A DNA stretch of 64,000 bases from a virus (IMGVR_UViG_3300032226_000551:50348-114347); one strand, 5' to 3'. Shown: positions 1-64,000, counted from the stretch's first letter. The notes: generated from the sequence alone by a model not told the origin. Numbers and translations: made by a program.

Positions 1-2
1 TT

Positions 3-617
3 TCATATTTTTTATTGAAATATGAAAATAAAAATAGTGTAATTTATATAGATAGTGATATATGTTTTTATAAAGACATTAAAATTTTATATGAAAAAAT
101 AAAAAATAAAGATTGTGCTATATTTAGACATAGACAATTTTCTTTAAATGAAAATAGAATGGATGGATTGTTTAATGTTGGTGTTGTTTATTTCAACAAC
201 ACACCAAACGGCGTTAATGTACTCGGTTGGTGGGCAGATGCTGTTTTAAATAAAAAATACCCGCATTTAGCTACATGCGGGGATCAGAAATATCTGGAAG
301 CATTTCCTCAAATAGTAGGAGAAGATAATATTTTTATTGATGGTGATATAGGTCACGGAGCACCGTGGATGTGGCAATTATATGATTTATCAAAAATTAA
401 TGATGGTTACATAACTTGGAATGGCGAAAAACAAGAATATTATTTTAGTCATTTTTCTCAATTTAGTTATGATATAGAAAATAATAAATTTAAACATAGT
501 ACATTACACGAACCATATACTAATAATAATCAAATTTTTACTAATCCAGTTTTAGATCAGCATTATAAAGAATATTTTAACATCATTAAACAAACTAAAA
601 ATAAATACAATTTATGA
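3..617 (+). CDS. Glycosyltransferase-like protein (GT-A fold), 5'-truncated by the window edge
   Basis: DxD motif YIDSDICF, FNVGVVYF and GDQKYLE, typical of nucleotide-diphospho-sugar transferases; the frame is open from position 3. Confidence 0.7.
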   Translation, partial: SYFLLKYENKNSVIYIDSDICFYKDIKILYEKIKNKDCAIFRHRQFSLNENRMDGLFNVGVVYFNNTPNGVNVLGWWADAVLNKKYPHLATCGDQKYLEAFPQIVGEDNIFIDGDIGHGAPWMWQLYDLSKINDGYITWNGEKQEYYFSHFSQFSYDIENNKFKHSTLHEPYTNNNQIFTNPVLDQHYKEYFNIIKQTKNKYNL

Positions 618-694
618 ACACATTTAATAATGAAATTATTGATAATTCAAGCCCTCGACTATATCAATGCTTTTGTACAAAATAACAAAAAAAT

Positions 695-1417
695 ATGAAA
701 TTATCATTCAATCAAACTTATAGCAATGATCGCAAGATATTATTAGAAGCAAGACTTAGGGATAAAAAGTTTATAGAGTTTCTTTCTTTTTTTGATATTA
801 ATATTTTCTCATTCCATAACTGTAATGATAATATTCTTGATTTTTTTAAGAATATTAAAAATAAAATACCTAATGTTAAAATACATATTAATAATAATAT
901 TAGTTATACACAATGTATAAGAAGATTGCTACGGATAGTAGAAACTCTTAATGTAAAACATTTTTTCTTTTATCAGGATGATACATTTAGTTGCGATAAT
1001 AATATATCATTCGATGGTTTGTTAAATTATGTTTTTAAACAAAATGATATAATGTTGACATTATATGAAAGAAAAGAATTTTTTGAAGATGGAACTGTAC
1101 TACTGGAATCGTTTGATGATTTAGATTTATATTCAAATAATACAGAAAATTTTGTAAAACATAACAGATGGTCTTTTGATGATTCACCATATATATGTAC
1201 TACTAACTATTTATCGCAAATATATGATGAGAATTATTTGAATCATTCCGATGTATGGTCAGCCGAATGTTATAATAATTTTAAATTTAAAACTTCACCT
1301 ATTAATCGTTATATAACTAATAAATCTTTATTTAAAAATTATAATTTTATAGGTCGTAATAATTGGAATAAAGATGAAGAAATTAAAACACTTAAAGAAA
1401 AAAATATACTACCTTAA
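695..1417 (+). CDS. Putative glycosyltransferase-like protein
   Basis: FFFYQDDTF resembles a GT-A DxD region; lies in the glycan gene cluster. Confidence 0.45.
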   Translation: MKLSFNQTYSNDRKILLEARLRDKKFIEFLSFFDINIFSFHNCNDNILDFFKNIKNKIPNVKIHINNNISYTQCIRRLLRIVETLNVKHFFFYQDDTFSCDNNISFDGLLNYVFKQNDIMLTLYERKEFFEDGTVLLESFDDLDLYSNNTENFVKHNRWSFDDSPYICTTNYLSQIYDENYLNHSDVWSAECYNNFKFKTSPINRYITNKSLFKNYNFIGRNNWNKDEEIKTLKEKNILP

Positions 1418-1451
1418 TTTTTTTTTAAAAAAATAGTTGCAAATTAAAAAT

Positions 1452-2336
1452 ATGAAAATAGCATTCGGAATGATTGTTTTTGAAGGTGATTATGTTCTAA
1501 AAGAATGTTTAGAACAAGTATATCCTTTTGCTTCACAAATTTTAATAGCAGAAGGTCCGGTAAATTATTGGCAGAGGCAAGGCAGAACTACTTCTTTAGA
1601 TCAAACTAATGAAATCTTAGATAATTTCCCAGATCCAGAAAATAAAATTAGAATAGTGCATGGTCAATTCAATGAAAAAGATGATCAATGCAAAGCTTAC
1701 ATGCAATATATCAATGATGATATAGATTATATTTGGAATTTAGATTCTGATGAAATATATAAATCAGAGGATATACAAAAAATTATTAATATATTAAACG
1801 AACATCAACCCACTAGTATAGGTGTAAGAAGCTGTTCTTTTTATGGAAGTTTTGATCATTATTTGACTGGATTTGAACTTAATACAGATAATTTTTTAAG
1901 AATTTTTAAATATATCAAAGGTTCTACTTGGCAAACCCACAGACCTCCTACCGTTCAATACCCTACAGGATCTAATATAGAGAGAAAACATATCAATAGT
2001 GATACATTATATAACACATTTGGAATTCAAATGTATCACTATTCTTATGTTTTTCCTGATCAGGTATACAAAAAAGTTAATTATTATAAAGATAGTGTGA
2101 GCAGGGATAATTGCATAGACAATTATTTTAATGAAATTTATTTGCCTTGGGTCAAAGGTTCTGAACAAGATAAACAAAATATAGAGTCGAAGTTCATTGG
2201 TGTACACGAATTTAAACCTCATGTTAGGGGAGAATGTTACACCGCTAAATTTGAAAATGTTCATCCAGAAGCAATAGAAAAGAATATTTTAAATTTAAAA
2301 GAAAAATTTAATTCTCAGCTTAAAAAATATGAATGA
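1452..2336 (+). CDS. Glycosyltransferase family 2-like protein
   Basis: N-terminal IAFGMIVFEG, WNLDSDEIY (DxD), MYHYSYV; ATG 1452 preferred over TTG 1437. Confidence 0.7.
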   Translation: MKIAFGMIVFEGDYVLKECLEQVYPFASQILIAEGPVNYWQRQGRTTSLDQTNEILDNFPDPENKIRIVHGQFNEKDDQCKAYMQYINDDIDYIWNLDSDEIYKSEDIQKIINILNEHQPTSIGVRSCSFYGSFDHYLTGFELNTDNFLRIFKYIKGSTWQTHRPPTVQYPTGSNIERKHINSDTLYNTFGIQMYHYSYVFPDQVYKKVNYYKDSVSRDNCIDNYFNEIYLPWVKGSEQDKQNIESKFIGVHEFKPHVRGECYTAKFENVHPEAIEKNILNLKEKFNSQLKKYE

Positions 2337-3255
2337 TAAACCTTTAGATTTTTTTGTTGTGGATTTTGAGTCTATATTAAAAGACGTAAAAATAGAATGT
2401 GTTGATAGTCATATCAAAGAATATCTAGAAGGTGGTAGACAAGATATTTTAGAAAATATTGATTTGTTTTGTGAGAATGTAAGATCTGTAGACAAACCCT
2501 TTAAACAATTTGAATTATTTAACAAAATTGATTCAATCAATTCGGATACTATTATTGTAATAAGTTTATATTTAGAATTACTACAATACTGGGGTAGACA
2601 TAATAAAATAAAAGAATTATGTGGATATTATTGCAACAAATATCCAAACAATAAAATAGTAGTCCATTGGAATCATGATACAGATGCAAAACAAATTTTT
2701 AATTTTATAGATGATTATAAAAATTTATATGTATTAAATTTTAATACTAGTTTGAACCACGAAAGATTTATTATTTTACCTTTTTGGTGTATAAATGATT
2801 CTTTTGTAGAAGCTTCTAAAACAAAATTTGCTAACTTGATTTGTTCTCTAAATAACGAGTTAAGGTATGAATTATATAATACATTAAATGGTGATCCAAA
2901 TTTTTATGTTTCACAAAGAGTAGAATATTCAGAATACGAGAATGTATTAAGTTCTTCTGTTTTTACATTTTGTCCAAAAGGAGTTGGATTATCATCTTAT
3001 AGATTTTTTGAATGTTTTCATTTGAATACAATACCGATTCTAATTGCAGACGATGTTATATTACCTTTTGAAAAGGATTTAGATTATAAAAATTTTATTG
3101 TTAAGATACCAGAAAACAAAATTTTAGATTTAAATTATATAAAAAATATATTATCTCAAATAAATCAAAATGAATTTTTAGATAAAATAAAAGAAGTAAA
3201 AGAATTTTTTACTTTAAAAGGAGCACAAAAAGAAATTTATAAAAAATTAAAATGA
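2329..3255 (+). CDS. Exostosin-like (GT47) glycosyltransferase
   Basis: SSVFTFCPKGVGLSSYRFFECFHLNTIPILIADDVILPF matches the exostosin C-terminal signature. Confidence 0.8.
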   Translation: MNDKPLDFFVVDFESILKDVKIECVDSHIKEYLEGGRQDILENIDLFCENVRSVDKPFKQFELFNKIDSINSDTIIVISLYLELLQYWGRHNKIKELCGYYCNKYPNNKIVVHWNHDTDAKQIFNFIDDYKNLYVLNFNTSLNHERFIILPFWCINDSFVEASKTKFANLICSLNNELRYELYNTLNGDPNFYVSQRVEYSEYENVLSSSVFTFCPKGVGLSSYRFFECFHLNTIPILIADDVILPFEKDLDYKNFIVKIPENKILDLNYIKNILSQINQNEFLDKIKEVKEFFTLKGAQKEIYKKLK

Positions 3256-4064
3256 TACCTGTAATTTTTATTCACACTGGTTTGCAAGAGTATTTGTTTT
3301 ATACGTTAAAACAAGCAACTAAATTTAATGACAATGTATATTTAATTGGTGATATTAATCCTAATTTAAATGCAATTAATTTTTTTAATATGCAAGAATA
3401 TAATCAAGAATTTGATTTTTTTGAAAAGAATTACATTCATTTAACAACTACTCCATTTAATTATGAATTATTTTGTTATAAAAGATGGTTTGTTTTAAAG
3501 AATTTTATGGAGTCTAAAAAAATAGATGTAGTTTTTTATTGTGATTCTGATGTATTGTTATTTTCTAACATAGAAAAAGAATGGATCAATTTTAATCAAT
3601 ATGATTTGACTTTATTACACCGGACAGCACCAGTTTCTTCTTTTATAACTTATAGAGGGATTACAAATTTTTGTAATATGTTACAAGAAATATATAATAA
3701 TAAAAATTCTTATCATTACAAAAAGATAGCTTCTCATTATGATGTAAGAAAAGAATTTAATCTACCAGGTGGAGTTTGTGATATGACCTTATTTGAATAC
3801 TTTCATTACAATCATGACTTGGGAGGTGGTCCCGGAAGAGTGGGTGAAATGATGGGTATTATCAATGACTCTACCTATGATCATAATATAAACACTTCAG
3901 ATCAAGATTTTTCAATGAAAAATGGATTAAAAAATGTAAAAATAAAAGATGGCATTCCTTACGTATATAATGAAAAATTAAAAAAAGACATAAAATTTAA
4001 TTCTTTACATTTTCAAGGTGGTTCTAAATATTTTATAAAAATGGCTTATGAAAAATGTAATTGA
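3252..4064 (+). CDS. Putative glycosyltransferase (GT-A)
   Basis: CYKRWFVL...FYCDSDVLL (DxD), GVCDMT, LHFQG. Confidence 0.65.
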   Translation: MIPVIFIHTGLQEYLFYTLKQATKFNDNVYLIGDINPNLNAINFFNMQEYNQEFDFFEKNYIHLTTTPFNYELFCYKRWFVLKNFMESKKIDVVFYCDSDVLLFSNIEKEWINFNQYDLTLLHRTAPVSSFITYRGITNFCNMLQEIYNNKNSYHYKKIASHYDVRKEFNLPGGVCDMTLFEYFHYNHDLGGGPGRVGEMMGIINDSTYDHNINTSDQDFSMKNGLKNVKIKDGIPYVYNEKLKKDIKFNSLHFQGGSKYFIKMAYEKCN

Positions 4065-4650
4065 CTCTTGGAAAAATAAAGAGGTTTTTTTAAAACAGCT
4101 AAATTTCAATTTAAATGAAATATTATGCACAGACAATTATCCTGAGCATTGGAAATCATTTATAGTCTTATTAGATAATTTTAAAAATAAAAAAATATTA
4201 GATATTGGATGTGGTTGTGGAACATATTATCAAATATGCAAGAAGCACTTTCCTCATATAGAATATACCGGAATAGATTATGCCGAAGAAGCAATTTCCT
4301 TAGCAAAATCTGTATGGAATTATGACAATTTTTATGTTAAGAATTATACAGACTTAACTCCAGATTATGTTAGATCTTTCGATTTAATACATTTAGGAGC
4401 AGTATTAGACGTATTACCCAACGGTGATGAAGCTCTTGAATTTATACTAAACCTTTCAGCTAATAACATTCTCATAGGAAGAATGAAATTAACTGATAAA
4501 GAAAGTTATTATGAAATATATCAAGCATATGGTGAAATAGAAACATGCGCTTATTACCACAATAAACAAAAATTTATTGATATAGCAAAACAATATAACT
4601 ATTGTATATATAATATAGAAGATAATTTTTACTTAAAAAAACATGAATGA
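4048..4650 (+). CDS. Class I SAM-dependent methyltransferase
   Basis: ILDIGCGCG motif I and YTGIDY motif II. Confidence 0.85.
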   Translation: MKNVIDSWKNKEVFLKQLNFNLNEILCTDNYPEHWKSFIVLLDNFKNKKILDIGCGCGTYYQICKKHFPHIEYTGIDYAEEAISLAKSVWNYDNFYVKNYTDLTPDYVRSFDLIHLGAVLDVLPNGDEALEFILNLSANNILIGRMKLTDKESYYEIYQAYGEIETCAYYHNKQKFIDIAKQYNYCIYNIEDNFYLKKHE

Positions 4651-5410
4651 TAACATAAGCAATATATTTCCTCAGAAATGGGAAAGGGATGATTTAATTT
4701 CTTATTTGGATGAATTTTATGAGTTATATAATTCAAGACCTATAAAAGATAATAATGGAGGAATGAAGTCGCCTCATATGTTTTCTGCTTGGTATATAAT
4801 TAAGAAGCTAAAACCAAAATATTTAATAGAAAGTGGAGTTTGGAAAGGCTTAGGAACTTGGTTTTTTGAAAAGGCTAGTCCAGAAACTAAAATAATATCG
4901 ATAGACCCATATCCTCATTATAGAGAATATACCAGTCCTAATGTAATTTATCGTACAGAAGATTTTTTGATAACTAATTGGAGTAAATTTCCTAAAGAAG
5001 ACACTTTAATATTTTTTGATGATCATCAAAATTTTTTAGAAAGATTAAAAAAAGCTCAAGAATGGGGATTTAAAAAGATAATGACAGAAGACAATTATCC
5101 ATATCAACAAGGTGATTGTTACACTCCAAAAAAAATATTATCTAAAAAGGATTATGTGATAGATAATGCTGGTCAAAAACAATGGTTTAATCATAACTTA
5201 GAGGATTATAATTATTTTATTAATAATATTAGTATATACCAAGAAATGTATCCTATATTCAAATCAAATATCACAAGATGGGGAGATTCATGGAATGATG
5301 AATATCCTACGCCAAAAGCTTTGTTGGATGAATCTTTTAAAGAAAAATATCCAGTATATTATAAAGAAAAATTAGATTATACATGGATTTGTTATTTAGA
5401 ATTGAAATAA
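4643..5410 (+). CDS. Methyltransferase-like protein
   Basis: LIESGVWKGLGTW, IISIDP, IFFDDH resemble Rossmann-type methyltransferase motifs. Confidence 0.55.
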   Translation: MNDNISNIFPQKWERDDLISYLDEFYELYNSRPIKDNNGGMKSPHMFSAWYIIKKLKPKYLIESGVWKGLGTWFFEKASPETKIISIDPYPHYREYTSPNVIYRTEDFLITNWSKFPKEDTLIFFDDHQNFLERLKKAQEWGFKKIMTEDNYPYQQGDCYTPKKILSKKDYVIDNAGQKQWFNHNLEDYNYFINNISIYQEMYPIFKSNITRWGDSWNDEYPTPKALLDESFKEKYPVYYKEKLDYTWICYLELK

Positions 5411-5443
5411 TTAAAAAAGGATAATTTAAACATATTATTATAG

Positions 5444-5471
5444 TTGAAATTCCATAAGTTTCGACTATAAT
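5444..5471 (+). promoter_or_regulatory. sigma70-type promoter
   Basis: TTGAAA-16 nt-TATAAT, 8 nt before ATG 5480. Confidence 0.55.
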
Positions 5472-5479
5472 ATATCTAT

Positions 5480-5959
5480 ATGTTTGTAAGCAATGATGAA
5501 GAAACTTTCTTTTTCTCTTTTTTAAAAGATGATCTAACAGTTTTAGAATATGGTTCTGGAAAGTCAACCACTCAAATAAGCCAAAAAGTTAAACACTTGG
5601 TTTCTGTTGAACATCAGAAACAGTGGTTTGAAGAAGTTATTAAAGCAATACCTAAAAATTGTTCTTTAATGTTAAAAGAACCTTCAGAATTGTATATAGA
5701 AGGAGGTCAGGATGGATCTTATTCTCAGTTTAAAGATTACATAGAAGCACCCATAGAACAAGGCCCTTATGATATTATCTTTATAGATGGAAGAGCGCGA
5801 GTAGGTTGCGCCTCTGTCTGCCATCTAATGTCTCATGAAAATACACACATTTTTATTCACGATTTTCATAGGCCAGAATATCAAGAAGCTTTAAAATATC
5901 TTGAATTAAAACAAAGAGTAGGTGAAATGGCTCTTTTTAAAATTAAAAAAAATGATTAA
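5480..5959 (+). CDS. SAM-dependent methyltransferase (polysaccharide O-methyltransferase-like)
   Basis: VLEYGSGKST, VSVEH, YDIIFIDGRAR, IFIHDF. Confidence 0.75.
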   Translation: MFVSNDEETFFFSFLKDDLTVLEYGSGKSTTQISQKVKHLVSVEHQKQWFEEVIKAIPKNCSLMLKEPSELYIEGGQDGSYSQFKDYIEAPIEQGPYDIIFIDGRARVGCASVCHLMSHENTHIFIHDFHRPEYQEALKYLELKQRVGEMALFKIKKND

Positions 5960-6878
5960 TTTATTTAATTTAAATAAACATATTTTAGATACCTCAAATT
6001 ATCAAAATCTTTTACATGATAAGATTGTTACTGATTTTGAAAATGTTATTAAAAAATACGTAGGAGCTAAACATGCAGTATCTTTTAATAGTGCCACTAA
6101 TGCTATATTTTTAGCACTTTTAAATAAAAACGTAACAGTCGAAGTACCTAGTATGATACCATCCGTGGTACTAAATGCTATTATTACTTCTAATAATCAA
6201 TATAAATTTACAGATGACACAGAATGGATAGGTAATTCTTATATACTACATAAATTTAAAAATTATAAGATAGTAGATTCCGCTCAAAAATTAGAAAAAG
6301 ATCAATTTAAAAAAGAATGTGATCCTAATGATTTATTAATTTTTAGTTTTTATCCTACAAAACCAGTAGGAGGTTGTGATGGAGGAATGATAGTTTCCGA
6401 TGATGAAGAGAAAATCAATTATTTAAGAGAGATGGCATTCAATGGAATGTCTTATGCTAATAATAACTGGGAAAGAGTAGTAAAATATACGGGATATAAA
6501 ATGTATATGAATAGTATACAAGCAGACATAGCTCTAAGAAATTTTAAATTGTATAATAATAAACTTAAAAAATTAAAAAAAATAAGAAATTTATACAACA
6601 AAAAATTGGGATATACTAATTCCAGTAATCATTTATATAGAATAGATGTAGATGATAGAAATGGATTTATTAAATATATGAAAGATAATGGTGTATTATG
6701 TGGTATTCATTACGAAGCAGCACATTTGAATCCGGTTTATGCTCTTTCTGAATCAAAATGTCCAATTTCAGAAATTAAATCCACAAAAACCGTATCAATA
6801 CCTTTCCATGAAAATTTGACAGAACAAGATATATATTGTATATTAGAACTAATATGTCAATGGAACCATATAAATTAA
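5952..6878 (+). CDS. DegT/DnrJ/EryC1/StrS PLP-dependent sugar aminotransferase
   Basis: NSATNA, IVDSAQ, FSFYPTKPVGGCDGGMI (PLP lysine), GIHY, SIPFH. Confidence 0.9.
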   Translation: MINLFNLNKHILDTSNYQNLLHDKIVTDFENVIKKYVGAKHAVSFNSATNAIFLALLNKNVTVEVPSMIPSVVLNAIITSNNQYKFTDDTEWIGNSYILHKFKNYKIVDSAQKLEKDQFKKECDPNDLLIFSFYPTKPVGGCDGGMIVSDDEEKINYLREMAFNGMSYANNNWERVVKYTGYKMYMNSIQADIALRNFKLYNNKLKKLKKIRNLYNKKLGYTNSSNHLYRIDVDDRNGFIKYMKDNGVLCGIHYEAAHLNPVYALSESKCPISEIKSTKTVSIPFHENLTEQDIYCILELICQWNHIN

Positions 6879-7255
6879 AATCTTTCGATGATGAAAGAGG
6901 TTCTTTATTGCCTCTAGAATTTAGCTCTATTCCTTTTGAAGTTAAAAGGATATTTGTAGTTAATAACGTACCTATTAATGTTTTAAGAGGTAATCATTCA
7001 CATTATAAAACCAAACAATTAATTGTTTGTACTAAGGGTAAGGTTAATGTTATACTTCATGATGGAAAAAAAGAAAAAATATACAATCTTAATAAATTTC
7101 AAAATATATTAGTACCTGAACTGATTTGGGATTCTCAAATCTTCTTAACCGAAGATACAGAACTTTTAGTTTTATGCTCTACCCCATATGATAAAAACGA
7201 TTATATATTCGATTTTGACTTTTTTTTAAAAATTAAAAACAATGAAAAAAATTAA
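6860..7255 (+). CDS. FdtA/QdtA (WxcM-like) cupin, sugar 3,4-ketoisomerase
   Basis: DERGSL, PFEVKRIF, RGNHSH, LLVLCSTPYDKNDY. Confidence 0.85.
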   Translation: MEPYKLKSFDDERGSLLPLEFSSIPFEVKRIFVVNNVPINVLRGNHSHYKTKQLIVCTKGKVNVILHDGKKEKIYNLNKFQNILVPELIWDSQIFLTEDTELLVLCSTPYDKNDYIFDFDFFLKIKNNEKN

Positions 7256-9041
7256 TTTTAAAAATATTTGTATTAAAAACTTTTTATCAGTAGGTGATAA
7301 AAAAATAGATATAGATTTTCAAACTGGCATAAATCTACTAACAGGTATTAATAAAGATAATAATACAAGAAATGGTGTTGGTAAATCATCCATAATAGAA
7401 TCTGTATATTGGTGTTTGTTTGGTAGTACTATAAGAGATATAAAAAACGATAAAATAATTCACAACCAACAAAAAAAAGGATGTGATGTAACATTAAGTT
7501 TTGATGTTATTGGTGTAGACTCTGATAAAAACTCATATCAGCTAATAAGAAGCTTGGGACCGAGTAAAATTCAGTTATTAAAGGATAATGTAGACATAAC
7601 CTTATCAACGATTCCAGCAAATGATGAATTCATACAAAATTTAATAGGTGCTACACCAGAAGTATTCAATAATGCTGTCATCATGACAGCTAACAATACA
7701 CTTCCCTTCATGGCACAGAAGAAGATAGAGAAAAGAAAATTCATAGAAGGCATCTTGAACTTAAATATCTTCACGGAAATGCTTTTAAAGGCAAGATCTG
7801 ATTTCAATGACACCAAAAAACAAAATGATATTCTTTCTAATAATTTTTTAAACCAACAAAAGAATCTAGACATTTTTGAAAGCCAAATTGTAAAAAATAA
7901 ACAAAAAAAGAAAGATAAGATTGATAGTATCAATGTTACAATTCAAAAAATTAAAGATGATATAGCATCAACCGAAAAAATAAATGTATCTTTGGATGAC
8001 ATATTAGTAAAAATTAAAGAAAATGATACAAAACTTATTAAATTAGAAACCGGATTGACTAAACTAGATGAAGACATCTTAGAATATTCCAAAAAACAAA
8101 TAGAATATAAAACATATATTCAAAATGAAAAAAATAAGTTAAAAGAATTTGATAAAAAGAAAGATTTCTGTCCAACCTGTAATAGAAAATTCGAAAATTT
8201 AATAGAAGATAATCACAAATGTTTAAAAGAAGATTGTTTATTGATTATAGAAAAAAATGAAATGCTTTTAACTGATATCAACGACAAAATTAATGTCAAA
8301 AACACAAAAAAACAAGAAATAAAACAATTTATTTTTGGCATAAAAGACAAAAATAAAAAATTACAAGAAGAAAAAAATTCCGTAGAGTTAAAAAACCAAA
8401 AGATAAACAATTTTAAGGATAAAATAAAAGAATACGAGAGTCAGATAGAAGAATTAATAAACGAAAAGGATGCAACTGACGAACAAATAGAAGTAATTAA
8501 AAAAGAAATTTGTAAGATAGAAAAAGATTTAGAAAATGTTAAAAAGGAACTGTCCATTTTAGAAGAAATAAAATTTGTTTTATCAGAAGAAGGCGTGAAA
8601 ACACATATTATTAAAAAGTTATTAACCTTATTCAATCAAAAAATCAATTTTTATTTAAAATCTATGGATGCACCATGCACATGTGAATTTGATGAGATGT
8701 TTGAAGAGAAAATTATTAATGTATATGGTAACGAATGCTCTTATTTCAATTTTAGTGGCGGGGAAAGAAAGAGAATAGACATTTCTGTACTATTTGCATT
8801 CCAAGATATTTTAAGATTGTATTCAGGTACATCTTTTTCATTGAGTATTTACGATGAATTGTTTGATTCGGCTATAGATGAATCCGGAATAGAGAAAATA
8901 ATGAATATTTTGAAAAAAAGAGTGGAAGATTATAATGAGTGTATATACATAGTTTCTCATAATAAGAGTTCTATTAAAAGTAATTTTGATAATATACTGG
9001 AAATAGAGAAATATAAGGGAGAAACAAGTTTAAAAACTTGA
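7242..9041 (+). CDS. SbcC/Rad50-like recombination ATPase (T4 gp46-like)
   Basis: Walker A NGVGKSS, coiled coil with CPTC zinc hook, signature FSGGE, Walker B IYDELFD, VSH. Confidence 0.93.
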   Translation: MKKINFKNICIKNFLSVGDKKIDIDFQTGINLLTGINKDNNTRNGVGKSSIIESVYWCLFGSTIRDIKNDKIIHNQQKKGCDVTLSFDVIGVDSDKNSYQLIRSLGPSKIQLLKDNVDITLSTIPANDEFIQNLIGATPEVFNNAVIMTANNTLPFMAQKKIEKRKFIEGILNLNIFTEMLLKARSDFNDTKKQNDILSNNFLNQQKNLDIFESQIVKNKQKKKDKIDSINVTIQKIKDDIASTEKINVSLDDILVKIKENDTKLIKLETGLTKLDEDILEYSKKQIEYKTYIQNEKNKLKEFDKKKDFCPTCNRKFENLIEDNHKCLKEDCLLIIEKNEMLLTDINDKINVKNTKKQEIKQFIFGIKDKNKKLQEEKNSVELKNQKINNFKDKIKEYESQIEELINEKDATDEQIEVIKKEICKIEKDLENVKKELSILEEIKFVLSEEGVKTHIIKKLLTLFNQKINFYLKSMDAPCTCEFDEMFEEKIINVYGNECSYFNFSGGERKRIDISVLFAFQDILRLYSGTSFSLSIYDELFDSAIDESGIEKIMNILKKRVEDYNECIYIVSHNKSSIKSNFDNILEIEKYKGETSLKT

Positions 9042-9072
9042 TATTTTACTAATTTATAATAAAATATAGTAT

Positions 9073-10380
9073 ATGGCTTTAAAAATAAAAAATTCTTCTG
9101 ACACTAATAATGGAAATAATGTAGTATATGAATATCAGCCAGTTAAAAGTGGAGTTCCCTCATTACCACTCGGATGTCCAGTTGGAATGCCAACATATTC
9201 GTATGTTGGTTATAAACCAGTCAGAATTCCCTCCGCGCCACCTGTTGAGATGCCAGAAAGCAATCTACCTAGAGCATTAAATTATTATGCAGACTATGGT
9301 GGATGTGGATTCTGGAGAATGATATGGCCTGAATACGTTTTAAATGGTTATCAGAAGGCATGTATTTCTGGAATGACACAGATGATATTAGATTTGCGTT
9401 TTTATGGTTCATTAAAATCCATAAGAATGCAAAGACAGGCAACTCCCGCACAAAACTCTTTTATAAAAGAACTGCATAAAGTTAAATCTCAAACCGGATA
9501 TAGATTAATATACGAAATTGATGATATAGTATTTAAAGACGATATCCCCGATTATAATAGATGCAAAGATGCATTTGTCGATGAAAACATAGTAAAGAGT
9601 ATTATGGAAATTATGGGAATGATGGATGAGATTACCGTTACCTGTAAATACATGAAGGAATACTATATTTCTAAAACTGGAAATAAAAATGTCACAGTCA
9701 TTCCCAACTATCCTCCAAAATTTTGGTTAGATAAATTCCATAATAGAGAAAGATTACAAAAAACATACGAACAAAATAAGAAAAGACCTAGAATTTTATA
9801 TTCTGGATCGGGAACACACATCGATGTATTGAATAAAACAGGACTCAATGACGATTTCAAGCATGTTACCGATGCTATCATTAAAGCCAGAAAGAAATTT
9901 AAATTTGTTTGGAAGGGTTGTTATCCATTAGTAATGAAACCATTTATTGATAATGGTGAAATGGAATATATTGATTGGTCGCCTCTATTGGAGTATCCAC
10001 AAGGATTATATGATGCTAATTGTAATGCGGTCTTTGCTTCGTTACAAGATAATGTGTTTAATAAATCCAAGAGTAATATTAAAATGATAGAATCGGGAGG
10101 ATTAGGACTACCCGGTGCGTTTCAAGACTTGTGTACATACGAAGAAGCAGACTTCAAATTTAAATCCGGTGATGATTTAATAAATCAGTTGGAACATTTA
10201 ACTTCCGACTTTGATCGTTACATGAAATATTCCGATAAATCTAGAAAATTCGTAGAAGGATTATGGTTGGAAGATCATATACAAGAATATGAGGCGATAT
10301 ACTTTACTGCATTTGGTAGTAAAGAAAGAAATGCAATGTCGCCAAGACTTATTGAGTTGAATCCCGATCAAAAGATATAA
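9073..10380 (+). CDS. Glycosyltransferase (GT-B/GT4-like)
   Basis: GGCGFWRMIWP, YEIDDIVF, VTVIPNY, FNKSKSNIKMIE, a pattern of phage GT-B enzymes. Confidence 0.7.
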   Translation: MALKIKNSSDTNNGNNVVYEYQPVKSGVPSLPLGCPVGMPTYSYVGYKPVRIPSAPPVEMPESNLPRALNYYADYGGCGFWRMIWPEYVLNGYQKACISGMTQMILDLRFYGSLKSIRMQRQATPAQNSFIKELHKVKSQTGYRLIYEIDDIVFKDDIPDYNRCKDAFVDENIVKSIMEIMGMMDEITVTCKYMKEYYISKTGNKNVTVIPNYPPKFWLDKFHNRERLQKTYEQNKKRPRILYSGSGTHIDVLNKTGLNDDFKHVTDAIIKARKKFKFVWKGCYPLVMKPFIDNGEMEYIDWSPLLEYPQGLYDANCNAVFASLQDNVFNKSKSNIKMIESGGLGLPGAFQDLCTYEEADFKFKSGDDLINQLEHLTSDFDRYMKYSDKSRKFVEGLWLEDHIQEYEAIYFTAFGSKERNAMSPRLIELNPDQKI

Positions 10381-10385
10381 ATTTC

Positions 10386-10416
10386 TTGATTTTTATTCCA
10401 AAAACATTATTATAAT
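10386..10416 (+). promoter_or_regulatory. sigma70-type promoter of the DNA polymerase gene
   Basis: TTGATT at 10386 followed by TATTAT/TATAAT (10408-10416) immediately before ATG 10420. Confidence 0.5.
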
Positions 10417-10419
10417 CTC

Positions 10420-12996
10420 ATGGGTTATCGCAATGTTTATTATAATGCCAAGGATGAATGTATTCACCTTTGGACATGGGATGAAAGTGGCAATAGAATC
10501 AAAACAGAAAGCAGTTTTGAGCCATTTTTGCTTGTTGAATCACCAGATGGTACTGATGGAGTCTCTGTTTTTGATACAAAACTTAAAAAAATAAAGTTCA
10601 AGAATCAATTCGAGAGAAGTAAATTTTTAAATAGTACTACAATAACCAGATTGTTTCATAATCTGAATGTAGAACAGCAATTTTTACTGGAAACTTTTAA
10701 AAAGGAATCGGAAAAGGAAGATTTTAGCAAAAACAAGTTAAAGATTTTCTATATAGATATTGAAACATATGGTAGAGATGGATTTTCTACACCAGAAGAG
10801 GCTAGAGATCCAATAAATTTGATTACTGTATATGATTCTTTTTCTGAACACTATTATACATGGGGTACTGGTGGCTCTTATGTTTCAAAAAATTCAAATG
10901 AGACATATGTTAAGTGTTCAAACGAAGAAATTCTACTTAAAAAGTTTTTAGATTTCTGGGAATCTGATTATCCTGATGTTGTTAGCGGATGGAATATTTG
11001 TGGATACGATATTCCCTATATTATAAATCGTTTGGCTATCATATTCGATGACCAAGAGGCAAAGCGATTGTCTCCTGTTTCAAAATTAAGATTTGTTGAG
11101 AACTTATCTCTAAACAAAATGGGAAAGAGAATGGATAGATGGTACATATGTGGATTAAGCATTATTGACTATATGGAAGTCTATAAAACTTTTTCTTTGG
11201 GTGATAGGGAATCATATAGTTTGAATTACATTTCGGATTATGAACTAGGAGATTCTAAAATTGCTTATGTTGCATCATCTTTGGCAGATTTGGCTGATCA
11301 AGATTGGAATACTTTCGTAGATTACAACATACAAGACGTTAAACTTCTTATTAAGTTGGAAGATAAATTAAAGTTTTTGAAATTGGTTAGAAATCTTTCT
11401 TATAGAGGATTCATACCATTTGAAAAATCTATGGGAAAGGTGTCGTTGATTACTGGTGCGGTAGCAAATCAAGCACAAAAACAGGGTGTTTATATTCCAA
11501 CATTTAATGTTGAAAACGTGAAACAAAAATTTGCAGGAGGTTTTGTAATGGAACCCAGACCGGGTCTGTACGAGGATGTAGTAACCTACGATGCAAACAG
11601 TCTATATCCGAATACCATTATTACTCTGAATATTTCACCAGAAACAAAAATTGGTAAAGTTCTAAAAATAGAAAATGACAAATACACATTAAAGCTATCG
11701 AATAATAAAAATGTGGTGTTAGAAAAAGAAAAATTTGATAAGTTGGTTCAAAAAGAAAAACTATCAATATCAGAGGCTAATGTTTTATATACACAAAAGA
11801 TTAAAGGTGTTGTTCCCAATCTAATTGATGGTCTATATAAGGAAAGAGTTGCGGCAAAAAATAAAATGGGTGATGCAATTAAGAAGTTAAGCACCACAAC
11901 TGATCAAAAAGAGATACAAAAGTTAAAAGAAGAAATAAACGACAATGATACATTGTCAAATGTGTATAAGGTAATATTGAATTCTATTTATGGGGTATTC
12001 TCACAGATATATTCCCCTCTCTTTGATATAGATCATGCGGAAAGTGTTACATTAACAGGTCAATCGGTTGTTAAAAAGGGATCAGAGATCGTATTCCAAT
12101 ACCTAAAAGAGAAAGGATTTAATGGTTCTATTGATGATGTTTGCATATATCAAGATACAGACAGTGAATTTTTCTCATTTAAAAAGGTATTTGATTCTAA
12201 AGGTGTATCTTTAACAGATGAATCGAATAATATAACATTTGAAGCCAACAGTCTGATAGAAGAATATGGTAAAGTTTTAAATACCAAAATTAACGAGTGG
12301 GCGGCATCGAAATTTAATTCAATAGATACACGATATTTCTTTAAAAGAGAAAAGATATGTGATGTGGCAGTATTACAGAAAAAGAAATATTACATAATGC
12401 ATATTTTGGATAGTGAAGGTACTAAGGTTGACAAGTTTTTGTATAAAGGAATCGAAGTTGCTAAATCTATTCTATCGAAAGAGACAAAAAATCTGATCAA
12501 AAAAATTATTGAATCGGCAATTATTTCTAAAAACCGAAAAGTAGCGAATGGTTTATTCCAAGATGGATTTGAAGAGTATTGTAATATGAGTCCAGAATTG
12601 ATTTCATCTAGAAAAAAGGTAAACAATTACGAGAAGTATATAAATTCTGTTGATAAGGATGGTAAATTCGGAAAGGGAACACCCAACCATGTTAAATCTG
12701 CTATAAATCACAATAAACTAATAGATGTTTTAAAAATAACAGATAGGTATCAACATATTTCTAGCGGAGAAAAGATTAAAACTCTATATTGTTTAAAAAA
12801 TAGTTTGGGATTCGATACAATTGCTTTTGCAAATGATTTTCCAAAGGATTTTTATCAATATATAAAACCGGATTATCGGAAGATGTTTGAAAAAAATATA
12901 ATTCCTCCAATTAGTAGAGTGTTTCAAATAATCGGTTGGCCATTACCAGCAATAGGATGTGAACAAGTTACTGATTTAACCGAACTCTTTTCTTAA
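10420..12996 (+). CDS. Family B DNA polymerase (T4 gp43-like)
   Basis: ExoI YIDIET, ExoII GWNICGYDIPY, ExoIII YNIQDV, motif A YDANSLYP, motif B KVILNSIYG, motif C YQDTDS. Confidence 0.97.
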   Translation: MGYRNVYYNAKDECIHLWTWDESGNRIKTESSFEPFLLVESPDGTDGVSVFDTKLKKIKFKNQFERSKFLNSTTITRLFHNLNVEQQFLLETFKKESEKEDFSKNKLKIFYIDIETYGRDGFSTPEEARDPINLITVYDSFSEHYYTWGTGGSYVSKNSNETYVKCSNEEILLKKFLDFWESDYPDVVSGWNICGYDIPYIINRLAIIFDDQEAKRLSPVSKLRFVENLSLNKMGKRMDRWYICGLSIIDYMEVYKTFSLGDRESYSLNYISDYELGDSKIAYVASSLADLADQDWNTFVDYNIQDVKLLIKLEDKLKFLKLVRNLSYRGFIPFEKSMGKVSLITGAVANQAQKQGVYIPTFNVENVKQKFAGGFVMEPRPGLYEDVVTYDANSLYPNTIITLNISPETKIGKVLKIENDKYTLKLSNNKNVVLEKEKFDKLVQKEKLSISEANVLYTQKIKGVVPNLIDGLYKERVAAKNKMGDAIKKLSTTTDQKEIQKLKEEINDNDTLSNVYKVILNSIYGVFSQIYSPLFDIDHAESVTLTGQSVVKKGSEIVFQYLKEKGFNGSIDDVCIYQDTDSEFFSFKKVFDSKGVSLTDESNNITFEANSLIEEYGKVLNTKINEWAASKFNSIDTRYFFKREKICDVAVLQKKKYYIMHILDSEGTKVDKFLYKGIEVAKSILSKETKNLIKKIIESAIISKNRKVANGLFQDGFEEYCNMSPELISSRKKVNNYEKYINSVDKDGKFGKGTPNHVKSAINHNKLIDVLKITDRYQHISSGEKIKTLYCLKNSLGFDTIAFANDFPKDFYQYIKPDYRKMFEKNIIPPISRVFQIIGWPLPAIGCEQVTDLTELFS

Positions 12997-13264
12997 AAAA
13001 ATCTTTAAATGATTCAGGCATATGTATTTTTTCTCTTGCTTTAGCAAATCCAGAAGCAAGTTCGTCATCATTTAAATATTTTTTTGGTTTTTGGGGTTTA
13101 GGAAGAATATTAATTTCATTATTTATATCTTCTAATCTTGAATTTATTAATGATGCAACTTCATCATCAGTCATTTCATTAAACAATTCATTATCAATAC
13201 TTATTGGTAATGAACTATGAACCCACTCGTTAGTTTTTCCATTATATCTAAAATCATCTTTCAT
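12968..13264 (-). CDS. Hypothetical protein
   Basis: 98 aa ORF with ATG, preceded by a TAAATA motif 6 nt upstream; overlaps the polB 3' end convergently. Confidence 0.6.
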   Translation of the reverse strand: MKDDFRYNGKTNEWVHSSLPISIDNELFNEMTDDEVASLINSRLEDINNEINILPKPQKPKKYLNDDELASGFAKAREKIHMPESFKDFFKKRVRLNQ

Positions 13265-13282
13265 TTTTTATATTTACACTAG

Positions 13283-13310
13283 TTGACATTTTAATACATC
13301 GTATTAAAAT
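13283..13310 (+). promoter_or_regulatory. sigma70-type promoter
   Basis: TTGACA-16 nt-TAAAAT before ATG 13320. Confidence 0.6.
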
Positions 13311-13319
13311 ATATAAGAT

Positions 13320-13727
13320 ATGAGTAATACAACAGAAACAACAAACAATACAACGACACCAATTATCTTTTTAGATACTGTAGGAAGAACCATCATGGCA
13401 CTTCCTGATGCATCTAGTGATGATAGTGTTTTAACTGTAAAAAATCCGGTAGTTATCATGGTAGGTGGAGATAACAGCGGAAAAATGTCGGTACAACTAT
13501 TCCCACTATTCTTCAGAGAGTTTCTAGCCGATAAGAATGCAGATGTGACATTCTCTTATAAGAAGGATTCCATCACATTGAGCAATATCGAAGCGATTGA
13601 TTTTAGATTGCAAGCTCAGTATTCACAAATGTTCTCAAAGACAAATTCCTTTGTTGCACCAGAACAACAACAGCAACCACAGCAAGCAACTGAGCAAAAG
13701 GTAGTTAACTTATTCGATGACAATTAA
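13320..13727 (+). CDS. Hypothetical protein (possible Sm-like fold)
   Basis: Beta-rich core (LTVKNPVVI), Q-rich tail, own promoter. Confidence 0.6.
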   Translation: MSNTTETTNNTTTPIIFLDTVGRTIMALPDASSDDSVLTVKNPVVIMVGGDNSGKMSVQLFPLFFREFLADKNADVTFSYKKDSITLSNIEAIDFRLQAQYSQMFSKTNSFVAPEQQQQPQQATEQKVVNLFDDN

Positions 13728-13828
13728 TTATAACAAATAATTTTAAAATATAAAAAAGGTACAATTTATATATTTATACGTCATGATAATTTGTTTGACG
13801 AATAGTAAGTTGGTATAAACATAATAAA

Positions 13829-13865
13829 AACAAACCCGAAAAGTTTTTGACTTTTCGGGTTTGTT
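13829..13865. terminator. Perfect 16-bp inverted repeat, probable intrinsic terminator, overlapping the uvsX promoter
   Basis: aacaaacccgaaaagt-ttttg-acttttcgggtttgtt. Confidence 0.7.
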
Positions 13866-13875
13866 GCTTTATACT
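13847..13875 (+). promoter_or_regulatory. sigma70-type promoter of uvsX
   Basis: TTGACT-17 nt-TATACT; ATG at 13885. Confidence 0.7.
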
Positions 13876-13884
13876 ATAAAACAT

Positions 13885-14997
13885 ATGGCTAAAACAAAAA
13901 AAGAAAACACAGAAGATCAAGAAACAACAGGAACAATCGAGGAAGCATTTAAAATTCTAGATGATCTCAATCCAGAGGCATCATTTTTAGATGAAAACAG
14001 TCTTTCAACAGTAAAAGAATGGATTGATACTGGATCAATGGCACTCAATGCAATTATTTCTGGTTCTTTGTATGGGGGAATTCCTATGGGAAGACTTTCT
14101 GGTTTTATCGGACCAGAATCGTGCGGAAAAACTCTAATCGCTAATAAAATAATGGCAAATGCTCAAAAGAAAGGTATGCATGTCGCATATTTTGATACAG
14201 AAGGAGCATTGGATGAAGATACAGCAAAAAGATTGGGTTGTGATCCATCGAAAATCAAACATGCACCAACGGAATTGACCGAGCAATGTAGAAATCAAAT
14301 TGTGAAGTTCTTGGATACTGTTATTGAAAAGAAATTACAGGGAAAAGTATTGATTGTTATCGATTCACTCGGAAATCTTATTACAACACAGGAAAAAAAG
14401 AAGATCGATGAAGGTAGCGACACACCAGACATGGGAAATAGAGCAAAAGCATTGAAGAGTATGATGAGAGCTATTACACATTCTGCTGCAAAGGCAAATT
14501 GTCCTATTGTTTTCACCAATCACATCTATGATGATCCATCACAGTTGCATCCAACAGCAATTAAAAAGCAAGCAGGAGGTTCTGGACCTCTTTATATGGC
14601 ATCGGTTATTGTTCAAATGGCAAAGAAAGTAGAAAGAGCCAGCGATAGTAAAAATAAAGATTCGAATGAAACTACAACATCATTGGCTAAAGACATAAAC
14701 GGTCTTACTTTGAGAGCATTTACAACAAAGAACCGTTTTGTTGTTCCATTTCTTGAGACAGAGATGTATTTGAACTTTAAAACTGGTCTAAATAAGTATT
14801 CGGGACTCCTTGAAATGGCAGAAGGATATGGTGTTCTTGAAAAACAAGGTCATCGTTACGCATTAAATGGAGAATTGTTGGGATTCTTTAAAGACTTCAA
14901 AGATAATCCAGAAGTTTGGGACAAAATCTTACCTTTACTTGAGGCTAAACTTAGTGCAGAATTGTCATTTAAGAATGAAAACACACAAAGTATTTAA
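13885..14997 (+). CDS. uvsX: RecA-like recombinase (UvsX)
   Basis: IDTGSMALN, Walker A GPESCGKT, YFDTEGA, IVIDSLGNL, FTNH, KNRF. Confidence 0.92.
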   Translation: MAKTKKENTEDQETTGTIEEAFKILDDLNPEASFLDENSLSTVKEWIDTGSMALNAIISGSLYGGIPMGRLSGFIGPESCGKTLIANKIMANAQKKGMHVAYFDTEGALDEDTAKRLGCDPSKIKHAPTELTEQCRNQIVKFLDTVIEKKLQGKVLIVIDSLGNLITTQEKKKIDEGSDTPDMGNRAKALKSMMRAITHSAAKANCPIVFTNHIYDDPSQLHPTAIKKQAGGSGPLYMASVIVQMAKKVERASDSKNKDSNETTTSLAKDINGLTLRAFTTKNRFVVPFLETEMYLNFKTGLNKYSGLLEMAEGYGVLEKQGHRYALNGELLGFFKDFKDNPEVWDKILPLLEAKLSAELSFKNENTQSI

Positions 14998-15005
14998 TTT
15001 TTTAA

Positions 15006-16406
15006 ATGATTAAAAACCTACCTCTTGATTTGGAGCTTTATGAGAGCATTGTTCTATACAATGCTCTCCTTGATCAAGGATATTTAGAGACAATTATTCA
15101 TCATACAAAGCCTACTTTCTTTAAGAATAAGAATTATAGGACGGTTTTTGAGTCTATTGTATCGTTTTATTCTGAATATAGAAAAATTCCTAACACAACC
15201 GAACTAAAAACACATCTTATAGACCAAGAAAAACGTGATGCATTAAAAGAAACTATTTTATCTTTTAAAAATATTGATAAAAAATACGATAAAGATGTTT
15301 TATTAAAAAATACAGAGCGTTTTATTAAAGAAAAGTCAGTATTGACTACTGTATTAAAGACTTCTTTGGACATACAAACCGGAAATATCGATCCTTCCAA
15401 GATATTGAAGGAGTTCGAGAGTGCTTGTAATATATCTTTAATCGATAATAATGGTTTTGATTATCTAGAATCCATTGATAAACATTGTGAAGACTTGCAA
15501 AAGGTTTTTAATGTGATTCCAACTGGCTGGAAATGGCTGGATGAGAAACTGGGTGGTGGTCTTATGGCAGAAGGAAGGGCATTGTATGTATTTTTCGGTG
15601 TTACCAATGTTGGTAAATCAATATTTTTGGGAAATATGGCAACCAATCTACTAAGCCAAGACAAAACGGTTGTTTTAATTTCATTGGAAATGCCAGAACA
15701 GATATATGCAAAGAGAATAAGTTCACAGTTATCACAAATACCATTTTGTGATCTGAAACTACAGACAGATTCTCTTAAAAAACATCTAAACCAATATAAG
15801 GTTCATAATAAAAATGCAAAGTTGATAATAAAAGAATTTCCACCAAAGACTGTAACACCCGCAAATCTAAAATCATATTTGGATAAGCTTGTAAGAAGTG
15901 GAATCAATCCAGATGCGGTAGTATTGGACTATTTAAACTTGCTTTCTCCTAATACAAATGGTTTAAATTCTTATGAAGCGGTTAAAGAGATTACGGAAAG
16001 TGTGAGAGCATTATCATATCACTTCAGTTGTCCTGTTATTTCTGCGACACAAGCAAATAGAAGTGCATTTTCAACTCCAAATCCAGATATGGATATGACC
16101 AGTGAATCTATGGGTCTTTCTCATACGGTAGATGCACAGATTTCTATTTGGACAGAGAAAGAAGACTTTGATTTGGGTATTATACACATGGGAATTGTCA
16201 AAAATCGATTTGGTCCAAGGCAATGTCATACTGTTTTGGAGATAGATTATGATACATTGTCACTAAAAGATCCCGATGAAGTATCAAAATCGTTTACTGT
16301 AAAAAATCCAAAAAAACAAGTCATGTCAACTGATGGTGATTTGAATGAATCGGTTATAAATACATTGGATTTGATAGAAAGTTTAAGTTTAAATGATGAA
16401 AATTAA
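15006..16406 (+). CDS. DnaB-like replicative helicase (T4 gp41-like)
   Basis: IPTGWKWLD, GVTNVGKS, ISLEM, IIKEFPP, LDYLNL, SATQANR, KNRFG. Confidence 0.93.
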   Translation: MIKNLPLDLELYESIVLYNALLDQGYLETIIHHTKPTFFKNKNYRTVFESIVSFYSEYRKIPNTTELKTHLIDQEKRDALKETILSFKNIDKKYDKDVLLKNTERFIKEKSVLTTVLKTSLDIQTGNIDPSKILKEFESACNISLIDNNGFDYLESIDKHCEDLQKVFNVIPTGWKWLDEKLGGGLMAEGRALYVFFGVTNVGKSIFLGNMATNLLSQDKTVVLISLEMPEQIYAKRISSQLSQIPFCDLKLQTDSLKKHLNQYKVHNKNAKLIIKEFPPKTVTPANLKSYLDKLVRSGINPDAVVLDYLNLLSPNTNGLNSYEAVKEITESVRALSYHFSCPVISATQANRSAFSTPNPDMDMTSESMGLSHTVDAQISIWTEKEDFDLGIIHMGIVKNRFGPRQCHTVLEIDYDTLSLKDPDEVSKSFTVKNPKKQVMSTDGDLNESVINTLDLIESLSLNDEN

Positions 16407-16428
16407 AGACATGTGATTAAATAGTGAT

Positions 16429-17319
16429 ATGTGCAGTGATACATATCATATTTTTACACACAAGGATTTGGATGGTGCGGCGAGTTTATTGACTTTTATT
16501 TGGTCTAAGCCAAATGAGACTGTATCATTTAATGAAATAACAAATTTAGAAACAGATAAAATCAAACAAATAGTAAAAAGATTATCTAATCCTAAAAATG
16601 TTTATATTTTCGATTTAGCTTTAAGAAAAGATTTCCTCCCCGAACTTGATCAGCCATACATTACCATAATCGATCATCATAAAAGATCAGAAGAATATGT
16701 AAAAGATTTTAAAAAATCAAAAATATTACATAAAGAATATTCTTCAAATTGTCTTTTGCTAAAAAGATTGTTTTGTGATGACAAAATAGAATTAACCGAT
16801 TCACAAAAAAAATTAATTGAATTGGTAGATGATTATGATTCAAATTCTATGGTTTTTAACGAGTCTTATGATCTGAATGTTCTTTTTTGGATGGATTATA
16901 AAGACAATTTTCCAAAATTTATAAACGATTATAAGTCGGGATACAAAGAACCATCTTTAGAACAAAGAAAAAAAATAGATTTTGCTAAAAATGTAGCATA
17001 TAAAGAAGCATCTAATGTTCAAATATATAAAGGATCATTGAACATAAAGGGTAAGGTTAAAAGTACCATAGGTGTACAGGTTAATTCTTTTAACAATCTA
17101 ACAATAGATGCGATTACAAAAAAATATGACTCGGATTTATACTTTTTTATAAATCCAAAAACAAATAGAGTCGTTATAAGACAAAAAAAATCAGATGATC
17201 CTATAGACTTGCAAAAATTTGCCGAAAAATTTTGTGATGGGGGAGGAAATACACATTGTGCATCAGGAAAATTGACTCCATTGTTTATGGAATTGACAAA
17301 AAATTTAAAACCATTATGA
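16429..17319 (+). CDS. DHH-family phosphoesterase
   Basis: HKDLDG, YIFDL, IIDHH, C-terminal GGGNTHCASG (DHHA1-like). Confidence 0.8.
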   Translation: MCSDTYHIFTHKDLDGAASLLTFIWSKPNETVSFNEITNLETDKIKQIVKRLSNPKNVYIFDLALRKDFLPELDQPYITIIDHHKRSEEYVKDFKKSKILHKEYSSNCLLLKRLFCDDKIELTDSQKKLIELVDDYDSNSMVFNESYDLNVLFWMDYKDNFPKFINDYKSGYKEPSLEQRKKIDFAKNVAYKEASNVQIYKGSLNIKGKVKSTIGVQVNSFNNLTIDAITKKYDSDLYFFINPKTNRVVIRQKKSDDPIDLQKFAEKFCDGGGNTHCASGKLTPLFMELTKNLKPL

Positions 17320-17621
17320 TAATAACATCATCACAACAATTAGAAGAAAGATCAAACCCATCAGATGCTCTAAATTTAGAAGAATTTGAAGATATAACAT
17401 TAAAATTTGGTTCTTTTGTTTGTATTTCAAAAGGTAAGAAGTTAAATTATTTAAATTTTCTAAAATTTCTAGTAGACGATCCAAAAACTCAAAAAATATA
17501 CTTCAATTTATTAAACGAACACAACCTACAAACTATAATAACCGCATATTTAAAATCAACACCCAATATATACAAAAAAATATTTAGATCAAAATTAAAC
17601 CCAAAAAATAAAAAAACTTGA
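17316..17621 (+). CDS. Hypothetical protein
   Basis: ATGA overlap with the DHH stop codon; lies within the operon. Confidence 0.6.
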   Translation: MIITSSQQLEERSNPSDALNLEEFEDITLKFGSFVCISKGKKLNYLNFLKFLVDDPKTQKIYFNLLNEHNLQTIITAYLKSTPNIYKKIFRSKLNPKNKKT

Positions 17622-18292
17622 ACGAATTTCAAAAAAAAATATACAACTGCTTTTTAAAAAACTCTAGAAAAGGAAAACCCTTTCAACCAAGAAAGGATTT
17701 TTCGGATATGTCCGAAGAAACTCTAACATATTTGACAAAAATGGAATTGTTTTTTCAAAAATATTCACATATAAACATAGAAGAATATTTTGAAGCACCA
17801 AATTGTCTTCATCCTGATGACAAATATCCAAATTTACAATATTTCTTTACTAGATCTGCGATAAAAACCTATACAGTCTATAAAAATATAAAGGAAGACG
17901 AAAATCCAGAAAATCAATTTGATAAAATCAAAGAGAGTATTTGTTTTATAGGAAAATTTTGTTTGGATAATGGTATAGAATTAAAAAACTATCTGAATTT
18001 CCGAAATGGCTACATGTATTCTTGGATAAATCACTACAGGGAACATAGAATCAATCCATATTCAATCATGGAACTTGGAAATTTTGAAAAAATTTTATTT
18101 TCTTTGTTGGAAGAGGAAAGAGATATGTATGCCAGCAATTTGGTTGAAAAGATTGATTCCTTTAAGGTTAGATACCACAATTCCTATAAAACAAAAACAT
18201 TCGTTAAGACCGCAACAAAAAAAATTGAAAATTTCGTAAAAGAAAACTTGCAAAACAAAACATCAAATGCTAATATAAAAAAGTATGAGTAA
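17618..18292 (+). CDS. Hypothetical protein (position resembles the T4 gp59 helicase loader)
   Basis: 224 aa helical protein directly upstream of the SSB gene; the functional guess rests on synteny only. Confidence 0.5.
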   Translation: MNEFQKKIYNCFLKNSRKGKPFQPRKDFSDMSEETLTYLTKMELFFQKYSHINIEEYFEAPNCLHPDDKYPNLQYFFTRSAIKTYTVYKNIKEDENPENQFDKIKESICFIGKFCLDNGIELKNYLNFRNGYMYSWINHYREHRINPYSIMELGNFEKILFSLLEEERDMYASNLVEKIDSFKVRYHNSYKTKTFVKTATKKIENFVKENLQNKTSNANIKKYE

Positions 18293-19142
18293 ATACACAA
18301 CATCACTATTCGAATCCATCAAGGATGCGATCAACAAAAACAACAACACATCAACAGAAAGTTCTTTTAAGGACTTTATGAAGCTAGAGATCGACAAGAC
18401 TTACATTGTAAGACTTGTTCCATTGGTAACAAATCCAGAAAGGACATTCTTCCACTATTATAGTCATATCTGGAAGAGTATTTCGACAAACAATATCGTT
18501 TCGGTTCTCTGTCCAAATACATATGGAGAGAAATGCCCAATCGATGAATACCGTTCAAAGGTATATGCATCAAAGAATGATCTGGAGATCGAAAAGATTC
18601 GACCAATTAAGAGGAACGAGAATTGGCTGGTAAATGTTTTGGTTATAAAAGATCCAACCAATCCAGAAAATCAAGGAAAGGTAAAGATCCTTCGATATGG
18701 TAAGCAACTCGCAAAGATCATTGATTCTGCTATCACAGGAGATGACTCTGATGAATTCGGTGCAAAGGTTTTCGATCTTTCTGAAAGCGGATGCAACCTT
18801 AAAATCAAGGTAGAGAAAAACGAAGGTGGTTATGCCACTTATGTAGGTTCTAAGTTTATGTCACCATCAAAGGTTGATGGTATCGATAATATCGATGAAG
18901 TTTATAATTCGGCAAATGATTTGGATGCAATCTTTGATCACAAGTCTTATGATGACATTAAGAAATTGTTGAATACACATTTCTTGGGTAAGAATGACCA
19001 AACAGAAGTTGTAGAAACAGAAGTACAGGAAGATTTTGACAGTTATGCTGAAATCGTTTCGACTGCTGGTAAGACAACATCATCTTCTTCTGAAGACTCT
19101 GACGAAGATAGAAAAATGCAGGAGATTTTGAACGATCTATAA
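18285..19142 (+). CDS. Single-stranded DNA-binding protein (T4 gp32-like)
   Basis: VRLVP, CPNTYGEKCPI, NVLVIKDPTNPENQGKV, acidic C-terminal tail. Confidence 0.9.
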   Translation: MSKYTTSLFESIKDAINKNNNTSTESSFKDFMKLEIDKTYIVRLVPLVTNPERTFFHYYSHIWKSISTNNIVSVLCPNTYGEKCPIDEYRSKVYASKNDLEIEKIRPIKRNENWLVNVLVIKDPTNPENQGKVKILRYGKQLAKIIDSAITGDDSDEFGAKVFDLSESGCNLKIKVEKNEGGYATYVGSKFMSPSKVDGIDNIDEVYNSANDLDAIFDHKSYDDIKKLLNTHFLGKNDQTEVVETEVQEDFDSYAEIVSTAGKTTSSSSEDSDEDRKMQEILNDL

Positions 19143-19143
19143 T

Positions 19144-19623
19144 ATGAGTCCACAAGAAGAAGCACTAGAAGCTGCTAAATTAGCAAAGGCTGTTAGTTCT
19201 CAACTTGGATTGATTGATAAATTATCGACTGAAAGACCCGAAAGACCAGCAAATCAAATAGACATTAATAGTTTTATTTCTAGAGTTGTTGATCCTAGTC
19301 GTAATAGAAATGCAGCAAGTTCCTCTGGTTATGTACCGGAGGAACTTGTTCAATCTCTTGTTCCAGAACCAAAATACGCATTTCCACAATCTCCTGTGAG
19401 TGAAAATACAGTAAAAGAACCAGTAATTCATCAATTACCACAAATTGGTAAAAGAGAAACAAAGAATCAAAAGAGCGAACCTGTAATTTTGACATCGGAA
19501 GATAAAAACATCAAAAAGATTGCTAATTCTTTGGAAAGAATTGCAAAAAGTTATGAGAAATATGTTGAATGTTTTATTAATTGTAATACAATCAATAAAC
19601 AAACAAATATTTTAAATGAGTGA
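19144..19623 (+). CDS. Hypothetical protein
   Basis: 159 aa ORF between the SSB and clamp genes. Confidence 0.6.
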   Translation: MSPQEEALEAAKLAKAVSSQLGLIDKLSTERPERPANQIDINSFISRVVDPSRNRNAASSSGYVPEELVQSLVPEPKYAFPQSPVSENTVKEPVIHQLPQIGKRETKNQKSEPVILTSEDKNIKKIANSLERIAKSYEKYVECFINCNTINKQTNILNE

Positions 19624-20371
19624 TAAAATTTTACCTGTACCAAAAACCATTCTAGAGAAAATACTAAAACCTGTTAGTAAAATAACAGAAAGTTGTATTT
19701 TAAAAATATCTAAAGATGATTTGTACACAATATGTACACCATCCGACAATTCTTTGATATTGTATGCAAAGACAAAATTGCCGTTTGAATTGAGTGATTT
19801 TAAAATCAACATCATAAACATTAAAAAACTATTAACAGGTTTGGATTGTTTGGGTGATGATGGTGAATTTACTATATTTTTAAACGAAAACAATATTGAA
19901 TGTCATAGTAAAGATGTAAATTCTGGAGAAAACACGCATTTTAAATACCATTTAGTAGATGATGGTATAATAAAAGAATCATCGGTGAATGTTCAAAAGA
20001 TAGCAAAATTAAATTTTGATACAGAATTTGAAATTTCACAAGATAAGATAAAAAGAATAATGACCGCATATTCTTTCGTATCGGATGTTAATAAAATATA
20101 CTTCTTTACGGAAGAGGGAAAGGTAAAATGCGAAATAAACGATAAGACTATGCAAAATGTCGATAACTTATCGATGGTTTTGACCGATAAGGTAATTGGA
20201 GATGAGATATTAAAACCTATACCTGTAAACATTGAGGTTTTTAAGAATTTAATATCTAGTAAAACTAATATTAAAGTAAAAATAAACAATGAATACAAGG
20301 TTTTCATATTCCAAACACAGGAAGATGAAAATGTAGACCTAAAATATATAGTTTCTGCACTTGTCAAATAA
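19616..20371 (+). CDS. DNA sliding clamp (T4 gp45-like)
   Basis: 251 aa, alternating beta/alpha pattern, C-terminal LKYIVSALVK, replication-operon context. Confidence 0.7.
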   Translation: MSDKILPVPKTILEKILKPVSKITESCILKISKDDLYTICTPSDNSLILYAKTKLPFELSDFKINIINIKKLLTGLDCLGDDGEFTIFLNENNIECHSKDVNSGENTHFKYHLVDDGIIKESSVNVQKIAKLNFDTEFEISQDKIKRIMTAYSFVSDVNKIYFFTEEGKVKCEINDKTMQNVDNLSMVLTDKVIGDEILKPIPVNIEVFKNLISSKTNIKVKINNEYKVFIFQTQEDENVDLKYIVSALVK

Positions 20372-20394
20372 CCTATATCAAGTAAGTTTTTAAT

Positions 20395-20715
20395 ATGGCT
20401 AATAATAAAATAACAACTATAAGTTACTTCATCAAAAGACTAAGAGATAGTGGATATGTTGCTGATAAAGTATTCAGTGAATATGGTAAACAAGACCCTA
20501 GATGTTGGACTGTTGTTGTTGATCCAAAATTCTCATCGGTTATGATAACATATTTTAACAATCATAATTATATGGGTGAAGAATATTTTAGCATAAACGA
20601 TGGGGGTCAATTTTTTCCAGAAAATTTTAAACTAAAGACAAGTTCCATAGAAGTTGTTATTGAATATTTGGTCAAGTTTGGAATCAATAACAAGTCTGAT
20701 ACATATAAGGACTAA
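20395..20715 (+). CDS. Hypothetical protein
   Basis: 106 aa ORF with ATG. Confidence 0.65.
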   Translation: MANNKITTISYFIKRLRDSGYVADKVFSEYGKQDPRCWTVVVDPKFSSVMITYFNNHNYMGEEYFSINDGGQFFPENFKLKTSSIEVVIEYLVKFGINNKSDTYKD

Positions 20716-20716
20716 T

Positions 20717-21088
20717 ATGGCTATTCCAAAAAAAAGAAACACCTCAAAAAAGACAACTACCGAAAATTTATCTAGTGTAAACGATGAAGTTGCGATGAAA
20801 GAGGTTGCCGAAAAAATTTTCGGACAAATAAACAACAAAGAACTTGAAAAAAGTTTAGATAGATGGCTAAAAGAAAATGGCAATAGAAATGCAATAGCAT
20901 TAAGGGATTTGGATTTATTAAAATCCATAATCACCGAATATTTAGATACATTTATCGTATTTGGTTATAATGTTGAAGGGGAAAGAATCATTCTTCAACA
21001 TTATACAACCGCCAGAGATAGGGATGCCATTATGGAATTTCTAAAAACAATTTTTATTAAACAACAACAAGATAATTTTCTAGATTAA
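20717..21088 (+). CDS. Hypothetical protein
   Basis: ATG 20717 directly follows the upstream stop. Confidence 0.6.
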   Translation: MAIPKKRNTSKKTTTENLSSVNDEVAMKEVAEKIFGQINNKELEKSLDRWLKENGNRNAIALRDLDLLKSIITEYLDTFIVFGYNVEGERIILQHYTTARDRDAIMEFLKTIFIKQQQDNFLD

Positions 21089-21092
21089 AGAT

Positions 21093-21962
21093 ATGGCAGA
21101 ATATAAAAATCCAAATTATAATTCAAAATATTTTCCCCCACATGTTAATTCTATTGAGGAATTGCAAGAATTTTTAAAATCAACTAGTGCAGATAAACCA
21201 CTAGGTAATTTTGATGCTATTCCATATCTTTGTTCTTTAGTAAGAAGATCAGATTCTGATGATGACGTAATATATAGTGGTGATGGATTTGATTATGACA
21301 ATCATTTACAATCTTATTATAAACAATTAACTGCGATTGGAGACGGTAGAGTTAATTTTTATGAAGTTTGGAAATATATAGAAAAAAATATTATACCGAG
21401 AGCAAAAGCACAAACTGAAGTTTTACAAACTGGTGGTTGCACAATAATAGATGATTATTTATGCGATACGGTTACTGGACAAAAAATAAAACAATTTAAA
21501 AATACATGTAATGTTGCTTTATCAGAACCAATAACATTCGATGAAATATCATCTACTGTTAATACAATAATAAAAGTTAAAAGAGAATTACATGCGGATT
21601 CATTTATTGAATATTTAAAAACCAATTATATTGATAAAGGTTGGTCTGTTAAATTAGTTTACTATTCTTCAATATTTATATTTTATGTAGAATTGACAAA
21701 AAAAGAATTAAAAGATGGTTCAGAAACCGAATATAATACATTTTATGAAGTTATAAAATACTATTCAGATGTTAAAGATTATATATCAGAAAAATTAAAA
21801 ATAGATTTAACTATTATAGATTCTATTTTTATAGACTTTAGTAGTAGTCCAGATTCACTAGAAATAGGTAAAAAAGTAATCTCTAATTTTTCTAATGGAA
21901 AAATACCAGACTATTCTAATGGAGAAATTCCAGAATATTATGATGGAATTTTATCCGAATAA
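21093..21962 (+). CDS. Hypothetical protein
   Basis: 289 aa ORF at the end of the + strand operon. Confidence 0.6.
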   Translation: MAEYKNPNYNSKYFPPHVNSIEELQEFLKSTSADKPLGNFDAIPYLCSLVRRSDSDDDVIYSGDGFDYDNHLQSYYKQLTAIGDGRVNFYEVWKYIEKNIIPRAKAQTEVLQTGGCTIIDDYLCDTVTGQKIKQFKNTCNVALSEPITFDEISSTVNTIIKVKRELHADSFIEYLKTNYIDKGWSVKLVYYSSIFIFYVELTKKELKDGSETEYNTFYEVIKYYSDVKDYISEKLKIDLTIIDSIFIDFSSSPDSLEIGKKVISNFSNGKIPDYSNGEIPEYYDGILSE

Positions 21963-21967
21963 AAGAT

Positions 21968-23998
21968 TTAACAATCTTTTTTACTGTCAGACTCTGTAAA
22001 ATTGGTATCAGAGGGACAATCAAACCCTAGACTTATATTAACTAAATCTTTAGGTGTTATATTTCCATCTTCATCATATCCAAAGTTACCTGATAGTGGA
22101 GTGGTGTTAACAAAATCATATTGTCCATATGCATCATCACCAACTATACCGAATCTAGCATTTCTATTTCTTCTTGCTTTAGAAGCTCTGCTGTTAGGAT
22201 CAGCAAATACATTGTATCCACCTCCTCCGCCACAAGCTCCACCAAGACCTCTAGGACCGGGTACTGGACCCATTGCAGTAGAACTAGCAGGGGTTGGGAT
22301 ATTACTAGCATCTGTTCTCGCTCCACCCCAATCTTCCGGTGTTCTATAGTAATCACCTTTCAATGCTTCGTGTTCATGCTGGTGAGGACATGGTGTTAAA
22401 CCATGATTATGTTTAAAATTCCAAATTGGACCAACTATAGGAACACCCGCTACCATAAGCATGAATATACCAGTTGGTGCTGGTCCTTCTAACATGGTTA
22501 AATTTAAAGTAGAGTTAAATTCCTCCCAAGTAGTTTTAAATATATTTTGTGGTTGCAACCACCAACCCGGATTTATCCAACAATTTACTCCTTGAACTAT
22601 TTTATCTGCTGCATCCATAGCTTGGCATGTACCCAACCAATTTGCAGCATTTACAATAGTTTTACTAGAACTACTTTCACCAGTTTGCATTCTCATGGAT
22701 CTTCCTATTATATGACTCGCACAAAGATTTCCATTAACCGAAAGACCACCAATCACTGTTGCATTACCATCAACGTTTAATGCACCATGAACTCTAGTGT
22801 GATTTGATTTTATTGCAACACCACCACTTCCGCTTCTGTCATCAGCATCAATCTTTACAACTTTTCCTTTTATAGTGGTTTGATTTGCGGATGTTACAAC
22901 CATTTCACCTTCTGTTGCTGCCAATAACACAGAACCACAAGCTATATGAGCATGACCACTTGATAATATATCTAAACCACAATTTCCGGTTTTTAATAAT
23001 AATTTACTGTTTACATTAACGGTTAAAAACCCTTTACCCGGATACGGAGCAACGAATATTTTATTTTTTATATCGCCTTTACCACATGGAACACTTAAAT
23101 GTGGTGATTTTTCACTTTTTTTATACTGAATTGATATATTTTTAAATGTACCATCCTCAACATATGACGATTCTTTGTTAGAAGTAGGAGGTCCAAAATT
23201 AATAGCAGTATCTCCCGCAAAATTCAGAACGCTATCAGATTTACTAAATTTATCTTCTAATTTTGTTATTTTATCTGCATTTTCTTCTAAAATTTTTTGT
23301 GCTGCTTTATTACCAGCATCAATTTTAGAAGAAGATGATTCAATCATTCCATCTTTACAACCTTTTGAACCACATGTTCCTCCCAATTCTCCTTTTGTGT
23401 CAGTTATACTGAGTATGGGGGCATAGAAAAAATTTAATACCTCAAAAAGAGTATCTACAGCATTGCTCTGGTATGCCCATTTAAAATATTTGTTTACGGT
23501 ATCTCTCAATCTTATTACAAATCCTTCTTTTTTATTAACCAAACTTTGTTGAGCACAAATTTCACAAGGAACCATATCTCCTTTAGTGGATTTCATCGCA
23601 TCCTTTTGAGATTTGAGTGCCTTATCCATTATATCGGTCAATTGTTGCTGTGCTTTTACTATTTCGTCGTTAACTCTTCCTTTTTTATCTATGACATCAC
23701 CTTTAATTTCATATATTAAATTATTTTCAGATTTAAATGTAATATCTCCTTTTGATTCCACATCAAATTTAGTACTTTTGAAAAAAACATTTGTAGTGAA
23801 AAACGTAATAGCATTTTTAAAAAACGTAATAGCATTGGTTCCATTTGTAATAGTTGCTGTGCTTTTATCAGCAGCAAATGGAATCTTGTTTTTCATTTCA
23901 TGAATTAAATTAGATGTGATTCTAAATGGACCTAAATTTAGATCATTGTTTTCGGTTCTAATATTAGGGTTATTTTGATTTTTAGTAGATTTAAGCAT
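21968..23998 (-). CDS. Baseplate spike-like protein (gp5 C-terminal/beta-helix part)
   Basis: Beta-strand repeats (VHGALNVDGNATVIGGLSVNGN), His cluster HNH...HQHEH, directly downstream of the gp5-N gene. Confidence 0.5.
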   Translation of the reverse strand: MLKSTKNQNNPNIRTENNDLNLGPFRITSNLIHEMKNKIPFAADKSTATITNGTNAITFFKNAITFFTTNVFFKSTKFDVESKGDITFKSENNLIYEIKGDVIDKKGRVNDEIVKAQQQLTDIMDKALKSQKDAMKSTKGDMVPCEICAQQSLVNKKEGFVIRLRDTVNKYFKWAYQSNAVDTLFEVLNFFYAPILSITDTKGELGGTCGSKGCKDGMIESSSSKIDAGNKAAQKILEENADKITKLEDKFSKSDSVLNFAGDTAINFGPPTSNKESSYVEDGTFKNISIQYKKSEKSPHLSVPCGKGDIKNKIFVAPYPGKGFLTVNVNSKLLLKTGNCGLDILSSGHAHIACGSVLLAATEGEMVVTSANQTTIKGKVVKIDADDRSGSGGVAIKSNHTRVHGALNVDGNATVIGGLSVNGNLCASHIIGRSMRMQTGESSSSKTIVNAANWLGTCQAMDAADKIVQGVNCWINPGWWLQPQNIFKTTWEEFNSTLNLTMLEGPAPTGIFMLMVAGVPIVGPIWNFKHNHGLTPCPHQHEHEALKGDYYRTPEDWGGARTDASNIPTPASSTAMGPVPGPRGLGGACGGGGGYNVFADPNSRASKARRNRNARFGIVGDDAYGQYDFVNTTPLSGNFGYDEDGNITPKDLVNISLGFDCPSDTNFTESDSKKDC

Positions 23999-24003
23999 GT
24001 GTA

Positions 24004-25425
24004 TTATTCTTTTAGTTTTTTAACAGCTGTTATATTATTATTAACGATTGTAAGTTCATATTTATCAGTAGTACCATCTAAAGTACCGATATATATACCA
24101 CTATCATCTTCTTTAATATTTGTAAATTTTGATGCAGGATTTTCGCCATCATTAAATTCTAATTCCTCCGATACTGGTAGAGAATTAATTTCTTCTCGAT
24201 TTGTATTACCCGAAACACCTTCTCCGATACTGTGTGTACTGCTACTACTAGTAGAAGTAGAAGTTGAAGTATTTACTGATACATTATTGTGTGCGCGTGT
24301 TTCATTTGGCGGTAAACTATATGCAAAAAATACAGGGGTTTGTACATCGCCACCATAAAAAAATAACCATACTCTTGAAAGTATTTTAGTAGTAGACCGA
24401 GTACCTGATGGTACACCCTCACCGGGTGATGAGGAACGAGGGACCTCTGGAACACTTGTAGCAGTTCCTTCAGGTACTGTTGTAGTTGTACTAGTAGAAC
24501 CATCTTCGGTTGTAACATCTTGTGATGGACTTTCAGGTGTTGCGGAAGCAGGTGAAATTTCCGAAATAGGACTAACGAATCTATCATCTTTAAATGTTCT
24601 TATTTGTCCTCTTTTAAATTGATTTCCTATATTTTGAAACCATGTTGGAGATCCAGATAAATTAGTATTTACATTTCCACCCGAATTTCTCCAAAAAACA
24701 TTTTTTTTATCGTCTCTTCTAAATCCAATATGTATATGATCTCCTTCCCATCCAATTTCAGTAGCACCGTTTTGCATCCACCATTGTATAATACTTTCTT
24801 GTTCTGTTGGTGAAACTGGCATACGTATATCAATAGCTCTTGATAATTTTGTATAATTACCATTTTTATCTTTTTCTGCATTGTGTAAACTACCTGCACT
24901 AGATCCTGTTACGACACGACCATCAGATCCTCTAACAGTATTAGTTGCTGCATCATATGTTCTTACTGTACTAGTTATAGTAGATTTTGGAAATTCCTCT
25001 TTAAAACTTGGTAATAGATTTTTAATATTTGAATCTAAACCATCAGTGGGTTTTCCGTCTATGTTATCACCAGTAAAGACAGGAGCTTCGTTATTAGTTC
25101 CAACTGGAACAATATAATAAGAAGGTTCTATAGGAACTGATGCTGCACCTCTATTTTCTTGGTGATACATAGCCGTACCGGGTCCGATTAAAGGGGTCGC
25201 CTTTTCTGCCCAAGGTAAAACACTACGTAATTTTTTTAATATTTCTTCATTTAAAGTAAAAGTTGAACCTATATCCATACCTATACTTTTATTGGTATTA
25301 TTGTTGTTCCAATTATCGTATATGGTATTAGTTACACCTGGTACATAAATCTGAACTCTGTCTCTTCCCTCTGGATCTTGATCATTTACAACCAAACCTA
25401 AATAATTTCCATAATATTTTTCCAT
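24004..25425 (-). CDS. Baseplate gp5 N-terminal OB-fold protein with an inserted M15-type zinc peptidase
   Basis: GLVVNDQDPEGRDRVQIYVP...LPWA and VWLFFYGGDVQTPV (gp5 OB fold); TSTVR, SLH...RAIDI, DHIHIG (M15/LAS motifs). Confidence 0.75.
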   Translation of the reverse strand: MEKYYGNYLGLVVNDQDPEGRDRVQIYVPGVTNTIYDNWNNNNTNKSIGMDIGSTFTLNEEILKKLRSVLPWAEKATPLIGPGTAMYHQENRGAASVPIEPSYYIVPVGTNNEAPVFTGDNIDGKPTDGLDSNIKNLLPSFKEEFPKSTITSTVRTYDAATNTVRGSDGRVVTGSSAGSLHNAEKDKNGNYTKLSRAIDIRMPVSPTEQESIIQWWMQNGATEIGWEGDHIHIGFRRDDKKNVFWRNSGGNVNTNLSGSPTWFQNIGNQFKRGQIRTFKDDRFVSPISEISPASATPESPSQDVTTEDGSTSTTTTVPEGTATSVPEVPRSSSPGEGVPSGTRSTTKILSRVWLFFYGGDVQTPVFFAYSLPPNETRAHNNVSVNTSTSTSTSSSSTHSIGEGVSGNTNREEINSLPVSEELEFNDGENPASKFTNIKEDDSGIYIGTLDGTTDKYELTIVNNNITAVKKLKE

Positions 25426-25428
25426 ATT

Positions 25429-26919
25429 TTATTTTTTGGAATCTACACATTCAGGTGATACTAAAGATAAATCTCCTCCCAATCCGGTTTTTTCTACTTC
25501 TTCTTGGGTTTTTGCAGAACTCATCATGTATTTCAATGCATTTTGTGGAGCATTTGATAGATATTCTGCCTCTTTTCCTACTTGTTTTACAGAATCTCCG
25601 ATTCCTGTAAATGCTTCTTTTAAGTTTGCTTCAACTTTATCACCAGTCCTTTTAATTATTTTAAATGAACCAGCTATAGGATTAAGATTATAATCAAGTG
25701 CTGGTTCATCGTCCGTACCGGGTATCAAAGTGGGACTTACTTTAGAAGGTTCTTTACATTGTTGCATTATTTCAGAACTAAATCTATTTAAATATGATGC
25801 TATAGCAGGTATAGCCTTATGCTGTTTTCCAAATTTTGCAATTAAAGATTCCATGATATTTCCTTCCAATGCATCTGCAACATAACTCATACCATAATTT
25901 GATAATTGATCGGATAAAAATCCACTAGGATCGGAACCAATTTCATCTACCATGTCTATAATTTCTTTAACCTGTGGTGGTAAATAAGACATAATAGTAT
26001 CTAAAGGATTTGCTAATTTATTTGCAAATCCAGAAGCTATATTGACATAACTTTGAATTTGATTTAAATAATTAAAAATCGATCCAGATTGTGTAAAAAG
26101 AGAAGTAAAAAAACCAACATCATCTAATAATACTTGTACCGCTTCCAATATTAAACATATTAAATCCAAAGGTATAATACGTTCAATTATATTCATTAAT
26201 ATTATATTAATTAATTTTAATATACCATTTATATAAGAATAATATTGTTGTATTATTCTTATAGCACCTTGATATATTGCATAAATTGCTCTTTGAAAAG
26301 ATTTAATAACACCATTTAATCTTGCCACAACACGTTGTAATGATCCAAATGCCATAGCGGGTAATGCTAAATATGATCTGGATCTAATCATATTACAAAA
26401 TCTTTCTATATTCTCTGTAAACTTTGGACTTAGTTTATTTAATAAATCTTCACAAACGGATGGTGTATTTTTTGCTGGTCCGGTTATTGGACTACCGTTC
26501 ACCATAGCTGCTAAAGATGCTAATGAACCAACACCAGACCAACCAACCGGATTTTCATATTCACCATCATTCGTTAATAATTTCCAACCGGGTGTTTTAG
26601 TGATAACCGAATAGTATGTAATCTCTTCTTGTTTTTGTGTTTTTTCGTTGATTCCAAGAAATACAAGAGTTGGTAATGTGTTTATTACATAATCATAATC
26701 TGTTTTTGTTACTGTATATGATGATCCAGCTTCAAATTTGAATGTATAATTTTCTTCCAATGGTTTATACCCATCGGCTAAAATTGACAAGTATGCTGCA
26801 AATTTATTATCGTTGTTGCAAAGAGTTCTCAACGATCTATAAGCATCACTAGAAATTATAGCTAAACGACTTGTTTCTGTTATATAATTAAAATCGTCTA
26901 AATTTTTTATTATTGTCAT
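25429..26919 (-). CDS. Hypothetical virion-associated protein
   Basis: 496 aa, late motif 6 nt upstream, first gene of the gp5 operon. Confidence 0.55.
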   Translation of the reverse strand: MTIIKNLDDFNYITETSRLAIISSDAYRSLRTLCNNDNKFAAYLSILADGYKPLEENYTFKFEAGSSYTVTKTDYDYVINTLPTLVFLGINEKTQKQEEITYYSVITKTPGWKLLTNDGEYENPVGWSGVGSLASLAAMVNGSPITGPAKNTPSVCEDLLNKLSPKFTENIERFCNMIRSRSYLALPAMAFGSLQRVVARLNGVIKSFQRAIYAIYQGAIRIIQQYYSYINGILKLINIILMNIIERIIPLDLICLILEAVQVLLDDVGFFTSLFTQSGSIFNYLNQIQSYVNIASGFANKLANPLDTIMSYLPPQVKEIIDMVDEIGSDPSGFLSDQLSNYGMSYVADALEGNIMESLIAKFGKQHKAIPAIASYLNRFSSEIMQQCKEPSKVSPTLIPGTDDEPALDYNLNPIAGSFKIIKRTGDKVEANLKEAFTGIGDSVKQVGKEAEYLSNAPQNALKYMMSSAKTQEEVEKTGLGGDLSLVSPECVDSKK

Positions 26920-26965
26920 ATTATATATTTACTTTTGAAGTAAAAATGTTATTATTATATAACTT

Positions 26966-27565
26966 ATGCAAAATAATTCAAAATTCCACAAAATCATAGG
27001 AATAGCAGGTGCTTCTAGGTCTGGAAAAGATACTCTATGTCGATCATTGATACGAATTTTGAATGAAAAATACAACGTAGAAGCAGAAAGAAGGTCTATA
27101 GCAGGAGATTTGATCAAAAAAAACCTGAGAAGCATTATAATCAATAGCGTTGGAATAGATTCATTTACCGAAAACACAGAAGAAAAGGAATTAATTAGAC
27201 CATTATTGGTAGAATATGGAAAATTGATGAGAAATAATACAAAAGCTAGATATTTTGTTGAAAATTTTGAAGTTGTAAAAGAAAAAACTCTAATAATTCC
27301 GGATATAAGATATGCCGAATACTTAAAAGACGAAATTCACTGGATTAAAAATGAAGTAGATGGATATTTAATCTTTTTAGAAAGAGAAAACATCAAAGAT
27401 GCTAATGAAACAGAAAAAATTAACAACAAAAAGTTGAAAATTCTTTCAAATTGCTGTATTCGTTGGGGGAAATTGGACGAAAATAACAAAAGTGATAGAA
27501 AAATTATAGATGATTATTCTATAAAAATTTTAAATGATATATTTCAGTCTACCACTTCCCAATAG
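26966..27565 (+). CDS. Deoxynucleoside monophosphate kinase-like P-loop protein
   Basis: GIAGASRSGKDT, RPLLVEYG, IIPDIRY. Confidence 0.75.
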   Translation: MQNNSKFHKIIGIAGASRSGKDTLCRSLIRILNEKYNVEAERRSIAGDLIKKNLRSIIINSVGIDSFTENTEEKELIRPLLVEYGKLMRNNTKARYFVENFEVVKEKTLIIPDIRYAEYLKDEIHWIKNEVDGYLIFLERENIKDANETEKINNKKLKILSNCCIRWGKLDENNKSDRKIIDDYSIKILNDIFQSTTSQ

Positions 27566-27863
27566 GACATTTTTCTGCCTTCAAATATGTCTTAATCGCC
27601 ATATTACATCCACATTTGGTACATCTTTCCGCAGATTTATTAAAAAATTCGCATCCATTGCAAATTTCTAATCTTTTTTTTGCTTGTTCGTTGTTTTCGG
27701 TTAATGGATTTCCAGCGGCTACGCTTTTTATGTTTCGCACAATAGAATTTCCCAAGTTTTTTGCCATTTGTGTATTAGAAGGATAGTTATTATCCTTATA
27801 ACCCTGTAAACTTCTAATTTTAGAAGCATCTAATCTAGCTTTTAATTGTTCTTTGTCTATCAT
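27549..27863 (-). CDS. Small Cys-rich hypothetical protein
   Basis: RLEICNGC...RCTKCGC...CPIGKW. Confidence 0.7.
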   Translation of the reverse strand: MIDKEQLKARLDASKIRSLQGYKDNNYPSNTQMAKNLGNSIVRNIKSVAAGNPLTENNEQAKKRLEICNGCEFFNKSAERCTKCGCNMAIKTYLKAEKCPIGKW

Positions 27864-29701
27864 AAATTTTTATCCTCCACATCCCAAATTTTTTGAAATG
27901 CATCAACCTTTGTTGCTATAACTTCTGTTACATAACTACTCTTTGTGAATAGATGGACAACTTTTGTCATTATCCATTGACCTAAAAATCGATCATTGAA
28001 TGCGTTTCTTTTTCCGTTTGATCCGGTGCTGTCGATGAATATAAACCGACCGGGTGCTCGTATGGTTAATCCATTACTCACAAATGAAATTGCCTGATTC
28101 AAAAACAATAAATTTTTCATCATTTCAATTTGTGGTAAATTATTTGGAAAAAATGAACGATATGCCAATGCAGGTTTTGTTGCTATTCCTTTTTGTTTGG
28201 TTTGATTTAAATTTGCTAATATATGAGCATCTTTGTTTATTTCAAATGAATATAAACTATCTTTTGCTGCTTCTGTAAATTTATCAATCACATCTTTTGC
28301 CGTATTGTTTTCTGATAATATATTAAAAGTCCCTTCGTTGAAATTATAATAATGTAAAGGTCTGTTTACAATTTTCATGTCATCCAAACTAACCATTGGT
28401 GAGAATTTATATGATTTTATTCGGGATGCTATACCAGAAGTAAAATTCTGTTGCATGAAATTTTCTATATCTTCTCCATATAACGGTCCCCTATTAAAAT
28501 ATGGTTGTTTTGTAAGAATATTATCTTCAATAATCAATCTTTCAACCTGTTCTGTTTTAGATCTTTCAAAAATAGTTTTCAAAGAAACCAATTCCCATTG
28601 TTTATTTCTTGTATTTTTAGATTCACCGTCTATATAATCACCAGAATTTCTACTAAACCTCAAAAATACCGGATAACCTTCACTGGAACATGCATTTTGC
28701 ATAACATAGTCCAGATCTTGCAAAACATTAGAATTTGCAGGAGATGTATAGAAAATATGATTGTTATTTTTTGGATCATTATTAACATATCCATTTTCCC
28801 AAAATAGACTAAATCTATTGAGTGGTATATTCGGGTTATCTATTGTACCCTTCCCTTCGGTATATCCAATATTAACTACTTTTCCTTTTTTATTTTCATA
28901 TTTTGGATCTATCAATGCCGCAGTTTCAATTATTGATTTAACTGCAATATTTGCTGGAATAGAACTTTCAAAATCATCCAATTCCCATGGTTCTTTATCT
29001 CTGAGATAGTTCATAGTTCCACTTTCTTCAAAAGTTGAAATATATGTGTCTATTCCTTGTAATCTAGATGACCATTCGATGTTTCTTTCTAGGAAAAATT
29101 GATACCTCTCATCCCAAAAGTAATACTTTCTTAATTTATTTTGATTATCACCAACAGGCATGTCCTCTATGTCATAAATAACACAATCGAATGCCATTTC
29201 CCATTGTTCTTTCGGTAAAGTTTGCTCTCCCAAAGATGCACCGAAACTATTTTTTTTATTATTTTCTATTGGATATATTTTAAAAGATATTCTATTTCTT
29301 CCATCGCTTCTAAAAATATAAGGTGGTTTTATATCATTTTTATCTGCGGCACTACCTCTTGTCAAAACTTCGAATTTATCGTCAAATACTATCCATCCTT
29401 TAACATTCCAATCACTCAAAGATTCCTCAAATGCCATAGAATGCACAAATAAAAATGGAACAGCAAAAGGTTTTTGTTCATCTAATTGATTATACATCAT
29501 TATTTCAATATAATATAATTGATCTCTAATTTGATGTATAAATCCACTTCTATCCATATCGCTCAATACGGATTCAATAGGAGTTGTTTCGGTTTGCGTT
29601 TTTCCTATTGTTTTATCACGAAGATCTTGCATATAAGGCGATTCTTGTGAATCAATAAGAGGACTTCCAACTGGTGTATCATATAAACTAACAGGATCCA
29701 T
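27860..29701 (-). CDS. Baseplate hub protein (gp27-like)
   Basis: C-terminal GLTIRAPGRFI...FLGQWIMTKVVHLF...YVTEVIATK, typical of hub/tail proteins. Confidence 0.6.
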   Translation of the reverse strand: MDPVSLYDTPVGSPLIDSQESPYMQDLRDKTIGKTQTETTPIESVLSDMDRSGFIHQIRDQLYYIEIMMYNQLDEQKPFAVPFLFVHSMAFEESLSDWNVKGWIVFDDKFEVLTRGSAADKNDIKPPYIFRSDGRNRISFKIYPIENNKKNSFGASLGEQTLPKEQWEMAFDCVIYDIEDMPVGDNQNKLRKYYFWDERYQFFLERNIEWSSRLQGIDTYISTFEESGTMNYLRDKEPWELDDFESSIPANIAVKSIIETAALIDPKYENKKGKVVNIGYTEGKGTIDNPNIPLNRFSLFWENGYVNNDPKNNNHIFYTSPANSNVLQDLDYVMQNACSSEGYPVFLRFSRNSGDYIDGESKNTRNKQWELVSLKTIFERSKTEQVERLIIEDNILTKQPYFNRGPLYGEDIENFMQQNFTSGIASRIKSYKFSPMVSLDDMKIVNRPLHYYNFNEGTFNILSENNTAKDVIDKFTEAAKDSLYSFEINKDAHILANLNQTKQKGIATKPALAYRSFFPNNLPQIEMMKNLLFLNQAISFVSNGLTIRAPGRFIFIDSTGSNGKRNAFNDRFLGQWIMTKVVHLFTKSSYVTEVIATKVDAFQKIWDVEDKNL

Positions 29702-29703
29702 AA

Positions 29704-30303
29704 TTAACAAGTCTCCTCATCTACGTTTTTTAGTAAATCAACATCCAATTGATTGAATGCAAAAGATGCAGTACATGATATTTCAGATGGATCTTGGTGC
29801 GAAAAATTTATTTCTGATAACGAAACAGGAAAAACATGATTATATTTAAATGCTACAATTTTTTTATTATATTCATCCAATGCATATATGGTAAATCTTG
29901 ATACAAGTTCTGACATTGGAGTTTCCAATGTTGGTTTTTTACTTGTTGACATCAATTCCATACGAACATCCGACTTAGATGTTTGTGAATCATTAAAACT
30001 ATTTAACCATTTCCAAATTATCCAATAGTTTTTATAACCATTATCAACAAAAAACCTGACATTTAATGGTTGATATGCGGGTCTGGACAAAGAAGATGCT
30101 TTATAAAATTGATTATCGAATGCAACATCAATAGAAGGAACATTTACACTAGGAATAGGAGAACCATATGTAGTAAATTGAATCTGATCGGGATGATAAT
30201 TTTCATTTAAAATGTTATCATATTTCTTTTTTAAGAATATCGGAAGATCCAATATCATTAAAAATTTATCATTACGTGTTTTATTTAAAATTGCTTGATT
30301 CAT
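29704..30303 (-). CDS. Tail completion/tube terminator (T4 gp3-like)
   Basis: YQPLNVRFFVDNGYKNYWIIWKWL, FPVSLSEINF, TASFAF. Confidence 0.7.
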   Translation of the reverse strand: MNQAILNKTRNDKFLMILDLPIFLKKKYDNILNENYHPDQIQFTTYGSPIPSVNVPSIDVAFDNQFYKASSLSRPAYQPLNVRFFVDNGYKNYWIIWKWLNSFNDSQTSKSDVRMELMSTSKKPTLETPMSELVSRFTIYALDEYNKKIVAFKYNHVFPVSLSEINFSHQDPSEISCTASFAFNQLDVDLLKNVDEETC

Positions 30304-30304
30304 A

Positions 30305-33205
30305 TTAAAAAATTACAATTGGTCTATATTCTTCTTGTGTTCTTTCCTCTTCTACTTCTCTTTTTGGTTCTGGTTTACTTCCCCATCTTAATAACCAACC
30401 TGCTAAATCGGATTGTTCTTGGGATAGAGTTATAGGTTCTTCTACATTAAACTTACCAACAAATGAGAATTTTACATTACTGGATGCTGTTTTTTTGTAT
30501 TGAGATACGGAACCACTTAATAATGGACTTTTCTTCAACAATTCCGAATTATCTGAGAAAGGTTTTATTTTTAGTGGTTTTCCTTGATCATCCGTGTCCA
30601 ATATTACATAATATTTCGATGCTATAGATGGTTCCAGCATGAAAATTCCCCATATTAAAGACAATACCCTGTCATCCAAGTCATCATCTTTTCTTTTGCT
30701 ATATGTGTAATTCTCATGTCTAACAAAATTACTAAGTTCCAGTAAAGTATCTAGGTCATATAGTCTAACAGCATTTAAACTGTTTACCCAATATCTGAAA
30801 TTTGTAACACCTCTATATTTTGTATTCGTGTGATTATGTATACCAAACCTATGTTCTGTATTATAGTGTTTACTGAATCCCTCAAAATGATAAGAAACCA
30901 CAGATTCATAGTTATGTGTATGACAAAGCACATCCAATACTTGTTGACCATTGTTGTTGTTCTCTACAAGTATAGGAGGACGCCCCCAATCCTCTAAAAT
31001 CCCCATTAAACGTGTTCCAAAGTGAAAAGGACTCATTGTGTTGGTTGCATATATAGCAACCTGTTTTATATTGGTTAAATCAGATAGGTCTAAAATTTGA
31101 GCAACAGTATTTGATCGACCGATACCTTCACCGACATCGACTCCAATGGCATAAAATGATTCAGGATTTGGTTCCTCGAAAATTTTATAATTTCCGTTAT
31201 CCATTACAAGTATGGGTTCTTTACATTGAGCTTTTAATTCGGCTAAAAGATTTGGATCGATTGCGGTTTTATTTGGATCATGGAATACATTGGCAAATTC
31301 TTGATCGAAATCTTCTTGAGAACCCATAGCGGATATGGTTTCTTTTTTCCATGCCTCGTCACGACCGGGCACATCCCACCAATTCACCACCTCCAAGTGC
31401 CAATCACTATTTGGTTTTTGGGATTCTTGATACAATTCATAAAATTTATTATCCGTACCATTTGGTGTACTAATAATAACCAATTGTGATTTTTTAGAAG
31501 AAGAAATAATAGGAATAGCAGACTTCCAGAGTTCATTCATCAATTCATTTGGACAATGTGCCATTTCATCAATAATAAGAAGGTTACTAGTAGATCCGCG
31601 AGGTCCAGCAGATGATGTTGTACTAATTTTGATAGAAGAATCGTTTGCTAATTGAAATCCGTCCTTTCTCCAAGATTTCACACTGGGTTTCATCCAAACA
31701 GGAAGTTGTTCAAATGCCATTTTTATTCTTTCGAATATTTCTTTTGCGGTGGATTCTTTATTTGCAACAATTGTTATTCGTTTATCTGATTGGAAACAAA
31801 CAATCCATAGTGCATAAATTGTTATGGTAGTGGTATTATGAGTTGGTATTAATGTATTTCCACAAAGATATAAAGAATCTGGACTATTAACTGTTATACA
31901 TCTAACTGGTACACTGTCTACTTTTTTTACATTTTTTATATAATGAAATTGATTTCTATTAGATTCTGATATTTTACTTATATTGTTTCTCAGTCTATCA
32001 GCCTTAAATGGAAGTTTAACAACCATTTCTCTAGGTTTAAAGTATACAGAACCAACCAATCCACACTCAACACCATTAATTTTTGCTATTTTTTCTTTAT
32101 AAAATGCTTTATATCCTAAACTTATTATGAGTTTTTGTACTTCTTTTACTAGTTTTATGTTAGTGTTGTAAAAATATGCATGACCTTTGGTGGTTATATA
32201 CCCATCAGAATCCATTAACCCCATTAACAGTTCAAGTCTTTGTTCCCTAGAAGATAAAAAATAAGATTCTGGTATGTGTTTATTTCCCAAAAGATTGTTA
32301 ATTCGTAATATAGTATGTAAAGAGTCAACTTTTCTTTTTTCATTTGTAAGATTTAAAGCAAAAACACCTCTTTTATCTTCTTGTACTTTTAAAATTTTAA
32401 ATTGTTCATTGTTCTTTAATATTCTAATAGTATCTTCTATATCTCTTTTACCTATTGTTATTCTAGATCCTTCAGTAGCACCATCTCCTAACCATAACCC
32501 AAGAACATAAGGTGTAATTGGCAATTCTTTTTTACTATATTCAATACCATTTAAACACATCGGTATTCTATGATTCGGCTCTCCGTTTGTATCAATTAAA
32601 GTATCAAATATATCCTTTGTTGTTTTTACACTTCCGTTTTTATCATATTTTCTTTTTCTATCGGTCTTGGTTTGAGTGTACCATAGATGTTCTGCGTCTG
32701 CTATTATTTCTTCCCCATTATCAAATGTAACACTATAACATTCTTTATTATATAAAACATCATGTGCCTTTTTTACATTATAAATTTTACCATCTAAACC
32801 ATATATATTATCACCATCTTTTAAATCTCCCATATTAACAAAACCTTTAGGAGTTGGTATAGGTGTATCTAAAGCCAACGCTTTTCCGCTTTGGCGAGAA
32901 CTTAATACGATATTGAACCTTTCATTCTTAAATGCTTTTAAAAGTCTTTTTTGATATTTGTATAATTCTATTTTCTTTTTACCTTCGTCCAAAGTTGTTA
33001 TGTAAAAATATTGTTCTGCAAAATGTAATATGCTTTTATTACACAATTTCAATTCTTCGATCATGGACTCTGTCCATTTGAATTGAGAATTTCCTCTTAA
33101 AAGATTTTCATTTCCTTTATAGAAAGAACCGTCTACAATAATATCCTCTGGATCTATATCATCGACGTTTTGCTCTAACTCTTCATTCTTTTTTCTTCTT
33201 CCCAT
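30305..33205 (-). CDS. terL: Terminase large subunit (T4 gp17-like), intein-containing
   Basis: LYKYQ, Walker A SRQSGK/TTT interrupted by an intein, LIIDEMAH, ISTPNG, FDQEF, GVDVGEG, VENN, DDRV. Confidence 0.95.
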   Translation of the reverse strand: MGRRKKNEELEQNVDDIDPEDIIVDGSFYKGNENLLRGNSQFKWTESMIEELKLCNKSILHFAEQYFYITTLDEGKKKIELYKYQKRLLKAFKNERFNIVLSSRQSGKALALDTPIPTPKGFVNMGDLKDGDNIYGLDGKIYNVKKAHDVLYNKECYSVTFDNGEEIIADAEHLWYTQTKTDRKRKYDKNGSVKTTKDIFDTLIDTNGEPNHRIPMCLNGIEYSKKELPITPYVLGLWLGDGATEGSRITIGKRDIEDTIRILKNNEQFKILKVQEDKRGVFALNLTNEKRKVDSLHTILRINNLLGNKHIPESYFLSSREQRLELLMGLMDSDGYITTKGHAYFYNTNIKLVKEVQKLIISLGYKAFYKEKIAKINGVECGLVGSVYFKPREMVVKLPFKADRLRNNISKISESNRNQFHYIKNVKKVDSVPVRCITVNSPDSLYLCGNTLIPTHNTTTITIYALWIVCFQSDKRITIVANKESTAKEIFERIKMAFEQLPVWMKPSVKSWRKDGFQLANDSSIKISTTSSAGPRGSTSNLLIIDEMAHCPNELMNELWKSAIPIISSSKKSQLVIISTPNGTDNKFYELYQESQKPNSDWHLEVVNWWDVPGRDEAWKKETISAMGSQEDFDQEFANVFHDPNKTAIDPNLLAELKAQCKEPILVMDNGNYKIFEEPNPESFYAIGVDVGEGIGRSNTVAQILDLSDLTNIKQVAIYATNTMSPFHFGTRLMGILEDWGRPPILVENNNNGQQVLDVLCHTHNYESVVSYHFEGFSKHYNTEHRFGIHNHTNTKYRGVTNFRYWVNSLNAVRLYDLDTLLELSNFVRHENYTYSKRKDDDLDDRVLSLIWGIFMLEPSIASKYYVILDTDDQGKPLKIKPFSDNSELLKKSPLLSGSVSQYKKTASSNVKFSFVGKFNVEEPITLSQEQSDLAGWLLRWGSKPEPKREVEEERTQEEYRPIVIF
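31835..32881 (-). mobile_element. Class 3 (Ala-initiated, WCT) intein with LAGLIDADG endonuclease, 349 aa, in the TerL Walker A
   Basis: Starts ALALDTPIPTP; block B DAEHLW; block F VRCITV; ends PTHN/T; LGLWLGDG and LMGLMDSDG. Confidence 0.9.
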
Positions 33206-33229
33206 ATACAATAAATACTTATGTAAATA

Positions 33230-33613
33230 ATGAAAAAATTAAACTTCGAAGATTGTTTTAGTAAGACTAAAATAAATAAAAATTATGATTATGTCTTTGA
33301 TTATAAAACAAATTGGAAATTTTATAAGTTAAATTTAAATAAAAAAGACAGTTTATGGTATAAATTACAAAAAAAAATAGATAGTATTTGCGATGATAGC
33401 GAAATAACAACAGAAGATATTGAAAAATTTTTAGATGAAAATCCAGATATTGAATTCGAATTTGAATTTTTTAATGAAATGATGCCTCATATATTCTTTT
33501 TTAAAACTGAAGGTAGAATATATTGTTATTCTTGTGATATAGTAGAATCAGAAAATAAAAATTTAACACACACTATGGCTAGATTTTATTTTGATATAGA
33601 AAAATTTTATTAA
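33230..33613 (+). CDS. Hypothetical protein
   Basis: 127 aa ORF divergent from terL. Confidence 0.55.
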   Translation: MKKLNFEDCFSKTKINKNYDYVFDYKTNWKFYKLNLNKKDSLWYKLQKKIDSICDDSEITTEDIEKFLDENPDIEFEFEFFNEMMPHIFFFKTEGRIYCYSCDIVESENKNLTHTMARFYFDIEKFY

Positions 33614-33972
33614 TTTTTAATCTGCTTTTTAATTTCGTTTATTATGATATAAACATATTCAGATTTTAAATATTTTATCTTTGTTCCTGCTTCTGGCATC
33701 TTTATAGGATTTATTATTTGGTTATATGAACACAGCAACCACCATAAATCCATATTACCATATATTTTATATGATATGGAAACCCATGTGTCATTATAAT
33801 CTACAACATATGTTCCTTCTATTTGTGTATTATCAGCAGGAAATATATTAATGTTTCTTAAAAGATTATAATATCTCATATCACTTTCTTCATCATTATA
33901 AATATTGAAAAAATTTTCATATCTATATACCGAAAGTTTTGGTAAATCGTTTATGTTATTTTGTGTTTCCAT
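33610..33972 (-). CDS. Baseplate wedge protein (gp53/LysM-like)
   Basis: DTWVSISYKIYGNMDLWWLLCSYNQIINP. Confidence 0.75.
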   Translation of the reverse strand: METQNNINDLPKLSVYRYENFFNIYNDEESDMRYYNLLRNINIFPADNTQIEGTYVVDYNDTWVSISYKIYGNMDLWWLLCSYNQIINPIKMPEAGTKIKYLKSEYVYIIINEIKKQIKN

Positions 33973-33981
33973 TATTAATGA

Positions 33982-35010
33982 TTATTGTTGTGGTGTAGCA
34001 CCAGCATTTGTAGCAACTGTTGTAGCAGCTTGTTTAAGCAAATCTGCACCTTCTCCTATTGCTCTTTTTGCTGCATTAAATCCTGCCTCTAAATTTTCTG
34101 TTACTACATTTTTAATACTTCCAATAACATTTACCGAATTTTCTCCAATAGCTCCAGCAAATATATTTGAACTAGTTGCTACCAATTGAGTTATTGTTAT
34201 TGATACTTTATATGCTTCTGGTATTAATAATGTAGTATTTCCAAATTCTGATAGTTCTCTAGTAGTTCCAATACTCTCTATGTCCAAACTTGAAATATAT
34301 GCTGCTGGCCAATCCAAACCACCTAAACAATTTTGTGTTTTTACTTTATATATTTTTGGTGGAATATAAGTCAAAAATGTATTTCGAGTTTTTAAATTTT
34401 GAAAAGTTAATAAAGAAACTAGCATATAGTTATCATATGCTTCTTTTAAAGTTACTGTATTATATAAAGGAAACGTAACGGTTAAAGATTCTGCCAGAGT
34501 TCCTGTAAATGTTTGAGCTTCTTCAAATCCCATGTCTCCCATAAAACCAACTGCTAATGATAAACCTACTCCTAAAGCTGTTCCCACATTATTTTGAGGG
34601 GTTTTTCCATTTCCTTTTAAAATTTCTTCTAATGAAAAATTAGTTTTTCCCCAACTGTTTCTTATACTTCTTATTTTATCTCCACTTTTTATTAAAAGTG
34701 GTAAGTTATACTCAAATCCTGTTGGATTTCCATTATATAATATGGAATATGGATCTAGTTCACCATCCCTAAAGGTAGCAACTGCTGTATTAGCAATTCG
34801 GGCTAACATTTGTGTCCATACACCAAATTCTAATTCATATTCTTTTAAAGCAACAGAAGGAACCTCTTCGGTACTACCTGAATTTTTCCATCTAAAACCA
34901 TCTACAACATTTATTCTTCCACTACCAGTTGGAACAGCCTGTAAAGGACTCTTAGATATATTAATATATGGGATTTCTATAGGAAATGGTTTTGATTCTA
35001 AACGAAACAT
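33982..35010 (-). CDS. Putative baseplate/tail-tube initiator protein
   Basis: VTFPLYNT, YIPPKIY, AYISSLDI, IPEAYKVSITI; lies between tape-measure-like and gp53-like genes. Confidence 0.45.
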   Translation of the reverse strand: MFRLESKPFPIEIPYINISKSPLQAVPTGSGRINVVDGFRWKNSGSTEEVPSVALKEYELEFGVWTQMLARIANTAVATFRDGELDPYSILYNGNPTGFEYNLPLLIKSGDKIRSIRNSWGKTNFSLEEILKGNGKTPQNNVGTALGVGLSLAVGFMGDMGFEEAQTFTGTLAESLTVTFPLYNTVTLKEAYDNYMLVSLLTFQNLKTRNTFLTYIPPKIYKVKTQNCLGGLDWPAAYISSLDIESIGTTRELSEFGNTTLLIPEAYKVSITITQLVATSSNIFAGAIGENSVNVIGSIKNVVTENLEAGFNAAKRAIGEGADLLKQAATTVATNAGATPQQ

Positions 35011-35021
35011 ATATATACTTA

Positions 35022-37325
35022 TTAAGCAAACTCTCCTTGTATCGACCTTCTAAAGTTATAGATAGAATCTGGTCTAGTTCCACTTAAAATAACATCCATC
35101 ATATTAGATCTTTCCCCTGAATTGTTTGACACTACTACAGGTGATGACTCGGTATTTATATTTTCTAATTTTTCTGGTATTTTATAAATTCCTTTGTTTA
35201 TAGATTTTGCCAATTCGGTTAATTCCTTTAATGCTCTATCAAATACTTCATCGGTTTTATATGCCAATATATTATCACCTTGATCCAACACATTTGCTGT
35301 GTTTGTTTTATTATCAAATAATATAGAATTTGATTGTGTGCTTGTCATTAAATTTCTAAATGAAAAGTCTTGTTGTTTTTTTTCTTGAACGCTTTGATCT
35401 ACTTGTAAATTTAATAATTGATTTTTTCTTTCTCTGATTGATTTTAATGTTGTTTCCTGAACATCTAATTGTTGTTTCAGTTCTCTTTCAGTATGACTAG
35501 TTCCTTGCCAGTTTGCTCTATCAAGCATAGCTTCGGATACTCTTTCATCTCTTGATTTATCATGAATAAATGGTATAGATGGACCTATTCTATTTTTTAT
35601 TTCTGCTTCTAATTGTTCTTTTAATTGTTGTACTTTATTTACTTGATCATCTATTAGTTTCTGTGTATTATCTAATTGTTCTTGACTAAATTTTGATACG
35701 GGTTTTTCTGTTACATTTTTTAAATGTTTTCTAGCACGTATTTGTTCTGGTGATAACGCTTCTCCATTTTCTCCTACTAGATAATCTTCATCAATTTCTA
35801 AATTTCCGGTGTTATCATCATATTTAACTCCTAACCATGCCGCTACTGCACCTCTAAGACCACCTATTTTTGGTATAAAACTACACATCCATCTAAACAT
35901 ACTTTTTCTAATTTCATCACTAAATGTATCCCATGAAAAATTTTCATTTCCTTCTGTTCCAAATAAATTTGAATTAACAAGAGCTTGTAATATAGCTGGA
36001 AAAGGTCCAAGGAAAGGCGTTTCAGTTAAATAATTCAAAGCACCTTTCCAATTTCCCTTACCCAATTCCCAAAAACCTCTTCCCCATTTAATAAGACCAC
36101 CAACAATAGGAATTTCTTGAATATATTCAACTATCTTATTAACATAATCCATTTTTATAGCTTGCTTTTCTTCCATTGTATTTGCTCCACCCGCTTTATA
36201 ATCTAAAAATGCATTCAAAGCCGATGCACCAATAGATAAAGGTAGTGCCAAAGGTGCAAGTGGTGTAAATACCAATAGATTTGAAATACCACCAACAAGT
36301 TCAATTATACCTGCTATAGTATCATCGTTTTTAAAACGATCCCATGCATTATAAAAACTTATTAAGCTACCAATAATAGGAATAGATTTAAAAGCAACTG
36401 CACCAACTCCTTTAAACAAACCACCAGCTATCCTTGGTATTAGTGTTTTCCAAGCTGCTGGAGCGGCGGTAGCACCAGCTTTTACTACATCATCACCAAA
36501 TCCAAGTTTAAAAATAGCTTTTAATCCACCTTCTAATATATCACCAAATGTTGTAAATGCTTTTCCTACTAAATTAAAAAACCATCCACTTGTTATTTTG
36601 AGTCCACCCATAGTAAAAAATTTTCCAATACCTTCTACTACTCCTTCAAATTTATCAAAAACATCAAGATTTAAATTTAATTTAGATTCTAACCAAGGTT
36701 TGATATGTTTATCCCAAAATGCAGATATTAATAATGCACCAACACCACCAGCTAATAACAATGCACCCAATGTTCCTAGTAATCCACCTCCATCTCCACT
36801 ACTTTCTTCTTGTGATACTCTATTACCCGATCTTTTTAAATTTTCGGCGTTTATTCCACTCAAAACTCCACCTAATTTATCTACAGTTTCATCTGATAGT
36901 GAAACAGTTGGTGTTTTTTCGGTTAATGTTTGCTGTTCCGATAAAGAATTTCTAGTAGAAATTGAATTATTACTATCTAATTTTAAATTTAAATCCAATT
37001 TATCTAAATTCTTTTTAAGAATTTCTTCGGATTTCTTTTTATACTCATCTCTTAGTTCTTTTAATCCTAATGGATCATTAATATGATTTAAAACATCCTT
37101 ACTAGATGTTGGATCATCTATTTTTTTTCCTATTTTGGAATAATAATCTTTTGCTTTATTGAATGTTGGTGTTACATACCTATCTTTAAAGTCTTTTTTT
37201 AAATTTTGTAAAAAATCTATACCAGTTTCATCAGAAGTTAATAATAATTTTATTACTTCTGTCGAATCTACTTCATTAGCTACGAACTTTGATAATACAT
37301 CATCAATAGAAACTGTATTTGTCAT
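35022..37325 (-). CDS. Tape-measure-like protein
   Basis: 767 aa with Gly/Ala-rich amphipathic segments (IPIIGSLI, IPIVGGLI) and coiled coil, downstream of the tube and hub-assembly genes. Confidence 0.55.
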   Translation of the reverse strand: MTNTVSIDDVLSKFVANEVDSTEVIKLLLTSDETGIDFLQNLKKDFKDRYVTPTFNKAKDYYSKIGKKIDDPTSSKDVLNHINDPLGLKELRDEYKKKSEEILKKNLDKLDLNLKLDSNNSISTRNSLSEQQTLTEKTPTVSLSDETVDKLGGVLSGINAENLKRSGNRVSQEESSGDGGGLLGTLGALLLAGGVGALLISAFWDKHIKPWLESKLNLNLDVFDKFEGVVEGIGKFFTMGGLKITSGWFFNLVGKAFTTFGDILEGGLKAIFKLGFGDDVVKAGATAAPAAWKTLIPRIAGGLFKGVGAVAFKSIPIIGSLISFYNAWDRFKNDDTIAGIIELVGGISNLLVFTPLAPLALPLSIGASALNAFLDYKAGGANTMEEKQAIKMDYVNKIVEYIQEIPIVGGLIKWGRGFWELGKGNWKGALNYLTETPFLGPFPAILQALVNSNLFGTEGNENFSWDTFSDEIRKSMFRWMCSFIPKIGGLRGAVAAWLGVKYDDNTGNLEIDEDYLVGENGEALSPEQIRARKHLKNVTEKPVSKFSQEQLDNTQKLIDDQVNKVQQLKEQLEAEIKNRIGPSIPFIHDKSRDERVSEAMLDRANWQGTSHTERELKQQLDVQETTLKSIRERKNQLLNLQVDQSVQEKKQQDFSFRNLMTSTQSNSILFDNKTNTANVLDQGDNILAYKTDEVFDRALKELTELAKSINKGIYKIPEKLENINTESSPVVVSNNSGERSNMMDVILSGTRPDSIYNFRRSIQGEFA

Positions 37326-37353
37326 ATACTAATACTTAGATTAATATATGTTT

Positions 37354-38184
37354 TTAATTCAAAAATAGTACACTATCAATATTTAAAATCTTTGTATATG
37401 TCTTACCTTCTTCTACCGTGGAAATAGTTAAAACAGAATCAATTTCACTTTTCCATTTTGAAACAACCGACAATATTTTTTGTAAAATCCCACTTGGAAG
37501 TTTTTCAACCAATTTAATCTTTTTTAAGAAATCAACATTCTCAAAATTTAGATTATTATCGTTAATATAAATGTTTTTGATGTATTTTGTGGTTTCTCCT
37601 ATGAATGCTTCTGATACAATTCGTTGTATCTCGTCATTATCCTTAATATCATCAACCTTTTTTTCCTTTTTATGAATTTGTTCTTCGTATTGCAACTCTT
37701 TTTCAATAGTAGGGACCGTTAATTCTAACTTTATTCTAAAATTTTGATTATCAACCTCTAAAATTTCATCTTTTGGTGTTTCAAACGTCTTAAACTTTTC
37801 AATTATTGGTTTTAGACTGATTTTTTTAACGATATTGTTCTTTTCATCGAATGTAACAGATGTTTCTTCGGAAATTTTATCTTTTAATGAGATCGCAATA
37901 GCAAATTTATCAAAAACAGTAAAATCATTCAATTCTTTTACGTTTTCTTTGTCTAAAAAGTTAGAATTTAGTATATTATACAAGTTTTTTACAAAATTTG
38001 TGTTGTAAATAGAAGAATTCATCGCAGAACTGAGCATATTCTTCTGTTGTTTTGCATCAATTTCTTTAAATGTGTATTCCTTTTTCTTAGATGGTATCCA
38101 AACACTTACATTAAATGTCTGTGAAACACTATCTAATGCTCTTAAAGCATCTTCAAAGTTTAAAATATTATTATCTTCTTCCAT
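37354..38184 (-). CDS. Baseplate hub assembly protein (gp26-like)
   Basis: VWIPSKKKEYTFKEIDAKQQK, LTVPTIEKE, LVEKLP. Confidence 0.55.
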   Translation of the reverse strand: MEEDNNILNFEDALRALDSVSQTFNVSVWIPSKKKEYTFKEIDAKQQKNMLSSAMNSSIYNTNFVKNLYNILNSNFLDKENVKELNDFTVFDKFAIAISLKDKISEETSVTFDEKNNIVKKISLKPIIEKFKTFETPKDEILEVDNQNFRIKLELTVPTIEKELQYEEQIHKKEKKVDDIKDNDEIQRIVSEAFIGETTKYIKNIYINDNNLNFENVDFLKKIKLVEKLPSGILQKILSVVSKWKSEIDSVLTISTVEEGKTYTKILNIDSVLFLN

Positions 38185-38189
38185 ATACA

Positions 38190-39182
38190 CTAATTAGGGG
38201 GAATGTCACCAAATTCAACAGCTAAATCTTCAACAGATCTTCCTTTTTTCATGTTTTCCATGTCATTTTCTATCACATCAGTATTATCTTGCTTACTTTT
38301 TTGCTGTTGTTTGATAAATGATATGTAAATACTTCTTTCTGATGGTGATAATTTCATAACATAATCAGAATTAACATGAAAATTTGATAAAATATAAATC
38401 TCTTCGTATATATTTTTTGCATTTTGTGAAAACAATACTCTTAAAAGATCAATAAAAAACAAATTGTAAAAGTTTATTTTTTGATCTTTAAACATTTCGA
38501 TATTAAATATGTCATTTGAACCAATTTTAGTAATGCAATCTATTATTATTTTCTCGGTTTTGTCTTTTAAAGACACCGGAAATGATTCATATGCTTTTAA
38601 TTTTTGTTCATACGAATAACCATCAAAATTTATTACTTCGTTTTTTATTTTTATATTTTTTATAAAATATGGCAAAGAATCTAAAACTTTTTGTCCGATT
38701 TCTTTATCACTTATCATATTTTCGTAGAAAAATTTAACCGAAGATATTTCTGGATAACCTATTGCTATTAGCATATCTCTTTTTTCATCATAAACATAAC
38801 AATTTTCCAATGCGTTTATAGATAAATTTAATAAATTTTCCATCAATTCCGTTAAATCTATTTTGATTTTCATGTTTTGAACATCTTCTCTATCAGATTT
38901 AATATTAAATTCTATATCATTACCAATGCTAATAATTCTTAATTTTATACAAAACAAAACATATTCAATTATATTTAAATTATCAAAATCTTCTTTGTTT
39001 TCGACACATTCTTTTATAATTTTTATAAAATTTTCATGATAATCTAAATAAAAATCAGGAGTTTGTGGATAGTATATATTTATTTTTTGTATATTTAATT
39101 GATTTACGGTATCGAGTTCTTTAAAGCTTAAAATTTTGTCGGAAAAAGGAAAATCTGCTCTATATAAAAACATATTAGACAT
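38190..39182 (-). CDS. Baseplate hub assembly protein (gp26/gp51-like)
   Basis: IKLRIISIG, IGYPEI, C-terminal VMKLSPSERSIYI. Confidence 0.55.
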   Translation of the reverse strand: MSNMFLYRADFPFSDKILSFKELDTVNQLNIQKINIYYPQTPDFYLDYHENFIKIIKECVENKEDFDNLNIIEYVLFCIKLRIISIGNDIEFNIKSDREDVQNMKIKIDLTELMENLLNLSINALENCYVYDEKRDMLIAIGYPEISSVKFFYENMISDKEIGQKVLDSLPYFIKNIKIKNEVINFDGYSYEQKLKAYESFPVSLKDKTEKIIIDCITKIGSNDIFNIEMFKDQKINFYNLFFIDLLRVLFSQNAKNIYEEIYILSNFHVNSDYVMKLSPSERSIYISFIKQQQKSKQDNTDVIENDMENMKKGRSVEDLAVEFGDIPPN

Positions 39183-39217
39183 GAATATAATTAACCAATA
39201 ATGAAAAAATGCAAATT

Positions 39218-40030
39218 TTAAATATTGAAATCAACTTCCTTATATTCATTTCTTCTATTGTTTTTGTTTATATCTAGTCCAGTAAAGTTTTTAAATATAG
39301 AATTATCGGTAACAATCATTCTTGATGTATCAACCTCTTGAACAAAGTAACCATCATATGCAAATGTAACATTACTGTATTTTAAACCATCTTGTGCATA
39401 AGAATATTCTTCACTATCTATAGATATTGGTGCTAGATTATAAAATCTATATAATTTTCTTATTAACATTGGTCTTTTTGTTCCAGATTTTGCCAACATT
39501 ACAACATCAGCAAATCTACATTTAACCGATTTAGGAGAATCTACCGCTCTTGCAACTAATCCATTATATCCTACTAAAATAACCCATGGTCTTATCACTA
39601 AATCCAAAAATGATGCATTGGTTTCTAGAAACGTAACATTAAAAGTGTTATATTTTTGTCTATTTGATGCGGTTGCTGGTGCTTGAAAACCACCATAATC
39701 CAATCCATTATTACCAGCATCTATTTTTTCTGATGGAAGAGTTACTTGTTTTGCAAAAACACATCCGGTTAATGTTTGATCGGAGTATTGTAAACTACCA
39801 TCTAATAAATGACCTACTGTTGAGTCTGAAATAGACCATCCATTTCTACCAAAACTAGATTCTCTATTCCTAAGTTCGTATGATATTGTGCTATTTAATG
39901 CATTTACCGAACTAAAATCAAAATATACAAACCATTGACTAGCTAATGCTATATTGGTTGACCATTTTCCTAATAAACTTAAATAATAAGAATATGGACT
40001 GTTTTCTTGATTAAAATATGATAGAGGCAT
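39218..40030 (-). CDS. Tail tube-like baseplate protein (gp54/gp48-like)
   Basis: KQVTLPSE, VTFLET, YRFYNLAPISI, NVTFAYD. Confidence 0.55.
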   Translation of the reverse strand: MPLSYFNQENSPYSYYLSLLGKWSTNIALASQWFVYFDFSSVNALNSTISYELRNRESSFGRNGWSISDSTVGHLLDGSLQYSDQTLTGCVFAKQVTLPSEKIDAGNNGLDYGGFQAPATASNRQKYNTFNVTFLETNASFLDLVIRPWVILVGYNGLVARAVDSPKSVKCRFADVVMLAKSGTKRPMLIRKLYRFYNLAPISIDSEEYSYAQDGLKYSNVTFAYDGYFVQEVDTSRMIVTDNSIFKNFTGLDINKNNRRNEYKEVDFNI

Positions 40031-40059
40031 ATATTATATTTATGCCTCTATCTTTATTA

Positions 40060-40638
40060 TTAATTAGAAACTGGGGACAATCTCCAATATTGATATGCTA
40101 GAGTTACTTGCTGTTTCATTATTTCACCAGCAGTTGTGATATCAAGATTAACATCGCCAACATTTTGACAATATACACCATAAAATGTATATTCTCTTAA
40201 AGCCTGACCACCTTTATCGATTAAAACCATCGTCATTTGATTGGCAGAACTGTTATTTGGAATACTATAATCACCAGAACTATCAATATCATTGAAAATT
40301 TCTCTAGACCATTGTTCAAATTTTCTTCTTACGGATAAACCTTGTGGGATTCTGAAGGTTAAGTTGAATGCACCACTGTTGTTGTAGGTTGCCGTACCGG
40401 GTACGTTGAATACCAATCCCATAAATGGAACCTGAATGTTGGTAATCGACCTACCGGGTAGCGTTGTGGACTCCACATACAACAATTCATCGGTTTCAAA
40501 TCTAGTTCCACCCAATTGTGTAATTCTAAATAAATTTGTTCTTGCAAAATCGTTTTTAGAAGCTGCACTATAAAAATTTTCTATTCCATATTTGTCCAAA
40601 TATTTTGAACTTCTTTTAGTATATTCTGGTATATTCAT
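40060..40638 (-). CDS. Tail tube protein (T4 gp19-like)
   Basis: ARTNLFR, TTLPG, VPFMG, FEQW, REYTFYG, VTLAYQYW; follows the sheath gene. Confidence 0.85.
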   Translation of the reverse strand: MNIPEYTKRSSKYLDKYGIENFYSAASKNDFARTNLFRITQLGGTRFETDELLYVESTTLPGRSITNIQVPFMGLVFNVPGTATYNNSGAFNLTFRIPQGLSVRRKFEQWSREIFNDIDSSGDYSIPNNSSANQMTMVLIDKGGQALREYTFYGVYCQNVGDVNLDITTAGEIMKQQVTLAYQYWRLSPVSN

Positions 40639-40655
40639 AATTTTAAATATTTATC

Positions 40656-42866
40656 TTAGGAAACTAGTTCTTCGAAATTTACTCCCGTTCTAGTTGCAAT
40701 GAAATCTGCTAATATAAATTCAGCAGTTCTAACTGGTTGAATGTATATAGAAACTCTCATTTCATTGTTGTCAATTGTTGATGGAGGATTGTTTCTTTCA
40801 TCACATACAATTGTATAATCATATAAACCATCATTTAATCTAGCTTCATCAAAAAGAGGAGTCAATGATCCAATAACTCTGCTTCTGGTTGTAAAAGAAT
40901 TAGGTTCGAATACAAACATTTTTAAAAGTTCTTGTGTTGTTTTTTCCAATGTTAAGAAAAGTCTACGAACATTAATTCTATCGAATGCGGATGGTTTACG
41001 ATATAATGTTTTTTGTCCAAAGATAACATTTCCATCGTTTTGGAAGAATGCTATTGGATTAATATTGATTTTATACATTAAATCTCTTTGTTTTTGAGTT
41101 GGATTTATTGCAATATCAATAACATTAGTCAATTTACCTCTAGTAAAACCAGCAGGAGCAGACCAAGGATATGATGTTTGAGCGGATTCGGCAAAAATAG
41201 CTGCAACATAACCAGATGCTGGAATCCAACACAATGAATCTGATGCAGAATCACCAGTTTTTATCCAGTTACCATATGTTGCAACATAACTCGATTCAAT
41301 ACCACCATAAAGGTTTTTTAATGCCCAATAAATTTGCTGTGAGAAATTGAATTTTTTATTTTTTGATAATTTAGTATTTGATCCTTGAACAAATATGTTT
41401 CTTAATGGATCGGAAATAAACACATGGTCTTTTTTAGTCTTATCTGCAAATGTATAAAATTGATTTATAACTCTTAAATACTCGTCTCTTGCTTTACAAC
41501 TTGGATTTTGTCCAGTTGTATCATATAAACCAGTATTATCTCCTGTACCAGCTGTTAAATCTAAATTGTATAAATCATCGAAAATAGTTGGTTCAGATGA
41601 AAAAATAGGATCTTGTTTTCTAGTTCTAGCACTAGACCATATAGTGCCTAGTCCAGCTTCTACAACTACATCTAATTTTATGTTATCATCATTTTCCAAA
41701 CATCTTAAAACTCTTTCAAGTTTATTAGGAATTTCTCCAACATCTTTAGAATTCTTATCTGTATCAGAGATATATACACCAATACCATATAAATTTCTAG
41801 CACCATTTGATACTCTTACTTTTTTAGATGGTATACCGCTACCATCAATCCAACTACCAGTAGTTGAAATATAAGGGTTGGTTATAATTCTTATATTGTT
41901 AGATGTTGTATTTACAACATTATCTAAAAACGATGTTTTAGGTGTTCCACCATTTGGATTATTCAATTGTCTTAAAGAATATAAAGAACCACTATGAGCT
42001 TCACTTACAATATAATCCAATGTAACGGTATCTTGTTTATAGATAGATGGTCTTATTTTGAAAAGCATTGTGGTTAAATAATCATTAAAAACATTAGATG
42101 AAAAATCATAACCACTTGGATAATTTTCTAGTATTTCTGATATGCTACCATTAGAATTAGAAACACCAGACAATGCAAAATTTAATCTATTCGTTGGAAC
42201 AGTTACAAAATTTTGTGTAGTTCCATTCCCAGAAGCAAATGCTTTCATTCCTGTTATTGCATCAAAATTTGTATATGGATTATTATTATTGTTATCTGCA
42301 ATACCAATATAATAACCATCATAAATATTGTTTATTGTTGTTTTTGCTTCATTTAATACGACAATACCACCATATCCAATTTTATTAAAATCTGTAATTG
42401 TTCCGGTATTATAACTACTTAACCATGCAACATCATTTGTTACTAACTTTTCATATTGATCATCATCTAATAAAATAGAAACCGGATTTAAAATTTGATA
42501 TTCCGTAGCCAATGAATAATCGGAGTTATTATTTGCACATATAGGAAATACTAATGCACTATATTTATTAGAAAATCCATCTCCATAATTTTCTCCATAT
42601 GGAAGTCTTGTTATTAAAAGATTAGCAGGGGATGTTGTTAAAATTTGTTTAGCGGAATGATATAAATATCTTTCAGCTGCATTAGTAGGTAGACCGAAAA
42701 TAGATTCAAATTCAGATACACTAGTAATATTAACAACTTCGTCAGTTGGTCCTTGTGATGTAAAACCAGTAATGAAAATATTTGTTTCTCCTGTTGGTCT
42801 TGCTATTGCACTTAAATCAACTTCGTTAATTTGTACGCCGGGTGATGATATTGTTCTTGCTGCCAT
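40656..42866 (-). CDS. Contractile tail sheath protein (T4 gp18-like)
   Basis: SPGVQINEVDLS, PWSAPAGFTRG, GQKTL, FDRINVRRLF, FEPN, QPVRTAEFI; ATG 42866 preferred. Confidence 0.95.
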   Translation of the reverse strand: MAARTISSPGVQINEVDLSAIARPTGETNIFITGFTSQGPTDEVVNITSVSEFESIFGLPTNAAERYLYHSAKQILTTSPANLLITRLPYGENYGDGFSNKYSALVFPICANNNSDYSLATEYQILNPVSILLDDDQYEKLVTNDVAWLSSYNTGTITDFNKIGYGGIVVLNEAKTTINNIYDGYYIGIADNNNNNPYTNFDAITGMKAFASGNGTTQNFVTVPTNRLNFALSGVSNSNGSISEILENYPSGYDFSSNVFNDYLTTMLFKIRPSIYKQDTVTLDYIVSEAHSGSLYSLRQLNNPNGGTPKTSFLDNVVNTTSNNIRIITNPYISTTGSWIDGSGIPSKKVRVSNGARNLYGIGVYISDTDKNSKDVGEIPNKLERVLRCLENDDNIKLDVVVEAGLGTIWSSARTRKQDPIFSSEPTIFDDLYNLDLTAGTGDNTGLYDTTGQNPSCKARDEYLRVINQFYTFADKTKKDHVFISDPLRNIFVQGSNTKLSKNKKFNFSQQIYWALKNLYGGIESSYVATYGNWIKTGDSASDSLCWIPASGYVAAIFAESAQTSYPWSAPAGFTRGKLTNVIDIAINPTQKQRDLMYKININPIAFFQNDGNVIFGQKTLYRKPSAFDRINVRRLFLTLEKTTQELLKMFVFEPNSFTTRSRVIGSLTPLFDEARLNDGLYDYTIVCDERNNPPSTIDNNEMRVSIYIQPVRTAEFILADFIATRTGVNFEELVS

Positions 42867-42946
42867 AATTGTATATCTATATTTATCTTTATTTTTTACC
42901 ACTTTCCCAATAAATGTTTTATTCGTATTGTAGAGTAAGTAATAAT

Positions 42947-43228
42947 ATGAATAAATTCGATTTATGTGTATCAAAAATTTTAGAAGAAGCTGCAAAATGC
43001 ACTGGACCTACTAAGAAAGCATCATCTGATCGTAAAGGTAAGAAATGGACTAAATGTGCTAAACAATCTGATGGTTCTTATAAACGAATCCACTGGGGTC
43101 AAGCTGGTGTTAGAGTAACAGGAAAATCCGGAAACACAAAACGTAAAAAATCGTTTAAAGCGAGGCATAATTGTAGTCATGCTAAAAAAGGATCTCCCCA
43201 AGCAGCCGCTTGCTCAGATTGGCGATAG
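42947..43228 (+). CDS. Small basic hypothetical protein
   Basis: KRKKSFKARHNC...AACSDW; TAAGTA 5 nt upstream. Confidence 0.7.
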   Translation: MNKFDLCVSKILEEAAKCTGPTKKASSDRKGKKWTKCAKQSDGSYKRIHWGQAGVRVTGKSGNTKRKKSFKARHNCSHAKKGSPQAAACSDWR

Positions 43229-43237
43229 CATTTGACG

Positions 43238-44044
43238 TTAAATAGGATTTATTTGTTTTGATATAAAAAATCCTTTATGTTTACATTGATTTCCTTTTTT
43301 ATTAAATTTATTAAAAGTGTTTCTTAAATTTTTATAATCTATATCATTTTCTTTACAAAAAATAATTAATTTTCTAACTGCCACCAAACTTCCATCCGGT
43401 TTACAAACAGTGTAATATTTTGATCTAGAATTTGTTTTTTTTCTATTTTTTTCTCGTAATTCGTTTAAATGTTCCTTTATTCTTTTTTGTTTTCCACTAT
43501 AATTCATTTTTAAATTATATTTTTTAATCCATTCCCTTAAAGTATTAGTAGTTAAGTTTAAGTTATCTGCTATATGTTTTAACATTACACCTTGATTTAG
43601 TTGATCTTCTAAAATTTTTATTTTATTTTCATTTCTTTTATATGTAGTTTTTATCATAGTTTTTGCTTGTCTATCTTTCATATCTTTATAAAAATCTTCT
43701 CCGTATATTTTTTTTATTTCTTCTACATTTAATGGCTGAGTTCCACCATCCAATAAATTACATAATGTTCCCTTTCCTTCTATTCTTTTACCATACGAAT
43801 TTATTAATTCTAATTCCTTTTTTAATGCTTCTTGTTCTGTTAAATCATTTATTATTATTTTTTCAGTAAAATCGAAACCATTATTAAAAATAGATTTTAT
43901 TTTACAATATAAAAAGTAATTTGTAACCTTTCCCATTTTATAATTTTTTCTATGATTTTTATATCTTTTATCTGTTCCTTTACCTATATAAAAAATTACA
44001 CCATTTTCATCAAAAAGACCATACACATAATATTTTTTGTTCAT
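43238..44044 (-). CDS. Free-standing GIY-YIG-like homing endonuclease
   Basis: YYVYGL...FYIGKG...R, EQEALKKELELI, LCNLLDGG, downstream HTH-like segment; own late motif. Confidence 0.8.
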   Translation of the reverse strand: MNKKYYVYGLFDENGVIFYIGKGTDKRYKNHRKNYKMGKVTNYFLYCKIKSIFNNGFDFTEKIIINDLTEQEALKKELELINSYGKRIEGKGTLCNLLDGGTQPLNVEEIKKIYGEDFYKDMKDRQAKTMIKTTYKRNENKIKILEDQLNQGVMLKHIADNLNLTTNTLREWIKKYNLKMNYSGKQKRIKEHLNELREKNRKKTNSRSKYYTVCKPDGSLVAVRKLIIFCKENDIDYKNLRNTFNKFNKKGNQCKHKGFFISKQINPI

Positions 44045-44128
44045 GAAAATACTTACCAATCTTTACAGGCAATATTTTATTTTTTTTTAAAAAAATGGAA
44101 ATATAACATATAAACGATAAATAATATC

Positions 44129-44509
44129 ATGAATATGTTCGATTCAATTTTGGAAAAATATTTAAATGAAAATAATATTTTACAACAAATAGATGATTTA
44201 AAAAAAAGAGTATCACAAGCTCCACCTTTACAACAAAATGTGATTGGTGCTGCTGCTGAAGCAATGTCAGATGCTTCATCTAAAAAAGATCCAAAATTAT
44301 TAGAACTAGCAAATAGCATTCAGGATAAAATTTTAAATAATAAACAAATCACACCAGAAGAATTAGAAGTTTTAAGTAAAATTTTTCCAAAGGACGAAGA
44401 ACAAACAGAAGATGAAAACGAAGAAGAAAGTTCATCAGTAATTAAATCTACCCCAAACATAAAAACATCACCATCATCTATTACAAATTCGACTAGTTAT
44501 AAAGTATAA
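44129..44509 (+). CDS. Hypothetical protein
   Basis: 126 aa; TAAATA 5 nt upstream. Confidence 0.65.
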   Translation: MNMFDSILEKYLNENNILQQIDDLKKRVSQAPPLQQNVIGAAAEAMSDASSKKDPKLLELANSIQDKILNNKQITPEELEVLSKIFPKDEEQTEDENEEESSSVIKSTPNIKTSPSSITNSTSYKV

Positions 44510-44514
44510 ATTTT

Positions 44515-45330
44515 ATGAGTAAAAAACGCCCCGTTAAAGGGATAGGAACAGCTGAAACGACTGCTGTTCAAAACGAAGATAATTCACCTTATGTTTTTCA
44601 AAAAGAAAAAATAAATTATGAATTACAAATTAAAGATTTGCCTTGGACAGACAAGCAAAAAGAAATAATAGCTACTTTTCTAGATAAAAAAACCAAAGTT
44701 TTACTATTAAAAGGACCAGCAGGAACATCCAAAACAACATTGGCAATGTATTGTGGGTTGACTCTTTTAAACAAAAAAAGAATTTCTGATCTTGTATTGG
44801 TTCGTTCGGCGGTAGAATCTTCGGATTCTAAACTTGGGTTTTTACCCGGTGACATCATGGACAAGTTTAATGTTTATCTAACACCATTTCACGATAAATT
44901 TTCAGAATTATTGAATAAATCTCAAGTCGATAGATTACAAAAAGACAATAGGATTACTATTTGTCCTATCAATTTCGCAAGAGGTTTACATTTTTCTGCA
45001 AAATTTGTGTGTGCAGATGAGATTCAAAATTTTTCAAAAAGAGAGATTCACACAATTATGAGCCGTATCGGTGAATTTTCTAAAGTTTTCCTATGTGGTG
45101 ATCCAGAACAAAGCGATTTACCTGCTGGTAAATCTGGATTTAATAAAGTATATGACCTTTTTAACAATGAAGAGGGAAGAGAACATGGTATTTTTTGCAT
45201 GGAATTGACCGAAGAAGATATTGTTCGTTCCGAATTGTGTAAATATATCACACAAAAATTTAAAGAATTACAGACAATCGATCAACAAAAGCAAGATAAA
45301 GATTGTTGGAAACCCTCTGAAGGAAAGTAA
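44515..45330 (+). CDS. phoH: PhoH-like ATPase
   Basis: GPAGTSKT, LGFLPG, ARG, DEIQN, SRIG, GDPEQSD, DIVRS. Confidence 0.92.
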   Translation: MSKKRPVKGIGTAETTAVQNEDNSPYVFQKEKINYELQIKDLPWTDKQKEIIATFLDKKTKVLLLKGPAGTSKTTLAMYCGLTLLNKKRISDLVLVRSAVESSDSKLGFLPGDIMDKFNVYLTPFHDKFSELLNKSQVDRLQKDNRITICPINFARGLHFSAKFVCADEIQNFSKREIHTIMSRIGEFSKVFLCGDPEQSDLPAGKSGFNKVYDLFNNEEGREHGIFCMELTEEDIVRSELCKYITQKFKELQTIDQQKQDKDCWKPSEGK

Positions 45331-45338
45331 ATATAACT

Positions 45339-45494
45339 ATGAATAACAATAAACCAGAACATAAAACACTATCCAATATTCCAATCGGATGTACATTTTG
45401 CGGTGCAACGGTGCATGGTAAATTGGTAGCAAATCAAATTAGATGGGTGTGTCCTAGATGTTCAAATTTGGTTAAAGTCGGAAAACCAGAATAA
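45339..45494 (+). CDS. 51 aa zinc-ribbon protein (absent from the ORF track)
   Basis: MNNNKPEHKTLSNIPIGCTFCGATVHGKLVANQIRWVCPRCSNLVKVGKPE; TAAATA 5 nt upstream; TAATG coupling to the next gene. Confidence 0.75.
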   Translation: MNNNKPEHKTLSNIPIGCTFCGATVHGKLVANQIRWVCPRCSNLVKVGKPE

Positions 45495-46021
45495 TGATCG
45501 ATTTGAAGAAAATATTAAACGAAGACGTTGGTAGTATCTGGTCGCCCAGACAGTATCAGGCTAGTAGTATGGCTCCCAGAAAGGATCAGGGACCATTATT
45601 TTCTCAAAAGGACGGAAAGAATTATCCGTATCAGAATAATTTCCCCGGTACGGCACAAACAACCACCGCTGAACCACAAAAACCAGAAACCTTTCCGTGG
45701 CCAATGGAAAACATAAACAGTGATCTCGCGGATGGTTTAATTTTTATATTAGAAGCAGCTAAAAAAATAAGTCAATGTCAAACTAATAATAAAACATTAT
45801 CAACAAAACAAAAAGAAGAATTGCTTAAAGTTTTTAAATATCTAATAAAAATTTCAAAGTCTATAGAAAAAGTTGGAATGCATTTACCAAAAATTGTGAA
45901 TATGTCATTGGAAACACAACCACAAATTCCGATGGAACCTGCACAATCCCCTTATATTCCATCTATTATGCCTGTTAATTCACAACAAAATAATACTAAC
46001 ACGCAACCTCAAAAATTATAA
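45494..46021 (+). CDS. Hypothetical protein
   Basis: 175 aa, P/Q-rich. Confidence 0.6.
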   Translation: MIDLKKILNEDVGSIWSPRQYQASSMAPRKDQGPLFSQKDGKNYPYQNNFPGTAQTTTAEPQKPETFPWPMENINSDLADGLIFILEAAKKISQCQTNNKTLSTKQKEELLKVFKYLIKISKSIEKVGMHLPKIVNMSLETQPQIPMEPAQSPYIPSIMPVNSQQNNTNTQPQKL

Positions 46022-46024
46022 TTG

Positions 46025-46053
46025 TTGACAGTTTTTAAAAATTGTTATATGAT
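46025..46053 (+). promoter_or_regulatory. sigma70-type promoter
   Basis: TTGACA-17 nt-TATGAT, 6 nt before ATG 46060. Confidence 0.7.
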
Positions 46054-46059
46054 TTAATC

Positions 46060-46485
46060 ATGTTTAAAAATAATTTATATTTTAAAAATGTATTAAAATC
46101 CACACTTACCGTAATTGGTATATCAATACTTGGTGCATACGGTGGTTATCTATTTGGATATAGTTTTTATGGTATTTTTTATATACTTTTATGTATACAA
46201 TATGTTATATTCTTTGCTGTATCAAAGATTATAAACTCTTTTTTTGTTGAAAAAACAAAACAAAAAGAATTAGAAAAGCTAGAAAATCTTTCTACAATTT
46301 TAGAGTGTGCATATTGTAATAAATCAAATATTATGACATTCTTACCAGAAGATAATTCTAGGGTAGAATTTAAATGTAATCATTGTGAAAAGAAAAACAT
46401 GGTGACAATTCAATTTTTAGTTGCTAGAATTACAGAATCAGTAAACATTCCTAAAGTTACTGGAGTACAATTAGAAGATATTTAA
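46060..46485 (+). CDS. Membrane protein with C-terminal zinc ribbon
   Basis: Two hydrophobic segments, then CAYC...CNHC. Confidence 0.65.
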   Translation: MFKNNLYFKNVLKSTLTVIGISILGAYGGYLFGYSFYGIFYILLCIQYVIFFAVSKIINSFFVEKTKQKELEKLENLSTILECAYCNKSNIMTFLPEDNSRVEFKCNHCEKKNMVTIQFLVARITESVNIPKVTGVQLEDI

Positions 46486-46486
46486 A

Positions 46487-46792
46487 ATGAAAAATAAATC
46501 ATTAAATTGGTGGGAAAAAGTCCATAAAGAAGCATCAGAATTAGCTAGATGGATAGCTTTATACGAAGCTGTTAACACGATAGCAGATAAGGCAGAAGAA
46601 AAAAAAATACCATTTGACAAGGTGGAATTGAAACCTATAGCAATTCACAAATATATGGATTCTACCGAAAACAATATTTTGAAAAATGTATTAAAACAAA
46701 TCTATAAAATAGATGTTTGTTATAATGAAGATGCTCCAAAGGAATATTTAGAAATTTTACCAGAACCTAAAAAGGAATATACTATATATTAG
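46487..46792 (+). CDS. Hypothetical protein
   Basis: 101 aa ORF. Confidence 0.6.
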   Translation: MKNKSLNWWEKVHKEASELARWIALYEAVNTIADKAEEKKIPFDKVELKPIAIHKYMDSTENNILKNVLKQIYKIDVCYNEDAPKEYLEILPEPKKEYTIY

Positions 46793-47418
46793 TAATCTCC
46801 ATATACAGAAGTATCGCTACAAGGATTTTCTATCAAGTAATCAAAATTATTCTTTGATGCTTGCTCTATTATATCATTATCATTATTTGGTATATTTCCA
46901 TCACCAGAACCTGCACTTCCGGTTTCGTGACTATAATCATTTCTTTTCGCTTTAAAGAACCAAACATAGTGTCCTGCTATTGCATTTAATTGAAATTCAT
47001 CAATTACTTCTGTTATTTCATAAACAGTTGGACCTCTTTTTGGAAAATTTAAACGATCAGAACCAAACTCAGACATTTTTATTAAGTCTCCTGCCTTTGG
47101 TTCTGATGAAACACCAAAATTGTATGTGAAATGTTCTGGATGAATAACACCATTCATATCACTATCTGCCACAATACCAAATTTTGAAAGAAGATATGAA
47201 TCATTATTAAGATTCAAAAGAACAACCATTGGTTTTGGTGTTTGAAATGTAGTATCAGGTTGTTCTCCGTATATAGGATTCATTTCCGATATTTGTGCAT
47301 TATTATAATAATATTCAATTTCTTGACCATTTATTTCAATTTGCTCTTTCCACCAACGAGAAAAATTATATCTCTCGTTCGCATTTATTCCTTTGTTTAA
47401 ATATCTTAATTTTTCCAT
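46789..47418 (-). CDS. Neck/head-closure protein (T4 gp14-like)
   Basis: EQIEINGQEIEYY, PIYGE, SKFGI, PKAGDLI, YEITEV. Confidence 0.65.
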   Translation of the reverse strand: MEKLRYLNKGINANERYNFSRWWKEQIEINGQEIEYYYNNAQISEMNPIYGEQPDTTFQTPKPMVVLLNLNNDSYLLSKFGIVADSDMNGVIHPEHFTYNFGVSSEPKAGDLIKMSEFGSDRLNFPKRGPTVYEITEVIDEFQLNAIAGHYVWFFKAKRNDYSHETGSAGSGDGNIPNNDNDIIEQASKNNFDYLIENPCSDTSVYGDY

Positions 47419-47419
47419 A

Positions 47420-47821
47420 TTATATAGATTTTTTCATTTGAATGGAATAACCTTTTTGTGGATCATATACCAAAAATCTACCAATTCCGGTTTTTTCGTT
47501 TTTTTGTTTTAATGCTATTTGAAAAGGTTTTGTTTTATCTCTTTTATCTAAATTTATATTTCCCTGCTCATATCCATAATCCTTTAATATCTTTTGTAAT
47601 TCTTGATTTGTTTTTATTGGTTTATTACCACTATTATAATTGGCACGAACAATACTTGAATTTTTGTAATCATTGTGTGGAGAATGACACTTAGCAACTA
47701 CATTAGCACTATTAAAACCAACACCACGCTTGGTAATACCACTAACAGTTCTATGTCTAGGATTTGATGCTAATTTAATATTTGCTATATTACTATTTTC
47801 AAAAAAAGTTTTAAAGTTCAT
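47420..47821 (-). CDS. Hypothetical basic protein
   Basis: 133 aa; TAAGTA 6 nt upstream; leader MNFKTFFE. Confidence 0.6.
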   Translation of the reverse strand: MNFKTFFENSNIANIKLASNPRHRTVSGITKRGVGFNSANVVAKCHSPHNDYKNSSIVRANYNSGNKPIKTNQELQKILKDYGYEQGNINLDKRDKTKPFQIALKQKNEKTGIGRFLVYDPQKGYSIQMKKSI

Positions 47822-47837
47822 TTTATATACTTATAAT

Positions 47838-47872
47838 AAAAAAGCCCTGCTTTGATTAGCAGGGCTTTTTTT
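47838..47872. terminator. Intrinsic terminator with A/T tails on both sides
   Basis: aaaaaagccctgct-ttgatt-agcagggcttttttt, just after the minus-strand gene ending at 47892. Confidence 0.85.
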
Positions 47873-47891
47873 AGTTAATTTATTTTTAATA

Positions 47892-48731
47892 TTACTGATC
47901 GAATAGTCCTTTTCCGACTTTAACTCCACCAACATTATTGTTTTTTCCGGTCAATTTTGAAATTGCACCTTCGGTTGAGTGTTTTTCGATTTTTCCATCT
48001 GCACCTTTGATAGTTGGTGATTGAGCAGATTTCTTGGAAACTGGAACAGCACCTTTTACTTCTTTGGATTTTTTGTTGGTTAGATGTCCCTTATCCAAAT
48101 CTTTTACTAAAGCATGTCCTAATTCTTCTGCATCAACAGATTCTTTGAAAGGATCTTCGTCTTCATCGGAGGATTCTAAATCTTCGACTTCTGATTCAGA
48201 ATCGGAATCATCAAACATTTCGTCTTCTGTTTGTTCTTCTTCTTCTCCTTCTTCGCCTTCACCTAAAACTGATGTTAAAATATCAACTAGTTTTTGTGCG
48301 GTTTCTCTGTCAATTGTGAGTGTAACTTCATCAGACTCTTCAGACTCATCGGATTCTTCACCCATTTCGAAATCTGATTCACCTTCAACACCTTCATCAG
48401 ATGGTTCAAGTGTATTGTCTTCTTCTGTGGAGAAACCAAATTCTCCTTCTTCATTTAAAACTCTATTATAGAGAGCATCAAATGGATTTAATGATTCATT
48501 TTTAGTTTTTTTCATAGGCTTTGGTTCTCCTGTAGCACCCTTTGATGTCAATTCTGCTGGAGCTTCTTCTGGAGTTTCTAAATCTACATTATCGGTAGTA
48601 CAATCAGAATCCGGTAATGATGTTTCATCTCCAAAGATTTTACCAACCTGAGATTTTGTTGATCCTACTATACCAGAAGATTTATCTGATTCTTCTAACA
48701 TTGTTAAGTATGCTTTTGTTATTGGGTCCAT
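47892..48731 (-). CDS. Highly acidic protein, possible prohead core/scaffold-type
   Basis: E/D-rich central region with several (L/F)xE-S/E motifs. Confidence 0.55.
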   Translation of the reverse strand: MDPITKAYLTMLEESDKSSGIVGSTKSQVGKIFGDETSLPDSDCTTDNVDLETPEEAPAELTSKGATGEPKPMKKTKNESLNPFDALYNRVLNEEGEFGFSTEEDNTLEPSDEGVEGESDFEMGEESDESEESDEVTLTIDRETAQKLVDILTSVLGEGEEGEEEEQTEDEMFDDSDSESEVEDLESSDEDEDPFKESVDAEELGHALVKDLDKGHLTNKKSKEVKGAVPVSKKSAQSPTIKGADGKIEKHSTEGAISKLTGKNNNVGGVKVGKGLFDQ

Positions 48732-48779
48732 AATGTTTGTATCAATATTTACACTAGTTATATTACAAATCTATAAAAA

Positions 48780-49442
48780 TTATTTCTTTTTTGATTTAAC
48801 TTTATCAGAAGTAATTTTTTTACCAGATTTTTTTGCTGACTTTTTAATTCCTTTGACTATTTCTTCTTTATGTTTTTTACCAAACTTTTTACCAGTTTTC
48901 TTTTCGATAGATTTTTCAATAGCCCAAGGATTTACTTTCTTTTTAGCTTCATTGATTGGTTGAATGCCGTGAACAAAACTTTCAACATATCCTCCCTTTT
49001 TAGCATATGTCATATCAGATGTTGTATTACTTGTATTTATAGAATTTAAATAATTATGATATTCCTCATCACTAATGACTTTTCTGTGTTGCAATGATCT
49101 AGCTAATCTAGCTGGAACAGAGCCAGATTCTTTTTCGAGTTGAGCAATTACTTTTAGAATATCTTCTCCGTTTTCTCTTGCTTTATTAATACGTTCTTTA
49201 GATGTATCTCCTAAATTTCTCAATATAGGAATAGGACCATCTTCTTTATTTTCATTTGAAGATTCTATAGAATTTTCATCTGGAACAACATCTCCCGCAA
49301 GATTTACCTTTCCACCTAATGTTATTTTATGATCCTTATGTTTTTTAACAACATCTCCGTTTAAATTCACATAATAATCATTTTCTTTTAGATAGATTTT
49401 TTGATACGCTTCTTCCAATAATAATTGATCTTTTTTTGTCAT
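48780..49442 (-). CDS. Hypothetical protein, possible head-internal protein
   Basis: LLEEAYQKIYLKE leader, INEAKKKVNPWAI, Lys-rich tail. Confidence 0.55.
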   Translation of the reverse strand: MTKKDQLLLEEAYQKIYLKENDYYVNLNGDVVKKHKDHKITLGGKVNLAGDVVPDENSIESSNENKEDGPIPILRNLGDTSKERINKARENGEDILKVIAQLEKESGSVPARLARSLQHRKVISDEEYHNYLNSINTSNTTSDMTYAKKGGYVESFVHGIQPINEAKKKVNPWAIEKSIEKKTGKKFGKKHKEEIVKGIKKSAKKSGKKITSDKVKSKKK

Positions 49443-49450
49443 CTTAATAT

Positions 49451-50254
49451 TTACTTATATTTATCTAATATAATATTAGATTCTTTTTTTAAATCCAAAC
49501 ATTCTATCAATTCATAATTTTCTTCTCCATTTACCCAAACAATATATGATTTAGGAACTTTGAATGATGTTACTTTTTCAATTATGGTAGAATATAAAGA
49601 TAATTGTAGACTATATTTTGCATATTCACATTGTTGTAAATGTTTTAATTCATTTAAAAGAGTTTCTTTTCTTGAGTTTTTTCTTTTTATTTCTTTATTT
49701 GTTTTATAATCAAAAATAACCAATTCTTTAGTTTTAAAATTATAAGAAAGGTTATCGATACTACCACATATACCCGATTTTTTATCACCAATAACAAATT
49801 CACATTTGATTAGAATATGTTCTTGTTTCCACCAGTTATAAAAACTTATAAAATTTTTAATTAATTTTGCAACTTCTGTATAATATTTTTCTACAGAATT
49901 ATCAGATTTAAATTCCTTTCTTTTATTGAAGAATAAATTTATAGAGTCTCTATCCAGACTGGTTTGTTTCCTATTAAAATAGTTTTCAACATATTTGTGA
50001 AATTCTGATCCTTTATGACAGGAATAATCTTTCGCAAATTCCCATTGTTCTAATATTTCTTCAACAGTAAAACCATCTCTTTGAGCAACGAAAGATGCTG
50101 CTTTTTGAGAATCGAAAGGTTTCTCGTAATTTTTAATCAATTGAGAAACTGACATTTTAGCAGGTTCTCCTGCTATCGTATACTTGTGATTTTTTTCTAT
50201 AAATAAAATATCACAAAAACTATTTTCTAAACTAACAAGAGTGTCGAAATTCAT
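49451..50254 (-). CDS. PD-(D/E)XK exonuclease (Cas4/RecB-like)
   Basis: KGSEFHKYVE, CEF, GSID, IFDYKT, YSLQLSLY. Confidence 0.85.
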   Translation of the reverse strand: MNFDTLVSLENSFCDILFIEKNHKYTIAGEPAKMSVSQLIKNYEKPFDSQKAASFVAQRDGFTVEEILEQWEFAKDYSCHKGSEFHKYVENYFNRKQTSLDRDSINLFFNKRKEFKSDNSVEKYYTEVAKLIKNFISFYNWWKQEHILIKCEFVIGDKKSGICGSIDNLSYNFKTKELVIFDYKTNKEIKRKNSRKETLLNELKHLQQCEYAKYSLQLSLYSTIIEKVTSFKVPKSYIVWVNGEENYELIECLDLKKESNIILDKYK

Positions 50255-50255
50255 A

Positions 50256-51455
50256 TTAAAATCCGAACCCTATTCTTTTTTCTTCTTTTTTAGTTTCTCC
50301 CATTTCGGTTTTCTTTGTTAGATTATAAATCTCTGCAATTACCATCTTTTTTGTAATGTTTTCTTCTATTTCTTTTTTGGAGAATCCAAGATGCTTTGCG
50401 AGTTTCTTGGCATCTTCGATTTCCAACGGTCCAAATTCATAATCAACTTGCAATCTACCCTTCCTTCTCAATGCTTCATCAATATCTTGTTTTGGGCAGT
50501 TATAGGTCAAAATCAAAGGACATTTAAGAATATCACCAAGAATACCATCTGATAAATTGAGAAGAGATGTAACAGCAGACGAATCATAATTATCGCCCAT
50601 TCTCTTTACAATAGTTTTCTCTGCATCTTCCAAAATAAGAACCGAGTTTTTCTTTTGAAGAAGAGTAGAAAGAGTACTTGGATTATTGACAAAAGATTCA
50701 ATCATTGTGGCAGGAATGTAAATGAAATCTTTATTAACTTTGGTAGTAAGATACTTCAAGAAAGTACTCTTACCCGCACCAGGCGCACCGTGGAACATAT
50801 ACAATCCTTTATCCTGCGTACTCAATCTTTCTACTATTTGTTTTTCTACATCCAAGAATTTTTTACCATAGTTTAATTCTATGTTTATATCATCAGGAAT
50901 AGACATCTTTATAGGTTCAAATACATATTCATCATATCGGTTTTTAACAAAAAGATGAATCTTGGATGAATCCGAAACTTCAATAAATGATTCAAAATCT
51001 TTTAATGGAAGATTTTTAGTATCAGAAGTGTAAATCATAACCATTTCATATGTTTTATCTATATTATTTTTTAATCTTTCATTTAAAGATTCCTCTCCTA
51101 TAGCATGTACCTCACCATTCATATCAGTGAAAGTTACACTACTAATATCCGAATTTTTAACCATCAATTTTACATATATATCTTTATATGAAAATAATAT
51201 AGATCCCCCTTTAAATGATTCACTATCATTTAATAACAATTTCAATTTACCAGAACAAGAACTAAAAATAAGCTCTCCTCTTTCCAACAAGAAACTCAAA
51301 ATGCTAGATTTAAATGTTTCATCTATATACAAAAAACATGGAGGATATTTAGAATATGTGCTTATATATCTAGCAATTGGAAATTCGTTTCCATTATCAT
51401 GGTTGATGTAAAATTCGGTTAAATCTGTTCTAATTTTATTTTTCGCATTAAACAT
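50256..51455 (-). CDS. AAA+ ATPase
   Basis: HGAPGAGKS, LILEDAE, LLNLSDG, IDEALRRKGRL, C-terminal RIGF. Confidence 0.9.
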   Translation of the reverse strand: MFNAKNKIRTDLTEFYINHDNGNEFPIARYISTYSKYPPCFLYIDETFKSSILSFLLERGELIFSSCSGKLKLLLNDSESFKGGSILFSYKDIYVKLMVKNSDISSVTFTDMNGEVHAIGEESLNERLKNNIDKTYEMVMIYTSDTKNLPLKDFESFIEVSDSSKIHLFVKNRYDEYVFEPIKMSIPDDINIELNYGKKFLDVEKQIVERLSTQDKGLYMFHGAPGAGKSTFLKYLTTKVNKDFIYIPATMIESFVNNPSTLSTLLQKKNSVLILEDAEKTIVKRMGDNYDSSAVTSLLNLSDGILGDILKCPLILTYNCPKQDIDEALRRKGRLQVDYEFGPLEIEDAKKLAKHLGFSKKEIEENITKKMVIAEIYNLTKKTEMGETKKEEKRIGFGF

Positions 51456-51509
51456 AAAATCATACTAATCTCTATTTTTAAAATATGCAATGAAAAAATA
51501 AATATATAT

Positions 51510-51878
51510 ATGAAAAAGTTAACCAAAAAACAAATTGAAGAAATTCATGAAAAATGTGTGAAATTGGTTAAAAGAAAACCCGCAGAATTTTTTAAATTGA
51601 AGAAAATGAACAAGTTCGAAGGATCTTGTAATTGGACTGATTTAGAAATTGATTATAGAAGAGAATTATTATCAACATCTTATCATGAATGTGTTCACTA
51701 TCTTTTTCCAGATTATTCGGAAAGTATGGTGAAATATATAGAAAGTAGAATAGTAAATGTCTGTGAACCATTAGATTTAGCATATTTTTTAAAAATACTA
51801 TCCAACAAGTTATATAAATCTGAACTACAGAAACGAATATCTAACACTAAAAAACCTTTGACTTCTAGAAAAAAATAG
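51510..51878 (+). CDS. Hypothetical protein with HExxH motif
   Basis: YHECVHY; TAAATA 5 nt upstream. Confidence 0.6.
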   Translation: MKKLTKKQIEEIHEKCVKLVKRKPAEFFKLKKMNKFEGSCNWTDLEIDYRRELLSTSYHECVHYLFPDYSESMVKYIESRIVNVCEPLDLAYFLKILSNKLYKSELQKRISNTKKPLTSRKK

Positions 51879-51906
51879 AAGATAATTGATGAGTATTCAC
51901 TAAATA
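51858..51906 (+). promoter_or_regulatory. Tandem sigma70-type and late-type promoters of the nrd operon
   Basis: TTGACT-17 nt-GATAAT (51858-51886) plus TAAATA (51901-51906). Confidence 0.55.
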
Positions 51907-51913
51907 TAACACT

Positions 51914-52885
51914 ATGATTTTCGAAGAACAAATATCGCGCAAACCAAACAATTATCCTTGGACAGAAAAATTTATCGAAGCTATTTATGCTGGGTTTTGG
52001 ACAGATAAAGAGTTTTCATTTTCTTCTGATATTCAACAATTTAAAGTTAATTTAACAGATAAAGAACGTGAAATAATTATTAGAACATTGTCTGCTATTG
52101 GACAAATTGAGATTAGCGTTAAAACCTTTTGGGCTAAACTAGGAGAAAATCTACCACATCCATCTTTGTCTGACTTGGGGTATGCAATGGCAAATACAGA
52201 AGTAATCCATAATAATGCATACGAAAGACTGATTACTGTACTAGGAATGGAAAATGTATTCGAAGAAAATCTAAAATTAGATTGGATTGAAGGAAGAGTA
52301 AAATATCTTAAAAAATATACACACAAATATTACAAAGATTCGAAGAAACAATATCTTTATGCTTTGATTCTTTTTACATTGTTTGTGGAAAATGTTTCAT
52401 TGTTTTCTCAATTTTATGTTATTAACTGGTTCGCACGTTTTAAAAATGTTCTTAAAGACACCGATCAACAAGTAAAATATACAAGAAACGAAGAACTTCT
52501 TCATGGGTTAATTGGTTCTAAAATCGTTAACACTATTAGAGAAGAATATCCCGAATTGTTTGATAAAGAATTAGAAGAAAAAATTCTTAATGAGGCACAA
52601 GAAGCATTTAAAGCAGAATCTAAGATTGTAGACTGGATGATCAATGGTATAAAAGAAAATGGTTTAGATGCTGATACTGTAAAAGAATTTATTAAAAACC
52701 GAATCAATATTTCATTGGAACAAATAGGATACCCAAAGGTTTTTGATATTGACAAAAATCTTATTTCCTCTACAATGTGGTTTGAGGAAGAATTGTTAGG
52801 TACTAACATGACAGATTTTTTTCATTCAAAACCAACTGGATATCAAAAATTTACGCAATCATTTTCCGAAGACGATCTATTTTAA
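51914..52885 (+). CDS. nrdB: Ribonucleotide reductase class I beta subunit
   Basis: FWTDKE, EVIHNNAY, VENVSLFSQF, EELLH, DFFHSK. Confidence 0.93.
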   Translation: MIFEEQISRKPNNYPWTEKFIEAIYAGFWTDKEFSFSSDIQQFKVNLTDKEREIIIRTLSAIGQIEISVKTFWAKLGENLPHPSLSDLGYAMANTEVIHNNAYERLITVLGMENVFEENLKLDWIEGRVKYLKKYTHKYYKDSKKQYLYALILFTLFVENVSLFSQFYVINWFARFKNVLKDTDQQVKYTRNEELLHGLIGSKIVNTIREEYPELFDKELEEKILNEAQEAFKAESKIVDWMINGIKENGLDADTVKEFIKNRINISLEQIGYPKVFDIDKNLISSTMWFEEELLGTNMTDFFHSKPTGYQKFTQSFSEDDLF

Positions 52886-52888
52886 AAT

Positions 52889-53269
52889 ATGAGATTTAAC
52901 AAACTTGTGCGGGAAATCACAGAATCTTTAGAAAATATACCAAAATATTTATATCATGCTACATATAGACCTTTATTGAAAACTATAAAAAAAGTAGGAT
53001 TGGATACCTCGGTTAGTAAAAAAGCTTGGGAAGATTCCGTTAGTGGTTATGTTTATTTAGCATTAGATCCAGATGTAGCCGAATCTTATGCTGAATCTTC
53101 TGAAAAAGTATCAGAAGATTGGTTAGACCAAATTGTTATTCTGACTATAGATACGGATAAAATAGATAAATCTAAATTGTTCATTGATCAAAACGTTTTA
53201 GATAATCAAGGAGACACTTTAGAATACAGAGGAATTATTTCACCAGATGCGTTAAAAATACACGCTTAA
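52889..53269 (+). CDS. ADP-ribosyltransferase-fold (Tpt1/KptA-like) protein
   Basis: YLYHAT...IKKVGL, YVYLALDP, ILTIDT, LEYRGIISP. Confidence 0.6.
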   Translation: MRFNKLVREITESLENIPKYLYHATYRPLLKTIKKVGLDTSVSKKAWEDSVSGYVYLALDPDVAESYAESSEKVSEDWLDQIVILTIDTDKIDKSKLFIDQNVLDNQGDTLEYRGIISPDALKIHA

Positions 53270-53282
53270 TTTAAAATATTAT

Positions 53283-55865
53283 ATGACAAACAAATACGAA
53301 TGGCTAAACAAAGACTCACGAAAATTTCTCGAAAGAGGTTATTTGTTAGAGGGGGAGACAGCAGAAAAAAGAATTAGAGATATTGCAGAAACAGCAGAAA
53401 GATATCTAAACTTAAAGGGATTTGCTGATAAATTTGAAGACTATATGGCAAGAAGTTTCTATTCTTTGTCAAGCCCAATCTGGAGCAATTTTGGAAGAAC
53501 AAGAGGTCTTCCTATTAGTTGTGTCACGTCCGAAACTTGGATTAATACCAAAGAAGACGGCGGAAAAATGGCTAAAGATATAAAAATTGGTGATTTAGTG
53601 CTTACCCATAAGGGAAGGTACAGAAAAGTAACAGATATTATTATAACTAATAATAGAAAAAATATATTCAAACTTAAATTTGCTAATCGGATGACTCCAT
53701 TATATATAACCGAAAATCATCTAATTCTTACAAATTTAGGTTGGGTTAGGGTGGATGAATTAAACAAAGATATTCATTTGGTAGCTATAAATGGAGATAT
53801 TGATATAGAGGAAAAAGAACACGTTTTAGACCTTAAGCCTTATTGTAAAAAATATGAACCATATATTGTAGATGGAAAAATATGTAAAAAAATTTCAGAA
53901 AATACAAAAGAACAATATACAAAAAACTCAAATTATGTTTCATATATTTCAACACCAAATGAAAAAATTGAAATAGATGAAGATATTTCTTGGGCATTTG
54001 GGTTCTGGTTTGCTGAAGGAAGTTTAACAGTTGATAAAAATAATATTCCTAACGGAATAAGAATTACATACAACGATAAAGATGAAAAAGAATTAGGTGA
54101 AAAATGGGTTAGTATAATAACAAATAAATTTAATTTAAATGGAAATACATATTCCAGTAAAATTGAAAGAAATGAAAAAATAAATAGTTGGCTTACTGCC
54201 AATATAAACTCTCATATAATTGGAAATTTATTTGAAAGTTTTGGTAGAGGGTGTAAAGAAAAATTAATTCCAAATTGGATTATAAATTTACCCAAAAAAA
54301 CTCTTCAAAGTTTTTTGGATGGTTTATTGTGCGGAGACGGACATATAACAAAAGACAACGGATATAGAATAACTGTAGCAAATCCAAAAATGCTTTTACA
54401 AATATATCAAATTGGTCTTAAATTGGGACATCAAATGTCATTACAAATGCAAGAAAAACCAGCTAAATTATCTAGTACAAAATATGTATATACATGCAAT
54501 TTTAGAAAATATAAAACAGGAACTAATAAAAATATATCAAATTGTGCTATAAAATTTAACGATGGATTATTTTATACACCAATTAAAGAATTAATTTTAA
54601 CAGATAAAGAGGAAGATGTTTATGATTTTACAGTGGAAGAAGATCATTCTTTTAGTGCTGCTGGTGTGGTGTTGCACAATTGTTTTGGATCATATATACC
54701 GGATACAATGGAAGGTATTATGAATAAAGTTTCAGAAGTTGCTATGATGACAAAACATGGTGGTGGAACTTCAGCATATTTTGGAAAATTACGAGGAAGG
54801 GGAACTCCAATTTCTTCTGGTGGGGAATCTACTGGCTCTGTTCATTTCATGGAACTCTTTGATAAGTTAATGAACGTTGTTTCTCAAGGAAGTGTTAGAA
54901 GAGGATCATTTGCAACATATCTTCCAATTGATCATCCAGATATTGAAGAATTTTTAAAAATTAGGTCCGAAGGAAACCCAATTCAAAACCTTTCTATTGG
55001 TGTTTGCGTATCCGACGAATGGATGAAATCAATGATTTCAGGTGATAAAGAAAAAAGAAAAATATGGGGAGATGTTATTAAAAAAAGATTTGAAAGCGGA
55101 TATCCATATATTTCATTCACAGATACATTAAACAATAATGCCCCACAGGTCTATAAAGATAAAGGTCTTAAAATATATGCTCAAAATTTGTGTAATGAAA
55201 TAGCACTTTCAACATCAGAAGACCAATCTTTTGTTTGCGATCTTTCGTCTCTTAATTTAGAAAAATGGGAAGAATGGAAAGATACTGATGCGGTTGAAAC
55301 TTTAGTTTATTTTTTGGATGCTGTAATGACAGAGTTTATCAATAAAACTGAAAATATAGAGTTCATGCAAGCACCTAGAAATTTTGCAATTAATCAGAGA
55401 GCATTGGGTGTTGGTGTGTTAGGATGGCATTCTTTATTGCAATCTAAAATGATAGGATTTGAATCTTTTGAGGCTAAAATGCTGAATAATCAAATATGGA
55501 AATTCATAAGAGAAAAATCTGATTGTGCAACCGAACAATTAGCAAAAGAATACGGAGAACCACCATTACTGGAAGGCTATGGTAGAAGAAATACAACTAC
55601 ACTAGCTGTTGCGCCGACTACAAGTTGTACAACCAAAGACACTAAGTTTTTTTTGGGTAACGGAAAATGTGTAGATTATATAGAATATTGTAAAATGGGG
55701 GGTATAAATTTAGATGATATTCTCACTATTGAATTGGAAGATGATATGGGGAAAATCCATAATTTATATTATGATACAAAAGTTTTGATAAAAAGAAACA
55801 ACCAAACATTCGAATGTTTTGCACACGAAATAGAAATTGACGATGATATTATTGACATAATTTAA
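53283..55865 (+). CDS. nrdA: Ribonucleotide reductase alpha subunit, N-terminal fragment (cis intein plus split-intein N part)
   Basis: SSPIWSN, PIS/CF, HGGGT, VSQGSVRRG, QNLCNEI, VCDLSS, GVGVLG, RRNTTTLAVAPTTS followed by intein block A. Confidence 0.93.
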   Translation: MTNKYEWLNKDSRKFLERGYLLEGETAEKRIRDIAETAERYLNLKGFADKFEDYMARSFYSLSSPIWSNFGRTRGLPISCVTSETWINTKEDGGKMAKDIKIGDLVLTHKGRYRKVTDIIITNNRKNIFKLKFANRMTPLYITENHLILTNLGWVRVDELNKDIHLVAINGDIDIEEKEHVLDLKPYCKKYEPYIVDGKICKKISENTKEQYTKNSNYVSYISTPNEKIEIDEDISWAFGFWFAEGSLTVDKNNIPNGIRITYNDKDEKELGEKWVSIITNKFNLNGNTYSSKIERNEKINSWLTANINSHIIGNLFESFGRGCKEKLIPNWIINLPKKTLQSFLDGLLCGDGHITKDNGYRITVANPKMLLQIYQIGLKLGHQMSLQMQEKPAKLSSTKYVYTCNFRKYKTGTNKNISNCAIKFNDGLFYTPIKELILTDKEEDVYDFTVEEDHSFSAAGVVLHNCFGSYIPDTMEGIMNKVSEVAMMTKHGGGTSAYFGKLRGRGTPISSGGESTGSVHFMELFDKLMNVVSQGSVRRGSFATYLPIDHPDIEEFLKIRSEGNPIQNLSIGVCVSDEWMKSMISGDKEKRKIWGDVIKKRFESGYPYISFTDTLNNNAPQVYKDKGLKIYAQNLCNEIALSTSEDQSFVCDLSSLNLEKWEEWKDTDAVETLVYFLDAVMTEFINKTENIEFMQAPRNFAINQRALGVGVLGWHSLLQSKMIGFESFEAKMLNNQIWKFIREKSDCATEQLAKEYGEPPLLEGYGRRNTTTLAVAPTTSCTTKDTKFFLGNGKCVDYIEYCKMGGINLDDILTIELEDDMGKIHNLYYDTKVLIKRNNQTFECFAHEIEIDDDIIDII
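53520..54680 (+). mobile_element. Cis intein with LAGLIDADG endonuclease (387 aa)
   Basis: CVTSETWI...ITENH...FGFWFAEG...LDGLLCGDG...VYDFTVEEDHSF...VLHN/C. Confidence 0.92.
55626..55862 (+). mobile_element. Split intein N fragment (79 aa)
   Basis: CTTKDTKFFLGNG (block A) directly after APTTS; ends at a stop codon with the acidic tail EIEIDDDIIDII. Confidence 0.85.
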
Positions 55866-55908
55866 CAAAAGCTCCTACAAAAAGCAAACATTGTATATAA
55901 GTATATAT

Positions 55909-57042
55909 GTGAAGAAAAAATCAAACCCATATAAAATAGAAGATGTTATGTTAAAACATTCGATAACAAGAGATGAAGCAATATTAAAAATTAAAGAATT
56001 AAAAAATAAAACTAAAGGAACTCTAGAAAATTTTATTAAAAGACACGGTGAAATAAAAGGTAAAGAGCTTTTTGATATTTTTAAAGAAAAATCACGACAT
56101 ACAGAAGAAACCTTTAAAAAAAAATACGGTGATAATTGGAAAATACATTGGGAAAAATATTTGAAAAGTAAAAGTTCTGGTTTAGATGTTTTAATTAAAA
56201 AACATGGAGAAGAAGAGGGAAGAAATATTTTTCATAAAACTCAAGAAAAAAGAAAAAATAGTTTAAATGTTGAAAATTTAATTAAAAAATTTGGAAAAGA
56301 TGGATATAAAAATATAATAGAAAAAAAGAAATCTGGATCTTTAAACTTTTTTATAAAAAAGTACGGAAAAAAAGAAGGAATTTTAAAATATAAAGAATGT
56401 TGTGAAAAAAAATCTAAATCGAATTTTTTAAAATATTACATAGAAAAATACGGCGAAGAAGTCGGAGAAACAAAATATAATGAATCTAGAATGAAAAGAT
56501 CTCCAATATTTAAAGAACTTCAAAAATTATATGGAGAAACTAATGCCTTGGAAATATATAACAGTTTTAAAAATAAAAAAGAAATAACAAAAAAATACAA
56601 TTTAGAAATTAAAAATTTAAAAAAAGCTAGAAATTCTATTTTTTTTAAAAAATCTAAAGGATGCGTATCAAAGGAATCTAAAAAACTATTCAATGCTTTA
56701 GAAGAAAAATTAAAAAGAAAATTAATTTACGGAAATAAAAAAAAGGAAGTTAAAATATTTGACAAAATAAATTTTAGAACATATCATTATGATTGTTACG
56801 ATGAAAAATCCAATACTTTAATAGAATTTCATGGTGTAGCGTATCACCCTAAAAAAGATGACATAAATTGGACTAGTCCATATGGTAGAACTTATGAAGA
56901 AGCATTTTTATATGATAATCAAAAAGAAGAATGTGCTATTTCAAATGGTTTCAACTATATTAAAATATATAGCGATGAAGTAAAATTAAAACATGACTTT
57001 GAAAAAAAAATAAAAGAAATTTCCGACAAATTAATTATATGA
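55909..57042 (+). CDS. Free-standing Vsr/DUF559-like homing endonuclease with KYG repeats
   Basis: About 7 repeats of (F/L)IKK(Y/H)GxxxG; C-terminal YDCYDEKSNTLIEFHGVAYHP...D..K...A...GFNYIKIY; GTG 55909 lies 5 nt after TAAGTA. Confidence 0.75.
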   Translation: MKKKSNPYKIEDVMLKHSITRDEAILKIKELKNKTKGTLENFIKRHGEIKGKELFDIFKEKSRHTEETFKKKYGDNWKIHWEKYLKSKSSGLDVLIKKHGEEEGRNIFHKTQEKRKNSLNVENLIKKFGKDGYKNIIEKKKSGSLNFFIKKYGKKEGILKYKECCEKKSKSNFLKYYIEKYGEEVGETKYNESRMKRSPIFKELQKLYGETNALEIYNSFKNKKEITKKYNLEIKNLKKARNSIFFKKSKGCVSKESKKLFNALEEKLKRKLIYGNKKKEVKIFDKINFRTYHYDCYDEKSNTLIEFHGVAYHPKKDDINWTSPYGRTYEEAFLYDNQKEECAISNGFNYIKIYSDEVKLKHDFEKKIKEISDKLII

Positions 57043-57392
57043 AAATAAAAAAAATAAAAAAAAATGAATCCAAATGGTTTGATTTAAAAAATCCTATCGA
57101 AATTAAAACCGATCATGGTATAAAATATAGTAAAAGATTTTTTTTCAATGGATATTCCGAGGTTTTTAATTTAGAATTTAGTGATGGAAGTCAAAATAAA
57201 TTCACATCAAATCACAAATTAAAATTATTAAATGGAGAATGGTGTAGTGTAAAAGAATTAGAATGTGGTTTTGTTTTTAATAATTCTTTAATATTAAAAG
57301 CAAAAGAAAATCACGGAATTCAACCTACCATGGATATGGAAGTTGAAGATGTTCATTACTATATATTAAGAAACGGTATACATTCCCACAAT
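57039..57392 (+). mobile_element. Split intein C fragment (118 aa; carries blocks B, F and G)
   Basis: FTSNHKL (TxxH), TMDMEVEDVHYY, GIHSHN/S. Confidence 0.88.
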
Positions 57393-57860
57393 AGTTCATT
57401 TATTCTTGGACAAGTATCACCTAGCATAGAACCAATAGAATCTTGTTATTATGTCAAAGATCTTGCTAAAGGTAAATTTTCATACAAGAATCCTTATCTA
57501 AAAAAACTATTAAAAGAAAAAGGAAAACATAATGATGATACATGGAAATCAATTCTGCTGCACGGAGGAAGTGTTCAACATTTAGATTTTTTAACTCAAG
57601 AAGAAAAAGATGTATTTAAAACGTTTGGTGAAATATCACAAAAAGAAATTATTATTCAAGCAGCACAACGTCAAAAATATATTGATCAAGGACAATCTTT
57701 AAATATTATGGTTAGTTCTGATACAAAGGCTAAAGAGATAAATGAACTTATGATTTTTGCATGGGAACAAGGTATTAAAGGTTTGTACTATCAAAGAAGT
57801 GGAAACGCTGCACAAAATTTAGCAAGAAATATTTTGAGTTGTAAATCATGTGAAGCATAA
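57039..57860 (+). CDS. nrdA: Ribonucleotide reductase alpha subunit, C-terminal fragment (split-intein C part plus C-extein)
   Basis: After HN: SSFILGQVSPSIEP, GSVQHL, VFKTFGEI, RQKYIDQGQSLN, GIKGLYYQRS, terminal CKSCEA. Confidence 0.93.
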   Translation: MKIKKIKKNESKWFDLKNPIEIKTDHGIKYSKRFFFNGYSEVFNLEFSDGSQNKFTSNHKLKLLNGEWCSVKELECGFVFNNSLILKAKENHGIQPTMDMEVEDVHYYILRNGIHSHNSSFILGQVSPSIEPIESCYYVKDLAKGKFSYKNPYLKKLLKEKGKHNDDTWKSILLHGGSVQHLDFLTQEEKDVFKTFGEISQKEIIIQAAQRQKYIDQGQSLNIMVSSDTKAKEINELMIFAWEQGIKGLYYQRSGNAAQNLARNILSCKSCEA

Positions 57861-57868
57861 TAGGATTG

Positions 57869-58948
57869 ATGTTTACAATATACAATCAATCAGAATGGTC
57901 AGATATTATAAAAAATCGTCCAAAATTTGATGTTTCTATAAAAGAAGAGATATGGAAAAGGACTAGAAACTATGATGTTCCTTTGGTTGAAATTACACAA
58001 ACGGAGGCAGAAACAGACTTTCAATCACTTAAAAATCTAAATACACTCCCTCTTATAAAAGAGGGAGAATTGTTCAGTAGATATGAATATAATTGGGAAT
58101 TGGGTACAAAATACATAGATTCATGTAATGTAGGAAATAAATCATCAAATTTTTTTCATCAGGATTTAAGATATAAGTGTGATTCTATAAATTCTCCATC
58201 TCCATATAGAACATGGCATACTGAAAAGTTTTTCATGACTCTTTTAAATGCTTTGTGGACATTAAAAGTTAAAGAAGTTACTTCTGATACATTGAGAACC
58301 TGTATAGCAATGAGAAAGTATATTGCAAGTCAGTTTCGTCCATCAGCAGCTAAAGCATTATACGATCATTTTAATGCTGAAAGCGTATTGGATTTTAGTT
58401 CAGGGTGGGGAGATAGACTTAATGGTGCAATGTCATCACAAAGCGTTAAAACATACATTGGAATTGATCCAAATGATAATTTGTATGATTCATATAATAA
58501 ACAAATAGAGTATTTTAATTCGGATAAAAAAATTCAAATGAATTGTTTTCCTGCTGAAGATTTTTTACCATCATATAATGAAACAGAATTTGACTTCATA
58601 TTCACAAGTCCTCCATACTTTATCATAGAAAGATATTCAAAAGACAATAATCAATCTTGGCAAAGATATAAAAAGATAGATAAGTGGCTATCTTCTTTTC
58701 TTTTTCCGGTTATTGAAAGTTCTTGGAGATTATTAAAATCCGAAGGACACTTAGCAATAAACATAAGCGATGTTTATTGTAATCATACTATAAACAGAAT
58801 ATGTGATCCCATGAATGATTATATTTCATCACTAACAGGATCAACTAAAGTTGAAAATATAAATTATAGAATGGCAAAAAGAATTGGTAGTAAATCTGAC
58901 AAGAGTGGAATCTTTGTAGAACCTGTTTGGATTTGGAAAAAGGTATGA
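57869..58948 (+). CDS. DNA amino-methyltransferase (N4-C/N6-A type)
   Basis: SQFRP, VLDFSSGWGDR, YIGIDPN, FTSPPYF. Confidence 0.8.
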   Translation: MFTIYNQSEWSDIIKNRPKFDVSIKEEIWKRTRNYDVPLVEITQTEAETDFQSLKNLNTLPLIKEGELFSRYEYNWELGTKYIDSCNVGNKSSNFFHQDLRYKCDSINSPSPYRTWHTEKFFMTLLNALWTLKVKEVTSDTLRTCIAMRKYIASQFRPSAAKALYDHFNAESVLDFSSGWGDRLNGAMSSQSVKTYIGIDPNDNLYDSYNKQIEYFNSDKKIQMNCFPAEDFLPSYNETEFDFIFTSPPYFIIERYSKDNNQSWQRYKKIDKWLSSFLFPVIESSWRLLKSEGHLAINISDVYCNHTINRICDPMNDYISSLTGSTKVENINYRMAKRIGSKSDKSGIFVEPVWIWKKV

Positions 58949-58974
58949 GAAAAACTTGGTATGATTTTTAAATT

Positions 58975-59379
58975 ATGAAAGAAAAATGGATTTCTGCATA
59001 CATTGATATTGCTGAAAGAATATCGTTATTATCTAATGCAAAAAGATTAAAAGTGGGTGCTATTATAGTCAAGGATCATAGAATAATTTCAATGGGTTAT
59101 AATGGTACACCTACTGGATGGGATAATGTCTGTGAAGATGAAAATAATAAAACAAAACCGGAAGTTATACATGCCGAAATGAATTGTATTCAAAAATTAG
59201 CAAAAAGTAATGATTCCGGTGAAGATTCTATAATGTTTATAACTCATGCACCATGTATAAATTGCGCGAAATCTATATATGGATCTGGAATAAAAAAAGT
59301 TTTTTATAAAAATTTATATAGAACTGATGAAGGATTAAATTTTTTAAACAATTGTAATATTTATACATTTAAAGTATAA
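58975..59379 (+). CDS. dCMP deaminase
   Basis: VGAIIV, GYNGTP, HAEMN, THAPCINCAK. Confidence 0.92.
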   Translation: MKEKWISAYIDIAERISLLSNAKRLKVGAIIVKDHRIISMGYNGTPTGWDNVCEDENNKTKPEVIHAEMNCIQKLAKSNDSGEDSIMFITHAPCINCAKSIYGSGIKKVFYKNLYRTDEGLNFLNNCNIYTFKV

Positions 59380-59388
59380 ATATCTTAC

Positions 59389-59981
59389 ATGCGGAAACTA
59401 AAAAAATTTAAACATAAACATCACATAATACCTAAACATATGGGAGGCACAGATGATCCCCAAAATATTATAGAACTAACTCCAAAACAACACGCTAAAG
59501 AGCATTTAAAACTTTATAAAAAATACGGAAAACAAGAAGATTTGTGTGCATTTTATCTTTTAACAAAAGATCCTAGAGGACCACAAGCTTTATGTAGTTT
59601 AGGTGGAAAAATTCAAGGAAAAAAAATGCAGAATCTGGACATATTCAAAAAATATCAAAAGCTTTAACAAAAGAACAAAGATCTTTATTTGGTAAAATGT
59701 CTGCAAAAAAATGCAAAGAACTCCAAATAAATGCATTTTTTGATTTAAATCTTAGAAATAAGATATGTAAAATGGGTGGTAAAATTCAAGGCAAAATAAA
59801 TGCAAAAAATGGACATTTAAAAAATATTTCAAAAGAATACTGGAAAGACGTAAAAACGGGAAAAATAAAAAGAGAAAAAAGAATATGGATATATTCGGAT
59901 TCTTTACAAAAAAGTTTTTTTGTTGCAAAAAACAAAAAACTCCCAGAAGGATTTAAATATGGAAGAAAATACAAAAAATAG
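59389..59981 (+). pseudogene. HNH homing endonuclease interrupted by a -1 frameshift at an A8 tract
   Basis: HHIIPKHMGGTDDPQNIIELTPKQHAKEH; a -1 shift at 59619-59626 joins ORF 59389 to ORF 59697. Confidence 0.75.
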
Positions 59982-60015
59982 TTTTATAATATCGAGTGTA
60001 TAAAAATAGATTGAT

Positions 60016-60417
60016 TTAAACCAAACTATCATCCCAACAGAAAACAACATTATCATATTTTTCTAATTTTTTTACTAAATTATGTCTAATTAGTTTTTCC
60101 CATATATAAAACTTGTTAGCTAGTCCACCACCCAATTGTGATATAAAAAACTTTTTATCTGGTCTTTTTTCTATAATTTTATTTAATTTTTCCAATTCTT
60201 CAAAAAAAACCGGAGAGTATTCTACTGGTTTGTAAAAGGAAGAGTCTTTATTGTCTGGATATTTTTTTGTTATAAATCCTATTGCGTGTGGATGATCTCG
60301 TAAAAATGCTGCGCCACCATAACCTTCTCTTATTAAATTGTCACCAAATACAAAATAATAATTTGGATTTTCGTCTAAAAACTGATGAGTTACTGTTATA
60401 TTTTTGTAAACGGACAT
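60016..60417 (-). CDS. Conserved-type phage hypothetical protein
   Basis: FVFGDNL...GGAA...IGFITKK...LGGGLA. Confidence 0.65.
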   Translation of the reverse strand: MSVYKNITVTHQFLDENPNYYFVFGDNLIREGYGGAAFLRDHPHAIGFITKKYPDNKDSSFYKPVEYSPVFFEELEKLNKIIEKRPDKKFFISQLGGGLANKFYIWEKLIRHNLVKKLEKYDNVVFCWDDSLV

Positions 60418-60485
60418 ATAAATATATTATATACAAATAATCCAGCAAATATCAAGTTTAAAAAGATAAATATCTTGTAATAAAC

Positions 60486-63455
60486 ATGAGATTTGATTTT
60501 CCAACACACAGAAGCGGCGACACATGGAGAGGGGTCGATTCATTAACAATAAAAGATGATAACAATTTTGTTGTTGATTTAACTGATTGTAAACTATATA
60601 TACAATTTCGCTCTATTTATAATTTAGCTAGTCCAGTTGTTCTTTTATTATCAACAGAAAATAATACTATAACTTTAACAAATCCAACATCTGGTATAAT
60701 ATCTATACCAAAACAAATTATAAACGTTCCTGTTGGTAGATATAGATATGATTTACAAGTAGATTTTCCTGATGGTGTTTCTAATACGTATTTATATGGT
60801 GAATGGGAAATAATACCCGGTATAACGACTCCTAGTTTTGATTCTACTGTCAATAGTAGATTTAATGCAATAAAAATAAATTCATTAATATCTTTAGTAA
60901 GCTCCAATTCCGCAATGTGGGGTTACATGGGAACGGATATAAAAAATCTTACAGCATATTGGCAAAATGCATCAACATTTGTACATAACAATTCTGCAAA
61001 ATGGGAATTAGAATCCTTAGTTAAAGAATTATCTGCTTATTTTCAAGATTCTTATAAAAATTTAAGTTCACTAACAACAATTGTACAAAACAATTCATCA
61101 AGTTGGGCAATCGACTCTTTAGTAAGAGCATATTCCGCTAATTGGGAAAAATCTTATACATTAACAATTAATAACAGTTCAAATTGGATATCGACATATA
61201 CTTTAGTAAGGGATACCAGTTCTAATTGGGATTCTGTTTATACTTCTGTTAAAGATGCAAGTGGTATTTGGGATTCTGTTTATAGTAGTGTTCTAAACAC
61301 ATCTGGTAATTGGGATTCTGTTTATAGTTCTGTAAAAGATACAAGTGGTAATTGGGATTCTGTTTATAGTTCCGTTCTAAACACATCTGGTAATTGGGAT
61401 TCTGTTTATACTTCTGTTAAAGATGCAAGTGGTATTTGGGATTCTGTATATACTTCTGTTAAAAACATAAGTGGTAACTGGGATTCTGTATACACTTCGG
61501 TAAAAAACACCAGTGCAAACTGGGATTCTGTATACACTTCGGTAAAAAACACCAGTGCGAACTGGGATTCGGTTTATACTTCTGTTAAAGATACAAGTGG
61601 TAATTGGGATTCGGTTTATACTTCTGTTAAAGATGCAAGTGGTAATTGGAACTCTGTCTATACTAGTGTTCTAAACACAAGTTCTAACTGGGATTCGGTA
61701 TACACTTCGGTAAAAGATACTTCTGGTAACTGGGATTCGGTTTATAGTAGTGTTCTAAACACTTCTGGTAACTGGGATTCTGTATATACATCGGTAAAAG
61801 ATACAAGCGGTAATTGGAATTCTGTTTATACATCAGTAAAAGATACATCTGGTAACTGGGATTCTGTATATACCAGCGTTCTAAACACTTCTTCTGATTG
61901 GAATTCTGTATATTCATCTGTTTTAAACACAAGTGGTAACTGGGATTCGGTTTATACCAGCGTTCTAAACACTTCTTCTGATTGGAATTCTGTATATTCA
62001 TCTGTTTTAAACACTTCTGCTGATTGGAACTCTGTTTATACTTCTGTAAAAGACACAAGTGGTAATTGGGATTCTGTATATACCAGTGTTTTAAACACTT
62101 CTGGTAACTGGGACTCTGTTTATACCTCTGTAAAAAACACAAGTGGTAATTGGGATTCTGTTTATAGTACAGTTTTAAACACTTCTGCTGATTGGGATTC
62201 TGTATATTCTACATATAATAAAAATAGTGCAACATACGCAACATTAAAATACGTTGATAATAACTTTTTAGCTTTAAGTGGTGGAAGATTAACTGGTGAT
62301 TTAATAGTGGATGGAAATTTCACTATACTTGGTGATTATTCCCAAGTAGATACAATAATAACTACAACAAGTTCAATCGAAATAACAAACGAAGGATCTG
62401 CACCAGCTTTAAAGGTCACACAAAAAGGATCTGCTAATGTTGCTGAATTTTATGACGATTCACAAACAGCTTTAATAATAAAAGATGGTGGAAATGTAGG
62501 AATAGGAACAGATCAACCAAATCAGAAACTAACAGTAAATGGTTCAATAAGTTCAAATTCTGTAATTTATGATGTTTCTGGTAACAGTATAGAATGGAAC
62601 ACGGCATATACAAATTTTAAAAATACAAGTTCAATATTGGATTCGGTTTTTACAACGGTAAATAAAAATTCTTCTGTAAATTGGAGTAGAGATGCTGAAT
62701 ATGCAGAACTTAAAGCTTTAAGTAGTACTTGGATTTCTACTCATACTACCGTATCTCAAAATTCAGCCGAATGGTTAAGTGATTTTTCAATAACACAAGA
62801 ATTTTTTGATGATTTTTTAACATTAGGTGCTGCATCAACATTACCTAATGCATTTTTAAAACCTGCAAACTTGGGTGGTGCTATATTCGTAGGACCAGAA
62901 AATTCAAAACAAGGAGTTTTAATATTAAGTACTAATCCCCTAGCATCAGCTAACCAAAGAAGCGGTGTTACATCGAATTCAACCATTCATTTTGGTGAAG
63001 GAACAGAATATAGATTGATATTTTCTGCTAGAAAAGGAATTAATAGTTTTAATTCTTCGATTTCTGGAAAAATTGATATGGGTTTTCATAATCAAATTGC
63101 AACAAATAGTGATTATCCTTCATATGGTTGTTATTTTTCATCAGAAAATGGTGAAACATGGAAAGCAATTTCTTTAAAACAACCATTAATACCAGAAATA
63201 ACCGATACAAATGTACAATGTGATGATATTTGGAGAACATTTGAAATAAAAATAGATAAAAATGCTAATGTAGCACAGTTTTATATTGACAATTCTCTTG
63301 TTGCAACACATACACAGTCTATACCAAAAGGTTTAGACACACAAACAGCTATTGGTTATAGATGTTTTAGAAAATCTAAAGAAAAATTAAACGTTGAATT
63401 GAGAATAGATTGGCAATCATTAATAATGAAAAGAAATAATCAACTTTGGAAATAA
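60486..63455 (+). CDS. Tail fibre/adhesin-like protein
   Basis: BppU-like N-terminus (RSGDTW...YRYDLQV), 14-aa tandem repeats, GNVGIGT motif, beta-sandwich/lectin-like C-terminus (WRTFEI...FYIDN). Confidence 0.7.
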   Translation: MRFDFPTHRSGDTWRGVDSLTIKDDNNFVVDLTDCKLYIQFRSIYNLASPVVLLLSTENNTITLTNPTSGIISIPKQIINVPVGRYRYDLQVDFPDGVSNTYLYGEWEIIPGITTPSFDSTVNSRFNAIKINSLISLVSSNSAMWGYMGTDIKNLTAYWQNASTFVHNNSAKWELESLVKELSAYFQDSYKNLSSLTTIVQNNSSSWAIDSLVRAYSANWEKSYTLTINNSSNWISTYTLVRDTSSNWDSVYTSVKDASGIWDSVYSSVLNTSGNWDSVYSSVKDTSGNWDSVYSSVLNTSGNWDSVYTSVKDASGIWDSVYTSVKNISGNWDSVYTSVKNTSANWDSVYTSVKNTSANWDSVYTSVKDTSGNWDSVYTSVKDASGNWNSVYTSVLNTSSNWDSVYTSVKDTSGNWDSVYSSVLNTSGNWDSVYTSVKDTSGNWNSVYTSVKDTSGNWDSVYTSVLNTSSDWNSVYSSVLNTSGNWDSVYTSVLNTSSDWNSVYSSVLNTSADWNSVYTSVKDTSGNWDSVYTSVLNTSGNWDSVYTSVKNTSGNWDSVYSTVLNTSADWDSVYSTYNKNSATYATLKYVDNNFLALSGGRLTGDLIVDGNFTILGDYSQVDTIITTTSSIEITNEGSAPALKVTQKGSANVAEFYDDSQTALIIKDGGNVGIGTDQPNQKLTVNGSISSNSVIYDVSGNSIEWNTAYTNFKNTSSILDSVFTTVNKNSSVNWSRDAEYAELKALSSTWISTHTTVSQNSAEWLSDFSITQEFFDDFLTLGAASTLPNAFLKPANLGGAIFVGPENSKQGVLILSTNPLASANQRSGVTSNSTIHFGEGTEYRLIFSARKGINSFNSSISGKIDMGFHNQIATNSDYPSYGCYFSSENGETWKAISLKQPLIPEITDTNVQCDDIWRTFEIKIDKNANVAQFYIDNSLVATHTQSIPKGLDTQTAIGYRCFRKSKEKLNVELRIDWQSLIMKRNNQLWK
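61218..62225 (+). repeat. 24 tandem 42-nt repeats encoding SGNWDSVYTSV(K/L)(D/N)T
   Basis: Counted directly; the units differ mainly at synonymous positions. Confidence 0.95.
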
Positions 63456-63487
63456 AAGAAAAATAAAATATAAGTATATAATAATAT

Positions 63488-64000
63488 ATGGCATCAGAAT
63501 ATCTTCTCTCACCACTAATTTCAAGCATACCATTAAATTCAAACGTTGGATTTAATAATTCTTGGATTGGTGTTAAAAATCCATTTGGTTTACCATTTTT
63601 TGCACAATTAACTTATGTAACAAATCTAGATGATTTAGTTTTAGAGATAGATGATTTAGAAGAATTAACAGAAAGAACTAATACTTTATTAGAAGTTTTA
63701 ACATCTTTTGGTTTACAAGAATTAACATATTTAGATAAGCTAACAAGTTTAGCACAAGAAATAGAAAACAATACAGATTTATTAGAACCTTTAATAATAG
63801 AGTCTAATACATTATTAAATTCTTTAACTAGTATTCAGGTTGATAAACAAAACCAGTTAATTGCTCTTGGTCATTCTTTAACATCAATACAAGTTGATAA
63901 ACAAGATCAATTAATTTCTCTTGGACATTCTTTAACTGCAAATACTGATGATTTAGAAGAACTTTTACATTCATTAACATCAATACAAGTTGATAAACAA
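63488..64000 (+). CDS. Coiled-coil repeat protein, 3'-truncated (absent from the ORF track)
   Basis: MASEYLLSP...; three SLTSIQVDKQ repeats; the frame is open to the window end; TAAGTA upstream. Confidence 0.75.
   Translation, partial: MASEYLLSPLISSIPLNSNVGFNNSWIGVKNPFGLPFFAQLTYVTNLDDLVLEIDDLEELTERTNTLLEVLTSFGLQELTYLDKLTSLAQEIENNTDLLEPLIIESNTLLNSLTSIQVDKQNQLIALGHSLTSIQVDKQDQLISLGHSLTANTDDLEELLHSLTSIQVDKQ

Follow-up and report, generated by a model that had tools for sequence, protein, structure and literature searches.

A homing-endonuclease gene nested in an atypically split NrdA intein of a T4-like phage and flanked by candidate pieces of a canonical split-intein junction

The nrdA gene of a T4-like phage (53283-57860 of the window, the whole stretch of 64,000 nucleotides of viral DNA that was analyzed) is fractured, and its pieces carry the halves of an intein on either side of an endonuclease gene. 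This arrangement raises the questions of how the gene came to be broken inside an intein at an atypical position and how one NrdA protein could be recovered from the pieces. In this work, we found features which make it probable that a mini-intein was broken by a homing-endonuclease gene (HEG) flanked by junction pieces of a canonical split intein, with the product restored by trans-splicing.

The fractured nrdA gene and its mini-intein

The locus consists of three ORFs, all on the plus strand, with the intein halves on the outer two (Table 1). Gene 1 (53283-55865, 860 aa) has a C-terminal APTTS followed by a 79-aa stretch with Cys as its first residue (IntN, 55626-55862), the middle ORF encodes 383 aa between the two nrdA pieces, and gene 3 (57039-57860) opens with 118 aa ending in HSHN (IntC), followed by SSFILGQ. 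The conserved NrdA motif at APTTS is cut across two genes, as the initial annotation had stated, and every item that it reported was found in its place in the sequence. The N-extein is collinear with the uninterrupted 549-aa NrdA of two relatives with approximately 95% identity (L001 and L003), in which APTTS is directly joined to SSFILGQ. These empty sites set the extein boundary and place Cys1 of the intein directly after APTTS. The C-extein is 94-99% identical to those of L001-L003 and has a dN/dS of 0.023, and the two extein halves adjoin in 80 of the 80 IMG/VR relatives retrieved. A contiguous intein further upstream in gene 1 (intein 1) is a separate element outside the split and is missing from L001, L003, and L084.

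Table 1. Features of the fractured nrdA locus (slashes mark splice junctions).
Feature	Coordinates	Strand	Evidence or remarks
nrdA N-extein	53283..55625	+	394 aa after intein 1 removal, ends APTTS; Pfam Ribonuc_red_lgN/lgC
Intein 1, contiguous 387-aa LAGLIDADG intein at PIS/C...HN/C	53520..54680	+	Pfam Intein_splicing, LAGLIDADG_3
IntN working part, aa 1-33: Cys1, block A hairpin, helix 1, helix 2 (NLDDIL)	55626..55724	+	Aligns to first 33 aa of contiguous P0005 intein
IntN tail, aa 34-79 and stop codon: catalytically dead block-B lobe, acidic end, net charge -8	55725..55865	+	hhalign, model, VIA, dN/dS
Free-standing homing-endonuclease gene, 383 aa	55891..57042	+	phrog_22677, E 3e-17
IntC head, aa 1-12, net charge +5: N-terminal strand of canonical IntC	57039..57074	+	Identity to P0149 head
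IntC body, aa 13-118: N2 hairpin, live block B (TSNH), linker, block F, block G (HSHN)	57075..57392	+	phmmer, Npu DnaE alignment
nrdA C-extein	57393..57860	+	Begins Ser+1 (SSFILGQ...); Pfam Ribonuc_red_lgC positions 392-522

The element at APTTS/S is a class-1 mini-intein, and its split follows 33 aa that comprise block A and two short helices. In the structure model, this working part of IntN has strands at residues 7-9 and 15-17 and helices at 18-24 and 29-33. The IntC body is 44% identical to the contiguous P0005 intein, phmmer searches with it recovered 50 contiguous inteins as well as 66 canonical IntN, and IntC residues 35-116 align to residues 51-137 of the Npu DnaE intein. Block B (TSNH, IntC aa 56-59) aligns with that of Npu DnaE and its His is invariant in 18 relatives, while a search for T-x-x-H in IntN found none, which puts the break between blocks A and B. 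This confirms the earlier claim, which was based on an IntN without TxxH and an IntC with block B, block F, and HN/S. IntC thus holds every N-terminal motif except block A, which is the TerL-type atypical split. The usual break point after block B is not used by the working intein, because its live block B is in IntC, and only the dead lobe described below ends there. Block G ends in HSHN/S, with N118 invariant and H117 nearly invariant in the alignment of relatives. All catalytic intein residues (Cys1, TSNH, block F, HSHN, and Ser+1) are intact and conserved, and IntC is under strong purifying selection (dN/dS = 0.085).

The family search recovered 10 atypical IntC, 50 contiguous inteins, and 66 canonical IntN, and the canonical split form is the commonest at this RNR site (66/142 classified matches). 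The contiguous P0005 intein occupies the same NrdA site and has neither the extra tail of IntN nor the head of IntC. When IntN 34-79 and IntC 1-7 are excised, the resulting 144-aa intein aligns to the 143-aa P0005 with one single-residue gap. The tail is also absent from the 49 further contiguous inteins of this family at the NrdA site, in agreement with the suggestion that it would appear as an insertion when aligned to contiguous alleles.

The dead block-B lobe and the basic strand

In a profile comparison, the IntN tail corresponds to the final 45 columns of the canonical split IntN from its family (hhalign probability 97.8%, E = 1.2e-12); it ends at the same point as in canonical split inteins and has in common with the canonical members the longer R-(D/N)-(G/N) form. 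Its model has five predicted strands (pLDDT 82) and resembles the block-B lobe of solved inteins (VIA Z 2.4-5.5, rmsd 1.8-2.7 Å); inteins and other Hint domains make up nearly all of the 33 matches listed in the fold search. The six tails found in relatives and here are monophyletic (support 0.93), with canonical IntN as the nearest neighbors. The initial annotation had described an extra 47 aa, read as a second, dead block-B lobe with D-T-K in place of D-H-K. The extra segment is present and conserved in relatives and its identity as a dead block-B lobe held, but the foreign part by homology is 46 aa (T34-I79), and the lost residues are Y..T where canonical relatives have T..H. A recent internal duplication of the intein was rejected because BLASTP of IntN against IntC returned nothing and the tail profile did not match the profile of its own IntC. 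A weak phmmer match of IntN 14-63 to blocks F/G of the Mja KlbA intein (E = 0.27) yielded to the block-B lobe matches.

The head of IntC and its canonical counterpart in the IntC of P0149 agree at nine of 12 positions. Among 62,941 12-mers from the six-frame translated window, a match of 8/11 was reached by the head alone. The earlier comparison of the basic MKIKKIKK to a canonical IntC N-terminus therefore stands, and the strand is conserved, but its length is better given as 7-12 residues. A MAFFT alignment that treats the head as merely helix 2 of a contiguous intein was set aside, as IntN has its own helix 2 and the head matches canonical IntC heads. When two alignment models were compared, however, placing the head on helix 2 of contiguous inteins scored nearly as well, such that its foreign origin rests on 12 residues.

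Judging from these homologies, the 46-aa tail of IntN and the head of IntC (7-12 residues) appear to be the two sides of the break of a canonical split intein from the same family and the same RNR site, and foreign to the mini-intein. The acidic block-B lobe, now without the catalytic T and H, would represent the IntN side and the basic first strand the IntC side. Because the tail and the head match the canonical IntN end and IntC head, and contiguous inteins at the site have neither, the endonuclease gene can be described as flanked by both sides of a canonical split-intein junction and nested in a mini-intein.

A model of the IntN-IntC complex gave an ipSAE of 0.89, compared with 0.03 for the best of three controls; in the benchmark, this mark is reached by 58/80 solved complexes and 2/110 mismatched pairs. 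The model runs agree in at least 91% of contacts, with partner pLDDT of at least 89. The head touches IntN 35-43 and 67-75, which are the first and last strands of the tail, and IntN 1-13 touches IntC 16-23, 53-56, and 108-111, as in normal block A contacts. This pairing, together with the block-B fold of the tail, is what the initial annotation had expected of a structure prediction, but the score may reflect likeness to solved split inteins, as such structures are available. The dead lobe and the basic strand may thus dock by strand pairing and charge, in a manner comparable to the capture step of canonical split inteins. Docking would bring the short block A hairpin to the nearly complete Hint domain of IntC, and the assembled domain is predicted to splice normally through Cys1, TSNH, HSHN, and Ser+1.

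The endonuclease gene and the distribution of the arrangement

The middle gene is intact, starts at TTG 55891 or GTG 55909, and has a stop codon that overlaps the IntC start (ATGA). Its product contains five K-x-G helical repeats followed by a Vsr-like (EDxHD-type) nuclease domain. In the alignment of this C-terminal domain, D57, E68, H75 (after an aromatic residue), and D98 are invariant in five homologues, and these fit the Vsr-type active-site residues reported previously (PMC2677866; PMC3239194). The model (pLDDT 86) has I-Bth0305I (3R3P) and Vsr (1VSR) as the best Foldseek matches (probability 0.94-0.96, but E of only 0.05-0.08 and TM 0.4-0.56), and a phmmer search against PDB found no sequence relative. 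The RNA upstream of the gene folds no better than shuffled sequences do (z = -0.74), and there is no enrichment of sigma-70-like sites.

The arrangement can do without this endonuclease or hold another in its place, as the gene is of the HNH type in L088 and absent in L083, L084, and L090. Vsr-like endonuclease genes also occur in group I introns (PMC2677866; PMC3239194), which would allow the middle gene to be removed at the RNA level, in which case the fragments would not be separate proteins. We consider this highly improbable, because a search of 53000-58000 against Rfam up to E = 1 found no family match, and because joining the flanks without the intein parts restores no frame. Moreover, the endonuclease-free alleles keep the stop and start codons unchanged, with spacers of 140, 194, and 26 nt (the last in L090).

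The IntN architecture of the window was found in six lineages with identity down to 26-40%, accompanied by a Vsr-like HEG, an HNH HEG, or none. The acidic tail and the basic head are kept in all six, with or without the endonuclease; the tails have charges of -6 to -8 and the heads +2 to +5, whereas the equivalent stretch of contiguous inteins averages -0.7. It is unlikely, in our assessment, that the tail and head are inert leftovers from the arrival of the endonuclease and that assembly depends on block A fitting into IntC alone, as in the TerL type. Splicing without added domains does occur in natural atypically split inteins whose IntN are 15-37 aa long (PMC10189870; PMC11766414; PMC2677866), and within the intein conservation is lowest in the tail, which evolves approximately twice as fast as IntC. 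However, its dN/dS of 0.18 is far below 1 at a dS of 0.73, the tail and its charge pattern persist across the six lineages despite their divergence, and these include lineages in which the loss of the endonuclease is old enough that a spacer of 26 nt remains. The confident head-tail interface of the model also argues for a role in docking.

Peptide-pattern scans of IMG/VR with IntC and IntN gave nothing useful, the pattern scan based on the IntN alignment found only L104 in IMG/VR and nothing in metagenome contigs, word-index searches with IntN returned only P0001 and P0002, and a tblastn search with IntN yielded no match among 50,697 deposited phage genomes. L097 has a second fracture, with a 44-aa IntN that carries 31 extra residues; the similarity of these residues to the dead lobe is not significant (hhalign probability <5%).

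Origin of the arrangement and comparison with known systems

The tail and the head were most likely carried into a contiguous mini-intein as flanks of the endonuclease gene. In similarity to the block A part of IntN, contiguous relatives have no clear lead over canonical ones, and a tree of block A and the helices gives no decision on the origin of IntN 1-33, such that insertion into a contiguous mini-intein is probable rather than certain. A somewhat unlikely alternative is that a canonical split intein was already present at the site, that recombination with a contiguous allele replaced or lengthened its short IntC gene and thereby gave IntC an N2 and a block B, and that the redundant IntN then lost its N2 hairpin and T..H, without any insertion. 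Such a history would agree with the prevalence of canonical split inteins at this site, with the first 33 aa of IntN being at best 41% identical to canonical IntN compared with 33% to P0005, and with the DDIL shared with P0047 just before the junction. However, it needs more steps, namely, an illegitimate join, an exact in-frame loss of approximately 37 aa, and the loss of both T and H. Furthermore, no intermediate that combines an atypical IntC with a full IntN was seen among the seven loci of the six lineages, and the block A part of L093 is closest to the contiguous P0005 (48%). If the insertion of a flanked endonuclease gene is correct, it provides a route to atypically split inteins, in which an endonuclease gene shifts by a few dozen codons and carries along both sides of the old break.

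The nested junction was not found in the literature searched, and its separate parts are known. As in the fractured genes of Dassa et al. (2009; PMC2677866), two same-strand ORFs with intein halves flank a Vsr-like HEG in a phage gene for DNA-precursor synthesis, and an endonuclease-free allele is known among those genes for gp41-7. The NrdA inteins in that study are located by the thiyl-radical cysteine and are split in the usual way, with IntN of 88-105 aa and IntC of 33-54 aa, whereas the intein described here is at APTTS/S and is split after block A, with a second, dead copy of the usual junction nested inside. In GOS-TerL, AceL-TerL, VidaL, and PolB16 OarG (PMC2677866; PMC10189870; PMC11766414), block A is likewise the one N-terminal motif that IntC lacks, and IntN contributes no more than the first hairpin. 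Those IntN have nothing added to their 15-37 aa, whereas the IntN of the atypical members found here are 76-81 aa long because the 46-aa dead lobe follows, and IntC starts with a canonical strand.

In canonical split inteins such as Npu DnaE and gp41-1, the acidic C-terminal half of IntN pairs with the basic IntC strand in the capture-and-collapse process (Shah et al., 2013, as outlined in PMC11766414). The tail and head are homologous to exactly these elements. However, the canonical lobe belongs to the single Hint domain and contributes its catalytic T..H, whereas the lobe here is extra and noncatalytic; binding and catalysis would therefore be separated, which suggests that nature has uncoupled these two steps of split inteins. 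Should binding between the dead lobe and the basic strand be self-sufficient, both could be added to the short-IntN inteins used in protein labeling.

Short sequences derived from endonuclease insertion also occur at the new termini of NrdA-a and NrdA-b in Aeh1, where function depends on them (Crona et al., 2011; PMC3045599), and an SbcD-like fracture has additions of 25 and 9 aa at its new C- and N-termini (PMC2677866). Those genes have no intein, no splicing, and tails without recognized origin, whereas the tails here are recognizable intein parts in a predicted working intein. By analogy with the mobE-left tails of Aeh1, the fragments might assemble non-covalently with no splicing. This has a precedent in the same enzyme, and L100 has a similar pair at a break where splicing is impossible, but we regard it as very unlikely for the window, given the intact and conserved catalytic residues, the strong purifying selection on IntC, and the nearly 200 aa of intein that would be left in the barrel domain.

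The initial annotation had gone further and proposed a mobile adapter, with unrelated split genes as further places to look for it. Every atypical member recovered comes from a single RNR site, and the tails group in one clade; the only hints of a wider occurrence are L104, with a similar dead lobe on a broken dnaE, and L100. We put forward only tentatively, as the less probable case, that the dead lobe, together with the basic strand, acts as a self-contained heterodimerizing adapter carried by HEG flanks, which reassembles a broken protein in an intein, an extein, or another gene, with or without splicing. Such an adapter would give a common origin to the "tails" at gene breaks made by endonucleases. 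In L100, an independent tail/head pair is located in the NrdA extein, and this may be an intein-derived counterpart of the non-splicing Aeh1 case; it raises the possibility that this pair also rescues genes whose break lies where splicing is impossible, which would link split inteins to the unexplained Aeh1 NrdA tails.

Gene layout and the break point of the nrdA intein

The window covers the right half of a virus record of 114 kb in IMG/VR, from a low-GC, T4-like phage, and its nrdA, which encodes the large subunit of ribonucleotide reductase (RNR), is divided by an endonuclease ORF. Two related contigs (L001 and L003) have an uninterrupted NrdA of 549 aa in which SSFILGQ directly follows APTTS, and the C-extein of the window is 94-99% identical to theirs. 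Because NrdA is uninterrupted in these contigs and the extein halves adjoin in 80/80 IMG/VR relatives fetched, the extein borders are fixed. The LAGLIDADG intein of gene 1 is missing from L084 and L085 (protein P0001), L001, and L003, such that the two inteins of nrdA are polymorphic independently. Elsewhere in the window, a 989-aa ORF (60486-63455) contains some thirty tandem 13-residue units (N-T-S-G-N-W-D-S-V-Y-T-S-V type) and probably encodes a fibre or decoration protein.

Features of the fractured nrdA and of related loci (L-numbers, related contigs)
Feature	Location	Strand	Remarks
Gene 1, RNR large subunit part	53283-55865	+	860 aa; downstream of nrdB; Pfam Ribonuc_red_lgC
Contiguous LAGLIDADG intein in gene 1, unrelated to split	53520-54680	+	387 aa; PIS/C...HN/C
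IntN, appended to NrdA N-fragment	55626-55862	+	79 residues, Cys first
Middle ORF, endonuclease	55891-57042	+	383 aa; downstream of nrdB
Gene 3, RNR large subunit part	57039-57860	+	273 aa; downstream of nrdB; Pfam Ribonuc_red_lgC
IntC, ahead of Ser+1 of C-fragment	57039-57392	+	118 residues, HSHN last
Split-intein allele, endonuclease gene internally deleted	L084:7423-7562
Split-intein allele, endonuclease gene internally deleted	L083:2454-2647
HNH-type gene between IntN and IntC, replacing Vsr-like one	L088:3542-4504
Second, upstream fracture in same RNR gene	L097:1829-5731		also L098
Broken dnaE, break inside DNA_pol3_alpha domain	L104:1414-6103
Extein-broken NrdA with lobe-like tail and head	L100:3583-5435		also L101-L103

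An exhaustive phmmer search with IntC returned 144 matches, and 142 of these were classified by profile into three main groups: an atypical group of 10 proteins with a window-type IntC at their start, 50 contiguous inteins, and 66 canonical IntNs that end shortly past block B. Nearly all inspected relatives are located at the same conserved RNR site, and one weak phage match is in a terminase gene. The Npu DnaE intein aligns through its residues 51-137 with IntC 35-116, block B included, and the related NrdA fragment P0005 has a contiguous 143-aa intein exactly at APTTS/S with 44% identity to the window's intein. These sequence comparisons place the break past block A and a further two short helices, a position other than the usual one. 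A similar break position is known in AceL-TerL, VidaL, and PolB16 (PMC10189870, PMC11766414) and in a single terminase intein of Dassa et al. (PMC2677866). A canonical IntC also forms the start of P0005 (476 aa) and occupies the thiyl-radical site of Dassa et al.; the gene of P0005 thus holds two inteins in different states, this IntC and the mini-intein at APTTS/S.

The tail of IntN and the head of IntC

The partner IntN was readable in six diverged lineages (the window, L083, L087, L088, L090, and L093), and has a common build and a length of 76-81 aa in 6/6. A profile of the last 48 residues, the tail, matched the last 45 columns of the canonical IntN profile (probability 97.8%, E 1.2e-12) and gave no match to the atypical IntC profile. 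The tails share with canonical members a form that is three residues longer past block B, and the short form is found in IntC bodies and P0005. When 130 block-B lobes were placed in one tree, the six tails grouped in a single clade (support 0.93), and their nearest neighbours were canonical IntNs. The canonical T-x-N-H is replaced by Y-Y-D-T, K-Y-D-E, H-V-G-Q, and similar, with its T or H kept in 0/6 tails.

Predicted alone (pLDDT 82), IntN has a tail with five strands. VIA-align superposed residues 34-83 of the model on block-B lobes from solved inteins, such as those of the mini-inteins Ssp DnaB and Mtu RecA (residues 52-95), with rmsd of 1.8-2.7 Å and Z values of 2.4-5.5 that are modest because the aligned piece is small. 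The structural case that this model makes for a block-B lobe lies in the uniformity of the matches (33 listed, nearly all inteins or other Hint domains), not in the size of Z.

For the basic start of IntC, the head, canonical IntCs of the same RNR site came from the partner proteins of P0047 and P0039 and from a further search; block F directly follows their first 12 residues. Residues 1-12 of the window's IntC are identical to the related protein P0149 at 9/12 positions, and the head of P0027 is identical to three canonical heads at 8/12. Among 62,941 twelve-mers from a six-frame translation of the A+T-rich window, a match of at least 8/11 was given by the head itself only. Without IntN 34-79 and IntC 1-7, the window's intein is 144 aa and aligns to P0005 with one single-residue gap, and a copy of helix 2 is retained in IntN. 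An alternative alignment that equates the head with helix 2 scores almost equally, so the head's foreign origin rests on the 12-residue match. The head DNA (57039-57066) has runs of 7-9 A with a single T between and is slippage-prone; its reading frame is intact in L083 and L084 despite these runs.

A comparison of the window with L083 (dS about 0.7-1.4) gave dN/dS values of 0.023 in the C-extein, 0.036 in block A with the helices, 0.085 in IntC, and 0.18 in the tail. Net charge is -6 to -8 in the tails and +2 to +5 in the heads (6/6 pairs), and averages -0.7 in the corresponding stretch of the 50 contiguous inteins. The complex model of IntN and IntC has an ipSAE of 0.89 (best of three controls, 0.03) and passes a mark reached by 58/80 solved complexes and 2/110 mismatched pairs, which may partly be memory of known structures, because split inteins have solved structures; we read it as likeness to split inteins, not binding. 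Contact agreement between runs was at least 91% and partner pLDDT at least 89. The predicted contacts include the ordinary ones of block A (with IntC 16-23, 53-56, and 108-111) and an extra pairing of IntC 1-9 with the tail's first and last strands (IntN 35-43 and 67-75).

Endonuclease turnover and proposed origin of the split junction

In the middle ORF there are five K-x-G helical repeats, and its C-terminal domain carries the invariant residues, acidic and His, that mark the Vsr-like EDxHD family (PMC2677866, PMC3239194); the best PDB matches of its model (pLDDT 86) are I-Bth0305I and Vsr, both weak. No intron model matched across the nrdA break region. The endonuclease gene can be both lost and replaced. 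Window bases 55871-56903 are missing from L084 and L085, and bases ~55905-56880 from L083, two independent deletions in which the last ~135-160 nt of the gene persist; the L083 and L084 alleles are a homing cycle caught decaying. L090 has a spacer of 26 nt at this position, and in L088 the endonuclease was swapped at a fixed break.

Canonical split inteins have an electrostatic capture step (Shah et al., 2013, as related in PMC11766414). Docking of the dead lobe with the basic strand may reproduce this step, with capture uncoupled from catalysis in the window's intein. It would present the 13-residue block A hairpin to the almost complete Hint domain in IntC, and the assembled domain would then splice using Cys1, TSNH, HSHN, and Ser+1.

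The simplest account of this arrangement is a single insertion of a block (lobe, stop, endonuclease gene, and head) into a contiguous mini-intein. The block would have come from a canonical fractured RNR gene and entered behind helix 2, ahead of the N2 hairpin, and the T and H of the lobe would have been lost afterwards. In a rival account, a canonical split intein was rebuilt in place. Such rebuilding takes more steps than insertion, and none of the loci seen shows an intermediate; we consider it less likely, but a candidate, because residues 1-33 of IntN are no clearer relatives of contiguous than of canonical inteins. Among the papers searched, none describes an added dead lobe in an atypically split intein and none describes a nested split junction, and no homologue of the window's IntN was found among 50,697 deposited phage genomes.

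Related arrangements in other broken genes

The upstream fracture in L097 is another atypically split intein. Its IntN of 44 aa comprises 13 aa of block A and 31 extra residues, which have no significant likeness to the lobe; downstream lie a 374-aa HNH-like gene and then an IntC, ~139 aa long, with block B. In L104, the N-fragment of the broken dnaE terminates in a dead lobe that matches the tail profile (hhalign E 6.8e-11); next come genes for a PIF1-like helicase and for an HNH_3/NUMOD4 endonuclease. The downstream frame contains the catalytic D-x-D motif, and upstream of this motif there is no head and no ATG, GTG, or TTG. This dnaE may be decaying, because its C-side lacks a head and an ordinary start codon.

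In four contigs from four samples (L100-L103), the break lies in the NrdA extein and precedes the same intein site by 13 residues; splicing is impossible at this break. The N-fragment (472 aa) matches uninterrupted NrdA up to residue 417, and its 55 extra residues, in which T-x-N-H is replaced, match the canonical profile over the same lobe columns with a probability of 52% (E 1.4e-4). Its stop overlaps the start of the next protein, in which an IntC-like head of 12 residues comes first, then 14 residues of extein, and then a canonical IntN. Because this tail is not part of the clade that the six window-type tails form, it represents a second, independent event.
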